From the IMG/VR virus record IMGVR_UViG_3300044259_000047, positions 22,060-86,059 of that record: 64,000 bases of DNA; one strand, 5' to 3'. Under the pieces are notes generated by a model. That model ran no database searches. It was not told where the DNA came from and worked only from the letters and a program-made list of their open reading frames with translations. This stretch comes from a virus (taxonomy: Duplodnaviria > Caudoviricetes). Of the stretch, positions 1 to 64,000 are shown one piece after another (position 1 is the stretch's first letter; each line of letters begins with the position of its first letter). The position numbers and the translations under genes were made by a program.

Positions 1-333
1 TTTGATAGTTTTAAAGAAGCTTTGAGTGATTTGTATGAATCTTCCAGAGAATTGTCTGAGCACGTTTACATTGGTGGCGATGCTTTTCAATATAATCGCC
101 ATACACACAAAAAATCTCAGTTTGGGGTTAATCTAAACTTTACCAAAGAAGAATATTATTATTTGTCTTGCATTTTAGGCCATCTGGTTCCTGATGGTGA
201 GATTAGTAAGAGTTTACTTGAGAAGTTTGATACTTTGGAATTAGATACCGCTGATTTTGATCGTGTGGAATTTAAGAGTGATACGATTGGAGGCCACTCT
301 ATGCAGCTTAATGAATTTAATTTGGAGAATTAA
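1..333 (+). CDS. hypothetical protein (probably 5'-truncated by the window edge)
   Basis: Frame is open from base 1 to TAA at 333; the next gene follows immediately. Confidence 0.6.
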   Translation, partial: FDSFKEALSDLYESSRELSEHVYIGGDAFQYNRHTHKKSQFGVNLNFTKEEYYYLSCILGHLVPDGEISKSLLEKFDTLELDTADFDRVEFKSDTIGGHSMQLNEFNLEN

Positions 334-335
334 TA

Positions 336-560
336 ATGCAATTTAGTATAGAAAAGATTACTAAAGAAAACGGAGAAGTCTCATACGCCCTTTATAAATA
401 TCCAGAAGCTTTTGGTGCTGAGTCTCAATTACCGTTCCCTGTTCCGAAAGAGCTTCTAGTTAAAGGACTCTTCTCCGTAGAAGAGGCCGAAGCTTACGCT
501 CAAGCTTATGTTGAATGTAAAGTAAAATCTGTTGAAACTGTAAAAACTTTTAATATCTGA
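336..560 (+). CDS. hypothetical protein
   Basis: 74-aa ORF with GGAG RBS, tightly packed. Confidence 0.7.
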   Translation: MQFSIEKITKENGEVSYALYKYPEAFGAESQLPFPVPKELLVKGLFSVEEAEAYAQAYVECKVKSVETVKTFNI

Positions 561-572
561 GGAGAATGAATA

Positions 573-830
573 ATGATCACTGAAAAAGAATTGTTCGACC
601 GTCTAGCTGACCTTGAAGCACAAAAGCTAACACTTGGTGACGATATTCGACAACTCAAAGCCGATGCCAAATATGATGAAGAAATGAATCCAAAGGGTTT
701 GTCTTCAGATGATATCAAACTCATTGCAGCGGCTGCTAAGCTACAAGCAAAAGCTGATTATGAAGAGAAGAAAGAAGCTGCAACTGCTGTATTTAAGAAG
801 TATGAAGAACTGAGTGGTTACAACGACTAA
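573..830 (+). CDS. small coiled-coil DNA-binding protein, GapR/DUF2312-like
   Basis: ELFDRLADLEAQKLTLGDDIRQLKADAK pattern resembles GapR/DUF2312; strong RBS GAGGAG. Confidence 0.55.
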   Translation: MITEKELFDRLADLEAQKLTLGDDIRQLKADAKYDEEMNPKGLSSDDIKLIAAAAKLQAKADYEEKKEAATAVFKKYEELSGYND

Positions 831-840
831 AATAAATACC

Positions 841-860
841 GGGGCCGAAAGGCCCTTTTT
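841..860 (+). terminator. intrinsic terminator
   Basis: GGGCC-GAAA-GGCCC followed by TTTTT. Confidence 0.85.
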
Positions 861-874
861 AGTAAGAGGTGTAA

Positions 875-1936
875 ATGGCAGAATATGAAAAGGCACTTCT
901 AGATGCGGACACTCCGGTTCTAAGGGCTGCATTGTCAGTTCAGAATAACTTTGTACTAGTAACAAATAAAGGTACTGGTAAGACTGTACGGTTTGACAAT
1001 CAAACAGCTTTTTGGGGGCACTGGAAGAACAAAGCAGGTGGTAAGCTTAAAGAATACAACGATGTTCGTAAAAGCAAAGGCTTGGAGATTTGGACTCCTG
1101 ACGACTTTGAACTAGAAGAATGTAGTGAGTTAAATCCTGACATTGAAGATCACATTAATAAAGCTGTAGAACAGTTTGATTATTTCGTTGGACGAATCAA
1201 GCGTTATGGTTTTGCAAATGATTATGTTCTTGGTATTGGTGGGGAAGGTAATTTCCGAAAAGATATTGCACAGATACTTCCGTACAAGGGACTTCGTAAA
1301 GACAAGCCTCTGTTGTTTCACGAAGTAAAAGAAGCAATTGTCCAGAAGTACAAAAGTAAAGTTGTAATCAGCAACAACCAAGAAGTTGACGACTGGGCAG
1401 GTATTGAGGGCTTTAAAAATTACAAACACTTCCTCAAAACAGGTAAGTGGAAGAATGTTCTAGGTTTCTGCGATAAGGATCTTGCACAGATTATTAGTCC
1501 TCAGTTTAACTATCTTGATGATAATGCTAAGGTATTTATACCCACACCAGAAGATGCAGCAAGGGCTTTTACAGTGCAATTGCTTTGTGGCGATAAGGGA
1601 ACTGATAACATCCAAGGTTTACCAAACTTTACAGAAGAGATTAGACAGAAATATTCTCTAGGTAAAACCAAAGGCATTGGTAAAGCTACAGCACTTAAAT
1701 ATCTTGAAGGCTCTAGTGATATTAAGGAAATGTTCTCTCGTGTTGTTGAAGCTTACAAGAGTTATTACGGCAATGAGAAGCAAGAGTTTGTATCTTGGCG
1801 AGATGAGTGTTTGATGTGGGATTGGCTTGACTACTTACAAGATAACGCACAACTCTTATGGCTGCGAAGAGAAGAGGGTGAAATGTATCATATTTGTACA
1901 ACATTAGATCGGCTGGGGGTGGACTATCGCTCGTAA
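875..1936 (+). CDS. 5'-3' exonuclease / RNase H-like (T7 gp6/T5 D15 type)
   Basis: LLDAD, NFR..YKG.R, EVDD, DKDL, GD..DNI.G and GIG..TA motifs. Confidence 0.85.
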   Translation: MAEYEKALLDADTPVLRAALSVQNNFVLVTNKGTGKTVRFDNQTAFWGHWKNKAGGKLKEYNDVRKSKGLEIWTPDDFELEECSELNPDIEDHINKAVEQFDYFVGRIKRYGFANDYVLGIGGEGNFRKDIAQILPYKGLRKDKPLLFHEVKEAIVQKYKSKVVISNNQEVDDWAGIEGFKNYKHFLKTGKWKNVLGFCDKDLAQIISPQFNYLDDNAKVFIPTPEDAARAFTVQLLCGDKGTDNIQGLPNFTEEIRQKYSLGKTKGIGKATALKYLEGSSDIKEMFSRVVEAYKSYYGNEKQEFVSWRDECLMWDWLDYLQDNAQLLWLRREEGEMYHICTTLDRLGVDYRS

Positions 1937-2315
1937 AACGCCCCCATGGCCTAAGTATGAGGCTTGGACAACAAGCAGATATTGGACTTTTCTACGGTCT
2001 GGACTGCGCAGTTTAAGTCGTAAATGGCCGCCGATATATGAATGCCTACACAGAGCCAGACGACCTTACAAGGGCGAAAATAAGCGTAAGAAATGGGAAT
2101 ACCAGTGTGCTGAGTGCAAAGAATGGTTTGACGCTAAAAACGTTGCTGTTGATCACAGAATCCCTTGTGGTGAGCTAAACTCTTACGAAGATTTACCCGG
2201 CTTTGTAGAAAGGCTTTTTTGTAGTGCTGATGAGCTTGACTGTCTTTGCCATACGTGCCATGATAGCAAAACCAAAAAAGAACGTGAGGATAAAAAGAAT
2301 GCAAAAACTAACTAA
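1926..2315 (+). CDS. HNH endonuclease with zinc finger, absent from the ORF track; apparent ATC start
   Basis: Own translation: IARKTPPW...YQCAECKEWF...VDHRIPCG...CLCHTCHDSKT, 129 codons with no in-frame ATG/GTG/TTG. Confidence 0.8.
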   Translation: MARKTPPWPKYEAWTTSRYWTFLRSGLRSLSRKWPPIYECLHRARRPYKGENKRKKWEYQCAECKEWFDAKNVAVDHRIPCGELNSYEDLPGFVERLFCSADELDCLCHTCHDSKTKKEREDKKNAKTN

Positions 2316-2559
2316 AGAACAAATGCTTACACAGCTTATGATTAAGCTTGACCAGATTGAATATAAGCTGGATAAGGTGTTGAGTTTAAATCCCCAAATT
2401 CAAAGTGTAGTTACAGGTAACGCTTTTCTAGTTCATGGTAATTCGGACGGTAAGCCACCCCGTTGGAACAACGAATCATGTATTGATTATATGAAACGCA
2501 TTGGTGAGCTAAACACTGCACAGTCAGATGAAGAAGCTTTCAGAGAGGAATGTAAGTGA
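2299..2559 (+). CDS. hypothetical protein
   Basis: ATG at 2299 after GAGG; the longer track ORF overlaps the HNH gene. Confidence 0.6.
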   Translation: MQKLTKEQMLTQLMIKLDQIEYKLDKVLSLNPQIQSVVTGNAFLVHGNSDGKPPRWNNESCIDYMKRIGELNTAQSDEEAFREECK

Positions 2560-2645
2560 ATTATTGGACAGCTTATTTCACAGCCTCATTTATTGAATAT
2601 GCAACTTTCTTCTATGTATTCACAAATCAATTGGGAATCTAGCTT

Positions 2646-3055
2646 ATGAAAGATGATAATGTGATTTCTCTGTTTGCTAAGAAAAATCTTTCAGAAACTA
2701 AAGAAACTCCTGAAGAGATTGTACTTAGATTTCATTTAAAACTTGATGAAGTGTTGGCTGAATTTCACTTTCTAAATCCTTGTGAGAAATATGAGGTGAT
2801 GTCAAGTACAATCAAGATTTGTAAAGATGTGTTTGAACTATATTTTGATATGAAGAAGAGGGTAGAAATCTAATGCAAGTAGATATTTCAATTGATGGCG
2901 AAAGTTACCGTCTGGGTAAAATTAAAAATATTACCAAAGTAACTTCCAAAGAAGGTTACATTCAATTTTGGCGAAATGATTATTGTATTGCCACTTACAG
3001 TCTGGAAGAGTATGCTAAAACTTTAAATTTTGAAGTTGTGGAGGAAGATGAGTGA
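2646..3055 (+). CDS. two hypothetical proteins (2646-2873, 2873-3055)
   Basis: Translationally coupled small ORFs. Confidence 0.6.
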
Positions 3056-3819
3056 GTAAGCACCTAATCGTAGCGGATACCCAGTGTAAGCCGGGTCACG
3101 ACCTAAGTTATATGTCAGCTATTGGCCAATACATTGCAGCTAAACGACCAGACGTTATTATTCATATTGGCGACCATTACGACTTTGAAAGCCTAAGTTC
3201 TTATGATCGTGGTAAGAAATCCTTTGAAGGTCGTCGTTTGATTGCTGATATCGAAGCGGGTAATAAAGGCATGGAGCTTATGATGAAACCCATTTGGGAT
3301 CTTCAACGAGCACAACGCCGATATAAAAAGAAAGTATACAATCCACGGCTTGTATTTTGTGTCGGGAACCATGAGCAGCGCTTCGACCGCGTTGCAAATG
3401 ATATGCCTGAGTTTGAAGGCTTCGTAGGTACAGAGACGTTACACCTAGAACGATATGGTTTTGAAGTACATGATTTCTTGCTTCCTGTAGAAATTGATGG
3501 TATTTTCTATGTACATTACCTTGCTAACCCATTCACAGGAAAACCTTACGGCGGTACAGCAATGAGTCAGCTTAAAACTGTAGGTCGATCCTTTGTTGTA
3601 GGGCATAAGCAATGTCTTGATATTGCAATTCGACCAAGTTTAGATGGTAAAATGCAGATTGGTATTATCAACGGTGCCTGCTATCCTCATGAAGAGGCAT
3701 ATAAAGGTTATCAAGGTAATAATCACTTCCGTGGTTTGACTATGCTACATGATGTTAAAGATGGATTTGGCAATCCGATGATGGTAAGTTTAGATTATTT
3801 GATGGAGAAATATGCCTAA
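3052..3819 (+). CDS. calcineurin-like metallophosphoesterase
   Basis: D-x-Q, GDHYD, GNHE and GH motifs. Confidence 0.85.
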   Translation: MSKHLIVADTQCKPGHDLSYMSAIGQYIAAKRPDVIIHIGDHYDFESLSSYDRGKKSFEGRRLIADIEAGNKGMELMMKPIWDLQRAQRRYKKKVYNPRLVFCVGNHEQRFDRVANDMPEFEGFVGTETLHLERYGFEVHDFLLPVEIDGIFYVHYLANPFTGKPYGGTAMSQLKTVGRSFVVGHKQCLDIAIRPSLDGKMQIGIINGACYPHEEAYKGYQGNNHFRGLTMLHDVKDGFGNPMMVSLDYLMEKYA

Positions 3820-4444
3820 AGTTTGTTTAATCGCGGGTTGGGGTATAAATGATAGCAATGGGGATGTGAAAAATAATCCTCACTATCAAAGATGGGATAG
3901 TATGTTAAGGCGGTGCTACAAGCCTTATAGTGAAAAGACCGCGATGGTCTATCAAGGTTGTAGTGTTGATGACCGATGGAAATATTTTTCTGAATTTGAA
4001 AAGTGGTCAAAACAGAACTATGTTGATGGATACCAACTAGATAAAGATCTTCTGTTACAAGGTAATAAAGTCTACGGTCCAGAGTTTTGTAGGTATGTCC
4101 CTGCTTTTGTTAACTCAAGTATAGTTACTCATGATAGAGGTAGAGGGGAATATCCATTAGGAGTTTCTAAAATGAAACCTTGTAAAAGGTCAACGAATGG
4201 GAGGAAAAAGCCCTTCCTTGTGAAAATGACAGACGAAGGCTTGACCAAGAATTTTGGGTATTTTTCTGACCCGGTGGAAGCGCATAAGGTTTGGCAAATA
4301 GAAAAAGCTAAACAGCTTCAAAAGGTCTTGTACAATTATGTCGAATGTGCTAATTTTGATACTGAAATAGCTTGCAGTTTAAATGCTAAAATTTGGAAAC
4401 TTCTATTAGACAACTCTTTAAATATTGAAACTACAGGACTATGA
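3812..4444 (+). CDS. putative free-standing homing endonuclease (HNH-like, AP2-like C-terminus)
   Basis: W.SMLRRCY, Y.GCSV...W..FS.F..W, LDKDLL..GNKVY.PE.C..VP..N, YPLGV. Confidence 0.75.
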   Translation: MPKVCLIAGWGINDSNGDVKNNPHYQRWDSMLRRCYKPYSEKTAMVYQGCSVDDRWKYFSEFEKWSKQNYVDGYQLDKDLLLQGNKVYGPEFCRYVPAFVNSSIVTHDRGRGEYPLGVSKMKPCKRSTNGRKKPFLVKMTDEGLTKNFGYFSDPVEAHKVWQIEKAKQLQKVLYNYVECANFDTEIACSLNAKIWKLLLDNSLNIETTGL

Positions 4445-5064
4445 ACATGAAAGTCGGAGACACTGTTAAACTAAAACCTGCAATGTGGCAAGGGATACGG
4501 CCTGAAGCCTATGGACTTAGTTTCGCTAGAGAGTATGTTGTCAGTACGGTTTATGAAGATCAAGAGTATCCAAGCTTGCGTATTGAAGGAATTGCTGGTA
4601 CGTTTGATGTTGAAGCTTTTCAATTGGTAAAGGAGAAAGAGGTGAGTAAATTTAAGGTTGGGAATAAGGTGATTTGTACTCATCGAGTAGACGGTAATTG
4701 GTACATGATCGGTGATGAGCTAGAGATTAGCGCTTGTCTTGGTGAAGTGTTTGATAATGGTCGCCGTTATATCGCTTATAATGTGGCAGCACATAAGGAT
4801 AAAGGTGTTTGGATTGAAGAGAGCGACTTTGAGTTGGTTAAACACTCTAAATCTTCTCTTGATGTTCAAGTAGGCGGAAGTCACTATAAAGACAAGGGAA
4901 TTCAACCTGTTGAATATTGCTACCAAAACAATCTAGGTTTCCTTGAATCTAATGTGGTGAAGTATGTCTCTCGCCACAAGGATAAAAACAAGGCTGATGA
5001 TATTAAAAAGGCTATCCACTACTGCAAATTTATCCTTGAGTTTGAATATGGAATTGTAGAATGA
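4441..5064 (+). CDS. DUF3310 / T7 gp1.7-like nucleotide-kinase domain protein
   Basis: C-terminal QVGGSHY...IQP.EY...NVVKYVSR..K....DIKKA.HY. Confidence 0.75.
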   Translation: MNMKVGDTVKLKPAMWQGIRPEAYGLSFAREYVVSTVYEDQEYPSLRIEGIAGTFDVEAFQLVKEKEVSKFKVGNKVICTHRVDGNWYMIGDELEISACLGEVFDNGRRYIAYNVAAHKDKGVWIEESDFELVKHSKSSLDVQVGGSHYKDKGIQPVEYCYQNNLGFLESNVVKYVSRHKDKNKADDIKKAIHYCKFILEFEYGIVE

Positions 5065-5609
5065 AACGTCTAATCTCTGTTGATTGTGATTTGACTGTTT
5101 GTCCTTCCGACCAAGGATGGTCTAAGTGGCTACAAGAAAGAACAGAAGGTCCAAAATCTTGGATTGAATATACGAATCAAAGGCCTTATAACTTAGCAGA
5201 GATTTACAAAGATGTTGAAGATCCTTTCAAATACTGGCGAGAACTTGATTACTTCCAATTACAACCTATTGAAGGTGCTGTTGATAAACTAAAAAATTTA
5301 AGTCAATACTTTAACATCTGCTTTGTTAGTGCTCATAAAGGCCAACACAGTAAGAGCAAGTACTATTGGTTGGAAGAGCATTTCCCATTCAATTGTGGTG
5401 TAATTCTTACTAAAGAAAAACACCTTATGAATGATTCAGTGCTATGTCATATTGATGATCGAAAAGATATGCTAGAAAAGTTTGACACTCACAAACGAGT
5501 GCTATACAATACCCCCTACAAGCAATCCTCTGATTGTTCTGTGAATATGGTGATTAATAATTGGGAAGATTTTAGTGTCTCTGAATTTTGTAAGGAATAT
5601 CTTAAGTGA
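5061..5609 (+). CDS. HAD-family 5'(3')-deoxyribonucleotidase
   Basis: DCDLT, K..WL..HFP and IDD motifs. Confidence 0.75.
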   Translation: MKRLISVDCDLTVCPSDQGWSKWLQERTEGPKSWIEYTNQRPYNLAEIYKDVEDPFKYWRELDYFQLQPIEGAVDKLKNLSQYFNICFVSAHKGQHSKSKYYWLEEHFPFNCGVILTKEKHLMNDSVLCHIDDRKDMLEKFDTHKRVLYNTPYKQSSDCSVNMVINNWEDFSVSEFCKEYLK

Positions 5610-5761
5610 ATAAGTTTGGTAAAGATGATTTGTATTTGATTGTAGATTTCCTTGAACAACAGATTGAACTACACTATGATCTGTATGGTGATGAGTTTGA
5701 GGAAGATAAAGAAATGTTTAGCAAAACCCGAGAAGTAATTAAAAGTCTAATTAAGGAGTAA
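5606..5761 (+). CDS. small hypothetical protein
   Basis: 51-aa GTG ORF filling the gap, overlapping the upstream stop. Confidence 0.55.
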   Translation: MNKFGKDDLYLIVDFLEQQIELHYDLYGDEFEEDKEMFSKTREVIKSLIKE

Positions 5762-5764
5762 GAA

Positions 5765-6196
5765 TTGAAAGTCAAAGTAAAACGTCTGTATGAATCCGCT
5801 AAACTGCCAACCTATGCGACTGATGGTAGCGGTTGTTTTGATATCTACACTATGCTAAATGGTGATACTGAACACAACGATCCCCACACATTTTCAACTG
5901 GTCTTGCATTTGAAATTCCAGAAGATCATGTTATGCTTGTCTTTAGTCGTAGCGGTCACGGATTTAAACATGACGTTCGTCTGAGCAATTGTGTAGGAGT
6001 GATTGACTCAGATTATCGAGGAGAGCTAAAAGTCAAACTAGCTTGTGATAAAATCAATTGGGGTCTAGACTTTGCTGCTGGTGATCGAGTAGCACAAGGG
6101 ATGATTATTCCAATCGAGAAAGTAGAATTTGAAGAAGTTCGTGAACTGTCAGAAACAGTTCGTGGTACTGGCGGTTTTGGTAGCAGTGGTAAGTAA
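5765..6196 (+). CDS. dut: dUTPase (trimeric)
   Basis: RSG, GVIDSDYRGE, RVAQ and RG.GGFGSSG motifs. Confidence 0.95.
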   Translation: MKVKVKRLYESAKLPTYATDGSGCFDIYTMLNGDTEHNDPHTFSTGLAFEIPEDHVMLVFSRSGHGFKHDVRLSNCVGVIDSDYRGELKVKLACDKINWGLDFAAGDRVAQGMIIPIEKVEFEEVRELSETVRGTGGFGSSGK

Positions 6197-6208
6197 GGAG
6201 AATTAATA

Positions 6209-6886
6209 ATGAGGTTTGATTTCATCAAATGTCGTGTAATTGGAGTTACACAACCTGTTGTAGATTTTATTCCAGACAGTGAAGGCATCATTTCCTATGC
6301 CGCACGAGTTAGCGCACCAAACAATCAAACTAACTTTGATACAGCAGCTAAGCTTCTTAAGTATTGTGTAGAACATCAACATTATTCTGTGTTTGAAACT
6401 TGTAACATCACAATGGAGATTGAAGCTCCTAGAGACATTGCACGTCAGATCCTACGTCACCGTAGCTTTAGTTTTCAGGAGTTCAGTCAAAGGTACGCAG
6501 AGAGCACAGACTTCATTACTCGGGAGTGTCGCCTACAGGACGAGAAGAACCGTCAGAACAGCATCCCCCTAAATCGCAAGAACGAAGCAGAAAACGAGCT
6601 TTATTATTGGTGGCTAGATCAGCAAAGCTATTTGCTAGAAGAAATTAAACACGTCTATGAGCGTGCTATTGAACAAGGCATTGCAAAAGAAGTTGCTCGT
6701 TGTATCTTGCCAGAAGGTCTTACAATGAGTAAGATGTACATGAATGGTACTGTCCGCTCTTGGCTGCACTATATTCAGCTACGAGAGGCAAACGGAACAC
6801 AACTTGAACATTGTGATGTGGCAATTAAAGCAAAAGAAGAAGTGTTGAAGTATTTCCCGTTTCTTGGAACTGTATTGGAGAAGTAA
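6209..6886 (+). CDS. thyX: flavin-dependent thymidylate synthase
   Basis: H.SVFE and RQILRHRSFSFQEFSQRY motifs. Confidence 0.95.
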   Translation: MRFDFIKCRVIGVTQPVVDFIPDSEGIISYAARVSAPNNQTNFDTAAKLLKYCVEHQHYSVFETCNITMEIEAPRDIARQILRHRSFSFQEFSQRYAESTDFITRECRLQDEKNRQNSIPLNRKNEAENELYYWWLDQQSYLLEEIKHVYERAIEQGIAKEVARCILPEGLTMSKMYMNGTVRSWLHYIQLREANGTQLEHCDVAIKAKEEVLKYFPFLGTVLEK

Positions 6887-6887
6887 A

Positions 6888-7486
6888 ATGAATTCAATAG
6901 ATTATGGTTTTTGTGACTATTTAGACGCTCTATGGAACTTGTATCAAGTACGTGGGGGATTTACTAGTGCAAATGCGGCTAGACATATCATGGATATTCG
7001 CGAAGAGATTTATTTAGCTTGGCTTGAAGATCAACCAGCCCAAGAATTTTACCTAGAAGACGCAGTATGGGATGATGAAGAATGAGTGAAATTGCACGAA
7101 ACATTAGCTTCTACCTACTAATGCAAGACAAAGAAGCTAAAGCAGTAATTGAATCTGGTGATGAAAAGAAGTTTAAAGACATTTTATATAAATGGGGTTG
7201 TGATGTTTACAACCAACCTTATGAAGTAGTTTCTTGTGAGCATCGACCAGTAGAAGGTAAACCTTTTGTGTTCAATGGTCCTCTAGTTGTCTCATCAGAG
7301 CGAATTGATGATTCTTGGATCAATAGCGGGTTTGCATCATTTAATGCTAAAGTGGCAAGTACTGGAGATATTGGGCTTAAACTACAGCTTGAGCAGATGA
7401 GTAGACAAGGCAGTAGTGAGAGGGCGTTTACAAATAAAAGTGCAGCCCGTAAAGCGGTAAAAGAAGAAAAGAGTCGTCAAGATTAA
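6888..7486 (+). CDS. two hypothetical proteins (6888-7085, 7082-7486)
   Basis: Coupled ORFs between thyX and nrdB. Confidence 0.6.
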
Positions 7487-7495
7487 GGAGAACTT

Positions 7496-8497
7496 GTGAA
7501 GACGCAAATTGAGACAAAGAAAGATACTTATACGATTGACTATCCACAAGCTGTTCAAGCAGCACAAGAACAAACTAAGATTATCTGGTTTGCTGAAGAG
7601 CTTGGTGTAGAGAAGGATGAGAACGACATCCGCACTAAATGTACAGAGGGTGAGCGCCATGGTATCACAACTGTACTAAAGCTGTTCACTCAATATGAGT
7701 TGATGCTGGGCGGGGAAGAGTTTTGGGGCGCTAAGGTAACTAAGATGTTCCCACGTCCCGAGATTGAACGTATGGCTGCGACCTTCTCATTTGTTGAACT
7801 TGGGATTCATGCACCATTTTATGATCTGATCAACAAGACTTTGGGTATTGCTACGGATGAGTTTTATTCTTCATGGCAACAAGATGAAGTAATGCGTGAC
7901 CGTGTAGCTTTTATTGAAAAGTATGCACAAAGCGAAGATGCACTAGAGGCCACAGCAGCTTTTGCTTTTATGGAAGGTGTTGTACTGTTCTCTAACTTTG
8001 CTTTCTTGAAGAGCTTTAATGTTGGAGGCTTCAATTTAATTCCTCATATCACAGCAGGTATCGATGGCTCTGCAAAAGATGAGAACTACCACTCAATGGC
8101 ATCTGCTTGGCTGTTTAATCAGTGCCTAAAAGAGCGTGAACAACTAGGTTTGATTGATTCAAATGGCAAGCAGAACCTTCGTAAAAAGATTAAACGCATT
8201 GCTGAAAAAGTTTACGAGCATGAAGAGTCACTCTGTAAGCGTATTTTTGAGAAAGGTAATATTCGCACTATTACCGAAGAGGAAATTCTTGATTTTATCA
8301 AAGATCGGATTAACATGGTGTTGAGTTATTTAAACATCAAACCTCTGTATGAAAAAGAAACTGGGGTAGTAACAGAGTGGTTCTATTCCCAACTGAATAG
8401 CTTCAAGTATTCAGACTTTTTCCAAAGTCAGCAACTACAGTATGTTCGGTCTTGGAAGAAACACGATTTGAAATTTAATATGGAGTTTGTTAAGTGA
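7496..8497 (+). CDS. nrdB: ribonucleotide reductase class Ia beta subunit
   Basis: W..EE....D, E.GIH..FY, EGVVLFSNF, DENYH, DFF. Confidence 0.92.
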   Translation: MKTQIETKKDTYTIDYPQAVQAAQEQTKIIWFAEELGVEKDENDIRTKCTEGERHGITTVLKLFTQYELMLGGEEFWGAKVTKMFPRPEIERMAATFSFVELGIHAPFYDLINKTLGIATDEFYSSWQQDEVMRDRVAFIEKYAQSEDALEATAAFAFMEGVVLFSNFAFLKSFNVGGFNLIPHITAGIDGSAKDENYHSMASAWLFNQCLKEREQLGLIDSNGKQNLRKKIKRIAEKVYEHEESLCKRIFEKGNIRTITEEEILDFIKDRINMVLSYLNIKPLYEKETGVVTEWFYSQLNSFKYSDFFQSQQLQYVRSWKKHDLKFNMEFVK

Positions 8498-10182
8498 GTC
8501 AAAGTTACGAAGAACTATCTATTGAGCGTAAAGAGTTACAAAAGAAAGGTTGGCTTCCTGATTGGTATACCACATTTGGCTGGCAGATGTTCAAAGCTAA
8601 GTATGCTTATGGTGGAGAAGAAGGTGCTAAAGGACGTTGGAGAACTATTGCTAAAACTCTTTCAAAATATGCTCCTGGCGACAAAAAAGAGTGGGAAGAA
8701 AAGTTCTTTAACCTGATGTGGAAGGGTTGGCTAAGTCCAGCCTCTCCGGTTCTCAGTAATACCGGGACAGATCGGGGGTTGAATGTAAGTTGTTCTGGTC
8801 TTGTAGTTGGAGATAGTATTGATAGCTTCTATAGCACACTACGAGAACAGGCATTGCTATCTAAATACGGTTTTGGCTGTTCTGGCGACTTTAGCGGTAT
8901 TCGTCCACGCGGTAGTGCTATCAGTGGCGGAGGTCATGCATCTGGTGTAGTTCCTGTTATTGAAGACTTTGCTATGATGACTTCTAAAGTAAGTCAAGGT
9001 GGTAATCGTCGAGGTTCTACCGCAAGTTACATTCCAATTGATCATGGTGACTTCTACGAGCTATGTGATAAAGTGGAAGCTGAACCAGATGGTTTTAACA
9101 TCGGATACATCATTACTGATGACTTCATTGAGCGTCTAAAAGTTGGCGATAAAGATGCACATGAACGATTCTCCCGTAGTCTGTATGTAAAGCTTGTAAC
9201 AGGTAAAGGTTACTATTTTAAAATTGGAGAGGCTAATCGTAAACGCCCTAAGATGTATAAAGACTTGGGTCTTGATATTAAAGCTACAAACCTTTGTACG
9301 GAAATCATGCTTCACTCCTCAGAGTCTATGACTTACAGTTGTATCTTGTCTAGCATGAACCTAGCTAAATACGATGAATGGAAAGATACCGATGCTGTGT
9401 TTGATTCAATGGTTTTCTTGGACTGCCTGTGCTCAGACTTTCTTGAAAAATCAGAAGGTATTGCAGGACTAGAAAAGGTTCGTAAGTTCACTGAGAAAGG
9501 CCGTGCTGTTGGCTTGGGTGTGATGGGCTTTAGCACTTACCTGCAAAGTAAACGGATTGCTTATGAATCACTAGAAGCTCAATTCCTAAATGCGGAAATG
9601 TTTAAAAAGCTTCGTGATGATAGTCTTAAAGCTTCTGAATACTTGGCAAAAGAATTGGGCTCACCTGAGTGGTGTCGTGGTTATGGTGTTCGCAACACTC
9701 ACCGTACTGCTCTAGCTCCAACCAAATCTAGTTCTATCTTAATGGGAGGTGTTAGTGAAATGACTTCTCCCGATCCGGGTATGTGTTATGAACAATCAAG
9801 TGCTGCTGGCGGTATGAAGCGTGTGAATGGTGAGCTTTACAAGTTGATGGTTGAACGTGGTGTTTACAACAAGAAAACCATCGATGATATCATTAACAAC
9901 ATGGGTTCTGTACAACATGTATCGTGGTTGAGTCAAGAAGAAAAATGGGTGTTCAAGACAGCTTTTGAGATTGACCAAGAAGTGATTCTACGGTACGCTT
10001 CACAACGGCAGAAGCACCTATGTCAAGGTCAGAGTCTGAATTTCTTTTTTGCTGAAGATGAAAAGAAGATTTCTGAGATTCATACGAAAGCTTTGCTAGA
10101 TCCAAATATTTTAAGCTTGTACTATATCTATAGCCGTTCTGGTGTGGTTGTAAATAGCGAATGTTTGGCTTGTAGTGCTTGA
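8494..10182 (+). CDS. nrdA: ribonucleotide reductase class Ia alpha subunit (short, no ATP cone evident)
   Basis: SPASP, SC, NLCTE, GLGVMG, APT.SSS, QGQSLN and C-terminal CLAC. Confidence 0.93.
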   Translation: MSQSYEELSIERKELQKKGWLPDWYTTFGWQMFKAKYAYGGEEGAKGRWRTIAKTLSKYAPGDKKEWEEKFFNLMWKGWLSPASPVLSNTGTDRGLNVSCSGLVVGDSIDSFYSTLREQALLSKYGFGCSGDFSGIRPRGSAISGGGHASGVVPVIEDFAMMTSKVSQGGNRRGSTASYIPIDHGDFYELCDKVEAEPDGFNIGYIITDDFIERLKVGDKDAHERFSRSLYVKLVTGKGYYFKIGEANRKRPKMYKDLGLDIKATNLCTEIMLHSSESMTYSCILSSMNLAKYDEWKDTDAVFDSMVFLDCLCSDFLEKSEGIAGLEKVRKFTEKGRAVGLGVMGFSTYLQSKRIAYESLEAQFLNAEMFKKLRDDSLKASEYLAKELGSPEWCRGYGVRNTHRTALAPTKSSSILMGGVSEMTSPDPGMCYEQSSAAGGMKRVNGELYKLMVERGVYNKKTIDDIINNMGSVQHVSWLSQEEKWVFKTAFEIDQEVILRYASQRQKHLCQGQSLNFFFAEDEKKISEIHTKALLDPNILSLYYIYSRSGVVVNSECLACSA

Positions 10183-10246
10183 CACACCATAAAATCTGTT
10201 CTATCATTGAGGCATGTTCTGAAAGGGACATTGCCTCTTTCTTTTT
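10179..10246 (+). promoter_or_regulatory. sigma70-like promoter overlapping an intrinsic terminator
   Basis: TTGACA-17-TATCAT (10179-10207); hairpin 10209-10237 plus T tract. Confidence 0.7.
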
Positions 10247-10262
10247 ATTTGGAGATTATAAA

Positions 10263-10871
10263 ATGGCTTTTAAATTTCATCGTCGTACTCGTTTCAACTA
10301 CTGGTCGGACTCTAAGCTTGTCCATCTTCTGATTAACAAGAAACCAGAGGAAAAGAATTCTTACTCTTCTGTTGCTAATATGCTGGAAGCACTCCGTTCT
10401 AGTGAAGATCATGTGGTTGAAAAGATAGCAGGCAGGCTTCAAAATATTATTATGTTCCCATCAGACCTTTACCACTCTATTCGTATCTACTTGAAGAATT
10501 CTAAAGGCAACACTCACGTTCTTGACGGTGGTCTTGAGAAAGGTCAGTGGCATGATTTGTGCTACCGTATTCCTCATTGCTTGTTCTTTGAGCTTGACAA
10601 ATACATCACACAAGAGAAGGGATTGGAAAATCACAAATGGGAGATGGATCTTACGTTTGATGAAGGCTGGGGTATTCTACCTGATCACCCAAAATACGGA
10701 TTGCTGACGGATCAAGCAAAGGCAGCAATCGAGCAGAACGAGATTTGGGGATGGTGGAAAGAAAACAAAGACAAAGAATTTGTTGACTTGGACGAAGAAA
10801 CAGCCTATATTGAGAAAGAAACGGAGATGCTGATTCGTCTTATCAAAATCCGTAACTCGCTTTGGACGTGA
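10263..10871 (+). CDS. conserved phage hypothetical protein
   Basis: ATG at 10263 after GGAG, downstream of the promoter. Confidence 0.65.
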   Translation: MAFKFHRRTRFNYWSDSKLVHLLINKKPEEKNSYSSVANMLEALRSSEDHVVEKIAGRLQNIIMFPSDLYHSIRIYLKNSKGNTHVLDGGLEKGQWHDLCYRIPHCLFFELDKYITQEKGLENHKWEMDLTFDEGWGILPDHPKYGLLTDQAKAAIEQNEIWGWWKENKDKEFVDLDEETAYIEKETEMLIRLIKIRNSLWT

Positions 10872-11462
10872 GGTTCAGAATGAACACTTGGAACTACAGA
10901 CTAGCTAAAAATAAAGATGGTTTTTACGGGATTGTTGAAGTATATTACGATAAGGACGGGGAAGTGACAGGTTGGACACAAGATTTTATTGATCCAAACC
11001 ATTGGGAAGACAAGGAAGATTTACGCTTCACATTGCAGAAGATGCTAGAGGCTTTTGATAAACCTTTATTTGAAGAGATTATTCGATGAAAATGAGTAAA
11101 AAGAATCGTTCTCATATTATTTGGGAACTACAACGTATGCGCTTTATTTTGCAAAATATGGCAAACTGTGAAGACTTTGAAGAGGTTGTAGCACTATGTC
11201 AAGAATTAGAGTGTGATGTTGCAAGTCTGGAAGAAGAGATTGACCCTCTCGGACAAACACCGTCTCGTTGGAGTGAACATCTATGAGAGGAAACCCATTC
11301 GTAAATCTTGTTGCAATCCTTGTAATGCTTATTTCTGTTCTTACAGCGGGGAAAGTATGGATTGATTGGAAGGTGAGTAAAGGAGAGCCTGTGAGGAAAG
11401 AGATTGTTGTTCCTCAGAAGCCTAACAATACTTTTGAGCATCTACACAAACGTACAGAGTAA
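10862..11462 (+). CDS. three small hypothetical proteins (10862-11089, 11086-11286, 11283-11462 with a TM helix)
   Basis: Overlapping stop/start junctions. Confidence 0.6.
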
Positions 11463-11480
11463 ATCCTAGACGCAAAAGAA

Positions 11481-11509
11481 AACGCCCAACCAATCAAGGA
11501 AGGGCGTTC
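11481..11509. terminator. hairpin between convergent transcription units
   Basis: AACGCCC...GGGCGTT preceded by an A-rich tract (U tract on the - strand). Confidence 0.55.
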
Positions 11510-11572
11510 TAGGAAAGATGTTGGCTAACATCGAATGTAAGGCTCTTCTAAAGCTTCTTGTACTTGTTCGGA

Positions 11573-11923
11573 CTAGTCTTTTGTATTTACCAAAACATTG
11601 TTTGTGTTGGTATTAATGATCTTGGTGTCATTTTTATAAGCTTTCTCAAGCTTTTCCACTCTTTGTGTTAACAGAGAGATTTGAGCACTACTTGTGTTCT
11701 GGTAGTTATCTTGCTTTGCATCTATTCGGTTCTGACGTGTTTCTAAGTAGCTTGTGTTATTTGAAATCACTTTCATAACATCTTCTTTAAGACTTTCCAT
11801 CTTCAAACCATATGTCGCTACTTGTTCACTTGTATTGTTGTTCAAGAATAGGATTGACACCAAAAGGACGAGAACTACAAAGTGGATTACATCTATTGCT
11901 CTTTTTAATATATCCCATCCCAT
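11573..11923 (-). CDS. membrane-anchored coiled-coil protein
   Basis: N-terminal TM helix VIHFVVLVLLVSILFL. Confidence 0.65.
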   Translation of the reverse strand: MGWDILKRAIDVIHFVVLVLLVSILFLNNNTSEQVATYGLKMESLKEDVMKVISNNTSYLETRQNRIDAKQDNYQNTSSAQISLLTQRVEKLEKAYKNDTKIINTNTNNVLVNTKD

Positions 11924-11934
11924 TACCCCGCTCC

Positions 11935-12249
11935 TTAGTTTCTGCTTTTCACTTGACCAAAGTACAACTGAAGTTGACGCATAATGTCTTGTTGATTAGA
12001 ATCTATCCGCTGTGCAAGATTAGTGAAGCTTGCATCCATTCTTGAGTTAATCCTAATCTCCATCTCTTTAGTATCTGCCTTCCCTACCTTATCCATCTGA
12101 AGCATTACGATCTTATCGTTAGCTAAACGTACATCCGTGGTTAAGTCTTTATAAGCCATGCCCATATAAGAAACAACAAGCGTAAGAAGAGCAATGCAAG
12201 CACGTTCATAAATATTATTCATCCGAGCGTTGGCACTATCACTTGACAT
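11935..12249 (-). CDS. membrane-anchored coiled-coil protein (lysis-associated?)
   Basis: Likely start MSSDS; TM helix ACIALLTLVVSYMGM. Confidence 0.6.
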   Translation of the reverse strand: MSSDSANARMNNIYERACIALLTLVVSYMGMAYKDLTTDVRLANDKIVMLQMDKVGKADTKEMEIRINSRMDASFTNLAQRIDSNQQDIMRQLQLYFGQVKSRN

Positions 12250-12523
12250 ATAAGGCTTCCTGTTTTTTCTTGTTCTCTTTAATCTTCTCAATCTGTGCTT
12301 TATACTTAGCAACGCAAGAAGTGTTTCTATTGTAGGCGATAGCCAATTCAATTAAGCTTTCACCAGCAGGAACAGCTTTACAAGGATGAGTTAGAAGCGA
12401 ATCACTTGGAAACACATTCACTACTGGTTGGCTCTGCGATACAATAGGATTGTTTGAGCAACCTGCGGAGATTGCTAGATAAAAGCCCATCATCAGGCAA
12501 ATAAACGTCTTTTTGAATGACAT
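12239..12523 (-). CDS. o-spanin lipoprotein (Rz1-like)
   Basis: Lipobox ISAG-C, Pro-rich, overlaps the i-spanin in another frame. Confidence 0.8.
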   Translation of the reverse strand: MSFKKTFICLMMGFYLAISAGCSNNPIVSQSQPVVNVFPSDSLLTHPCKAVPAGESLIELAIAYNRNTSCVAKYKAQIEKIKENKKKQEALYVK

Positions 12524-12839
12524 TTTGGTTTTCCTTTTGAGGAGCATTGCTAGCTCCGTTATTAGTTTTCTTAGGAAGCTTGTTCAAGGCTTCTGTAATA
12601 ACATCAGACTTATCTGAAATAGAAGATTTCTCTTGTTCAAGTTCAACAGTCGAAGTATCGTCTTGTTTGCAGGACAAATCCTTTGTTTCATAGGCTTTTT
12701 GTGATGCTTTTAACGCTTCTTGAGTAGAGGTAAGGGCAACACCAAGGGTTCCATTCTTCTCGCTTAAATCATACGTTTTATAGCCTAGAAAAGAACATAA
12801 AAGAACGAGGACAGCTAAAGCTCCAAGTAGGAATCTCAT
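12402..12839 (-). CDS. i-spanin (Rz-like)
   Basis: N-terminal TM, coiled coil, C-terminal Cys; follows holin and endolysin. Confidence 0.8.
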   Translation of the reverse strand: MRFLLGALAVLVLLCSFLGYKTYDLSEKNGTLGVALTSTQEALKASQKAYETKDLSCKQDDTSTVELEQEKSSISDKSDVITEALNKLPKKTNNGASNAPQKENQNVIQKDVYLPDDGLLSSNLRRLLKQSYCIAEPTSSECVSK

Positions 12840-13105
12840 GTTTTCTCGTCCTCTTGTTTTTCTTCTTCTAAACTAGGCGGATACCATAGCTTCTTCTGCT
12901 GGATGAAACGGGCAATCACACCAAGGAAGTTAAGACCAAAGACAATAAGAGCATATGTTGTCCCTGTCATCAAAGGCTCAATCAAGCCCATCAATGGTAG
13001 GATTTGTTCAACAAAGGTAAGAACAATAGCACTTAGATAAAGCCAGAAAGAATAGGTTTTTAACACTTGACGCCAATGAGGGACTACTTTAACATTTTTA
13101 ATCAT
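12836..13105 (-). CDS. holin
   Basis: Two TM segments, W..V.K.YS.W and ARFIQQ, charged C-terminal tail. Confidence 0.75.
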   Translation of the reverse strand: MIKNVKVVPHWRQVLKTYSFWLYLSAIVLTFVEQILPLMGLIEPLMTGTTYALIVFGLNFLGVIARFIQQKKLWYPPSLEEEKQEDEKT

Positions 13106-13530
13106 GATAGAAATAAATCCCTCTCGGCAATTCTTCGTCTTGTCAGGCCGTTTAAGACTTTACCACCTGCACGATTCCATCGTAAAATCTCATCAGCAGC
13201 ACCTTTATAATCAGATGCATTCAGTTTTTTAAGTAAAGTTGAAGACTTAAGATTACCAAGCCCTAAATTAAAACTAAATGAAACAAGGGCGTCAAACTGG
13301 CTCTGATTCAACTCCACTTTAACCAGATCAGAGACACCTTTCTCAAAACGCTCTAAATCTTTCTTGAGAAGCTGCTCAGCTTGTTCTTTAGTGATTATCA
13401 TGTCCGGTGAAACATGCTGACCAGTTGAGCCATATCCGATAGTCAGAACTCCAACAGAGTCTTTGTAAGACTTAAGTTGCAACCCTTCGAAATTCTTTAT
13501 AAGGTCTGTGCCTTTTTGACTAGTCTTCAT
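13102..13530 (-). CDS. endolysin (GH24 lysozyme)
   Basis: FEG...Y.D..G..TIGYG catalytic E-x8-D-x5-T, QFDALVSF.FN.G, GLTRRR. Confidence 0.93.
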   Translation of the reverse strand: MKTSQKGTDLIKNFEGLQLKSYKDSVGVLTIGYGSTGQHVSPDMIITKEQAEQLLKKDLERFEKGVSDLVKVELNQSQFDALVSFSFNLGLGNLKSSTLLKKLNASDYKGAADEILRWNRAGGKVLNGLTRRRIAERDLFLS

Positions 13531-13531
13531 A

Positions 13532-13642
13532 TTAATTATTTTCTTTACCTTCAAAATATAGAGCTCCCGAACCAGCCATTACAGCGGCGGCAGATAAACC
13601 AAGCCCAGCAAGGACTTTAGCAATTTTAGGATTTAATTTCAT
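13532..13642 (-). pseudogene. 36-aa relic N-terminus of a SAR endolysin
   Basis: MKLNPKIAKVLAGLGLSAAAVMAGSGALYFEGKENN*: Gly/Ala-rich SAR-like helix followed by FEG. Confidence 0.6.
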
Positions 13643-13688
13643 ACTTAGTTCCAGAGAAGGACATCCTTGTCATTATCACAATCAAGCT

Positions 13689-15719
13689 CTAAACTGTACT
13701 AATTCCTCTTACTCGGATAGTACCTACAAGATTTGAGCTAGTAGCCGTATCTACAAATATAGTGCCTGTAGTACCTGTCCCATTAATAACAGATGAAGAT
13801 TTGATCGGAACTCCCCCAACAGTAATAATCCCACTATTAAAGTCTTCTATCAAGTAACCAGAAGGTGGTGTTAGATTTGCAGTAAACGGTCCATCGGCTG
13901 CCAAGGCCCCGTTTATGTTAACTGAGTAGGTGAAATCTACACCTGCTGTTGAAGAACGAACAGAGGATAGGGTCAGAGTAATTGTTGAGGCAGGAGTACC
14001 ACCAGTCTTTGTTGCAGTTACTCCAATGGTGGGAGTAATCTGAAGATTATGTACAAGCGCCGGGCAAGAGCAATCAAAATAAGAACAATTGTTGAGAATT
14101 GCTTTAGGAGAGGTAGTTTCAATAAACCCTGAAGACATGTCTAGTTTGGATACGCCATTAAAAGAAGGTCTGCCGCTTAATCTTGAAGACACTACCATTC
14201 CGTTGAAAGGATAAACAGTGACTAGATTACCTAACACATTGAGTGCAAGACCATCAGTGTTTGGTGGCCTATCAGCCAAAATAGTAGTACCAGAATCGAG
14301 ATCACAGTCTACTAGTCGTATATTTACACTGCTTACATAACCTGCCAAATTACTAGCTATAGGATTATATACAGTACCCATAATAGCATTACCCCTACAG
14401 TCTGTGCCCTGCATAAGAAAATCAGTGAACATACTGCCTAAGAAGTTGGGTCCATAAGCTTCTAAGTCAAAAGGCATACCAAAAAGATCACTGTTAGTGT
14501 CCCTAGCACCCCTGTTACCGTGTACTAACGGGTCTGTGGTATTTAAATCTAAACCATTTCCTGTTAACTTACCACCTAACCACTTAATATTTTTGAAGCT
14601 ATCAGCAAACATTCCGTGTTCTCTGTTATTAGTAGCCTCACAATTAATGAATATTAAATCCTTGTGGTCATAAGTAACACTTGTTGTACTTGGTAAAGGA
14701 GTATGTATGGCGAAGCCTGCTGTACCTGCTGAAATCCCTTTGCAACCAACCCAGATACTTTTTGAGACAACCCCAGCGATTCGCCATGCGTGCATACCCC
14801 CGTCTTCACCGCCGCCACCTTCTGGCCCGGGGGTAGACATGCTAATATTAGGCCATAAAGCTCTTGACCCGTCAACCGTAACGTTCTCAAAGTATAGGTT
14901 TGTCTTTGGAGTTGTAACGCCATTAATATGTACTACTGGTATATGTGACTTAGCTACTCCCGCACCATCAGGGCTCCCCATCGATTTAAACGTTACGTTT
15001 TTAAGTATCTGATTACTTTGTATTTGAACAGGTGTTCTAACATAAAATGTCGCACCAAATCCGTCCAAAACTGCCCTATTAGTGGCAGCAGAATTTAGCA
15101 AAATATTTAGTGCTGGTCCGTTGTCTACTGAGGGGTTGTTAGCTGTGAGTTCAGGAAGTACATCCATCCTAATAATATCACCTAACCTAGCGGTTAGGGA
15201 TCTTGTCCCATAATGGATAAGATCGGTTCCTGAAGAAGAGAGCAGTTGACTCTTAAAGGCATCAGTATAGGCATTTGCAGAAGATATGCCTGTCGCTAAA
15301 TCAGAAGTTGATGCAAAATAAGATACATCTTTAAAAGCGGCAGTCCCTAGGGAGTTTACTGTAGTTTCTAGATTAGTAACTCTGCCACCAAGATTAATAT
15401 TTGTTGGTGAATTAAGGAGGGAAGTACCATCAAAGATAAAACTATCTCCAGAACTTTTTACAGTCACTGTTGACCACTTGGGGGTAGGGCTTGAGTAGTA
15501 AACCCCTGAAACAACATAATATAGTCTATTATCAGTAGTTAGAAAATAAGACATTCCTGTAGTAGGGGGCTGTGGTAGGCTACTAACTACAGAATCAACT
15601 GTCCTATCCAGCATGAAAGAAAACTTCAATAAGTTTTCATCCATTCCATCATTCCAACCACTTTCTCCATATGTCCAACCCCATTTCCCTTCTAAGAAAG
15701 GTGATGTTTGTTGAGGCAT
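13689..15719 (-). CDS. tailspike / receptor-binding protein with beta-helix (putative polysaccharide depolymerase)
   Basis: N-terminal anchor W.YGESGWN..MDENL, DN..ALN..L helix cap, beta-helix-like repeats. Confidence 0.75.
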   Translation of the reverse strand: MPQQTSPFLEGKWGWTYGESGWNDGMDENLLKFSFMLDRTVDSVVSSLPQPPTTGMSYFLTTDNRLYYVVSGVYYSSPTPKWSTVTVKSSGDSFIFDGTSLLNSPTNINLGGRVTNLETTVNSLGTAAFKDVSYFASTSDLATGISSANAYTDAFKSQLLSSSGTDLIHYGTRSLTARLGDIIRMDVLPELTANNPSVDNGPALNILLNSAATNRAVLDGFGATFYVRTPVQIQSNQILKNVTFKSMGSPDGAGVAKSHIPVVHINGVTTPKTNLYFENVTVDGSRALWPNISMSTPGPEGGGGEDGGMHAWRIAGVVSKSIWVGCKGISAGTAGFAIHTPLPSTTSVTYDHKDLIFINCEATNNREHGMFADSFKNIKWLGGKLTGNGLDLNTTDPLVHGNRGARDTNSDLFGMPFDLEAYGPNFLGSMFTDFLMQGTDCRGNAIMGTVYNPIASNLAGYVSSVNIRLVDCDLDSGTTILADRPPNTDGLALNVLGNLVTVYPFNGMVVSSRLSGRPSFNGVSKLDMSSGFIETTSPKAILNNCSYFDCSCPALVHNLQITPTIGVTATKTGGTPASTITLTLSSVRSSTAGVDFTYSVNINGALAADGPFTANLTPPSGYLIEDFNSGIITVGGVPIKSSSVINGTGTTGTIFVDTATSSNLVGTIRVRGISTV

Positions 15720-15723
15720 TTTA

Positions 15724-16113
15724 TTAGTTCCTTACATAGGGATGTTCTGTCTTTATCTCTTCCTTTCTGTTTTTGGCTTGAGATAAGAGTGTTTTAATTT
15801 TAGGGGAGGATTTAGGTAAACCTTCTACCAATTGTAAAAATAAAGCTTCCATTAAAAATTTATCAGATCCGTAAATGGGGTCTGCATAAGCAAGAGATCT
15901 TACTTGCTTAACATTACATGCCACATCCTCACATACATCCTGCAATTTATTTAGGCTGCCTTTTTGATATACCCATTTTGCTTGGAGGTCTGAACAAGAT
16001 AGTTCAAAAAGCTCTTCTTTTACTTCAATAGCATTTCCAGGTACAGAAGTATGTATTTCAGAATCATATCTTCCAATCAAAACATTATCTTTATCGACTT
16101 CAATATATTTCAA
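15724..16113 (-). CDS. tail fiber assembly chaperone
   Basis: Position; R..AY.DP..GSD...EIK..HP pattern. Confidence 0.65.
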   Translation of the reverse strand: MKYIEVDKDNVLIGRYDSEIHTSVPGNAIEVKEELFELSCSDLQAKWVYQKGSLNKLQDVCEDVACNVKQVRSLAYADPIYGSDKFLMEALFLQLVEGLPKSSPKIKTLLSQAKNRKEEIKTEHPYVRN

Positions 16114-16115
16114 GA

Positions 16116-16856
16116 TTAAAACCCTATACTAATCCAGTCAAAACCTGCGTTTGGGCTAGCAATATTGTTTGTTGTAGTGTTTACAACAAATGACGACCCT
16201 GTACTACTCACCCTATTTACCGAAAATGTTGAAAAACTTACAGACTGGATATTGGTGATAAGTCTAAATTGCCCGCTGGGGTAAGTAATAGGTAGAGTCA
16301 CACTTGCAACTCCTGAGCCATTAGATATGGCAGTCCCCCACTGAATGATCAGACCCCCAGGAAGTTTTTGGTAGCCGTTTGCAGCTAAAGACTGGTTAGA
16401 GCCTTTAAAAGATTCGTTTAACCTAAGTGGGCTGATTAGGGTGGTATTATCACTAAGAGCTTGAGCTTGTGCCGTACTTGCAATGGTAGTTTTGGCATCG
16501 ACCTGAGATTTAGTGTAAACATCCGCAGTTGTAAGGAAAGGGGTTTCCCAGTTGCCAGGGGCTCCACCAACTGGGTTGATATTAGTGTTTGTAGTTATTG
16601 CCTTATAAATAACCCCATCGCTACCCTGAACATAGCTCTTACCGGCCTGGTACTCTATCGTAGGGGACCATACAGCAACACCATGCTGGGCAAAGTGAGC
16701 GAGAGCTTGATCTTGTCTGTTATCAAGCCAGTTAAACCACTGACGCGGGGGAATTTCAGGTGCCCAACCCTGTTGAATTTTTGAATCAGACGGTTGTAGA
16801 ATGTCCCCAGCAGATGCCCAAAGTAGACTCAGGTCGGGGAGAGCAATTTCAGCCAT
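16116..16856 (-). CDS. short tail fiber
   Basis: GW..EIPPRQWFNW N-terminus; NGYQKLPGGLIIQWG gp53-like C-terminus. Confidence 0.85.
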   Translation of the reverse strand: MAEIALPDLSLLWASAGDILQPSDSKIQQGWAPEIPPRQWFNWLDNRQDQALAHFAQHGVAVWSPTIEYQAGKSYVQGSDGVIYKAITTNTNINPVGGAPGNWETPFLTTADVYTKSQVDAKTTIASTAQAQALSDNTTLISPLRLNESFKGSNQSLAANGYQKLPGGLIIQWGTAISNGSGVASVTLPITYPSGQFRLITNIQSVSFSTFSVNRVSSTGSSFVVNTTTNNIASPNAGFDWISIGF

Positions 16857-16869
16857 ATTTTTATCCTAT

Positions 16870-17664
16870 TTAATAAATTGTTGCCATAACCCCACCGCCA
16901 TTTGTGGTGTAGTCGCTTTGTCCGTAATTGAGCCCATATCCAAGTCCATAACCATAGGTCCCTGAAATATCGCCAAACCCTAATGCACCGGGACTGTCTT
17001 GGAATCCGAAGTACCCGTTAGGGATGTATTCTCCGAAGTTGATACGAACGCCAACAGTTTTAGGGACGAGCCTTGAGGGATATCCTTGGGAATATGAAAT
17101 ATAAGTAAGTAGAACTCGTTGGAAATTAGATAATTGGCCACCAAGAAGAACAGTGACTGAAGCATCTCCTTCAGCAACAACTGCCAGTTGGTCAAGTCCG
17201 AAGATTAGTTTGATTGCTTGAATGAATTGTTCAGGAGTAGAGGCTGTAATGTTTTTAAATATCTTAGCTCTAATGAAAATTCTGTATGTTTCATCATCTA
17301 ATTCTACGTTACCACCAAGATCAATACCATAACTGTAGAATATACCACCAACACTTGGGTCGTTTGTATCCCCCATTGGGAAAGCATTCAATGCACCGAT
17401 CATTCCAAAGAAATCATACAAATCAGCAGCGATGAGTTCTCTATCTTGGCCTACAATACGGCCTATAATATCTAATTGGGCACCTGTTGCTGAATCAATA
17501 TCACGAAGTTGCAGCAAATCTTTGAATGTGTTTTGTAAGTCGATCTCACCTTTTGTGAGAATCTGAACATAGTTATCAAAGACTTGCTTTCCTTTAAAAG
17601 CCTCTGTGACTCTTTCTCTTGCTTGCTCTGTATAGTCTATTGTTTGAAAAGGTACTAAAGCCAT
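16870..17664 (-). CDS. baseplate wedge protein (DUF2612-like)
   Basis: A.GAQLDIIGRIVG..R, LDDETYR. Confidence 0.8.
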   Translation of the reverse strand: MALVPFQTIDYTEQARERVTEAFKGKQVFDNYVQILTKGEIDLQNTFKDLLQLRDIDSATGAQLDIIGRIVGQDRELIAADLYDFFGMIGALNAFPMGDTNDPSVGGIFYSYGIDLGGNVELDDETYRIFIRAKIFKNITASTPEQFIQAIKLIFGLDQLAVVAEGDASVTVLLGGQLSNFQRVLLTYISYSQGYPSRLVPKTVGVRINFGEYIPNGYFGFQDSPGALGFGDISGTYGYGLGYGLNYGQSDYTTNGGGVMATIY

Positions 17665-17674
17665 AAGTCACTCC

Positions 17675-19120
17675 TTACGTTTTAGTAATAACGATGTTTG
17701 AAGATTGTAGATTAGCAATGGCATTAAAAGCTATGACAATATTACTTGTCGTCCAAGTAGTGCCGTTAGTGCTAACTTCTAGGCTATTTACTGCGTGCCC
17801 TGGAACACTGTTAATAGGGGTGTATAAGCGCGAGTAGATAACATCATCTCCGATTCCAAAGTTACTGATAAAGTAAGAGGCTAAAGTTGACCTAATCAAA
17901 TCATCACCATTTTGGGGATAATTTGAATTAGTTGTCAAATCCATTCTTATAAAGATGTTTACTGGATTTGGTCTTTCAAAACCAATCTCATGTGGGAAGC
18001 CTTGGCTGTCATAGATAGTTTGTGTCGTATTTCCATACGAACGAATACCTAATGGCTTATTTTTCCAAATACTTTCAGCAATATCGAGAGGGTCGCCGCC
18101 GAGGATAATTGGTAAAAAGCTATGTGCTGGAACACCATTACTGTCTACGACATCAGTATCATTCTCATAAATCTGAACTTCAATAACGTTTGCAAGACTG
18201 ATAAGGTCGGAATACAAAGCTTCAAGAATGTTAGTAGCTCTAATGTACTTACTTTGTCTGAATCGTTCTCTTAGCTCTTCATCAGTTTCAACATCTTCAC
18301 CCGGCACAACAGCAGTTGGATTTGTGACTGCATCCCAACCCGTTTTAGGAGTTTGAATTGAAGTGATAGTATTTGCTTCACCTTCAATTGGACCAGCATT
18401 GACAGCAGTTAGGCTACCGACTTTACGAGCTTTTACAATACCGATGTTCGCACTTGATGTGAAGTTGACAGTGTCGAATACAGATACACGATCAATGTAA
18501 AGAATATTGTTTGTGATCGTAGCTGTTAAGGTTGGATGACTTGCATCTACAACAGCTTTGATACCTGCTTGGATTGAAGCTTGTGTAGCACTAACCCCAC
18601 TTGTATAGCTAATGGTGTTAGTAGTAGTTGCACCAATGTACGTAACAGTGTAAAGTGTGCTATCAGCAATAGTTGTAGCTTGAACCCCAATACCTGATGC
18701 ACCAGTGGCATTAATAGCTACAGAAGATCGTACAGTAAAGTCTTCGCCAGTTGTTGTACCACGAACTGTCAGACCTGCATCAATCAGAGTACCAACATCG
18801 CCAGTGAATAGCGCTTGTGCTGTAGAGAACGTTTGCTCTCCACGAATCAAACCACCATAAGCTACAAGATTATCAAGGGCTACACCCGTTGCTGAATTGG
18901 GATCAAAAGCAAGATAAACTTGTTGTGCAACTTCCCAAAGGTCAGCAAGAGATGGAATGTGCAGACCAATCAGACGACCGATAGCTGAACTTGCTGATGT
19001 ATCGACTTGATCACCTGGACTAACGAGGTCTTGGAATAGCTGGACAGCAAGAGCATCGTCTTCAGCCTTAAGGTCAGCCAACCTTTTAATTTCAAACCCT
19101 GTATTGCTTAATCCTGCCAT
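17675..19120 (-). CDS. baseplate J-like wedge protein
   Basis: ATG.ALD, G.D.ETDEELR.R. Confidence 0.88.
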   Translation of the reverse strand: MAGLSNTGFEIKRLADLKAEDDALAVQLFQDLVSPGDQVDTSASSAIGRLIGLHIPSLADLWEVAQQVYLAFDPNSATGVALDNLVAYGGLIRGEQTFSTAQALFTGDVGTLIDAGLTVRGTTTGEDFTVRSSVAINATGASGIGVQATTIADSTLYTVTYIGATTTNTISYTSGVSATQASIQAGIKAVVDASHPTLTATITNNILYIDRVSVFDTVNFTSSANIGIVKARKVGSLTAVNAGPIEGEANTITSIQTPKTGWDAVTNPTAVVPGEDVETDEELRERFRQSKYIRATNILEALYSDLISLANVIEVQIYENDTDVVDSNGVPAHSFLPIILGGDPLDIAESIWKNKPLGIRSYGNTTQTIYDSQGFPHEIGFERPNPVNIFIRMDLTTNSNYPQNGDDLIRSTLASYFISNFGIGDDVIYSRLYTPINSVPGHAVNSLEVSTNGTTWTTSNIVIAFNAIANLQSSNIVITKT

Positions 19121-19132
19121 TTAGAGTAATCC

Positions 19133-19504
19133 TTAATTAAGAGGGTTGACATTGATAACATTTGTTTCTTCCCCTGTGTTAACTCTTACTTTAAAGGACA
19201 AGGAATATTGTCTGTTAACAAACGTTGAATTGAATTCTGTAATCTCTTTAACACCATTTTCAGCTAAGATTTTTTGCTGAAAAATAAGATCTACTTTTTC
19301 TTTAGTAGTCTTAAAGCCAAGGATATCTTGGAAGTAGGGAATCCCGTAAGAGGTATCTAAGAACCATTCTGAAAAGAAGGTATGTAGAAGAATAAATAAC
19401 CGCTGCTGGACAATATGAACTAAAGGTTGTGTTGTATACTCTTGAGTTAAAGGTCCATTATGGAAAACCAAATCATTTGTTTCGTAATTCAGAAGTAAGT
19501 CCAC
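19133..19504 (-). CDS. baseplate wedge / sheath initiator (gp25-like)
   Basis: EWFLD..YGIPY. Confidence 0.75.
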   Translation of the reverse strand: MDLLLNYETNDLVFHNGPLTQEYTTQPLVHIVQQRLFILLHTFFSEWFLDTSYGIPYFQDILGFKTTKEKVDLIFQQKILAENGVKEITEFNSTFVNRQYSLSFKVRVNTGEETNVINVNPLN

Positions 19505-19513
19505 ATCATCTCC

Positions 19514-20242
19514 TTATGGATTAGTTGGAGGTACGACAGAAGGAGCGTGTCTGTGTGTTGAGAAATTTACACCATTAAAGGTAAATGTGCCTACGTGAGC
19601 AACATTACCAATCCAAGTACAGTTTTGAGCATCAATCGTAAGTTCCGGCGTGTGGATAGATGCTGACTCTGTTGCTGTTACTTCGGCATTAGCACACTCG
19701 ACTTCAATATCTTTTCTAGTTCTGATTAAGATATTTCCGTCTTGCTTTAATCTGACTTCAACTTCCAACTCCGTACCTATTCCATTCACCAGAACGGTAT
19801 CATTTGTAGAGTGATCCCAATGCCGTTTAGATGGATTATTGACGGCCACACTTGGAGGTTGAATTCCTGGGTAAAATACAGCGTCCGATTTATCCATTTT
19901 TGCGTAGTTGTTTGGGGTTGATGGATATCCATCACTAGATTTCCAAACATCAAGAGAACGCATTGAGAATACGGCCATCCCTGTATCACCAGCACGTATA
20001 GGGAAAGTCAAGCCTGCTGTCTTAGACACGGGGAATGCGACAGGGACTCCCATAATTACTGCTTGTTCTGCTGTTGTTCCGTCTTCTCTTAACTGGTTAA
20101 TGCTTGGTTGGATATTAACCATCTGAGTATTAAGACCATTAACAACACTTACAACAACACAAGGAATTGAGGTGTAATAGTTATTTGTTTGGTTTTCAAT
20201 AGCGGAGTTTAGTAACTCTTGTAAGCTTGCTTCTCTACTCAT
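19514..20242 (-). CDS. baseplate central spike
   Basis: P.V.FP...TFPI..GD.G; C-terminal H.H metal-binding motif. Confidence 0.85.
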   Translation of the reverse strand: MSREASLQELLNSAIENQTNNYYTSIPCVVVSVVNGLNTQMVNIQPSINQLREDGTTAEQAVIMGVPVAFPVSKTAGLTFPIRAGDTGMAVFSMRSLDVWKSSDGYPSTPNNYAKMDKSDAVFYPGIQPPSVAVNNPSKRHWDHSTNDTVLVNGIGTELEVEVRLKQDGNILIRTRKDIEVECANAEVTATESASIHTPELTIDAQNCTWIGNVAHVGTFTFNGVNFSTHRHAPSVVPPTNP

Positions 20243-21129
20243 TTAGTTACTACCTTCTCAATAGCTTCAGCACGAACTTCTGTATACCAAGGGTTTTCTC
20301 TGAATCCGCCTGTAAACCGAAGGTCTACAATCTTATACCAACCTGTGATATAGGTATCTTCTAACTTCACAATATCACCAGCTACTAAATCTCCATTCAA
20401 TAGCATTGTCCACTGAACACCTTGCTTCTTCGCTTTGTCTTTCTTTGATCGTCTAATATCACCGTCTACACGGTAAGCATTATCAATTAAACCCGTATAC
20501 TTAGAAATAACATAAGCTTGTTCGAAGTTTTCAGTATTAGCCCTATCCCGCTGGTGAACATATAGAACATCATCATCTAGCTGCCAATCACAACCAAATT
20601 TCCTACAAAATTCATCTAGCATTTCTCTAGGAGTACCTGTTAAGGGATACCCATAGAGAATCTGATTATTCATATTAGTGCCGTTAAAAACCCCGCGTGA
20701 TGCTCCGATAGACTTTGCAAGCGTATCAGCAACTTCCCTATAAGTTTTACCTTCTGGAATTAACTGGCTTATAATTTTATGATTAAGTTCTGTGTAACCG
20801 CTACCCATTCTTATTTGAGTTACACGATCAGCACCTTGCTTCCTTGTTGACGCGAAGGTAACTTGTCCAGAGAAGATCCTTCTAATTCCAAGATCCACAT
20901 ATCCCGCACTGAAAACTGCTGTTTGGTAGTCCCCATCAAGCTTTTTGATTACATCATCAGGGAGATTATAAATCTCTATAGTTGCACTGTTTGTCTTATT
21001 CTTGTTACTACTAGATTTTGAGATATCAAAAGTAATGTGTCGATCATTAATTAGAACACCATCACCACTTTTGTAATCACCAATGATTAGTTCGTACTTC
21101 CTGTCTCTAATTAATAAATCTAAATTCAT
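20239..21129 (-). CDS. baseplate hub
   Basis: N.A.I.IYNL, AGY, IF.G motifs; synteny. Confidence 0.75.
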   Translation of the reverse strand: MNLDLLIRDRKYELIIGDYKSGDGVLINDRHITFDISKSSSNKNKTNSATIEIYNLPDDVIKKLDGDYQTAVFSAGYVDLGIRRIFSGQVTFASTRKQGADRVTQIRMGSGYTELNHKIISQLIPEGKTYREVADTLAKSIGASRGVFNGTNMNNQILYGYPLTGTPREMLDEFCRKFGCDWQLDDDVLYVHQRDRANTENFEQAYVISKYTGLIDNAYRVDGDIRRSKKDKAKKQGVQWTMLLNGDLVAGDIVKLEDTYITGWYKIVDLRFTGGFRENPWYTEVRAEAIEKVVTK

Positions 21130-21132
21130 AGT

Positions 21133-21468
21133 TTAATCTTCTGTTTCCCAAACATAGTAAAACAAGTAATACTGGTCAATCTTATCTGGATAAGTCTTGT
21201 ATGGTTCTGAAATAATTGTGCTTATTTCTTCCATCCAAAACCAGCCAGACAGATCTGGTAAAGCATATTCCCTAAACATGGGGTAAGAAGGAACTAATGC
21301 TTCGCCTGTGATTAATGGGTTTCGTTCAGCGTCATAAAGACTGAAAGTATATAACCCCATTCTTTCATTATATGTGAACTCTGGGATATATGAATTACCT
21401 TCCAGAGTAATCGAATAATCATAAAAGTTATCAGGATATAAGGGCAGACTAACATAATTTAAGGCCAT
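21133..21468 (-). CDS. baseplate protein
   Basis: Synteny; F.YNER motif. Confidence 0.65.
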   Translation of the reverse strand: MALNYVSLPLYPDNFYDYSITLEGNSYIPEFTYNERMGLYTFSLYDAERNPLITGEALVPSYPMFREYALPDLSGWFWMEEISTIISEPYKTYPDKIDQYYLFYYVWETED

Positions 21469-21469
21469 A

Positions 21470-22273
21470 TTATAACTCCGCTGCTACATCTGCCATTTTA
21501 TCTTTATTAGGACCAGTCTCCCCAGCAGGTGGTGCCTGAACATCTTTTTTAGTGCTGTCTTGTTTACCTTTGTTCTGCTTTTCTGAGGACTTACTTTTAA
21601 GAGAACTCACCACATCTTTAGGGATTGTGGTTTTCTTTAGGTAAGCAAAGGTAACTTGTTCAAACGTGATATCACAGAATAAAGCATTTCCGGTGTTAGC
21701 ATCTTCTCTGAATACTAGATTTGTGATAACTAATCGTGGGATGATTCTTTTTAAAAACTGATTAGTATATTCGTATAATTCAACAAGCTGAATAAAGCTA
21801 TCAAACTGGGCAGTCTTCTCATTGTATTTTACACCATTGAGAAGGTTAGTTAGAGCTTGACGAATCTGATCTGTTAAATCAGTCCTAGCAGTATCCATAC
21901 TTACTTCTGGAGTTGTATCTGGTAGAAACTGACCGAGAGAGTCTGGAATAAACTTCTTAAGGATACTTTTATCGGTAGATTGTACAGATACTGGCGTTGG
22001 AGCTATTCTTGTGTTGTATGGAAAAGTTCCATTACCGTCACTGATCAATCCTGTGTTTGTACTGATATCATCCGATGAGAAAACACCAGACAGAGTAAAC
22101 ACAGGATTTTGCTTAACGAAGTGATCCGTGATGGGAGAGCCGCCGTCTACAGGATGTTTACTGACTTGACCCGAGTAGTTCTGTGTGTAAACAGTTACAG
22201 CATCAAAAAACAACATACCAGAATAAGGATCGTTGTCAGAAGTTGTGTCTCCCCATTTAATAGCGAAAGTCAT
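21470..22273 (-). CDS. distal tail / tube-initiator-like protein
   Basis: HPVD.G..ITDH motif directly after the tape measure gene. Confidence 0.7.
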   Translation of the reverse strand: MTFAIKWGDTTSDNDPYSGMLFFDAVTVYTQNYSGQVSKHPVDGGSPITDHFVKQNPVFTLSGVFSSDDISTNTGLISDGNGTFPYNTRIAPTPVSVQSTDKSILKKFIPDSLGQFLPDTTPEVSMDTARTDLTDQIRQALTNLLNGVKYNEKTAQFDSFIQLVELYEYTNQFLKRIIPRLVITNLVFREDANTGNALFCDITFEQVTFAYLKKTTIPKDVVSSLKSKSSEKQNKGKQDSTKKDVQAPPAGETGPNKDKMADVAAEL

Positions 22274-22283
22274 CTTTTAATCC

Positions 22284-24260
22284 TTATCTGGTGTATTGTT
22301 GTAGAGTGTTTTCTAGCTCTGCTTTAAACTGCTTTTGGAACTTATCATTAAAATCATCAACTGTTGCAGCTTCAATGTTTACTTTAACTTCTGCTTTAAT
22401 GTCAAGAGAACCACCAGATCGCCCACCTGAAGGTACATATGGATTCAGGGATCTTGATCTTGCGTCAGATTGATCCATCGGAAAGATACCAACAGTTCCG
22501 TTAAAGTTATCTTTTCTACGGTTTGCGAATAACTGTGCTTGTCTTGTCTTTTCTCTGTTCATCCAATCCCAATCGGAGTCACCTGAACTAAAAGGTTGAC
22601 CGATTGTAGGAATTCTAGGGCCGTAGGGACCAACAGCATCAAGACCGGAGTTAATACCGCCGATAATGAGGTTTGCGCCTTTTCTGCCAGGAGCGGTTAT
22701 TGTATTACCATAGCCAGCTAAAGCAGATTGTGCAGCCGATTTAGCACCAGACATATCCCCCTCTATTAGAGAGTTTATAGCGTTAGCACCATTACCCACG
22801 ACTCTTAAAGAAGTAGTCAAAGCTTTTAAGGTTTCGCTAGAGTCCATCAAACCAAGCAATTGAACCCATTTATTATAAAGATTTCCAGTTAAGGTGCCAA
22901 GTTCAGAGATAGTTGATTTGAAAGTTTCTAAGAATTCAAAGGCTTTTGTCTTTGCTTCTTCTGTTGGGAAGAGCTTATCACCGAGGTAACTATCTTTACC
23001 TTCAAAGAATCTTTGCAATGACTGGAAAGAAAGAAGAGCATAGGAAACGTATTTAGTTACATCATCAAAACCACGAGCCAGCTTCTCAACCATAGGACCA
23101 GATTCAGACAGACCAGCGTTCAGTGTTCTAAACAGTCTAGCAAAACCTGATTCAACACCGCTATCAGAGGCGATTCTAGCTAAATCTGTATAAGCATTTT
23201 GGAACCTAGCTTGTTCTGCTTGGGAGGCCTTGCCAGCAGCCGTCAGACCAGGTTCAGCCCTTTTACTTGCAACAGTCCCGGCATATGTTAGGATATCACC
23301 TTTGACTTGTCCTTTCTTCATTGCATCTAGTAATTCGGTAATAGCCTCTTGACCCGTCTTACCCCCGCCCTTACCTTCAGCTTTTAACTTGGCTTGGTAC
23401 GCTTCTGCAAAGATACTTACAGCACCTGGCATCGATTCTGCTAGCTGGCCGACCAATTCTTCAGATTGAAGTTTATTTTTACCAGCTACCTGGCTTAACG
23501 CCCTGAAAACACGCTGTTGTTGAGTCCGATCTAGTTTATTAACTCGTGCATATTCAGAGAAACCTTTAAAAACATCTTGTCCTTGTGCCACACTCATTCC
23601 AGCACCAGTCAAACCAGATAGGAGTCTATTGTAATCTGGAGCAGCGTCAAGATAGTTAAAACCTACTCTATTCGCTTGGTAACGAAGCCAATCAAAAGCT
23701 TGTTGACCTTGTTGCGGATTTCCTGTTGCTTGTCCTACAACAGCATTCGTTTGAAGTTGTGCAGATACGATTTGCTGGTTTCTGTTATTCAGTGCCGCCA
23801 GTCCGTATCCACCACCTGCCAATGCTAATGCTGGGAGATAGGCTCTAGCTACTAAACCACCAATACCACCAGCAGCTAGATGGCTACCCCTTATACCACC
23901 ACCTCCGCTTGTAGCGTTCACATGTGTGTTCGGTCGAAGAGTTGCTGAACGACTTGCCACACGAACAGCTTGTTGCATTGCTGATGTAAGTGATCTGTTG
24001 AGGTGACTTTGATCAATAGCAAAATTACTGATTTGAAAAACTGTACGTCTGGATGCCAAGTCCAGCGCATTACCCAAAACCCTATTCAGTCTATTCTGAT
24101 CTACAGTGAAGGATGAAATATTGAGTTTTAAGCTTTTGTCTAACCTCTTACCAAAAGTTTGAAGCTTTCTTTCAAGGTTTTTTAGAGTGGCGTCAAGTTT
24201 TCTTAATTCCCTTTGATCTACTCTAAAAGAGATGTCAACTGTGTATTTAGATATATTCAA
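22284..24260 (-). CDS. tape measure protein
   Basis: ALSQ..GK.KLQSEEL.GQLAE..PGA tape-measure domain; Ala/Gly-rich. Confidence 0.88.
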   Translation of the reverse strand: MNISKYTVDISFRVDQRELRKLDATLKNLERKLQTFGKRLDKSLKLNISSFTVDQNRLNRVLGNALDLASRRTVFQISNFAIDQSHLNRSLTSAMQQAVRVASRSATLRPNTHVNATSGGGGIRGSHLAAGGIGGLVARAYLPALALAGGGYGLAALNNRNQQIVSAQLQTNAVVGQATGNPQQGQQAFDWLRYQANRVGFNYLDAAPDYNRLLSGLTGAGMSVAQGQDVFKGFSEYARVNKLDRTQQQRVFRALSQVAGKNKLQSEELVGQLAESMPGAVSIFAEAYQAKLKAEGKGGGKTGQEAITELLDAMKKGQVKGDILTYAGTVASKRAEPGLTAAGKASQAEQARFQNAYTDLARIASDSGVESGFARLFRTLNAGLSESGPMVEKLARGFDDVTKYVSYALLSFQSLQRFFEGKDSYLGDKLFPTEEAKTKAFEFLETFKSTISELGTLTGNLYNKWVQLLGLMDSSETLKALTTSLRVVGNGANAINSLIEGDMSGAKSAAQSALAGYGNTITAPGRKGANLIIGGINSGLDAVGPYGPRIPTIGQPFSSGDSDWDWMNREKTRQAQLFANRRKDNFNGTVGIFPMDQSDARSRSLNPYVPSGGRSGGSLDIKAEVKVNIEAATVDDFNDKFQKQFKAELENTLQQYTR

Positions 24261-24272
24261 GAAAACACCTCT

Positions 24273-24844
24273 TTATTGTTTTGTATTTTTAGCTTTCTCT
24301 ATTGCCTTTTCTTTGACTGCGTCGTAAGCTTCAACCATTTCATACATATCTAGAAGGTCCTTATATGTATATTCAGTTTTAAATTTAGGGAGCATATCTA
24401 AACCACCCAACTCAGGATGGGTTACTACACTATAAATAAGCCAACTCTGGGAAAACCTATCAGTCAAGTCTTTTTCAAAGGCTGACATGTATTTCTGCGA
24501 TTCAGGCTTTATTCTTCTGAATCGCTTTCCTGAAAATCGTCAGAGAAGTTATACTCCAACACAGCAGTAAAGAGGCGTTGAAGATGAGCAATCTTTCTGG
24601 CAAAGATCACATCAAAATTATTGTCATCGATAGCTGTACCATCCTCTTGGCACACATACTTACCGACTGTTTTCTTAATAACAGCTAGGTCAACTTTTAC
24701 TTTACCTTGCGCAGCTTCAACTTCACTTTGAAGATGTTTCTCCATGAAATCCAAAGCTTCAGTTGCACTCATCGCAGTTACTTTATATTTGATTCCATCC
24801 ACATCAAGAACTTCTTGGGGAAGGAATATAGGTTTCTTAGCCAT
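24273..24844 (-). CDS. tail assembly chaperones G (24509-24844) and GT (-1 frameshift, ending 24273)
   Basis: Position between tube and tape measure genes; T_TTT_C slip site and downstream 9-bp hairpin. Confidence 0.75.
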
Positions 24845-24856
24845 TTTATTTCCTAG

Positions 24857-25354
24857 TTAAAGAATGTTTGAAACAAAGTTAGTTGCACTATTCAAGGCGT
24901 TGTCGAATATACTAGTCACTGGTTTACTGTTACCACCAACTACGAAAGTTTCAGTTGTTTGGCAATAAATCTCCCAAGATCTATATTCAGCAGATGCTGA
25001 GAATACAGTTTCAGGATAAGATCTAATATAAGCTTCGTTTGAAGTAAACAAAGATCTACCACTATTATCCTTGAGGGTCAATACGATTCTTCCAGTGCCT
25101 TGTTCAAGATCTAATTCGTGAATATAGGATAAGACATCATTAGAATCACTTGTCATCAGAATTGGAATCGTGATGATTGCAGAACTCTTTGTGTTTCTTG
25201 ATCTTGTATCTTTACCTCTAATACCTTGAATAGTTTGGAATCCTGCAACTGTCCTACTAATACTAATACTCTCCCATCCTGCAATAGGATATCCACCAAC
25301 AATCAGCTTAACGTCAGTTGGTGAATAAGTCTGTACAGAAAATCCATTAACCAT
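24857..25354 (-). CDS. tail tube-like protein 3
   Basis: TYSP..V, LKDNSGR, AF/YI...P, R.W.I shared with 25897-26427. Confidence 0.7.
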   Translation of the reverse strand: MVNGFSVQTYSPTDVKLIVGGYPIAGWESISISRTVAGFQTIQGIRGKDTRSRNTKSSAIITIPILMTSDSNDVLSYIHELDLEQGTGRIVLTLKDNSGRSLFTSNEAYIRSYPETVFSASAEYRSWEIYCQTTETFVVGGNSKPVTSIFDNALNSATNFVSNIL

Positions 25355-25857
25355 TATAGAATTCCCTCAAGAGCAGGAAGAGCACCAGAAGCTATATTAA
25401 TCAAGTCTTGGATAATTCCAGATTCTCCAGAATTACCGCCAATATTGATTACAGCTTGTGATGAACGCAATACCCATGTCCTTGGTTCAAATCCGTTACT
25501 CTTCATTAAAGCAGGAACAGTTTCAATCCACGTGTTAGTGGAGAAGAATAAATCGCTGCCACTACCGTCTTTGATAAACAAAGGGAATTTGCCTTTTTGA
25601 CTTATTTCATCTAATTGCCAGAATTTAGTAAGAACATCGTTTGATTGACTTCCACTATACAATGTGATATTGATTGTATAAGTCTGATCATTATGATAGA
25701 TTCTTGAAACAACACCATCTGTACTTCTTACAGATGTAAATGGCATTAGATCCTTTGTAATCTCAATAAAAGTTCCATCTACAAAGCCGTCAATCGGTAA
25801 GATTCCACCAATAAGGCAAACCACCTCTTCAGGAATATAGGTTGCAAGATTTGTCAT
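25354..25857 (-). CDS. tail tube-like protein 2
   Basis: TY.PEEV, GF.DGTFI.I, S.SNDV, KD.SG. Confidence 0.72.
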   Translation of the reverse strand: MTNLATYIPEEVVCLIGGILPIDGFVDGTFIEITKDLMPFTSVRSTDGVVSRIYHNDQTYTINITLYSGSQSNDVLTKFWQLDEISQKGKFPLFIKDGSGSDLFFSTNTWIETVPALMKSNGFEPRTWVLRSSQAVINIGGNSGESGIIQDLINIASGALPALEGIL

Positions 25858-25866
25858 TGTATATTC

Positions 25867-25893
25867 CTTTTAAAAGAGGGCTGTGAAGCCCTC
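25867..25893 (-). terminator. intrinsic terminator after the major tube gene
   Basis: GAGGGC-TTCACA-GCCCTC-TTTT on the - strand. Confidence 0.75.
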
Positions 25894-25896
25894 ATA

Positions 25897-26427
25897 TTAA
25901 CCGTTAATTCTCCAACGAGACGGCACTTCATAATCAAGCGCGGCAAGTGTAGAAACTGTTTCATCAGAAAGTTTAGCGTTACCGCCGTAGTGCGGGGTAA
26001 GACTAACAGCGCTAATTTGCCAATTGCGAGTGCCCATGGTAGTATCAAAACTAACGTCTGGAGTAGTAGCAACAAACGCTTGATTACTTGATGCTACAGT
26101 ACGTCCGCTATTGTCTTTAATTGTTAGAGCAAAAACGTATGAGTCTGTAGCGTCCGCTTCGTCAAGAGATTGGATGCGTTGAAAAACATCATTACTTGCT
26201 GAATATTGAGCAAGAGTGATATCAATTGTTGAAGCTTTGTTACGTCTCTTAGTACGACCAGCACTCAAGTCTGCACCTACATACAATTCACTTGCAGGGG
26301 TAATTCTTGAAATGTTAATAAACGTACCATCAGCAAATCCAGATACAACGTGTACTTGATCGGCAACAGAGATTACTACTTGAATTTCTTCTGGGCTGTA
26401 TGTACCCAGTACTGAATCATCAGCCAT
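25897..26427 (-). CDS. major tail tube protein (DUF3277-like)
   Basis: Follows the sheath gene; GFADGTFI, IKD.SG, R.WQI. Confidence 0.8.
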   Translation of the reverse strand: MADDSVLGTYSPEEIQVVISVADQVHVVSGFADGTFINISRITPASELYVGADLSAGRTKRRNKASTIDITLAQYSASNDVFQRIQSLDEADATDSYVFALTIKDNSGRTVASSNQAFVATTPDVSFDTTMGTRNWQISAVSLTPHYGGNAKLSDETVSTLAALDYEVPSRWRING

Positions 26428-26453
26428 ATTATATACCTTTTGTTGACGTCAAA

Positions 26454-27746
26454 TTACACACTTAGATAGCCCTGGATTACCACCTTTCTGACACTGGCAG
26501 CGAACCTTGCACGGAATACAAAAGTGCCCGCAATACGCTGTGCTCTTTGGTTAGCAGGAATTGACAGGACATCAGGGGCAGTAACGCTCCATCCGGTATC
26601 AATCAGGCCATTGGCTTCAGCTTGAGCAAGTACAGAGCGAATCTCACCCTCAATGATAGTCATACCCACGTTAGTCATTGGGATTTTGAGGCTATTAATC
26701 AAACGGAAATAGATGGCTTCTTGTAGACGAGCATAAAGCCAGTCTTCACCTACAACGAGGTCGATAGGCTGACCATCGAACATATTACCATTCATGAAAA
26801 TATCTACACCACCTTTGGCGATGTAATAGTTCCAGTTCTTATTCTTAAGATTGGTAATCTGTGTTGGACTAAGGGCGCTGCGAGTTGCACCTACACCACG
26901 CTTAAAGTCCCAATCATTAGAGCCTGGGGTTACTGCAAGTTGGCTACCTGCCCACACAGCTTCTGGATATTCGGTTGCAGCAGTTGCTGACCAAACACCA
27001 AAGGTGCGGCCCTCATTACGTGCCGAAAGAATTGCACCAATGTCAGTAGTTGCGGTAGTAGGACCAGCAGAATCAGAGCTTGAAATGCCAAAGATCTTGC
27101 GTCGTGCTCTAATAGCCTCAGCCAATTCATCTTGTACAGCAGAGGTTTGATTTGGGGTGAACAAAGCATACCAAGTGTCGTTTTCTACCTCAACAGCAGC
27201 CAAGGCATCGGTCCACTCTTCGGCGGATGGAGTATCTACCTTAGTCAGGTTACTCGATACTGTGATGCTCCAAGGAGTTCCTACTACAGTCGGGGCTACC
27301 GTTAGCGTACCGGTGTTATCCGTTACTGTAATACCTGTAGGCGTACCTATAGCAGTGTCTAGGCCAGCCGTAATCTCAGCAGCAGTTGCAGTACCGTCTG
27401 AGGTGAAGGTATAAGGCGTGTCATTGATTGTTACTGTATATACTGTGTTATTAGCAACGACAGGAGTAAGCGTAACAGAGTCAATTTGCTTTCGACCTAC
27501 AACAATTGAAGGGGGAACAGCACCCAATACAGTAGATTGACCGAACAATTGTTCAGCCATCTCGTGTACAGGATCACCTTCGTTAAAATCTACTTCAACA
27601 TCTGTGATGTTGTTATATGTACGAGTTCTTTCTGAGAAATTTGTAAACTCAGCCAAGATCAAAGGAATTTCAAAAGAGGCAGAAGAAACTGCAACTGATT
27701 CCCGTGTCAAGGTAATTTGAATAATATCTGAAAGGTCTTCAGCCAT
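26454..27746 (-). CDS. tail sheath protein (DUF3383-like)
   Basis: PGS..W.FK, ID...G.DWL.ARLQE, KIP.T..G. Confidence 0.88.
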   Translation of the reverse strand: MAEDLSDIIQITLTRESVAVSSASFEIPLILAEFTNFSERTRTYNNITDVEVDFNEGDPVHEMAEQLFGQSTVLGAVPPSIVVGRKQIDSVTLTPVVANNTVYTVTINDTPYTFTSDGTATAAEITAGLDTAIGTPTGITVTDNTGTLTVAPTVVGTPWSITVSSNLTKVDTPSAEEWTDALAAVEVENDTWYALFTPNQTSAVQDELAEAIRARRKIFGISSSDSAGPTTATTDIGAILSARNEGRTFGVWSATAATEYPEAVWAGSQLAVTPGSNDWDFKRGVGATRSALSPTQITNLKNKNWNYYIAKGGVDIFMNGNMFDGQPIDLVVGEDWLYARLQEAIYFRLINSLKIPMTNVGMTIIEGEIRSVLAQAEANGLIDTGWSVTAPDVLSIPANQRAQRIAGTFVFRARFAASVRKVVIQGYLSV

Positions 27747-27765
27747 TCTCTAGCTTCCTTTGTTA

Positions 27766-28323
27766 TTATGGAATTGGGACGTTTGGTGGAACAGTGAATG
27801 TTTGACTTGGGTCTTGTGTTTGGTCTTCAACAATAACAGTTTCCACGTAATCTACAGGTTGTTGTGTATTAACCACATAAGAGAAGATGAAATCTTGGTT
27901 AAAGTATTCAACCCATTGTGTATCTCGTTTCTGTGGTGCTCTTCTAAGATTAGATTTTCTCATATAACCAAGCCCCTCTTTCCTGAGAGCTTCCATTATA
28001 ATCGGATTACCATTTAATCTTTGAGTAAAGCTTTGTGCCATATCTCCAGCAGTAGATCCACAGAAGCTAAATTGTACTGTAACTTCATAAGATGCTTGAA
28101 CACTTACATTTAAAGACGCGTCAAGAAGGCCCGAGGTTTGTGATCTACCTGTTTGCTGTATTCCTAATATATTGATTACAACAAAAGGCGTTGAAGGCTC
28201 ACTTCCTCCAGTGTGCGAGAAGAAGATTCCTTTATTTTGTTCTACGCTGGTTGGGAAGTATTCTATAAGAGCTTGACTTGCTGTTCTAAAAAGAGATTTC
28301 CTAACTGTACTATACGCTACCAT
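27766..28323 (-). CDS. tail terminator / completion protein
   Basis: Synteny upstream of the sheath gene. Confidence 0.65.
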   Translation of the reverse strand: MVAYSTVRKSLFRTASQALIEYFPTSVEQNKGIFFSHTGGSEPSTPFVVINILGIQQTGRSQTSGLLDASLNVSVQASYEVTVQFSFCGSTAGDMAQSFTQRLNGNPIIMEALRKEGLGYMRKSNLRRAPQKRDTQWVEYFNQDFIFSYVVNTQQPVDYVETVIVEDQTQDPSQTFTVPPNVPIP

Positions 28324-28799
28324 CAGTCATCCCCTCTTTCTACTTTAAAGTCTACAGATTCAAGCATCTTACCTGTGTCAATCAATGGGTCGTTGAAACC
28401 TTTTTCAGCAACAGTTCTTGCGCTGTTTGGTGGAGTATCCCAACCAATGATTTCGTTTTGTAATCCTTTAACAAGAACTGGACCCATCTTTGTGTATGCT
28501 TGTTTGAATGTAGATTTACCTTCTAAAATAGAAGTGATTGCATTCTGGAACAAAGGGACGTACTCAGCAGTTCTAAGTCTTGGCAGGAAGCCAACGCGGA
28601 TAAAGGGCCTTGGTGGATATTTCACAGGATCGCCTTCTTCCATAAATCTGGCCACCGTAGCTACAGGTAAGTTATCATTTTCAGAACTATATCTAGCATC
28701 TTCAAAGAAGCCTATTTTTAAAGATTCTTGATTGGCTTGCAGAAGATTCTTCTTGACCTTTTCCCAACCAGATTTGTCTACTGTGATTTTAACTGACAT
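28323..28799 (-). CDS. neck / tail completion protein
   Basis: PPRPF, PPN...T...KG.NDPLIDTG. Confidence 0.75.
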   Translation of the reverse strand: MSVKITVDKSGWEKVKKNLLQANQESLKIGFFEDARYSSENDNLPVATVARFMEEGDPVKYPPRPFIRVGFLPRLRTAEYVPLFQNAITSILEGKSTFKQAYTKMGPVLVKGLQNEIIGWDTPPNSARTVAEKGFNDPLIDTGKMLESVDFKVERGDD

Positions 28800-28809
28800 A
28801 AGACATTCC

Positions 28810-29178
28810 TTAGTTTGGGGTAAGTGGGATACGAGCGGCCTTAGCTTCCCAGTGATCACGTACCGACATTTGGTATCTTTGCGTCTTCATGACACGGTAT
28901 CTCTCATCATTCCAGATAAATTCATCAGCAGCCCAACCACCAGAACCTTCTTTTAAAGTTCTCATCTCCGAACTACTAAATACCCATACCCATTGCTTTG
29001 TTCTGTCTGCTTCGGGCATTATCATATATTCATAGTCACGTAGTGGCTGAACATTAGCTAGAATATCTACTGTAACTTCTGCACCTTCAACCCAATCCCC
29101 TTCAACAAAAGAACCCGGAGACTGTCGATAAAGGGTTAATGGGGTTTTTCTAACAAGACTAAATTCAGCAATAGACAT
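28810..29178 (-). CDS. head closure protein
   Basis: G.WVEG, ANVQP, AD...W....Y.V. Confidence 0.7.
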   Translation of the reverse strand: MSIAEFSLVRKTPLTLYRQSPGSFVEGDWVEGAEVTVDILANVQPLRDYEYMIMPEADRTKQWVWVFSSSEMRTLKEGSGGWAADEFIWNDERYRVMKTQRYQMSVRDHWEAKAARIPLTPN

Positions 29179-29180
29179 AC

Positions 29181-29624
29181 TTAAAACCCTTCGTAGTAGT
29201 TTATCGCTTCATCATCAGTGCAGTTATCGTGATTATAGGGGCGTTTACCGTCTCCAAAACCTTGGTATATCTTAGCCTGATTGTTGTCGTTGTTTGCATC
29301 GTTCGCCTGCATATCTGACTTACTGATACCACCAGCATATGCAATTGCAGAAGGAACGTTAAAGTTAGGATCATTCAAAAACGCTTCAAGTGCCTTTCGA
29401 TAAGCGTTAGCCCAGTCGTTCCATACTTCATAATTACCTGCCCGTTCGCGGGTTGGCCAACGTGCTAAATAGAACAGGATTGCTCTTGCTGCATCTAATG
29501 ATGCTCGTCTTACATTACCTTCATATTTATCAAGAAAGTATTGATAATCTGCATCTGTGAGAATTTCAGGATCCCCAAAATCGCCAACCGCTAATCTAAT
29601 AGCTTCAATATCAGATAGTGCCAC
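29181..29624 (-). CDS. head-tail adaptor
   Basis: GTG start after GGAGG; IRL.VGD...L.D..Y.Y.L, YAGGISK.DM. Confidence 0.75.
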   Translation of the reverse strand: MALSDIEAIRLAVGDFGDPEILTDADYQYFLDKYEGNVRRASLDAARAILFYLARWPTRERAGNYEVWNDWANAYRKALEAFLNDPNFNVPSAIAYAGGISKSDMQANDANNDNNQAKIYQGFGDGKRPYNHDNCTDDEAINYYEGF

Positions 29625-30600
29625 TGTATACCTCCATATAAACTTTATATTTTCGTGGAAGTACCGAAGTCGCACCGCCATAGAGATTTTCTAAGATATG
29701 GGACGTGGGTTTTCTACTGCTTAAATTTACAGTATAGATTCCTTTACCATTTACTCTAACTGATGGGATATAGTCTGGATACACTTTCTGGCAGTAAGTT
29801 GAAAAATCCTCACACAGTTCCTTACTTCCGCAAATAGTTATTCCATATCTGCCTTCACCCGACAATATATGCCCATCTCCTTCAAAAACACCTCGCCAAA
29901 AATGAGGACTATTTTTAAGAGAGTCAGGAACAACTTCTTTTAAGGATTTGTTTGGTTTTAATCCTAAATGTAAGAGTCTTTCTATTAGTTCAGGTGCCGT
30001 GAAGGTGTACGCACAGGTTTTGTAGATATTCCCGGTCCTTGTGTCCTTTCTATTCCTAATGTAGATGCTTGATGTATTTCCGATATACTCCCTAAGGCGC
30101 TCAAGGATAACTACATCTCTACAAGATAACTCAATACCAACACGATAAGTTTCGTTACTTGTCTTAGTTATATATCCATCAGTTAATAACCACCCATAAA
30201 AATAAGCAGCAAGTTCTGATTCCATATCTAAAAATGCTTTTTCATTATATTTAGAATAGTCTTCAACACTTCTTACTGATACATCTTTGGATCTTAAAAT
30301 TCTGAGTATGGTATCTGGAGAGCAATTATACTCCTTGGATAATTCATTAGAAGAGATACCAAGAAGATATTTAAAGCAGATGTCTTCAATTTGGACAGTA
30401 TCAAACAAGAAACTGGTCGGTCTTTTAAATGAGTATCCAAGTTTCCTCATTCTAGCTGAAATTGTACTAGCTTTTATCTCTAAAAGTTCAGCTATCTTTT
30501 TTAAAGGTAATCCATCAACCTCATGAAGATTTCTTACTACAGTAGAGAAATCTTTGTCTGCGTTATATCTTACTTCATCAATAGGGGTGCTAATAGCCAT
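29611..30600 (-). CDS. free-standing LAGLIDADG homing endonuclease with N-terminal HTH domains
   Basis: YFYGWLLTDG and FWRGVFEGDG dodecapeptide motifs. Confidence 0.85.
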   Translation of the reverse strand: MAISTPIDEVRYNADKDFSTVVRNLHEVDGLPLKKIAELLEIKASTISARMRKLGYSFKRPTSFLFDTVQIEDICFKYLLGISSNELSKEYNCSPDTILRILRSKDVSVRSVEDYSKYNEKAFLDMESELAAYFYGWLLTDGYITKTSNETYRVGIELSCRDVVILERLREYIGNTSSIYIRNRKDTRTGNIYKTCAYTFTAPELIERLLHLGLKPNKSLKEVVPDSLKNSPHFWRGVFEGDGHILSGEGRYGITICGSKELCEDFSTYCQKVYPDYIPSVRVNGKGIYTVNLSSRKPTSHILENLYGGATSVLPRKYKVYMEVYSGTI

Positions 30601-30644
30601 ATTCTCTCCTAAGAATAAAGGAGAGGAGCATAAGCCCCTCTATA

Positions 30645-30857
30645 TTACGAACTTGCCATTAGTCCAGCATTTTTAAGTGCTGTGAGTAGGGCGTTAAATT
30701 CAGCTTCAGTTGGAGATTCACCGCCAGTTAGTTGAGGGAGAAATGCAGCTTTGCTAGCACCACCAGCACCTGCATTAACTTCATCAACAACACGATCTAC
30801 AACATCGAATACATCACCCCAGCTACGTTCTTGTAGCGAAGTCTTATCAATAGCCAT
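30645..30857 (-). CDS. small head fiber / decoration-like protein
   Basis: PT.AEFNALL.ALK.AGLMA C-terminus; follows the capsid gene. Confidence 0.6.
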   Translation of the reverse strand: MAIDKTSLQERSWGDVFDVVDRVVDEVNAGAGGASKAAFLPQLTGGESPTEAEFNALLTALKNAGLMASS

Positions 30858-30877
30858 TCTTCTTTCCTCTTATTAAG

Positions 30878-30903
30878 AAATAAAGGGAGGACTTTCACCT
30901 CCC
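30878..30903 (-). terminator. terminator after the major capsid gene
   Basis: GGGAGG-TGAAAGT-CCTCCC-TTTATTT. Confidence 0.75.
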
Positions 30904-30919
30904 AATATCTAAGTCTTTA

Positions 30920-31960
30920 TTAGGTGCTGGAAGTCAGCTTAACAAGAACTTGTGGCTGAGTTGCGAAGTACAGGGGAGAAGTCTCAACTTGCATTTCGTG
31001 GAACTCGTCTTTAGGATCGGTGAACTCATATGCAAACATTTCACGGCCTACACCATTGGCACCAGACAGTTTGTTTGATGGACCGAAGTAGCCACGGAAC
31101 AGATCACGGACAACAGGTAGTACGTGGCCAGTATCAGTATCAACAGCAGCTTCAGTAGTGCCGTCAGGAAGTTTGAATACGTGGTCGTAAGTTACGAAAG
31201 TAACACCTTTATATTCAAACTGGTCTACAGAACCCCAAGCCATGAATTGGTTGGTGGATTCGCGGTTGATGTCACGCTGAGAAGCGTAGTACAGATAAGC
31301 TTGACGAATCTGAGGATGGCTTACCAGCTTGTCGAAGAAGCTACCGTCAACAACAACACGGATACCACCAATAACGCCGCCAGTTTTCAGGTTGGTTTGC
31401 AGATAACGCTTAAGTTCGGAGATTTTAGCGTTAACGTCAGTGGTAGCTGTACCAAGATCAAAATCAATGGTGTGCTGAGTAATACCAAACTCAGTAAACA
31501 TGTTGGCAAGAACAACACCGTCAGGAGTTGCACAGATACCTTTAGCTGCTTGCAGCTTCATGTACTCAAGAGTCTGTTCCACTTGGGCACGCATATCCCC
31601 CAGTTTTTGTACGCGGACATTGGCCAGAGTCTCTTCTGAATCTGGAGTGCCCGGCATACGCCAGCCTTGAATATCTTCAGGAGTGATATAATCACTGTGC
31701 TTGAAGTAGCCAAGGGGCAGAGAGAAGGTTTCAACCTTACGGTCATTACCTTTGGTAGTTTCACGACCACGGCGGCTTACTTGAGGAAGCAGAGTGGTGT
31801 CATTCATACTCTTGTCAAAAACAACAGCAGTTTGAGAAATACCTTGAGTGCGGAACAGATTCATGCCACCAATCAGGCCAGCAGTGTTATCAAGGTTGTT
31901 GATTTCGTCGGTCCAATCTACAAGTTGGAAACCGTTACTTAGAGAGCGAGTAGTTGCCAT
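30920..31960 (-). CDS. major capsid protein (lambda E-like)
   Basis: D.I...DIQG.R..G, T.EY....A.KG, F.EFG; strongly biased codon usage. Confidence 0.9.
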   Translation of the reverse strand: MATTRSLSNGFQLVDWTDEINNLDNTAGLIGGMNLFRTQGISQTAVVFDKSMNDTTLLPQVSRRGRETTKGNDRKVETFSLPLGYFKHSDYITPEDIQGWRMPGTPDSEETLANVRVQKLGDMRAQVEQTLEYMKLQAAKGICATPDGVVLANMFTEFGITQHTIDFDLGTATTDVNAKISELKRYLQTNLKTGGVIGGIRVVVDGSFFDKLVSHPQIRQAYLYYASQRDINRESTNQFMAWGSVDQFEYKGVTFVTYDHVFKLPDGTTEAAVDTDTGHVLPVVRDLFRGYFGPSNKLSGANGVGREMFAYEFTDPKDEFHEMQVETSPLYFATQPQVLVKLTSST

Positions 31961-31981
31961 GTTCTATGTTATCCTTACGGG

Positions 31982-32410
31982 TTAAGCGAATTGTTCAGGC
32001 TGATCGATTACTTTGATACCAGCAGCTTCCATTTGTGCGTAGACAGCAGCAAGTTCAGCAGGCTGATCAACAGAAGCACCGAATACCAGATTTGCCTTAC
32101 CAACACCAGCAGGACCACGGAACAGAACAACAACGTTAGTGTCTGTGGTTGCAGCGATGGTTTGTTTGTTGTCACCAACAGGTGAACCAATGTAAATACC
32201 CGCAAAGTTCTGGCTACCATCAGAAGCAGAAGCTTCTAGAATTTTGTATTTACCAGTTGCAGTAACTTTACCCAGAACAGTACCGATTACATAGTTTTTA
32301 ATAGCTGCTTCGTTTGCAACCACTACATCACGGCAGTGACCATATTCTGGATGATCTTCATATTGCAGTACAGCGCCAAGGCGAGTAGAGCGAGTGTCTA
32401 GTTTAGCCAT
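31982..32410 (-). CDS. head decoration protein
   Basis: GTVLGKVTATGKY....A.DGSQ. Confidence 0.85.
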   Translation of the reverse strand: MAKLDTRSTRLGAVLQYEDHPEYGHCRDVVVANEAAIKNYVIGTVLGKVTATGKYKILEASASDGSQNFAGIYIGSPVGDNKQTIAATTDTNVVVLFRGPAGVGKANLVFGASVDQPAELAAVYAQMEAAGIKVIDQPEQFA

Positions 32411-32429
32411 GTTATCTTATAACTCCTGA

Positions 32430-33374
32430 TTATTGCTTTTTGGTTTTTTGTTTTTCGATTAGTTTAGCAACAAGGTCAAGACCGGCTTTCTCTTGTTCTA
32501 CTACCTTACCTTCACCATCAATACCTTTTTCTTTGAAAAGGTCTGACTCTTGCTCCACTGCTGATTTCTTTTCAAGAGATTTTACAACAACAGCGAAAGC
32601 TTCCTCTGGAAGTTCACCAACAGCTTTGAACATCTCTTCAACTTCTTCTGAAGGGACATGCTTAGCCAGAGCTTCCTTACGAACAGCAGCAACAGCTTCT
32701 TTCTGTGCTTTTTCAATATCTGCCAGTTTATCTAGAGCTTTTTGAAGCTCAGTTTCTTTTTCTTGAAGTTGTGACTTAAGAATGTCTTCTGCTGCTTTCA
32801 CAGCCTTTTGGATTTCTTCTTGCAAAGCAAGTACCTCTTTCTCTTTAGATTTAAACATGTCAACTAGATGTTGGCGTGTAGTTGCATTGTCAAGGGCTTT
32901 GGCTACAAGTGTATAAACTCCCTCTTCAAGCTTATCTTCTGCATCTTCTGACAGAAGCATGTTACCAGTAGCAGGTACATAAGAAAGTACGCTGGTTACG
33001 GGATTGGCAAGTTCCCCTAAAGAAACTTCACCATTGACAACGGAGTAATCTGTTGACCACAAACCTTTGTCATTACAGAAGATAACAACGTTGTCGTTGA
33101 AGTCTTCCACATAAAGCCAATCTTTTTCATCACCATACTTTTCTTTAACCGCGTTTTGCAGTAAAGTGCGTACTTGAGAATAGAAAGCAGCTTTATTTAC
33201 ATCAGAAAGCCCTAGCGTTTCTAAAGCTTTCTTAATTTCTTCGGTCATCTCTACATCGCTTTTCATCAACAAAGAGACGTGACGATTATTAGCACTGTAG
33301 CCTTGTGCTTGGTGACAGAGGGCTAAATGAGGTGCCAACTTGTCATCTTCTGACGATTTAATTACAAGAGGCAT
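32430..33374 (-). CDS. capsid scaffolding protein
   Basis: H.AL....QG..AN N-terminus, charged coiled-coil C-terminus; synteny. Confidence 0.7.
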   Translation of the reverse strand: MPLVIKSSEDDKLAPHLALCHQAQGYSANNRHVSLLMKSDVEMTEEIKKALETLGLSDVNKAAFYSQVRTLLQNAVKEKYGDEKDWLYVEDFNDNVVIFCNDKGLWSTDYSVVNGEVSLGELANPVTSVLSYVPATGNMLLSEDAEDKLEEGVYTLVAKALDNATTRQHLVDMFKSKEKEVLALQEEIQKAVKAAEDILKSQLQEKETELQKALDKLADIEKAQKEAVAAVRKEALAKHVPSEEVEEMFKAVGELPEEAFAVVVKSLEKKSAVEQESDLFKEKGIDGEGKVVEQEKAGLDLVAKLIEKQKTKKQ

Positions 33375-34024
33375 TATTTATCTCCCTCAAATGTTACATT
33401 AGTGATCTCACCAGTTTCTTGGTTGATGCGTCCTTTAGCTCCGATACTAACTCCCGAAACAACACCTTGCTTCTTAAGATTCCAAAGCGTTTCATCGTTG
33501 TATTTGATTTTAGCTACCCAAGTACCAGCTTTAATAATCTCACCAGTTTGAACTACTTGAACATCAAGTTCTTTTTGAATCCAAGTAGACTCAATAGTAA
33601 ATGCTTCAGTTTCTTTAAGATGGAACAGATTAGCCTTTACTACACCAGCTTCAAGATTTTTATTAAAGCTTTCAGCAGCCTTCTCAATGGTTTTATCGCT
33701 CATCCACTCTCCATGAGCATCCTTTACAAAAGGCTCATAGATAACTTCGTAGCTAACCATTTTTTCATCAAGAATTTCTGGCTTTTGTTCAGACTCTGTT
33801 GCACCGAAAGCTTTCTCAATCATTTCAGAAACACTTTCAAGAAGGCTTTTTTTAACCTTCTCTTTAGCATTCTTAGCGGCAGCAAGACCTGTAGCAATAG
33901 CTCGCCCTTCGTCACCTTCGTATTCTGAAAGTGCAGCGTTTGCAGCAGCAACAAAAACATCTCTTGCATGACCTTTAAGCTTTTCTGCTGCTGGAGGCAG
34001 TTTGTCACTAGCTTTCCAAGGCAT
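33374..34024 (-). CDS. XkdF-like prohead protease with N-terminal ChaB-like domain
   Basis: YEP...DAHGEW, NLFH, GTW, G.SIG; N-terminal LP....L..HA..VF..A.N.A. Confidence 0.75.
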   Translation of the reverse strand: MPWKASDKLPPAAEKLKGHARDVFVAAANAALSEYEGDEGRAIATGLAAAKNAKEKVKKSLLESVSEMIEKAFGATESEQKPEILDEKMVSYEVIYEPFVKDAHGEWMSDKTIEKAAESFNKNLEAGVVKANLFHLKETEAFTIESTWIQKELDVQVVQTGEIIKAGTWVAKIKYNDETLWNLKKQGVVSGVSIGAKGRINQETGEITNVTFEGDK

Positions 34025-34780
34025 TATGTATTTTCTCCGTTAGCGGTTGAACCATCGCCAGAACTACCATCTGCGCTTCCTGTACCTGATGGTATTCCAG
34101 AAGTCATACCTTCTCCGGCATTAGATGTAAAGCCTGTTAATGTTTCTTGGTAATTTACAAGTTCTTCAGTAGAGTCAATTCTGTCTGGTAATCCAACCCA
34201 CTCAGCAATCTTATTAAGATTTTGCGGAGTTTTCTGGATAAGTCCTTGACTACCTGCACGTTGTAGATACTTGGAAATAACATCCAAATCTTCTTCTTTA
34301 ACTTGAGCAAACTCAAACTTTGGAAGACGTTCTAACGACCAGCCGTTGAGTAAAAATAGCTGAGGGATAAGGTCATTATTCAGAACATCTTGAATCTCTT
34401 TTAGTCGGGATTCAACAGCCATTTGCATGATGCTTGATTTACTGTCAGCTAGATTGTAAGAACCGCCTTTACTGTTACCCATTTGCAGTAAATCAGCAAA
34501 CAGCGCTTGAAGAATTTTGTTGTCCCATCGAGTAACGGCTACGTTAGTATCATATTGAGAAGCATTAGGTGGACCTACAAGCTTCCAGTCAAATAGTGGT
34601 TTACCTTGATCGTCGTAAAGGCTCGGGAAGACAACACAGGCTTGTTCATTACTTTGCAGGTTGCGTCCAATACGTTTTACTTCTTCGTAAACAGCCTTCT
34701 CTTCTGCTGTAGCGTCTAGAGACATGAACTTAGCAGGAAGTCTGAAATCAGGAATACCACCCAAACCACGAGTAATTCCG
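34024..34780 (-). CDS. portal protein, exon 2
   Basis: In frame after splicing: (V)GITRGLGGIP...GSYNLA.SK...LN.DLIPQL..LNGW. Confidence 0.85.
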
Positions 34781-35787
34781 CATTTGTGTTCAGGGAGGGT
34801 CGTTAATCCTCCCCCGCTTTATTCAAGCTGCTGCATGTTTCCATGCAGATCAGACTATATCACCATCTCTTTGAGATGCTTACCATTTCCACCTACTTAG
34901 GTGTACTCCCTTGCGGGATAGTCGTTGCACTTTCCACTTCAATTATCTGTTTTAGAATTTAAATGGTTTAGAAATTTCTTTGTAAGAATTCCTATTCTTA
35001 ATGTCGTACACCAAAGCTTTAGTGACCTCGATGTTTTCAGACATTTCAAATATTTGCTTTACTGTAAATCCTTCCTCAAGCCTATTGCAAACCCAGAGTA
35101 TAGTATTTACCGAAACACGCTTCTGCCTAACTTTTGTAAGTTTATAATCAGAAGAAATATGTTTCCAAGCTGTTCCATTTCTTACTTGTGAAACAAGAGA
35201 TTTACTGACTTTCAATCTCTCACACACATCTTTATTTCTAAATCCTTGTTCCAAAAGACTGCAAATTTCCCTAACCAGAACTTCTTCATTTACATTGTTA
35301 TAATGACTCTCACCAATATAACTAAGTAAACCGCTCTCACTAGCGTGTCTTGCATTCTCTTTATGGTCAACCCATTCTAAGTTTTCACATTGATTATTTA
35401 CTTTATTTCCGTCAATGTGATTGACGAGGGGCTTACCTTCGGGGTTTGGAACAAAACTTTCAGCAACCAGTCTATGAACACTCTTTTTAACAACAGCCCC
35501 GTCCTTGTATCTGATGGTGACTCTGTAGTATCCGCTGTTCGACAACTCTTGCTTTAATTCTTTTCTAGGTCCAAATACGTTTCCTTTGTTGTCAACGCTG
35601 TAACCTTTACTATTCTCGATAACTTTCTTCATATTAGCCTCCTACTGGGATTCGGAGATAACTGAAGTGGCTTAGCTCAGGATTGCCCTCGTCTTTACGT
35701 TAGGGGTTTCCCTGAATTAGATAAGTTTTGGTAGTTTAAACTACCGAGGATTTCATGTCAAATCACTTCAACATGCCGCTGAAATTA
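34781..35787 (-). mobile_element. self-splicing group I intron in the portal gene
   Basis: P1 GCCGU/GCGGC with U.G at the 5' splice site, P/Q/R/S core elements, P7 GACUA/UAGUC, terminal G. Confidence 0.9.
34952..35632 (-). CDS. intron-encoded HNH homing endonuclease (I-HmuI/NUMOD4-like)
   Basis: VHRLVAESF.PNP..KP.VNHIDGNK.NN...NLEW....EN..HA. Confidence 0.9.
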   Translation of the reverse strand: MKKVIENSKGYSVDNKGNVFGPRKELKQELSNSGYYRVTIRYKDGAVVKKSVHRLVAESFVPNPEGKPLVNHIDGNKVNNQCENLEWVDHKENARHASESGLLSYIGESHYNNVNEEVLVREICSLLEQGFRNKDVCERLKVSKSLVSQVRNGTAWKHISSDYKLTKVRQKRVSVNTILWVCNRLEEGFTVKQIFEMSENIEVTKALVYDIKNRNSYKEISKPFKF

Positions 35788-36509
35788 ACGGCCTCAGATT
35801 CTTCGATTTGCTTTCTGTATTTCCAAGCAGTATAAACTTTAGCTAGTGGACTTCGACCTTGCGGATTATCTCGTGTAACGTCAGTTCTGAACAGAAGGAA
35901 TTTCTTACGAGGGATTTCAATTTCACCAGCAAAGTCTTGAGAATTAGCAAGTCTAAATCCATCATTAAGAAGGGATGTATCTTGAACTACAGCAAGCAAA
36001 TCTCTACCGTCGTCAGAGAATTTCCATTCTTTGATTGTGGTTTGTGATCGTACAGGAAGTTTCTTAATACCTACAAGACCATCATTGTATTTAGAACCAT
36101 TCACCCTATATCTGCGACGATACACCTTCTCATTAACACAGTACCCGTATGTAAACATGCTGGTAACTTCTTTAATGAAGGAGAACCAACTGTGTTCCAT
36201 ATCGTCTTTGCATTGCTCTACAAACTTAGTGTATTTCTTCTCTTCGTCTGTAGCATCAATTGGTGGAAGTACACTCCAATCAACCCTACTAATCATCATC
36301 TCAAACAAAGAAAGAGCTGATGCAATAGTTGCATCCTGAGACATCTCTTGGTAAGTTCTGTTGGCTCTAGGGTAAACAAGATCCTTTCTAGCTTCTTCAA
36401 GAATAATGCCATCAAACTCTTTCAAACCCGGATAACCAGTCTCTCCAAGCTTTACGCGGGGAATGGCAGAGTCTCCGGTCTGTAGGTCTAGGCTTTCGTT
36501 ATCTGCCAT
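35788..36509 (-). CDS. portal protein, exon 1
   Basis: Follows terL; YG....EKVY, KLP.R.Q, IP..KFLLF...NP.G.SPL. Confidence 0.85.
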
Positions 36510-36534
36510 TTAATTTCCTTTATAAACTTTGATT

Positions 36535-38016
36535 TTACACTCTAAAGGGGTTAGACTGTGACATAGATGGGAATGAGACGGTAGGAATTTGAAATTTTTG
36601 AACAAGGTGTAGGTACGCGAGCGACATGCAGTCACAAACATCGTCGTGTCCTGCCTCACCGCTTTTCCTTGTACCATCAAAGTTTTCTAATTCCCGTAAG
36701 AAGAATTCGTTATCACATGAAATCTTATTCCAGTAGTCATGACCACAATTATCTACAATATGAACAATCCCTAATTCGGCAGATGCTGCAAAAGGTCTAA
36801 AGGCATCTAGTTTACCCTGAGAAGCCCTTTGGGTTTTTGCAATATAACCTGCTTCAATAATCTGCTTAGCAAGCAATTTAATAGATGCTTTTGCTGCTGG
36901 GTTAGGATCTTCACCAAGAACAATTTCAGTTTTAAAACCATCTCGTCTAGCGTGGTCTAAAATATGGTCTAGCCACTGTCCGAATGTGATTCGTGTACGT
37001 GTTACCTCAATAACAACGTATTCGCCAGAAGATTTCAACCTACCCATTTTTACACTAGCAAAGTAGTCAGGGCTTCTGTTACCATCGTGAGGTAGTGTAC
37101 CAGCTACGTCATAAACCCTCACAAGCTTATCGAATTCTAAGTCGAGAGGCGCCTTATCTAGTGTTGGGCAAGTTGATCTACTAAAGTATGAACTATTTTC
37201 TGGCTTCGCAAACCAGTTACCATGAAGCAATCGTTCACGTTCAAGACGAGGAAGAGCCTCCAAGTTTTGCTTGTACTGTGGATTTGATTTCATCAACGGG
37301 GGGTTATCGTCAATAGTACCAAATAAACCTTGAAAGCTAATTGGTGCTTTATCATATCCGTACTTTTCTTGAAGTTCTTCAGCAGTATCGCCCCAACAGA
37401 GTTCACCATTAATACGAAGTAGATAACGAATCTTACCGTTCTTTTCAGGATCAGGACGACCTTCTAAAGGATGACCAAGCGGATACAAATACCACATGGC
37501 ATACTTTAGAACCCAACTTGCATTGTCGGGGTTACAGGACCACCACATTGAATGTGTATTTTTTGCATTAGAACGAAGACGCGACCAAAGCCACCAGAGT
37601 TGTTCTTCATTATCTGCATGAGTTACCTCATCGTAGAAAATGTTTGAAATCTGAATACCTTGATACTTCTTAGCCGCTGTGTCATTCTCATAATGTGAGA
37701 ATGAGATTTCACTCCCGCTGGAAAAAACTAGCTTCTGATCCTTCAATTTCACTTTAAGTTTAGGGTCGTACTGAGTATAAAGAGCAACAGCTTCCCAAAA
37801 TAAACCACCAGAAGCCATAATGGCGCTGGAGTTCTTACGAATACAATATGCTTTATAATGAGGATCTTCTACAAAGCGAAGATGTCTCATTAGACCAACA
37901 TACGATTTAGATGATCCGGCAGCGCCGCCTACTAGGATAATTTGTGCGTCTGAATTGAGGTACTCTTGTTGAAAAGTAGACGCCGGTCCGATAGGAGCCT
38001 GCTGTTCACTCATCAC
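36535..38016 (-). CDS. terL: terminase large subunit
   Basis: GGAAGSSKS Walker A, YQG, FYDE Walker B, CNPD, HDD..D nuclease motif. Confidence 0.92.
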   Translation of the reverse strand: MMSEQQAPIGPASTFQQEYLNSDAQIILVGGAAGSSKSYVGLMRHLRFVEDPHYKAYCIRKNSSAIMASGGLFWEAVALYTQYDPKLKVKLKDQKLVFSSGSEISFSHYENDTAAKKYQGIQISNIFYDEVTHADNEEQLWWLWSRLRSNAKNTHSMWWSCNPDNASWVLKYAMWYLYPLGHPLEGRPDPEKNGKIRYLLRINGELCWGDTAEELQEKYGYDKAPISFQGLFGTIDDNPPLMKSNPQYKQNLEALPRLERERLLHGNWFAKPENSSYFSRSTCPTLDKAPLDLEFDKLVRVYDVAGTLPHDGNRSPDYFASVKMGRLKSSGEYVVIEVTRTRITFGQWLDHILDHARRDGFKTEIVLGEDPNPAAKASIKLLAKQIIEAGYIAKTQRASQGKLDAFRPFAASAELGIVHIVDNCGHDYWNKISCDNEFFLRELENFDGTRKSGEAGHDDVCDCMSLAYLHLVQKFQIPTVSFPSMSQSNPFRV

Positions 38017-38399
38017 TCATTACCTTCTTTTTCTACCTGAGCGGTAGTTTCAAGATATTCTTTAATCATAACTTTACGGTTACGGCCGGTGATGCCTACG
38101 TTATTGCAGATGCTCTTAAGCTTCTCCCAACCCTCAGTACCTTCCAAACTGTCCAAATATTCTTTTGGATAGATATGTTCTACAGGGTATGCTTGAATAA
38201 CAGGACCGTTATCTTTAAACTCTGTCAGGTGATCTACATCTGCAATAAACTCTGCTGAATAAAGGCTTTCAAAAACCGATTGACTTAAGACGGGATAAAC
38301 ACTAGTATTCAGTTTACCGCCGCGAAGGATTACATCTTCATAAGCTTTAAGGAAATCTAAAGCATCTACTGCTTTTACTGTAATTCGTTGTTTAGGCAT
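38013..38399 (-). CDS. hypothetical protein
   Basis: Start MPKQ downstream of a TTGACT-18-TATTAT promoter. Confidence 0.6.
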   Translation of the reverse strand: MPKQRITVKAVDALDFLKAYEDVILRGGKLNTSVYPVLSQSVFESLYSAEFIADVDHLTEFKDNGPVIQAYPVEHIYPKEYLDSLEGTEGWEKLKSICNNVGITGRNRKVMIKEYLETTAQVEKEGNE

Positions 38400-38534
38400 T
38401 TTATGTCCAAAATTCTGTATGTGAAGGGAGAATAATATCAAAACTATACCCCTAAAGTCAAGCATTTATAAAATATTTCTATTAAAATGCTCTATATTTC
38501 AAGAGCATTCTGTAGAATTACTTTGTACAACTAC

Positions 38535-39386
38535 TTAAACCGGTTTCTCTTCCCAAAACAGGGAGTAAACACCTGTAGCAGCACCAGAACCAAAGTTATG
38601 CAGTCTTAGATAATAAGTACCAGCACTAAGACCACGCTCTGATTGGGCACCACCACTTACCGTTTGTTGTTGTGCTGTAGCGTTAGCTGCTACAATTCTC
38701 GTGTTTTCTACAACAGTTCCACCAGTAACTCCACTACCAAATACAACAGGAGCAGCATGTGTTGTAATCGTAATCACTGATGTATAGTATGGCTGCTTAC
38801 GTTGAGCCATTCTATTCTTACCAATTATCGGTAACGCTGTATTGAATGTAGCTACTTCCGTCGCTCCTGTAAGCGCTTGGAATCTAATGCTACCAGCATC
38901 TACTGATAGACTCTGCTCAAACAATACAAAATCAATAGGAGAAACAAATTTAAATATTTGAACATTTCCTGATGGGATGTTAAATTCAAAGAAACTTCTA
39001 AACTCTCTTCCTTCAAATAAGCTTGTCTGTCCTTGGTCAACACGAAGTCGTCTAAAGCCCTCAGAACTAGAAGTCCAAACATCTTTAGGAAGATTAGCTA
39101 CACTATAAGGAGATACAATCTCTCCCGTATCTTGAATTACAAGTTTACCTGTAACACCTTTCACCCAAACAATTGTATCTGATTCCTCGACATAGAAAGT
39201 TTGTGTGGTATAGATAGGGACACCACGAGCATCATCAGCAGGTTGTGTAGGAGAGACAATAATAGATACTAAACCACTTGTATGGTTTGTAATGACAAAG
39301 CTTTTACTTACTGAAATAGAAGCTAAAGTGTTTAAGTTTGAATAAGATGTGCTACTAGGGATAGTTACAATCTTCAAAAGCCCCAC
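38535..39386 (-). CDS. hypothetical beta-rich protein (possibly virion-associated)
   Basis: 283-aa ORF, Ser/Thr/Val-rich. Confidence 0.6.
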   Translation of the reverse strand: MGLLKIVTIPSSTSYSNLNTLASISVSKSFVITNHTSGLVSIIVSPTQPADDARGVPIYTTQTFYVEESDTIVWVKGVTGKLVIQDTGEIVSPYSVANLPKDVWTSSSEGFRRLRVDQGQTSLFEGREFRSFFEFNIPSGNVQIFKFVSPIDFVLFEQSLSVDAGSIRFQALTGATEVATFNTALPIIGKNRMAQRKQPYYTSVITITTHAAPVVFGSGVTGGTVVENTRIVAANATAQQQTVSGGAQSERGLSAGTYYLRLHNFGSGAATGVYSLFWEEKPV

Positions 39387-39586
39387 TCCTTTATTTTATA
39401 ATTATTGGGACTGAAATAAGTGCTGAAGGCCACTTGTCTACCTGCCAATCAGCGTGATACTCCATAGGTGAGTATCCTCTCCGCAAGCCCCTCAAGGGGA
39501 ACTCTGTATAAATTAGGTGAAGCCCCGCCAGAGGCTTCTGGGTGTGTCCTAGGCAAAGGACGATACCAGACCGTTGCGGCCTAGTT

Positions 39587-39664
39587 TGGTGCCGGATGCG
39601 ACGGATCGAACGCGCAACCTCCTGAGTACAAAACAGGGATTCTAACCTATTGAACTAATCCGGC
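39587..39664 (-). tRNA. tRNA-Thr(UGU)
   Basis: GCCGGAT/ATCCGGC acceptor, TTCGA T-loop, TT-TGT-AC loop, encoded CCA. Confidence 0.85.
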
Positions 39665-39701
39665 TTTATTAATTTGTGTTGCAGTACCTATCTCTGCTGA
39701 T

Positions 39702-39771
39702 CCTATTTAGGCAAGAATCGAACTTGCAACGTCAATGGCTTTGACTTTCAGTGCCAATTACTCTAAACAGG
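39702..39771 (-). ncRNA. tRNA-like cloverleaf without CCA, embedded in a larger structured RNA
   Basis: 9-bp closing stem, D-like arm with GG, GCAAG-TTCGATT-CTTGC T arm, aberrant anticodon arm. Confidence 0.55.
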
Positions 39772-39872
39772 GCTTTTCATCCATCGTTTCACAATCTGCC
39801 AAATTGCTTGTAAGGCTCTTCCGCCGTCTCCGACTGCACTTCTAGGATTTCAGTGCTGAACACAAAACTGTT

Positions 39873-40262
39873 TTAATCTTCTTTATTCCCATGAAGCATA
39901 GTTAAGCTGAAGCGTCTGACTGGAACTTCTGGTGTTGAATTATCTTCTTCAGGAGTGTCTTCTGAATTCTCTTCCAAAGACTTCTTAATTGCATTTTTAC
40001 GTTGCTCTTCACCAACTGCTGCTGTTGTCGTTGAAACAATACGTTCAATAACCCACTTAGAGCTAGAAAGCTGGTCCTTTGGAACATCTTCACCTTTGAT
40101 AGATTTTTCAATATTCTCAAGTGAGGCATCTTCAAGCTGTGAAAGCTTTTTAAGAAGCTTACGCAATTCACTACGTCTACCACGAGGGCCTTTTATACCC
40201 TTGCGGTTGATGTTGTCAGGATTAGAACTGAGGCCCTGTTTGTTCCCAACTGGTGCTGGCAT
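39873..40262 (-). CDS. putative terminase small subunit
   Basis: MPAP.GNK.G..NP.NINRKG N-terminus, helical body, upstream of terL. Confidence 0.55.
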   Translation of the reverse strand: MPAPVGNKQGLSSNPDNINRKGIKGPRGRRSELRKLLKKLSQLEDASLENIEKSIKGEDVPKDQLSSSKWVIERIVSTTTAAVGEEQRKNAIKKSLEENSEDTPEEDNSTPEVPVRRFSLTMLHGNKED

Positions 40263-40294
40263 GATAAATACCTTTATAATTATTCTAGAAAGAA

Positions 40295-40487
40295 ATCTTT
40301 CTGAAACCTACTAATCAAAAATAGGCTTTAGAAAGATGCAGCTATCAACAGGAGAATGAATTAATAGCTGCACATAGCTCTACAACATGGAGGAGAAAGA
40401 CACATTGTAGAGAGATAGCTTCACGTATGAGAGGAGAAACAAAACGTGAAGCATACACATCGTTACTTGCTTTATTTCGCTGATGTG
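40295..40487 (-). ncRNA. five-hairpin array; three loops carry anti-Shine-Dalgarno UUCUCCU
   Basis: Stems at 40337-40372, 40378-40412 and 40418-40452; G.U pairs favour the - strand. Confidence 0.65.
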
Positions 40488-40491
40488 GATT

Positions 40492-40563
40492 CATTCCCGG
40501 CAAGGGTCGAACTTGCAACCAGAATCTTAGAAGGATTCTGCTCTACCATTGAGCTACGAGAAT
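40492..40563 (-). tRNA. tRNA-Arg(UCU)
   Basis: TAGCTCAATGGTAGAGC D arm, GAATC-CTTCTAA-GATTC anticodon arm, TTCGA; no encoded CCA. Confidence 0.9.
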
Positions 40564-40572
40564 ATTCTTTTA

Positions 40573-41133
40573 TTATGTAAGATAGACATCGATCACGGTT
40601 CTGATACTTCCGCGTCCGACTCCGAGTTTTCTGGCTAATCCTAGAGACCCGAACTCTCTGCTACCCTTAACGTAATTATTTTTAATATAATTAACTTGAT
40701 CTTCTGTCAACCTGAATTGTGAATTCTCAAGACCATACTTAGGATTTACCACCTGCAATCCATTCAAAACTGCATGCTGTGCATTTTGCTTCGGTGTGCA
40801 CCATTCTAGATTAGAAACATGATTATTTGTTTTATTACAATCTTTGTGGTTTACCAAAACAACGCCATATACGTGTTTCGAGCACTCGTCTATCATTTCT
40901 TGAGAAGGTGGTTCCAGAAATGCTTCAGCTACCATTCTGTGAACTTTGAATAGTTTTGCCTTTCCATCCCTTCCACCAATCCTAGTTGCAAAGGAAGGAT
41001 AACCGCCTGTTTTAGAGTTGATAAGTTTTATTGGTCTATTTCTAGTCTTAGACCAAACGTTACCAAAATTACTAACCATAAAGCGGTCTTCGTACCCAAC
41101 AACATCTTTCCAAATTTCAATTTCTTCTTGCAT
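40573..41133 (-). CDS. NUMOD4-HNH homing endonuclease in the tRNA cluster
   Basis: EIWKDV.GYE..F.VSN.G, VHRMVA.AF, VNHKD.NK.NN...NLEWCT. Confidence 0.88.
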   Translation of the reverse strand: MQEEIEIWKDVVGYEDRFMVSNFGNVWSKTRNRPIKLINSKTGGYPSFATRIGGRDGKAKLFKVHRMVAEAFLEPPSQEMIDECSKHVYGVVLVNHKDCNKTNNHVSNLEWCTPKQNAQHAVLNGLQVVNPKYGLENSQFRLTEDQVNYIKNNYVKGSREFGSLGLARKLGVGRGSIRTVIDVYLT

Positions 41134-41274
41134 TTAAAACCTCTATAGTCAAATTACTCAATGTCGCAACAGGGACACGGAACAAACCCTACAAAGAGTA
41201 ATTTGCCATAAAAGTCTTTCTGTTGCGTGTTTTTAACGACTGTTGCGCAGCCGATAAATCTTTAAAATAGGTTC

Positions 41275-41347
41275 TTGGCCCAAGCAGGTTCGAACTGCTA
41301 CTGTAGGAATTATGAGTTCCCCGTACTTCCAATTATACGATAGGCCA
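41275..41347 (-). tRNA. tRNA with CAU anticodon (Met or Ile2)
   Basis: GGAA-CTCATAA-TTCC anticodon arm, AGCAG-TTCGAAC-CTGCT T arm; no encoded CCA. Confidence 0.8.
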
Positions 41348-41371
41348 TCGGAATAATTTACCTTATACATA

Positions 41372-41400
41372 ATTGTAACATTATTACATCACAATTGCAA
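41372..41400 (-). promoter_or_regulatory. sigma70-like promoter for the tRNA cluster
   Basis: TTGCAA-17-TACAAT. Confidence 0.7.
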
Positions 41401-41403
41401 GCA

Positions 41404-41595
41404 TTATTCTAAATATTTTTCAGGAACATAGAATTCATCACAAATTTCTTGAAACTGATAATGATGTGGCTCATAGTCATCAATGCAATAAACCACAGAT
41501 AGACACTTACTACATAGGTCTTCTTCACTACCATCATCTTGTGAAATCTTTACATCTCTCCAAGTCATGGGAACATTACAACATTTACATCTCAT
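41404..41595 (-). CDS. small zinc-finger protein
   Basis: MRCKCC...DLCSKC. Confidence 0.65.
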   Translation of the reverse strand: MRCKCCNVPMTWRDVKISQDDGSEEDLCSKCLSVVYCIDDYEPHHYQFQEICDEFYVPEKYLE

Positions 41596-41699
41596 TGAAT
41601 AACTCCTTTGTTGTTATTCTTGTTTGAGTTATTTGTTTAACTGGTAAACATAAGTATATCAAGGAAAATCTAAAAATGCAAGCTTTTACATAAAATATT

Positions 41700-41975
41700 T
41701 TAACTTGTGTAAGACTCCCAATCATCCGTATCAAAATAGAGATAGAAGTCAGAAAGCAGATAACCGAAATAACCATCAGCCTTATGGAAAACTACAGGAT
41801 CACCAAATGTCCAATCATCAACAAAATAATCTTCTACCTTTGTGTTTGTATTCTTAGCAATCCATTGAAGCTCTTTAAAATATAGGGGTGTGTTTGATTC
41901 TCTGTATTTAACCCATTCTTGACCTAGGGATAGTATTTCTTGTTTCTCTGGTTGTTCATAGAATTTATATTTCAT
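41700..41975 (-). CDS. hypothetical protein
   Basis: 91-aa ORF. Confidence 0.6.
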   Translation of the reverse strand: MKYKFYEQPEKQEILSLGQEWVKYRESNTPLYFKELQWIAKNTNTKVEDYFVDDWTFGDPVVFHKADGYFGYLLSDFYLYFDTDDWESYTS

Positions 41976-42027
41976 CTTAATCTCTTATTTACTAAATATT
42001 TGTATTATTTATTACTTAATCTTATAT

Positions 42028-42445
42028 ACTTCCAACTGAGTTCAGATAAGAACTTCAGATAAAAGAAACCCTTACCCAGCCATACAAAGCTAACGCTCTG
42101 CCTAAGACTGAGTAGAGTACCTTATCTGATAGCTTTTATCTGCCTCTATCCGTTATGATAGATTCTTCCAACTTGAGACGAGATTAAGAGGATCTTTCAA
42201 TCCTACGGTCTGCACGGATCACACAGCCGTCTTCAGGACAATAACACGTTCAATGTATTGCCTTGCTACATTGCATATCGCACAGCCTTGACGGGCTGAC
42301 AGGGAGGTAGTAGCTTTCAGTTTACCTTGCAGACTGTCCCATCACTCACAGTAGTCCGCTTGTTTAAGCTTGTCGCTGCCAGGTCATGCAGGAAGCAGAA
42401 GCCACCACATTAGCCGACCAACAAGCCGATCAAAATAAATTTGAA
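42028..42445 (-). ncRNA. candidate ~420-nt structured ncRNA
   Basis: No ORF in the track, GC-enriched, many stems with G.U on the - strand, directly downstream of TTGTAC-17-TATAAT. Confidence 0.55.
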
Positions 42446-42450
42446 GTAAT

Positions 42451-42643
42451 ATTATACACCTAAAGCGAAGAGAGTACAAGGAATAAATCCTTTATATTTT
42501 ATCTCTACCTTCCCATACAAGTATACCACTGTTTCAGTAGTATGGCAAGCATTATTTTAATCTTTACACAACCTTTACATTTCTGCGGCTACACAAAAAT
42601 ATTTCCAAAACCCCTTGCATCCCTCCCCTACCACTGCTATCCT
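42451..42643. promoter_or_regulatory. divergent promoter region
   Basis: - strand TTGTAC-17-TATAAT (42479-42451) and TTGCCA-17-TATACT (42548-42520); + strand TTGCAT-17-TATCCT (42615-42643). Confidence 0.75.
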
Positions 42644-42708
42644 ATACCCCGTACAGCACAGAGATGTGCAAACATAAATGAAATGTCTGAAGTACTTAGG
42701 AGAGAAAG

Positions 42709-43957
42709 ATGAAATTTTTAGAATGGTTGTTCGGATCAATCCCATCACAGAAGCCACCTGTACGCAACCCACAACCTAAAGAACCTATTGATCCAATGGT
42801 TGGAGAGCCAGTGATTTCTTTTGTCAGGTGCTTGAATAATAACCCAAAACGGTTTAAGCTTTCATTCCACAACTACTCTTACGCAAAAGAAAGTGGTTTG
42901 TGGGGAGAGATTTACGATTGGATGAGCAAAGATAATAGTTATACAGGATATGCTAAACTATTGGACAGACAGAATGGCGATGTGTATTATGGAATTGTAC
43001 ATAAAGGTGAGCTTTATAGTGTAAACGGTGTAGGCTTTTCTTTAAATGGTTGGGAGTTACGTTACATCAAGAAAGCTTTTAATAGCTTTAGGATGCAGGC
43101 TTTGAAACGTCTGTCAAAAATGCGTGAGGTGGCTATTAAACTTTGGCGTGAAGAAAAAGATAAAGCAGAGAAAATTGAACGCTTAAAGTTAATGGAGAAA
43201 TTCCAATGAAAATTATACCAAACACCCCTTTTGGTTGGCCTTGGTTTGTAGAACAAGTAAAAAGCTTGACAACACGCCCACTCTCAGCAGATAATTACTC
43301 AGTGATGATGAGAGAATATTACATTCTTGGAAAAACACCACAGGATTACGTGGACAGCTTGAAATAATGAGAAATAAGGAGAATTGTGTGGAGAGTTATT
43401 TGGATAGGTTGGCATTACTACCTATAGTTAAAAGAGAAATTTATGGGTATGATTTAAACAACAAACCAAATGATTGGTGCGTATGGACTGATATTGGATA
43501 CTCTGTTGAACTTTGGTGTTGGCAAGAAAATGACGAACACTTGAGAAAACGGTTAAAGGAATTGAGAAATGTCTAAAATCAAAATCATTGAACGTCCATA
43601 TGGAAAGAAACGTTATTGTGTGTATTTTGGAAAGCATTTGATGGACCGGTTTAGCAGTAAAGAGAATGCGAATCATTATGCTAGTATGTATTTGGTTCCT
43701 CCGTACAGTGTCGAAGCAAATAAGTGGTACAGTTAATGAAAGAGTCTGACTGGAAGCAAGGTTTGATGTGGGCAGAACACCTACACACCGTAGGTGATTT
43801 CTTAGGGTTAAGGGTTCCATTAAAAATAATTCTGAGCTATGCTAATGAAGAAAGCTGGGACAGGTACATAGCAGAAGAAATTACAGATAGGTTTGAATTT
43901 ATTGATGGTGCTCATAGTTACGCTGAGCATGTTTGGCAAAGACTTAAAGGAGAGTAG
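42709..43957 (+). CDS. cluster of hypothetical proteins (42709-43209, 43367-43576, 43569-43723, 43736-43957)
   Basis: Small ORFs, mostly with RBSs; TTGACA promoter near 43266. Confidence 0.6.
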
Positions 43958-43958
43958 A

Positions 43959-44540
43959 ATGAAATACGAACTACCAATGCTCCACCCCTTCACACGAGAG
44001 CCTGTCACCTTTCAGATGAGTGAATTTGTTTATAAAGCTTATCAGTTTGCAAAGAAAGCTCACGAAGGTCAGAAGCGCAAATATACAAATGAGCCTTATA
44101 TTTATCATCCTGTAGAGGTTATGAGTATTGTTTCAACAGTCCCTCATACTGATAGGATGCTAGCAGCCGCACTTCTTCACGATACGAGGGAAGATTGTGG
44201 AGTTACTTATCAAGAGATAGACGAAGAATTTGGACCTTTTGTTGCCATGTTTGTAGATGACCTTACTGACATATCAAAACCTGAAGATGGTAACAGAGCT
44301 AAACGTAAGGAAATCGATAGGCAACATACTGCAAAAGCTCTTCCATTTTCAAAAACAATCAAGCTTGCAGACCTTATCAGCAATAGCCGTTCAATTGTAA
44401 AGCATGATAAAGACTTTGCTCGTGTTTACATTAAAGAAAAAGAATTGCTGCTTGAGGTGTTGACAGAAGGTGATTCTACATTGTACGCTATGGCTAAACA
44501 AATCGTTGAAGATGCTAAGAAGGATTTGGGACTAGAATGA
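43959..44540 (+). CDS. RelA/SpoT HD-domain hydrolase (small alarmone hydrolase, Mesh1-like)
   Basis: A..FA..AH.GQ.RK...EPYI.HP, AALLHD..ED, IKLAD..SN. Confidence 0.88.
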   Translation: MKYELPMLHPFTREPVTFQMSEFVYKAYQFAKKAHEGQKRKYTNEPYIYHPVEVMSIVSTVPHTDRMLAAALLHDTREDCGVTYQEIDEEFGPFVAMFVDDLTDISKPEDGNRAKRKEIDRQHTAKALPFSKTIKLADLISNSRSIVKHDKDFARVYIKEKELLLEVLTEGDSTLYAMAKQIVEDAKKDLGLE

Positions 44541-44671
44541 AAACACCACGGTAAATTAAGCGATTTAAGACGTTTCAATCTCTACCCAGTACCCTATATC
44601 AAAATAGAAGAGAACGTTGGTATAAACGCAGCATAGAGCCTAGAAAAGTAATATTTGGAAGGAGATATAAG

Positions 44672-45606
44672 ATGGTAGTAGATATTGATGAATTATTTGA
44701 GTTGAAAAAGAAGCTTTGGGAGATTAATCAAGAGGATCTTTCTGATATTGTTTGGATGAGAAATGGACAAGTGTTAAAATTTGATGAATCTGATTTACAG
44801 GATTGGAGATTTACAGGGTTGTCCAACACATCGTTTCCTGAATTCTATGTGGATGAAGAATAATGACATACATCCTAGCATACCTGCTCATCGGCTTTTG
44901 CACATACATGCTTATGAAGAATTGGTTGTATAAACTTACAGCACCAATCGGAGGCTTTTATACTGGTATTCAAGAATTATTCTCAGCAATGGATGAACAA
45001 GATATTGAAGATGGTAAGATTCCTGACGAACGGTGGAAAGTAATTCCTGAAAACTTTACAGTAGCGACTGTTTTAACATTATTGATGATTTGGTGTTGCA
45101 TTTCTTGGCCTGTTACGCTATTATGGATGGCATGGCAACAGATTAATAAGAAAACTTGGGAGGATTTGATTTATGAAGATGATTAAAGTTATTGGAGTTT
45201 TTGGTGTTATGCTCCTTGCTGGATGTGAGCAATATGTTGCAAACCCCAAGGACTTAAGCGAGAAGATGGATAAATGCGATTCTGTTGGAATGAGTACTAT
45301 CCTGTTAATAACCGATTCAGTTAGTGGGGATGTTAAGGTTAAATGTGTGGAGAAATGGAAATGAAACAAGAGGATATTGATTTCCTAACAATTCGTGTTG
45401 ATCCAAAGAAAGAATGTGGTAGTATTCAATCAATTGTTTCAGAAGGTGATTTACGGACATTAAGCTTTGATTCGGTAGCTAAAAGAATCATTATGAATCT
45501 TCTGAATGACAGGCAAGCTATTTTAAAGGAGAATAAAAATCTCAGTGCCTATTTGAAGAAGCATGGTATATACTGTGAAGAAGCTGTGTTTGGAGAGACT
45601 AAATGA
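44672..45606 (+). CDS. four hypothetical proteins including a membrane protein (44863-45186) and a lipoprotein (45173-45364)
   Basis: TM helices; lipobox LLAG-C. Confidence 0.6.
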
Positions 45607-46289
45607 TTTTTAAACTATACAACGGCGACTGCCTAGAAGAAATCAAAAAGGTTGCAGACAATTCTGTTAACTTAGTGCTGACCGACCCACCTTATAATAT
45701 TGCACGTAAAAATAACTTCCACACCATGGGGAGAGCGGGGATCGATTTTGGTGAGTGGGATAAAGGTTTTGACTTATTCTCTTATATTAAAGAGATTCCT
45801 CGGATTCTGCATAAAGACGGCTCAGTGATCATCTTTAATGATTGGAAAAATATCGGAGAAATTGCAAAATGCTGTGAAGAAAATGGACTGATTATCAAAG
45901 ATATGATTCGTTGGGAGAAATCTAACCCGATGCCTCGTAATAAAGACCGTAGATACATTACTGACTATGAGGTGGCAGTGTGGTGTACTAATACCAAAGC
46001 TAAATGGACCTTTAATCCACAGAGTGAAACATACGATCGACCTAAGTTTACTGGCAGTCTAACACCATCAAGTGAGAAGACAGGGCACACCACGCAAAAG
46101 CCTATCTATCTAATGGAACAACTTTTAAAAATCCATAGTAATAAAGGAGATACTGTTCTAGATATGTTCATGGGAAGTGGGACAACCGGTGTGGCCTGTA
46201 AGAATCTTAATCGTAATTTTATTGGTATTGAATTAGACAAAAATTATTTTGAAAGTGCTAAGTCTAGGATTGAGGGGATAAAACAATGA
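45603..46289 (+). CDS. orphan N4-cytosine/N6-adenine DNA methyltransferase (beta class)
   Basis: DPPY, H.TQKP, VLD.FMGSGTT..A, GIE. Confidence 0.92.
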   Translation: MIFKLYNGDCLEEIKKVADNSVNLVLTDPPYNIARKNNFHTMGRAGIDFGEWDKGFDLFSYIKEIPRILHKDGSVIIFNDWKNIGEIAKCCEENGLIIKDMIRWEKSNPMPRNKDRRYITDYEVAVWCTNTKAKWTFNPQSETYDRPKFTGSLTPSSEKTGHTTQKPIYLMEQLLKIHSNKGDTVLDMFMGSGTTGVACKNLNRNFIGIELDKNYFESAKSRIEGIKQ

Positions 46290-48001
46290 TTTACATTTTA
46301 GCTTGGCTCTTATGCGGTGTATGTTCTTTTTATCTCTTAAAATCTTTCCTCTATCGCATCACAGAAAATCAAGGAGGGTTGTTCCATTGTATTCAAGAAT
46401 TATTCGAGCAAATGGATAAGGAAGAAATTGAAAAGAATGGATATACAGACGAAACATGGAAATTAGCTGATGAAAATACAATGTTGGCTGTTGTTCATAC
46501 ACTATTTATTGTAATGAACTTAATTATCTGGCCATTGGTACTTGCAGCTTTGCTTTATTGGATGTATACTGGTGCTACTTGGGACCAATTGATTTATGAG
46601 AAGGAGAAACGAGATGATTGAAGTAAAAGCAATTAGTTTTGGTTTTGAAAATTGCGAAAGTGTAGAAGTTCCAATTGAGTACGTTTGGCATTTTTCAATT
46701 AACGAAATTACAAAACTTAAAACATACCACTGTTCAAACGGAATTAATGAATATTCTGTTGTAAATAAGCTCCATGTACAATTTGAGAAAAAGTTTGACG
46801 ACTATACAGAACAGTCTGAGTATGGGGATTTTGTAATTGCTCGACTTTCTAAGTACAATGACATTTGCTGGTTTGGTATTATTTACCAAGATGGTAGTAA
46901 AGAAAACTACATGGTTGCATGGAAAGGGGAAGATCAGCACAGTAATTCTGCACAGAAAACAACTCACGAAGAGTGGGGACTTTTGATTGAGGTGGGTTAT
47001 GAATGACACTCACGTTTTGAAAAACAGTCTTAAAATTCTATATGCCGATCATCCTGAAATCCTATTGATGCTTGATCAGATTTCATTTGATAAATTGAAT
47101 GTACAATGGAAACAAGAATTATTTTCAAGAATTAATCCAGAAACTTATTATTTGGTTGAAGAATTTCTTGCATCTGAGATTTATGCTAACTATACTCAAG
47201 CGGTTCATGCAGCCACACTAGCAATGACTAGACCCCTCAGCGATTTGATGAGCTTTGTACTTGAAACTAATAAAGGAGAAATTAATTGAAATTTAGTATT
47301 CGCTTAAGTGAACAAGAATGCAATGATGTATTTGGAGCTATCAAGGCAGAACATGATTTTCCAATTGTCATTAATGGACGTAAGTTCGATTGTCATACAG
47401 CGGCTATGTCAAGCTACTCGAATGGAAATGGTTGGTTTGGTCCAGAAAGCATGGAACTAGAAATTGACGGTTATGGTGAAGACAAGAAAGCCGAGGAAAT
47501 TGCACAAGCTAAGGCTGAAGTGAATCGTACGAAGGAAGCACATAAAAAAGCCCAGCGTAAACTAAGCGCTTTGATGGAGGACAAGTAATGTCAACTAAAG
47601 CTCAATACCAATCCGTCCTAGCCGACATGAATGCTTTGGAAACTCATGTTGATGAATCTGTTGTTATCATCTCGAACATAGAAGATGATCCTGAAGTATT
47701 CCAATATACAGACAATATATACACACAAATTGCTAATATTAAATCATGGAGTAGCAGTAAAATAAATGAGATTGAGAAGCAAGAGATGCTTGAGGTATTT
47801 CTAGCACAAATGAGGGGTTTATTTATTGAATATGGGGCTAAGCTTGAAATTGTTAGTGCTGCTGAGGGTGTAGGGTATGGTCTTCAGTATGGGGAAGGTG
47901 GTGCTAGTGAGAGTGCAGGATTTAAGCTAACAATTGAGAAAGAAGGGTTGACTGTTTCTAAAATCTATGAAACAATGATTCTGCAAGGCGATAATATTTA
48001 A
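46286..48001 (+). CDS. five hypothetical proteins (46286-46621 membrane, 46614-47006, ~46999-47289, 47286-47588, 47588-48001)
   Basis: Coupled ORFs with RBSs. Confidence 0.6.
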
Positions 48002-48009
48002 GGAGAGTT

Positions 48010-49187
48010 ATGGAAACAGAAGATTTTTACGCAAAACATATTGGTGAGGTGTATGGTAGGCTGACAATCAAAGGTGTTGTACGTAATCCTAAACCTAAAT
48101 TTGTATGTGATTGCAGTTGTGGAAATGAAACGGTAAGTGATGTGCATAGTATTTTGGGAGGCAAAACACAATCCTGTCGGTGCTTGCAAAAAGAACTCAT
48201 CAAAGAAAATGGCAAGAATAATCTTAAGCCCGCTGTTGCTATTGGAGAGAAGTTTAGGAATACAAAGGGATTGACTTTTGAAATCGTAGAGTATGTGCGG
48301 TCACATGAAGTTAAGGTTAGGTTTGTAGAGTCTGGATTTGAGGTATGGGCAGCCGTAAGGGAAATCAAGAAGGGTAAAATTAGGGATTGGATTGCAACAC
48401 CACTGCTTGAAGTTAAACACTATGTAAAGACTGGGGAGAAGCGCAAGCCTGCTGTAGAAGTAGGTCAAGTAATTGAGAACTTCTATGGTTGTAAGTTTAA
48501 GGTTATTGAACAACTACCTAATGCAAAGTGTAAAATTAAATTTTTGGATGAATTTGGTTATGAAAAAGTAGTATTACGAAGCGATGCAAAACAGGGTATT
48601 AGGAATCCATACCGAAGGGGTTATTCTGGTATAGGTTATTTGGGAGAGGGGTACTACAGCCCAGAGAATTCTAGGCAGATCTTCACAATTTGGAGTAATA
48701 TGCTAACACGCTGTTATGATGAAGAATCACTCAAGAAAAATATCACATATGTCGGTTGTTCTGTTGACAGTATATGGCACAGCTTCCAGAATTTTGCAAT
48801 GTGGTGTGAGTACCAGCCTGAATTTAAAACAAAGACTGGTGCCTAGATAAAGATATTGCAGAAAGGAGTAACAAGGTGTATTCTCCAGATACTTGTTCTT
48901 TTGTACCGGTTGAGATTAATAATCTGTTTACGCTGCGAGGTAACAAGCGAGGAGAGTATCCATTAGGTGTTCACAAAGAAAAGAAATCAGGACGATTTAT
49001 TGCCCAGATTAATAGAGAAGGACGAAGGATTTGTCTAGGAAGATATGACACACCCGAAGCTGCATTCTTGGTTTATAAAGATGCAAAAGAAAAAGTAATT
49101 AAAGATCTAGCAAACAAGTACAAAGGCAGTATTAACTCAGCTGTTTATGAGTCCCTAATTAATTGGAACGTAGAGGTAACTGACTGA
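48010..49187 (+). pseudogene. HNH-like/AP2 homing endonuclease split by a frameshift near 48826-48829
   Basis: The -1 frame restores EFKNKDWCLDKDI...NKVYSPDTC.FVP, as in 3812-4444. Confidence 0.78.
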
Positions 49188-50011
49188 TGGGTGCCAAGCA
49201 GAGACACATTATGATGGAAGTAGACGGAATGGAAATTGCCGTTCCACGGGTCCGCACACGTAAGACTAAAGCAGGAGGCTCAGCTACAAAAGAGAAGTTT
49301 GAAGCAGAGAAAGAATTTAATTCAATGCCCTTCAAGCCAATTGGAGATGCCCAAGAACTTGGCGCTAAGTATTTGAAGGAGGGTCGGAAGATTGTTTGCC
49401 TCCAAGGTCCAGCAGGGGGTGGTAAGTCAATTCTAGCTGCATGGCACGCTGCAAACTTGCTTAAAGCTAAAGAAATTGATAAAGTGTATCTTGTCCGTCC
49501 TTATGAATCTTGCGGGCGAACAATCGGGGCAGTACCTGGGACAGAGGCCGAAAAGCTCTCTGTAATCTTTACTAGCATCTTGGAGCACCTAACCAAGTTC
49601 CTTGGAAAAGCACAGCTTGCATATATGCTTGAGAAAAAGATTATAGAATTCAAAAGCGTAGAATGGATGAGGGGATTCAGTTTCGAGGATGGCTGTTTTG
49701 TCCTTTGTGAAGAAAGTCAAGGGTTTGATACGGACTTGATGCAAATGCTTACTACGCGGGTTGGGGACGGTGCTCAGCTCTGCCTGACGGGCGATTGGCG
49801 TCAAAAGGATATCAGAAAAGAAACAGGCCTTCTATATCTTGACGGACTATTGAAAAGCATTAAAGAAAATCCTCCAAAGTTTTTGGATGAAGAAGATATT
49901 CGTGAGCTAGAGAACAATATTGGATTTGTGAACTTCACATTTGAAGATAGTGGTCGTCGTAGCAAACTAACTAAAGCACTTGTTAAAGCATTTTATTACG
50001 AGAAGGGTTAA
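49187..50011 (+). CDS. phoH: PhoH-like ATPase
   Basis: GPAGGGKS, RP, MRG.SF, EESQ, TRVG, GD..Q.D. Confidence 0.9.
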   Translation: MGAKQRHIMMEVDGMEIAVPRVRTRKTKAGGSATKEKFEAEKEFNSMPFKPIGDAQELGAKYLKEGRKIVCLQGPAGGGKSILAAWHAANLLKAKEIDKVYLVRPYESCGRTIGAVPGTEAEKLSVIFTSILEHLTKFLGKAQLAYMLEKKIIEFKSVEWMRGFSFEDGCFVLCEESQGFDTDLMQMLTTRVGDGAQLCLTGDWRQKDIRKETGLLYLDGLLKSIKENPPKFLDEEDIRELENNIGFVNFTFEDSGRRSKLTKALVKAFYYEKG

Positions 50012-50014
50012 AGT

Positions 50015-50830
50015 ATGTCAGAAGAATTTATGCTGCCAATTGTACAACAAAACAACATCTTCACTACAGAAGTTCGTGGCACTCAATACACCTACTACAT
50101 TACTGGTCCTATTCGTGAACCTGAGAACTATGTAGACCTGTGTAACATTCTTCGAAGTGCTGGACCCCAAGATGAGGTGATTATCCGACTAAATTCCAGA
50201 GGTGGTCTTGTTTCCTCTGAGCGGATGATTGTCAACGCCATTGAAGAGTCTCAAGCGTTAGTTCGTGGTTTTATTGAATATGACTGCATGAGTGCTGCAA
50301 CAGGTATCTTTTTGGCGTGTTCGTCTCATGGATGGGGAAAACATATCCAATTCATGGCGCATTGCTCATGGTGGGGTGCGGTCGGAAAAAATCCAGACAT
50401 TAAGAGTCAGACAGAGTTCGGCATTAAACAAATGGAGGAGGAAATTGTTGCCACGTACAAGGGCCTACTCAGTGATGCCGAGCTTTCTCAATGTAACGAT
50501 GGCAAGGAATTCTGGTTTGGTGCAAAAGAACTTGAAGAGCGTATGGCTAATTACTATGAATATGTAGAATCACAAGGTTGTGGAAACCCGGATTGCTTAG
50601 AGTGTGGACAAACCGAAGAAGATTTCGAGATGCCGACCCTAGACGCTATGATTGCTGACGCAGTTGCTCAAGGGATTGAGCAGTACGAAAAGAAAAAGGC
50701 TGATACTGAAAAGAAAGCTGCCCGTAAAGCTAAACCAAAAAGTAAAGTTGTAGTTGCCAAAGATTCTGTTACTATCGAGTCGGAGAGTGCGGTTGTTATT
50801 GGCGGAAAGATTTCAGCTAAATCTGAATAA
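50015..50830 (+). CDS. ClpP-like protease
   Basis: LNSRGG, CMSAAT.IFL, FMAH, E.WF. Confidence 0.8.
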   Translation: MSEEFMLPIVQQNNIFTTEVRGTQYTYYITGPIREPENYVDLCNILRSAGPQDEVIIRLNSRGGLVSSERMIVNAIEESQALVRGFIEYDCMSAATGIFLACSSHGWGKHIQFMAHCSWWGAVGKNPDIKSQTEFGIKQMEEEIVATYKGLLSDAELSQCNDGKEFWFGAKELEERMANYYEYVESQGCGNPDCLECGQTEEDFEMPTLDAMIADAVAQGIEQYEKKKADTEKKAARKAKPKSKVVVAKDSVTIESESAVVIGGKISAKSE

Positions 50831-50898
50831 AATCAGTTGACAGAAGATAGTGTGCTGCTTACAATTCTAGGGCACACTTGATTCAAAGGAGAAGATTT

Positions 50899-52054
50899 AT
50901 GAAATACGTAAACATCGGACTTCTAGGATTACTGCTCGTAGGATGTGTTCAAGCTGATACTCCGATTAGATTTAAATCAGAACTAGTAGCAAATCCTAAT
51001 TATCGACTTAATAGGGTGATTGACACAGAACTTAATGTCGTTTGTTATACTCATTATCAAGCCTTATCTTGCGTAAAACTATAAGGAGATATTATGTCTA
51101 AAGAAGTTAAAGTAACAGTGGTGGAATCTTCTGATATTGACAATTATAATGATGAAGAAGGCTTTACTTTCAAACACCCTTCAAAATTTTATGTATTGAC
51201 AAGCCTAAATCAACTAGTTTATATTCACGTTCGTAGTCGAGCGGAAGCACAAGCATGGGCTGATGAAAATTGGGGAAAGAATTTCTATATTGTTCGGCAA
51301 GCTAAAATGTCAAGTGGGTCAGGGGATTATACTTGTACTGGAACCACATCGAGGCGTGGGACCGCTAGCCACCTTCGACCAACTGTTTAAAGGATTTTTC
51401 CATGTACCAATACATGCCACTAGATGAGGAATTAATTAAAGCTTCAAAAAGATTAAATGAATGGAATGACTGCACTGTAAAAGCTTTTGCTAAAGTGTTC
51501 AATACAACATACGAAAAAGCACACAGTCATTTAAAGAATGCTTGTAACAGACAAAACAAATGTGGTATACAAAGTAGCAAAGTTTTACCACAAAGCTTGA
51601 AGAAAACAAAGCATAAAGTTGGGCCTTACACAAGAGAAAACAGGATTCAGCTTAAGAAGTTTTGTGAGAAGCATCCGAAAGGACGATATTACGTAGCTTT
51701 ATGTGGTCATGCTATTGCAATTATTGATGGAGTTGTGTATGATCATTCGGACAGGCCAAGACGACAAGTGACTTGGGCAATGAGAGTTTATTTGGAAGGA
51801 GAGATTTAATGAAAGTAAAAGAATTGATCAAACTCTTGAAAGGTGTTGATCCAGAATCAGAGGTATACATGCAAAAAGACGATGAGGGCAATGGTTATCG
51901 TTCTATCCGTGGTGTTGACGAAGACGAAGCACTAAGTCTTGATTATGAAGAACTAGCTTTCCTAAGCCATTATGAATCTCTTCAAGATTTGGAAGATGAT
52001 TATGGTGATAAAAAGGAAAACCTAGACTTCTTTAGCTGCACAATTCTCTATTGA
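50899..52054 (+). CDS. hypothetical proteins (lipoprotein 50899-51084, 51094-51390, 51402-51809, 51809-52054)
   Basis: TTGACA-17-TACAAT promoter near 50837; 51402-51809 has DC.V.A...H...I.DG..YD, a peptidase-like Cys/His pattern. Confidence 0.6.
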
Positions 52055-52056
52055 TT

Positions 52057-52467
52057 ATGAAAGAAATTTACAAACTTGCTCTTATGGACATGGCTTGTCG
52101 TTTTGGAGAAACGTCTTATGCTGAACGCCTCAAAGTAGGAAGCTTGATTTTCAAGAATGATTCTGTCATAGCTTTAGGTTGTAATGGTCAACCCCCCGGC
52201 TGGCATACAGAAGTTTGTGAGGACGAAGAAGGTAATACATTAAGCACTGTTCGACACTCAGAGGATGCAGCACTACAGAAGCTTTGGAATAGTTCAGAAA
52301 CTGCTGACGGTGCCGAGATGTTCATTTCACACAAACCGTGTTTGAGTTGCAGTATCAAGATCGTCACAGCAGGCATTCGTAAGGTGTATTATCGTCACGA
52401 CTACCGCTGTAATGACGGTATAGAATATCTATTGAAACACGGCCTAGAAATAGAGCAAATCAATTAA
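52057..52467 (+). CDS. dCMP deaminase
   Basis: R.KVG, G.NG.P, HSE..A, PC..C...I..AGI. Confidence 0.88.
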   Translation: MKEIYKLALMDMACRFGETSYAERLKVGSLIFKNDSVIALGCNGQPPGWHTEVCEDEEGNTLSTVRHSEDAALQKLWNSSETADGAEMFISHKPCLSCSIKIVTAGIRKVYYRHDYRCNDGIEYLLKHGLEIEQIN

Positions 52468-52475
52468 ACAAATTC

Positions 52476-52531
52476 TTGCATAGCCTTTATTCTTGGTGTA
52501 CTATTAACACTGTGAGTAAGGGCTATTTTTA
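52476..52531 (+). promoter_or_regulatory. promoter embedded in a terminator-like hairpin
   Basis: TTGCAT-17-TACTAT; 13-bp stem 52480-52492/52514-52526 plus T tract. Confidence 0.65.
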
Positions 52532-53012
52532 TTGGAGGGAAGAAATTGGAATGGGAAGCAAACTGGATTAGGAAGAACATCAATAGATACGACTCTACTA
52601 TGCACGCCGAAGCTGTTATTAAGAACATAGACAAAAGGTATTTAATTAATTATCTTCAAAAGAAGGTTAAGGAATTAGAAGAGGAACTGGAACGTGACCA
52701 AAAGTGAAATCATCAAAGAGCTTAAGAGTATTCACGGACATCTCAAGAAGGCTTTGGATAGATCAGAAAAGCTTGCCAAGAAAATTGATGTGCCGTCATA
52801 CACTGAGTTATACTTTATCACAGAAGAAGTAGGTCAGCTTTTAGAGATGGCTACTAAAAAGGAGAAAGAATGAAACCAGAAGACTGGGTTATTGAAGATA
52901 TTCGTACCTTAAGACAAAAGAAACACCTTGACAGCACAGAACAATCGTATTTAAATCTCTTACAGTGGTACACGAAATTACTCAAGAGTAAATAAATTTA
53001 CGGAGAAATACC

Positions 53013-56000
53013 ATGAACACACAACAACGTTATAAAGCTCTTGTTAGAATTAAAGCTCAGCTAAATGAGTGGGCGAGTTATCAACCAGAACACCACCACA
53101 AACTTTATGGTGGAAAAGAGATTAATGAATGTGTTCAGCTTTGCAAGAAGCTTATTTCTGATTTACAATATGAATTAGAGCTTGAAGAATCAGCCAAGCT
53201 TGAGCTATACTGTGCTGGTGATTCGCTAGCGCTTCATAACATCAATTAAAGGAGAGAATATGCCGTACACACGAAATACACGTATTCGACACGTTAAGAA
53301 ACTACACAACAGCCGTTACACTGCACAAGTTCAATATCGTATACCATTTACGAAAATTACATGGTGGGAAGATTTCAGCGATGTTGGCTATGGATTCCTG
53401 AAGTGGCAGTTTATAAAAGACTTTAAAGGTGAATTGCCATTCCGTGCTGAACGGGATTGTATCCACAATGTGGAGTTTGAAGAAGTGAAAGGTCTTGAGT
53501 GGGCTAAAGCAATTATTGACCGTTACCACGAACTTTACGATGAGTACGAAGCTGGAACTACTGTAGAATATATTAAATACCCTTAAGGAGAAACAAAATG
53601 AAAGAACAAGTAGAAATTAAAGACACTAAGATTCTGCAACTACAGTCTGTTGACGCTTTCCTTGTAGAGCTTGGCTATAAACGAACCAAAGACGGTAAAC
53701 GATATGAATTTGCTTATCCTGTAAAGACTGGTGAACGTTTTATCAGTATGCGTACAGCAATTGAGCTGCACAATAGCGTTTGGAAGTATGACACACATAC
53801 CTGTCTGTATTATCCAGTAGATGCTTACGGTCTTCGACCAAACGTAGATTCAGCATTCAAGCTCTCTCCATATGAATACGAGAAAAGCCAATCACGTAAA
53901 ATTGTTTCTCATGTTTCTTTGCAGCAAACAAAGAATGGTGTTTTGAAGGTGCAAAAGAACCTTGTTGAGTTTATGGCGCCATTTTATTATCAACAGTTTC
54001 TAGGAGAAGAATGATGTTTGAAGCACTTAAGAAGCTATGGAATAAAGATCTACTAGTAACTGAAAAACCAGTTGTCGTAAAAACTAATATTTCAGAACCT
54101 GTGATTAGTTTTGTGAAAGCTGTTAAGAAAAATCCAAAACAGTTTACAATTCAAAAATCTGAATATTTTTCAGACGAAGTAAATTTCTGCGGATCGAAAT
54201 GGATTAAATATTCGGTACAGGACAAAGTAAACGATAAAACTTTTATTGGCGTCGTAATCAAAGATACTGGTATTATTAGTTATACTCCAAAAACATCCGA
54301 TAGAGTATTTCAAAAACCAGAGCCTTGGCTTACAGACGAAGAAGTCCTCTACGTTGTAAAAGAGCTTGAAGAGTTTTTCAAAGAAAAAGTAGAACGAGTG
54401 AAAGCCAAGATCGAGAAACGTGCTCGTGAACGTCTCACCAAACTTTATAAAGGAGAATAACCATGATGCCGTCAGAGAAGAGCGAATTGCTTGAGAAGAT
54501 TAAACAAGCAGAACACAAAGCTACTGAACAATATTATTTGGGATTAAAACGTGCTATTGGTGTTGTTAATCGTGCTGATTATCTTACAGAAAAACAGAAA
54601 CAGAAGCTTGCAGAGGATTTCTTGAAATGAAAACGATGACTTGGTATGGTATTAGTGATGGTTACGGAGTAGTCGGTACTGGTTGGGAATGTCCTCATTG
54701 TGAAGAGGAGCATGACTGGGTATTTTATGACGATCTTGGTGAAACGGTAACTTGTGAAAATTGCAAGAAATCAAGTATTGTCGCAGAGGAGATGGACTGG
54801 TGAGTGGAGATAATCTAAAGCAAATCCACATCACAAACATTAACAACAAACCTGAACTTTATATTGATGGTCTAATTATCCTTGACAAGATAAATTCAGT
54901 ATATTTTGAAGATGCTATTTATCGAGCACGGGACAATACGATTGTTACAAATACAGGACCAAAGACGATCATTAGTCTTGTGCAACGTGGACTGCCAGTT
55001 TACTTTCTATCATGAATTTAGTAAAGCAAAGGGATCAGTGGAAGCAGGGATTTAAAAATGGAGAAAAGCCTTTCTTTCCTGCTTTTGATGATTACAAAAA
55101 GAACAGAGGTTCGGAATACTTCAGGCTGAATGCAAGTATTGAACAGTTCTTTGAGTATGTGTTGTTTTTAGAGGAGAGATTAAATGACTCGTGAAGAGCT
55201 AAAAGAAATGTTGAATAAACAGAAAGAGTCTGAGTATTACAAACACATGGACCAAGTGGGAGGTAGAGCCTCATGATTTATACACCGGATGGATATGCAA
55301 TCCTTAAGATTCAAGCTTATGGTTCTGATGATGTTGTTCTTAAAGTCTTTGGATCGTGGTCTGGAGGATACCTAGATGGTGATTCATGGAGGTTGAATTC
55401 AGGAATTATTGACGTCAAAGAAGATGGAAATACTTACTTAGTTACAGGATACTCAGGAAGTCAGTATGTTCTATCCAAACACACGAATTACATACGACCT
55501 TACAATGAAGCTATTTTGCAAGATATGTTAGCTGAATTACGATCTTACGGACACAAGGTAGAACTAATCACAATCAAAGATGTAATAGCGATAGTCGGAG
55601 TGTAAGATGAGATGAAAAACTTCATAGCTTTCTCTTTCATAATTGCTTTAACAGGCTGTACACATCAGCAACCTAGACTAAACGGATCAGGAACGCAGTA
55701 TCAGCTTTGGCAAACACAAGTATTAGAAGAATGTGCTAGGAAAGCAGCTACAATTACTGTAGAATTAATGGAAGAGAAGGCTCGTGAAGGAATTCTTTTG
55801 AATCTTGAGCAAGGACATATGATTAACAAGTATATCTTAGAGCTTTGCTATAGGAAGAATGGGATTGTGATATGAAAGATATTAAAACGACGATGCTAGC
55901 AGGAGAGCTTCGCAAAGTAAAACCAAGACGTTTTGTTATGCTCGGAATGCTACATGAAGAAACAGTATCCAGATTTGATGATTGGGATCTTGTATTTGGG

Positions 56001-58862
56001 GATAAATATTGCTACCGCATTCACAGGATTTCTGGAGAAACTATTGTCCTAAAAATTGAATGGTTAGGCACAGACTGGGAAAAGGAGCTTACTGGAATCC
56101 CAGACAACAAGGAAATACAAGTTTCAGTAGATGTCTATAGACAGTATCTTGAGCAGGAGAAAATCTTAAATGAAAAGATTTAAAAACATTGATTTCTGGC
56201 TAGGACTTCTCATCCTAACAGTATTAGGATTCTTGGCTTTTGTTTTTGTAACAGGTGTTGGCTATCTAATAGCACTAGTTTTCATAATTCACAGTTGGTG
56301 GTATATTATTTTTGGTACATTACTAGGTATGACTGCTGTGTTCTTACAGCTTCTGTATTTGCATGATAAAAAGGAGAAGAAAGAATGAGTTTCAGATATT
56401 GTTACTATTTTAATGAATACAAATGCCACCCAGAAACCTGTTGCCATGAAGAACATTTTACTTATAGTGTTTATAGAGTAGAGCCTTTGAAGTATCCGTT
56501 TGGTCCCTATGAGTACGGACCGAAAGATATACTAATGCAATCTGATAGTAAAACTGAGTGTGAAGAGTATCTTAAACAATTTAAAAATAATCAAGGTCTA
56601 GAAGATCCTTGGATGACTTATTAAGGAGAATATATGTTATCTGATATTACACCAGAACAACGACAAGCCTATTTAGAACAAGGTCGTATTGCACGACAAG
56701 AGAAAGTTCTATTTGCACAAGAGAATCTAGACACAGACCATGGAGAGGATGGTAAACATTGGGCTTATCTGGCTTCACTATACAATCTACGTCTTCCAAA
56801 CTGGTCAGCACCAAACACAGAAACAAAACATATTCGCAGAGCCTGTAAGAAACTTGGTGTTGATTTGAATGAATACGTAGACTCATGCGGTTGCAGAACG
56901 CTAGCTGAATTGGTAAAATTGAATCCAAGGGAAAATGCTGTGCAGTTTGTAGGCCTATTCCTTGAGTGGCATAATGAGAGTCAGACAAATCCAGTTGAGT
57001 ATGAGGAGGATTGAATGAAAGATTTATTTTGTGTAGCTATTGCTTGTGTTCTGTCAGTTACTTTAACTGTAACATTAGGTTTAAGCAGCCTACTAGCCTT
57101 CTTACTTGGTATGGGCTTAGGATTTATCGCAATGTGGATTGCTGCTGCTTGGAAGGGTCATTGGTAATCAATCCAAACAAAGAGATTCATAGGAAATAAT
57201 GATAAAATAATCGAGATGTCACGTCAGTGACTGCCCCCTACGTCTTATAGGATAGCTCGATTATTTATAGCGCAAAACGTGAGGAAAAGATATTATGCGT
57301 TGGCAGACATTCGAGCAAGACGAAGGATTTAAAAAGAAATTTATATGGTTTCCTATATATGTACAGGAAGAAAAGTGCTGGGTGTGGTGGGAATATCTAC
57401 TGTGTAAGACTTGCCCTTGGCACGATGGTAGTATAACCTACCTAAAAGAGCTTGATGGAAGACCATTTAGGAAAAATAGAGATGACAAACATTCTTAAAT
57501 TCCAAACGAAAGAACAGAAAGCAAAAGCTGAACGCTTATCCTTGACATTTCATGTGCAAACAGATATTCTTGAAGATGGAAGTGTTTGGTATAAGATCGG
57601 AAGTGAAAACTTAAAGACAAAAGAAATTATTTGGGATGAATGGAGGAAGGTGGATGAGTGATATCCTGTTACCAAACGGTTGTTATGAAGATTCAGGCTA
57701 TGATTTCTTTGAACAACAAGTAAAGGAGGAATTTGAATTCTATGCTCGTCGTCAGGGATATGATCTTACACGAGATAAGGACTATAGCTTTTTCTACAAA
57801 GATGGCAGAACAGAAGATGCTTGGAGAATGTACCACCAAGCTCATGTGAGGGGTAGAGAGTTTCAGATTAGGAGGAAGGTGGATGAAATATAGACAACGA
57901 GATTGTGACTGGTGCACAAAGGAGTGGGAAGGATACGAAACAAAGCCCGGATACTATCAGTACATTGAAGGTGGGACTTTTGAAATCTGTGGAGCTTGCA
58001 ACGGAACAGCTTTGATTGACGATCATTGTTATTGCTATGCACGTTACAGCGGTGAGTGTTGCTGTGACTACAGAGGCTGGGATGAATAATGCCCAAACAC
58101 GAACGATCAGAATACATGAAAGGCGTTCTCTTCGCTGAAGAGCAGAAAGAGGTTGGTTGGGTCTTTAAATCTTGCAATTACGAAGAACAGAGTCTAGAAT
58201 GGGAATGGAACTCTTCTGAAGGCTGTGAGAAGCCAAGACAGATTGTGTTTGCAGAGAATGAATTCTTTGATGGTGTAATTGATTATCAGAAACATGTGGG
58301 GAGGTTGGAATGCAAGTAGAATGTAGCAAAGAAGATATAATTGCATTAATTAAGGGGTATGATCCTTTCAAATACGACTTGTTGTTAAATAAGTTCTGTA
58401 CCTACTACGATCAGTATGGCAGATTTGAGTGGGAATATGGTATATTTGATAATTGGTCAGAAGAACAGCTCTATGATCTATTGACCAGGCTTAGAAACTT
58501 TGTACCAAAAAAGTCGACGCAAGAATTATTGAAAGGGAAACAACGGCAAGAAATTTTAGAAATTCAACATATTTACGAAGATGGTGTTCGTAGAAACTGT
58601 CAATCACAAATTAACGCAGCCGCAGAAGAACTTTCAAGACTACGGGGCCTATATAATGAGCATGACTAAATTTGAATGTGCTGTTGATTATGCTTGGAGT
58701 AACCTCAAGATAGGAGATGATGACTATATTCCTAGTTGTATGAACGTAGGATCAAAAGCTATTGACCTTCTACGAGAGTTCTACGATAATGCACAGAGTA
58801 TGGGTGTTCCTAGTGAATGGTTAATGGATAGGGCAGAGAAGCTTTTGGAGGAGTGGAATTGA
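53013..58862 (+). CDS. run of about 20 small hypothetical proteins (including lipoprotein 55612-55875, membrane protein 56170-56388, Cys-rich 57883-58089)
   Basis: Tandem short ORFs with AGGAG RBSs and overlapping stops/starts. Confidence 0.6.
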
Positions 58863-59401
58863 ATTTAATCTGTAAGGAACACAAATCAGCAAGCTATGCA
58901 CCGCGTACATACCACAACGCTTCACAGGGCATTACTCTAGCGATTGCTGTAGACTTTAGCACAGCAGGAGAAAAGCTTACGCACAAGGCTGCATATGGCA
59001 AGATTGTACAAATTGATTGGTTTAATACTTGGGATAAACTGTATCCTGCACGAGCTTTGTATTCAATGTTGAAGAAACATGATTGTCATGTAGTTAACGT
59101 GGCTGGTAATGGCATATACACACTACAAAAGCATGGTGTCACACAAGCACAAGCAAATCAGTATGTGTACGACATCCTTAAACTTGTTAATGAACATTGG
59201 CCTATTAGGCAAGTGGTTAGTGGAGGACAAACAGGGATGGATATTGCAGGGCTTATAGCTGGCGTAGCTCTAGGTATTGAAAGTATTGGTACGTGGCCTA
59301 AAGGCTATAAGATGCGATTTGAAGATGGAAAAGATGTAGACAAGACAGAAGAGTGGGTGCATAATTACATTATCACACAAGTAGCTGAATTGGAGGTTTA
59401 G
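58853..59401 (+). CDS. SLOG-superfamily protein (circularly permuted YpsA / MoCo-carrier-like)
   Basis: Y..RT..N, NVAGN, VSGGQTG.D.AGL. Confidence 0.7.
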   Translation: MELNLICKEHKSASYAPRTYHNASQGITLAIAVDFSTAGEKLTHKAAYGKIVQIDWFNTWDKLYPARALYSMLKKHDCHVVNVAGNGIYTLQKHGVTQAQANQYVYDILKLVNEHWPIRQVVSGGQTGMDIAGLIAGVALGIESIGTWPKGYKMRFEDGKDVDKTEEWVHNYIITQVAELEV

Positions 59402-59420
59402 GCTGACAGAGTCATTTGAT

Positions 59421-60425
59421 ATGGAGACAGAATATAAGCTTATCACTGATGCTGACTTTGCAGCAGATTGGGTAAAAGAAGAAGTTAGTAAGTCTGTAGA
59501 GTGGTTTAGTAAGAAAATACATTCGGGCTGTGTATGTGATTGTGAGAAGAACTATGGCAAGGGTTGTTTGAATTCTAAAGCTTATTTGAGGGGAGATTGT
59601 AAATGAATTCGCTAGAGAAAGTGCATAAGTGGCTAGAAGATATGCAAGCTAAGATCGATGCTGAACAAGATCCAATTGAAAAGCGTCTTCTATGGCAGGA
59701 CAAGAACAGTATTGAATTAAACATCAAATACTACATCCCTGGACAACTTGAGAAAGGCTCTACTCACTTCTTCTGTAAGGAGTGTGGACGTATTGAGTTT
59801 GCAACATACAGTCCTGATGTAAAGAAACGTCTAGAAGAGAACCAATACTGCTTCCGTTGTGACTTTTGGATTGAAAGAGAAAAAGAATACCTAAATAAAG
59901 GCTTCTTGATTATTGACGGTTGCGTGTACTCAGACGCAGGCAGCACAAAAGGTAAAAACACAGCGTACAATGGCTTTGGTGGATCAGTATTTAAGATTCG
60001 TATGTTAGATGGAAGTAAAGAATGGGAAACCAATAACCTTTGGTGCGGCGGAGAGATTCCTAAGAAGTATCGACTAAGCACAATGAAAGATAATGCTGAG
60101 TTTATCAAACAGAAGCTGCCAAGCCTAGATGACTTGGTGTAGTAGTATAAAATAACCCTCTTAATTGAGGGTTTTGTTTTTAGGAGAAAATATGTTTGTG
60201 CCTTACACAGAAGAAGTATTGAAGCTTAGAGAAAACAAAGACTACCTTGCATATGGCATAGCACGAAGAGAACAAGTGTTAGCTTTTACAGGACCATTAC
60301 AATACCAAGTCCCTACTATAGAACAATATACATTACGCAAGAACCAAGATGAACCTTGTGCCAAATATCGAGAGGTGATGAGACTAGCCTTACAATTCAA
60401 ATGCATATGGGGGAGAAGCAATTAG
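59421..60425 (+). CDS. hypothetical proteins (59421-59606, 59603-60142 with CxxC motifs, 60192-60425)
   Basis: ORFs with RBSs; terminator AACCCTC-TTAATT-GAGGGTT near 60154-60180. Confidence 0.6.
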
Positions 60426-60431
60426 AAGAGG

Positions 60432-60998
60432 ATGCAAGAAGAGTACATGAACTTACAAACCAAGAAAGATAAGTATGACGGGACCTTTGTGTTAAATGAG
60501 GATACAGGGGAAATCCTAGTACACGTACCAAATCCACGACCAAAGAAGAAAGTAGTTCCCATTGAGAAATACATAGGAGTAGATACCAAATATCCTAAAG
60601 ACTGCATTACGGCTGATAGCCTATTGTCTGCTGTCTCTGTGATTGACGCTTATGTGAATGACAAAGTAGTTGTCTCATCCCACGTGCTTCTTGAATGTGT
60701 TGTACAAGGACTTCTAACACCACAAGAAGTGAAGCTTCTGAAATACATCATCACCAACTGCACAGCATGGAATATTTACATAGGGTCAACCAAAGACCTA
60801 ACCACTTCTGGAATCCAAGAGAAGAACCTAACAAGACTTCTAACTTCTATGAGTCCAAATATCTTAAGGATTAGAGATAGGAATAAACCACAGAGGGGAG
60901 ATATCATTATTGAATTTAGCCCCTTCTACGGATGGAAAGGAGATAATGAACTTCGTACTGGAGCACTGAATAATTGGTATGGAATGGCAGAGACTTGA
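60432..60998 (+). CDS. putative winged-helix / Rep-like DNA-binding protein
   Basis: N.DTGEI motif and C-terminal P..GWKG resemble RepL-like proteins. Confidence 0.4.
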   Translation: MQEEYMNLQTKKDKYDGTFVLNEDTGEILVHVPNPRPKKKVVPIEKYIGVDTKYPKDCITADSLLSAVSVIDAYVNDKVVVSSHVLLECVVQGLLTPQEVKLLKYIITNCTAWNIYIGSTKDLTTSGIQEKNLTRLLTSMSPNILRIRDRNKPQRGDIIIEFSPFYGWKGDNELRTGALNNWYGMAET

Positions 60999-61384
60999 CT
61001 TCTCCGCATTTTTGCGAATTAAAAACTCTACACCCCTTATAAATCAAGGGTGTTAAAATCTACTATACATATTAATAGACTAGAAGGAAATATCCAACTC
61101 CCCTCTGAGAGAACATGCTTGTTTAGGTGTTCTCTTTTGGTGTTGTGTTAAGAAATATAGGAAGGAGTATTCAGATGAGTTCTGAACTACCAGATAGTTA
61201 TCTGAGTGGTTTAACACCCTACCATACTCACTCTCTCACTTCAACTACAATCCAAAAATATCTCATTGTATATTTCTATCAGAATCTCCCAATCGATAGA
61301 GAATAGCTTAAACAGAGTATTTAAGATAATAGCTATTAAAACTAATTGGTTAATAGAATAGAGCTATTATTGGAGACGAAAGGA

Positions 61385-61402
61385 AGCCCCAGTGAAGGGG
61401 CT
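61385..61402. terminator. terminator between convergent units
   Basis: AGCCCC-AGTGAA-GGGGCT. Confidence 0.65.
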
Positions 61403-61420
61403 AGTTTGGAAAGGGGTTGT

Positions 61421-63899
61421 TTAGTTGATTGGTCTTACAAAGCTATCACCTTCTGTTGAGTAACCACCTACATTACCTTCACCATCAGCTAACCATTCAA
61501 TAAGGCCATCCTCATCAGTCTCACCTTTGACTACAGGAATTCCTTTAGGGAACATCTTGAACAGAGGACTGGTAACAGAATAATGGAAAGTGTGTGTGGG
61601 GTTGAACTCTTTCATTTGAATCTCCTAAGTGGATTTCTTGATTTGTTGAAGTAAGTATAAGACAACCAGACAAGGCAGTCAACAAGAAAATAAAAGAAAT
61701 GTAAGAAAAGATCATTTAAAGAATTTATCAGTTAAGAATCTGTTATTAAGATGTTCTATTGCTCCCATTCTGACGAATGGTAGAGAAAGATTGTGGAAAG
61801 GGGTTGACAAAGAGGAGAGAAATTGATCCCTGCTTAGCCCTTTCACTACGTTCTGGACACGCCCCACAGGGGAGAATGCCCTTATCCAAGCCCCATTAAA
61901 GAATGCTGTAGCAAGGATTCTATAAGGGATATAGCTAATTAGAGAGTGTTGTAAAGAAGTTGCTAGAAGCTCTCTTCTAGATATTGTGTTTATAAACAAC
62001 AAAGCCACTAGATATAGTAATCAGTGGCTATAAAGTTGTTGGTATTTGTAGTGTAAATGTATTTATTCAGTCTCTATCAGATACTTACCGTAAGTGGTTG
62101 CATAGGATACATGAGCTTGATTGTTATAAACATGGAAGACAACCATTGCAATGTCAAACTTATTAGCTTCTCTCATATAGACGTTATCATTCAAGATACG
62201 TTGAATAGCTTCTTCCTCTGTTTTGCCATAAGCGTATGCTTCGTGGTCACGGAGAAGAAATTTGATTTTGTATTCCATGAGATTCATCCTTTGGTTTGGT
62301 AGAGAGCTTTTCTCTCTTTCTGTGTTTAATTCTAGCAGACTGAGATTACAGGTCAAGCATTATTTTCAATTATTTTAACCAAGAAGCTCAGCCAACAAAT
62401 CATCTTCAGACATAACAGGAAGCTCACAAGCTGGGATGTGCTCATGTCCATCAACGAGCATCACAACATTGATATCTGTAAAACCGTAGTCTACAGACTC
62501 ACTCTTGATGTTATTGTAATGACGTTCAAGCTCACGGATAGCCCCGGGAAGTGCCATATCACTAACAGAGCTTCTGAAAAGCTTTTGACCGGAGGATTTG
62601 TTCAGGATGTAAAGTTCGTGCCAAGTGGTCATTTTTAATATCTCTGTTAGATTGTGTGTATAAAGTAAGAATAGCAAAAAGCCCAAGGGTTAGCAAGGGC
62701 TTTTGTAGAAAGTTCTTTATTTAGATTTCAGTGTACTCAGAGCTTTTCTGATAGGTGGCAAGATGTTGTTCAAGAGTGGTGCACTTAACCGCTTCACCTT
62801 TAGTTGCCCAGTACGGAGCATTTGCATTCAACATTGCTTCAAAAGTCATGTTATCATCCAGTCCCCAGCCTGTGCCACAGGATTTGGATTTATAATTGCC
62901 ACTGAACTTGAAGCCACCCAAATCATACTGGAAAGAGACTACTTTAGAACCTTCTTGGTTAGTGTAGATTCCATAGCTGCCAGTCTTGGCGATGAACACA
63001 CGGAAGCCAGCTTCTTTGATTTCGTTAGCCAGTTGTTTAACAGCTTCAGTTTTATAGTTCATGATCTTTTCTCTTTTGTGTGGGAAGGTCTTTAGACCAT
63101 ACTGAGAGTCTATCTCTCGTCTTGATGTGTTTATCATAAAGATTTAGCTTGTAGCTGTCAACGCTTTTCTTTAATTATTTCTAATCTTCTCTTGTGCTAC
63201 TTTATTCACCTTCTCAGCCAAGCTGATGACGAAATGTTCTTGTGTGTTGTATTCAGCCAGGAAATCAATAGTAATAGATTGATCACCACGAGTAAGGCAC
63301 AGGATGCCGCTAGACTTACATACAAGAGTCCAATAGGTGTCAGCATTAGGAGAATAGACTACCTCTTCAGCCTGATAAACAGATTCACCGTTGCGAGTGT
63401 AGCTTGGAGAATCAATCCAATCAAAAGACATTGCTTTCAATTGAGCTTTGACAAGGGCGTACTTAGCAGATTGAAGAGCATTCATTTTTAGTCCTAGATG
63501 TTTGCTTCTGATGTAGTAAGCTTAGTGGAAAGCTCTCTGTGTGTCAACTGTTATTTGAGAGCTTTCTGTAAATTTACTCTACAACACGCTCATAGTATTC
63601 CACAAAAGTCTTATCTCCATACATGGATTTTATCTTTCTTACAGCGTCTGCGTAATCTTCGGCGGGGAGGGTAATAGTCTCTTCGTAAGACTCTCCCCCA
63701 TCAAACCAAATAAAGTCAACATTGTATTTAGGCATTTTACATCTCCTTAGATAACATCAAAAGCAATAGGTGTATAAGGAACATAATCTTCACTGACGCT
63801 TGTAAACACTTTGCTATATTTAGCTTGCCAGAAGGGAACAGCCAATACAACATCAACGTTCATAAGCTTTGTGTGTATGAAGACTATAAGAGTTTTCAT
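61421..63899 (-). CDS. small early-type genes (61421-61615, 62063-62278, 62375-62632, 62721-63063, 63171-63485, 63574-63735, 63747-63899)
   Basis: Most are preceded by their own TTGAC-16/17-TAxxxT promoter. Confidence 0.6.
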
Positions 63900-64000
63900 T
63901 TGTTTTGTTCCCTTGCTATCTTTGATAGCGTTTGCTTTCTGTATGTCTTCATTATGGGCTGATCCTTGAGTCGTGTCAAGCTTTTCTTTAAAAATTATTT

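Follow-up and report, generated by a model that had tools for sequence, protein, structure and literature searches.

The closest described systems to the phage locus presented here are the cuckoo, or alpha-r14, RNAs of Alphaproteobacteria (NfeR1, RSs0680/CcsR), which are defined by two to four neighbouring hairpins, each 24-50 nt long, that differ in their stems and carry the loop motif CCUCCUCCC (PMC4615179; here and below, statements from the literature refer to the available portions of the cited sources). One of them, NfeR1, silences many mRNAs through three redundant anti-Shine-Dalgarno (anti-SD) loops and does not require Hfq (bioRxiv 10.1101/2025.11.14.688489). In S. aureus, RNAIII and RsaE also use C-rich hairpin loops as seeds for pairing with ribosome-binding sites (RBSs). 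Among phages, the c4 antisense RNA of P1 and P7 has loops that pair near an RBS (PMC12197685), and T4 RegB cuts GGAG-type SD sites of one temporal class of messages, freeing ribosomes for later genes (PMC3014915). For small RNAs of virulent phages a function has seldom been established; the only ones named in the available part of PMC4933390 are the T4 band C and D RNAs, whose function is unknown.

We analysed a stretch of 64,000 nucleotides (the window) from an 86,059-base virus record. The large terminase of the window phage shares 53% identity with its counterpart in Pseudomonas phage phiPMW and about 37% with those of the PAK_P3 group; the closest cultured relatives infect Pseudomonas. An array of hairpins in the window shares with the cuckoo RNAs the adjacent hairpins, the variable stems and the constant anti-SD loop, here on three hairpins of 35-38 nt, and the Rfam model ar14 (RF02344) aligns to its minus strand over positions 1-123 of 123 (E 1.6e-4), with a score of 31.8 bits that misses the gathering cut-off of 58.8 bits. 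The phage loops read UUCUCCU and so differ from the principal motif CCUCCUCCC, to which PMC4615179 adds tolerated variants in its Fig. 3C. The setting differs too: cuckoo genes lie on alphaproteobacterial replicons beside a conserved neighbour, OG1, whereas the phage array adjoins tRNA-Arg, HNH and terminase genes. The phage RNA belongs to lytic phages, where it stands at the head of a late operon; it has an extra 3' stem, also exists in single-hairpin forms and carries a loop that varies with RBS type. The likeness is probably due to convergence.

RNAIII and RsaE, which the earlier note on this DNA had put forward as analogues, are less near than the cuckoo RNAs with their full-model ar14 match: they have a UCCC core, long extended duplexes, defined targets and a chromosomal location (PMC4615179), and their Rfam families gave no match, either at gathering or with the E limit raised to 10. 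The c4 RNA differs in its specific targets (ant) and its temperate carriers (PMC12197685), and the C4 Rfam family did not match the array. RegB is an early protein nuclease cutting early mRNAs (PMC3014915), whereas the phage array is a predicted late site-masking RNA, so that the likeness is limited to the presumed purpose. The same note knew of no phage element of this kind, and our literature searches agree with it: no paper on such a phage RNA was found in the accessible sources, and the supplements of large RNA-motif surveys and bioRxiv may hold one. It is likely that the array is an uncatalogued, cuckoo-like anti-SD RNA of lytic phages (Rfam ar14, below threshold) that acts as a broad late translational damper. 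In full, we propose a conserved non-coding RNA, made late with the tRNA/terminase operon, that would occlude AGGAGA-type sites and damp the translation of non-structural, possibly also host, messages; we give this reading a probability of about one half.

Architecture and coding strand of the array

On the minus strand the genes follow in the order tRNA-Met, HNH gene, tRNA-Arg, hairpin stretch, 129-aa ORF, tRNA-Thr, terminase and virion module. The features concerned are:

41372..41400, minus strand: sigma-70-like promoter match upstream of tRNA-Met (9/12, TG; consensus match only)
40573..41133, minus strand: NUMOD4/HNH endonuclease gene, inserted between tRNA-Met and tRNA-Arg
40491..40564, minus strand: tRNA-Arg(UCU), directly upstream of the hairpin stretch
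40456..40487, minus strand: hairpin H0, weak 5' hairpin of 6 bp, sequence almost invariant in L001, L005 and L370
40418..40452, minus strand: hairpin H1, 9-bp stem, loop with UUUCUCCU, near-identical in L001, L005 and L370
40378..40412, minus strand: hairpin H2, 12-bp stem, loop with UUUCUCCU, 8 of 12 pairs changed on both sides in five homologues
40336..40373, minus strand: hairpin H3, 14-bp stem including G.U, loop with AUUCUCCU, 12 of 14 pairs changed on both sides
40297..40335, minus strand: 3' stem H4, without CU loop, base UUUCU-W-AAG
39873..40262, minus strand: 129-aa ORF downstream of the array, putative small terminase by position only
36535..38016, minus strand: terminase large subunit, first gene of the virion module and marker for collecting relatives

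The minus strand of 40280-40500 folds with -70.6 kcal/mol (z -7.56), a value reached by none of 200 shuffles, and the centres of H0 to H4 lie 36-40 nt apart. The stems of H1, H2 and H3 are unrelated, while each of their loops carries UUCUCCU, a motif unpaired with a predicted probability of 0.95-1.0; three copies of TCTCCT in the 228-nt intergenic stretch were matched by 0 of 5000 dinucleotide shuffles. The regular five-hairpin array that had been described 3' of tRNA-Arg is thereby confirmed. For its middle three hairpins, the coordinates of H1 and H2 and the loops hold as quoted, and H3 proves slightly longer (40336-40373, 14 bp with G.U). The base of H4 reappears 3' of the last loop hairpin in most arrays, and H4 could possibly serve as a processing or end signal; at the other end, 3' processing of tRNA-Arg would free the 5' end of the hairpin RNA. 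Promoter-consensus matches in the region are not above chance (19 found, 16.3 expected). The 129-aa ORF has no Pfam match and one weak match to a PHROG of unknown function, and its RBS, AAAGGU, pairs poorly with the array loops.

RsmY/Z-type sponges of RsmA/CsrA display GGA in their loops, and the plus strand of 40280-40500 also folds (-58.5 kcal/mol, z -4.48) with AGGA in three loops, in a phage whose closest cultured relatives infect Pseudomonas. A plus-strand sponge of this type is nevertheless scarcely credible. Within the stems of 43 distinct hairpins, internal wobbles read as G.U on the CU strand in 31 cases and as A.C in one (22 hairpins versus 0), which identifies the CU, or minus, strand as the RNA and disfavours the strand with GGA loops; the CsrB/RsmY/RsmZ families gave no Rfam match, and the transcript mapped at the corresponding hairpin of PAK_P3 (PMC10914365) is the CU strand. 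The direction given in the earlier note, that of the tRNA operon, is thus upheld by the wobble pairs.

Other structured stretches were observed on the minus strand of the window. The leader of the HNH gene (41134-41260) is predicted to form a long stem (z -3.43), and the RBS of the gene is covered by the 3' arm of this stem, a layout consistent with a homing-endonuclease leader that masks the RBS. An ORF-free stretch of 480 nt (42020-42500) lies behind a 10/12 promoter match (42548-42520), folds with -150 kcal/mol (z -3.2) and has no Rfam match. Multi-hairpin non-coding stretches flank tRNA-Thr on both sides (39395-39590 and 39660-39870), the upstream one containing a tRNA-like T-arm uncalled by ARAGORN. 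Finally, a portal-type ORF is apparently split (35763-36509 and 34024-34764; window 34024-36509) around an HNH-like ORF (34952-35632), which suggests an intron.

Constant loops on variable stems in related phages

The loci of relatives were collected through two terminase proteins. Arrays of two to four CU-loop hairpins are present in L001, L002, L004, L005, L008, L009, L013, L176, L191, L192 and L204, and a pattern scan added L370. The search with a model derived from the window and L005 recovers L001, L002 and L204 at E < 1e-8. Across five homologous sequences, 31 of 50 pairs are changed on both sides and 97% of cells are paired, a combination matched by none of 500 shuffles and by no slid control; as the alignment was fitted to the model, these covariation counts are biased towards it. 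When nine arrays were aligned by sequence only, no consensus structure emerged (0 pairs), because the stems are too diverged. Four sequencing runs yielded contigs, probably of DNA, of which two span the array (40274-40488) in relatives and differ from it mainly in the stems. The comparison of loops with stems that had been suggested as a check therefore favours the original proposal of a modular RNA with constant anti-SD loops: the loops are kept and the stems vary in compensating pairs.

Homology searches by sequence returned little. Searching the array by blastn against 50,697 phage records gave tRNA matches only; at the Rfam gathering threshold the window holds tRNAs only, and the matches in eight loci are to group I introns as well as tRNAs. 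Viral contigs scanned with a three-motif pattern gave 120 loci, in which the detector finds four two- or three-hairpin matches of repeat type that served as a control. With a stricter pattern, 12 loci were obtained, comprising two already in the set, one new true homologue (L370) and nine unrelated ones. The alignment of small-terminase proteins offered no stretch conserved enough for use as a search query, and the search of genome contigs gave two loci without usable host.

Further elements were noted in these loci. L002 (~3585-3790) and L005 (~6025-6195) have in common a structured RNA of ~200 nt between tRNA and array, absent from the window and without Rfam match at E 0.01. Group I introns lie at or within the large terminase gene region in L004 (10084-10296), L008 (9744-9965) and L013 (10002-10284).

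At least one CU-loop hairpin lies between the divergence point and the large terminase in 27 of the 31 genomes or long contigs examined (24 by script, three by inspection). Each such phage has one to four hairpins at the head of the late tRNA/terminase region, and the cultured PAK_P3, PaZq-1, phiPsa315 and phiPMW are among them. Within the same 31 genomes, G010, G024 and wV8 have no CU-loop hairpin, and G008 (L017) has three UUCUCCU in a different fold, on the late strand, in a non-coding structured region between the putative small terminase and the next gene. A strict detector finds 38 hairpins in 20 of the 31 genomes on the late strand versus one in one genome on the opposite strand of the same regions; under a loose rule the counts are 49 versus 14. 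Loop length ranges from 7 to 18 nt. Single hairpins stand before the first tRNA in phiPMW and SYP, among the tRNAs in PaZq-1, and before the putative small terminase in PAK_P3 and phiPsa315; their motif and position suggest homology with the arrays. The PaZq-1 hairpin matches 123 records and the PAK_P3 leader 41, duplicates included, and among the matches listed they are mostly unannotated.

The place of the hairpins bears on a cis-acting role, in which they would form the leader of the downstream gene or operon, as an RBS-masking pseudoknot, as stabilising 5' stems or as a processing signal. Such a leader is suggested by the single hairpin that stands just before the putative small-terminase start in PAK_P3, phiPsa315, L175, L181 and L207, some of these with GGAG, and by the PAK_P3 transcription units that start at 84633, given in the available part of PMC10914365 only as mRNAs of 825-2036 nt. 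In the phages with arrays, however, the downstream RBS is AGGU, AGGAU, AGGAA or AGAG, which allows at most 3-4 nt of pairing, and the loops are kept before a tRNA (phiPMW group), between tRNAs (PaZq-1) and before unrelated genes (L005, L013, L204). We therefore regard a role confined to cis as very unlikely.

Several structures outside this set were also observed. Five more distant phages were inspected, and a tRNA-region hairpin was found in phiEa104 only (L348, 8111-8139, within the tRNA cluster), with a loop reading ACCUCCU though its own RBSs are mostly AGGAA; this loop presumably resembles the 3' end of 16S rRNA. A conserved, unannotated structured stretch common to Pakpunavirus and Otagovirus lies behind a divergent promoter in PaZq-1 (L249, ~4800-5130) and phiPsa315 (L251, ~1270-1570), with no Rfam match at E 0.01. 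In a subgroup without hairpins, a conserved stem with internal CCCUCUC lies upstream of the putative small terminase (L007, ~7330-7390; L228, ~9120-9180).

Correspondence between loops and ribosome-binding sites

The gene calls come from a custom script with an equal preference for SD-bearing starts in every class. In the window genome, 23 of 136 non-structural genes are preceded by AGGAGAA, as against 0 of 35 structural genes. UUCUCCU had been read as the complement of the common RBS of this phage, and the loops do complement its own RBS type; AGGAGAA is the common RBS for the non-structural genes and does not hold for the virion module. The bias persists for ORFs of at least 100 aa (AGGAGA in 16/53 versus 2/33, p 0.007) and without start calls (0 sites in 26.5 kb versus 34 in 53 kb). 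All start regions with at least eight bases complementary to a loop (15, 19 and 13 for the three loops) lie outside the structural module, and sites complementary to the loops are more frequent in the opposite-strand blocks (19/90) than in the terminal same-strand block (4/46).

In 17 of the 21 genomes compared, the phage's own loops distinguish structural from non-structural genes better than the 16S tail does. The share of AGGAGG among non-structural AGGAG(A/G) sites is 0.44-0.77 in four phages with CCUCCU loops only and 0.06-0.44 in 14 with UCUCCU only, and loop type correlates with RBS type (Spearman 0.53, 25 genomes). In the tree, three of the four CCUCCU-only phages fall in one clade and G019 stands apart, so that about two independent contrasts are available. 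From these sequence comparisons, loop type appears to follow the non-structural RBSs of each phage, UCUCCU going with AGGAGA and CCUCCU with AGGAGG. A loop that simply repeated the unchanging 16S tail would show no such variation. The same RBS bias is seen in Barba28A (2/35 versus 26/85), VH-8 (1/33 versus 17/102) and wV8 (0/27 versus 14/94), in which no hairpin was detected, so the bias alone is no proof of targeting. Avoidance of own-loop 7-mers (17/203 versus 113/542) was not significant when loop labels were permuted among 21 genomes (p 0.20), and most of the phiPMW group has no class difference between structural and non-structural genes (AUC 0.43-0.59).

The earlier note had also supposed that the variable flanks of the loops address particular genes, and this the data did not bear out. 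The strongest predicted duplex, between H1 and the start of gene 46614-47006, reaches -21.1 kcal/mol, the values in 30 other start sets being -8.4 to -16.1; for the G001 orthologue of that gene, pairing with H1 falls to -3.6 kcal/mol. As the sole strong pairing is thus unconserved, gene-specific targeting through the flanks was rejected. For H3 the best gain on pairing is only -3.3 kcal/mol (without kissing), because the stems are stable.

Loops that do not select particular genes could also be decoys, titrating a protein that recognises single strands rich in pyrimidines or similar to the 16S tail (a ribosomal protein, a chaperone or a defence nuclease), with additional copies adding sites. 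Identical motifs repeated on interchangeable stems in one to four copies would suit such a role, as would the lack of conserved gene-specific pairing and the presumed 16S-like loop of phiEa104. There is little reason, however, for the site of a host protein to alternate between UCUCCU and CCUCCU according to the RBS type of the phage, and loop length is variable (7-18 nt), so that we deem a decoy distinctly unlikely. An RNA that pairs with a class of RBSs remains our preferred reading.

Transcription and timing in PAK_P3

The anti-SD hairpin of PAK_P3 is unannotated and lies at 84651-84683. A start site has been mapped at 84633 on the CU strand (PMC10914365 and its supplement), 18 nt before the hairpin, and the gene downstream, gp161, is late (log2 2.6; PMC4933390 supplement). 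The transcription units from this site are the mRNAs mentioned above, and the portion of the supplement at hand (PMC10914365) gives no free small RNA at the hairpin and no row for 84633, P071 or gp161 in Table S7. PAK_P3 also makes two late small RNAs, sRNA1 and sRNA2, in the same tRNA/terminase region (PMC4933390; PMC10914365). One transcription unit is common to sRNA1 and the anti-SD hairpin, whereas the mapped positions of sRNA1 and sRNA2, 85248-85458 and 86307-86426, leave the hairpin outside both (PMC10914365).

Expression classes were compared for 163 PAK_P3 genes, gp001 and gp113 being left out. The loop complement shows no enrichment in the genes measured as early (AGGAGG in 7/51 early versus 18/82 late), and the loop binds early starts less well (AUC 0.34). 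This differs from RegB and its early targets, a comparison tested in PAK_P3 only. An early shut-off by the hairpin RNA is not borne out by these data and was rejected. The best matches are flat and non-structural late genes (28/77 versus 5/35 structural, p 0.02, post hoc).

The same pairing could be aimed mainly at host mRNAs, in the manner of a host shut-off, and the match to phage RBSs would then reflect shared SD usage only. Any AGGAG site is complementary to the loops, the RBS bias exists in phages without a detected hairpin, the phiEa104 loop is unsuited to its own RBSs, and the early genes of PAK_P3 are not enriched. Against this, the switch between UCUCCU and CCUCCU tracks the RBS type of the phage itself among phages of Pseudomonas hosts, and late in PAK_P3 infection host transcripts already make up less than 13% of non-rRNA (PMC4933390); a mainly host-directed RNA seems to us unlikely.

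Pairing could, conversely, protect or promote messages with AGGAGA sites, for instance as a shield from a GGAG-cutting nuclease, with no silencing. Only analogues indicate the sign of the effect, and the best-matching PAK_P3 genes are flat or rising late, yet SD-bound NfeR1 and RNAIII block 16S pairing (PMC4615179; bioRxiv 10.1101/2025.11.14.688489), and we find protection highly improbable. Repression by occlusion of RBSs is the effect retained in the mechanism below.

Proposed mechanism and its meaning

The proposed mechanism builds on the observed fold, strand, loop-versus-stem conservation and position, and on the RBS bias in the window genome. The array would be transcribed late together with the tRNA/terminase operon, and the hairpin RNA would be released when the tRNA is processed or would start at a promoter next to it, the latter as in several relatives; we infer transcription and release because of the neighbouring tRNA and the mapped late transcript of PAK_P3. 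The redundant UCUCCU loops would then pair with AGGAGA-type RBSs, and the translation of non-structural phage mRNAs, possibly also of host mRNAs, would be damped. Pairing and repression are expected because the cuckoo RNA NfeR1 acts in this way, and they would extend to the phage RNA by analogy. Virion genes, which lack AGGAGA-type sites in the window genome, would escape the damping. The targets would be a class of sites and not chosen genes, and they may be more like DNA-metabolism or middle genes than the earliest ones.

It is tempting to extend this proposal to a translational phase switch across the lineage, by which we mean Pakpunavirus, Nankokuvirus, Otagovirus, Plaisancevirus and their uncultured kin. 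A late RNA tuned to the RBS dialect of each phage would mask non-structural and host messages, and ribosomes would pass to virion mRNAs written in another dialect. We hold this extension to be rather unlikely, as a tentative generalisation.

Were the proposal true, a conserved RNA that recognises the SD type would give lytic phages a novel means of redistributing ribosomes, as the RNA equivalent of T4 RegB, and it would explain why the virion genes of the lineage have other RBSs. The single-hairpin form in cultured Pseudomonas phages makes the idea testable there. It may also provide a tractable case for the question, left open in the available text of PMC4615179, of whether cuckoo-type RNAs act as global or selective repressors.
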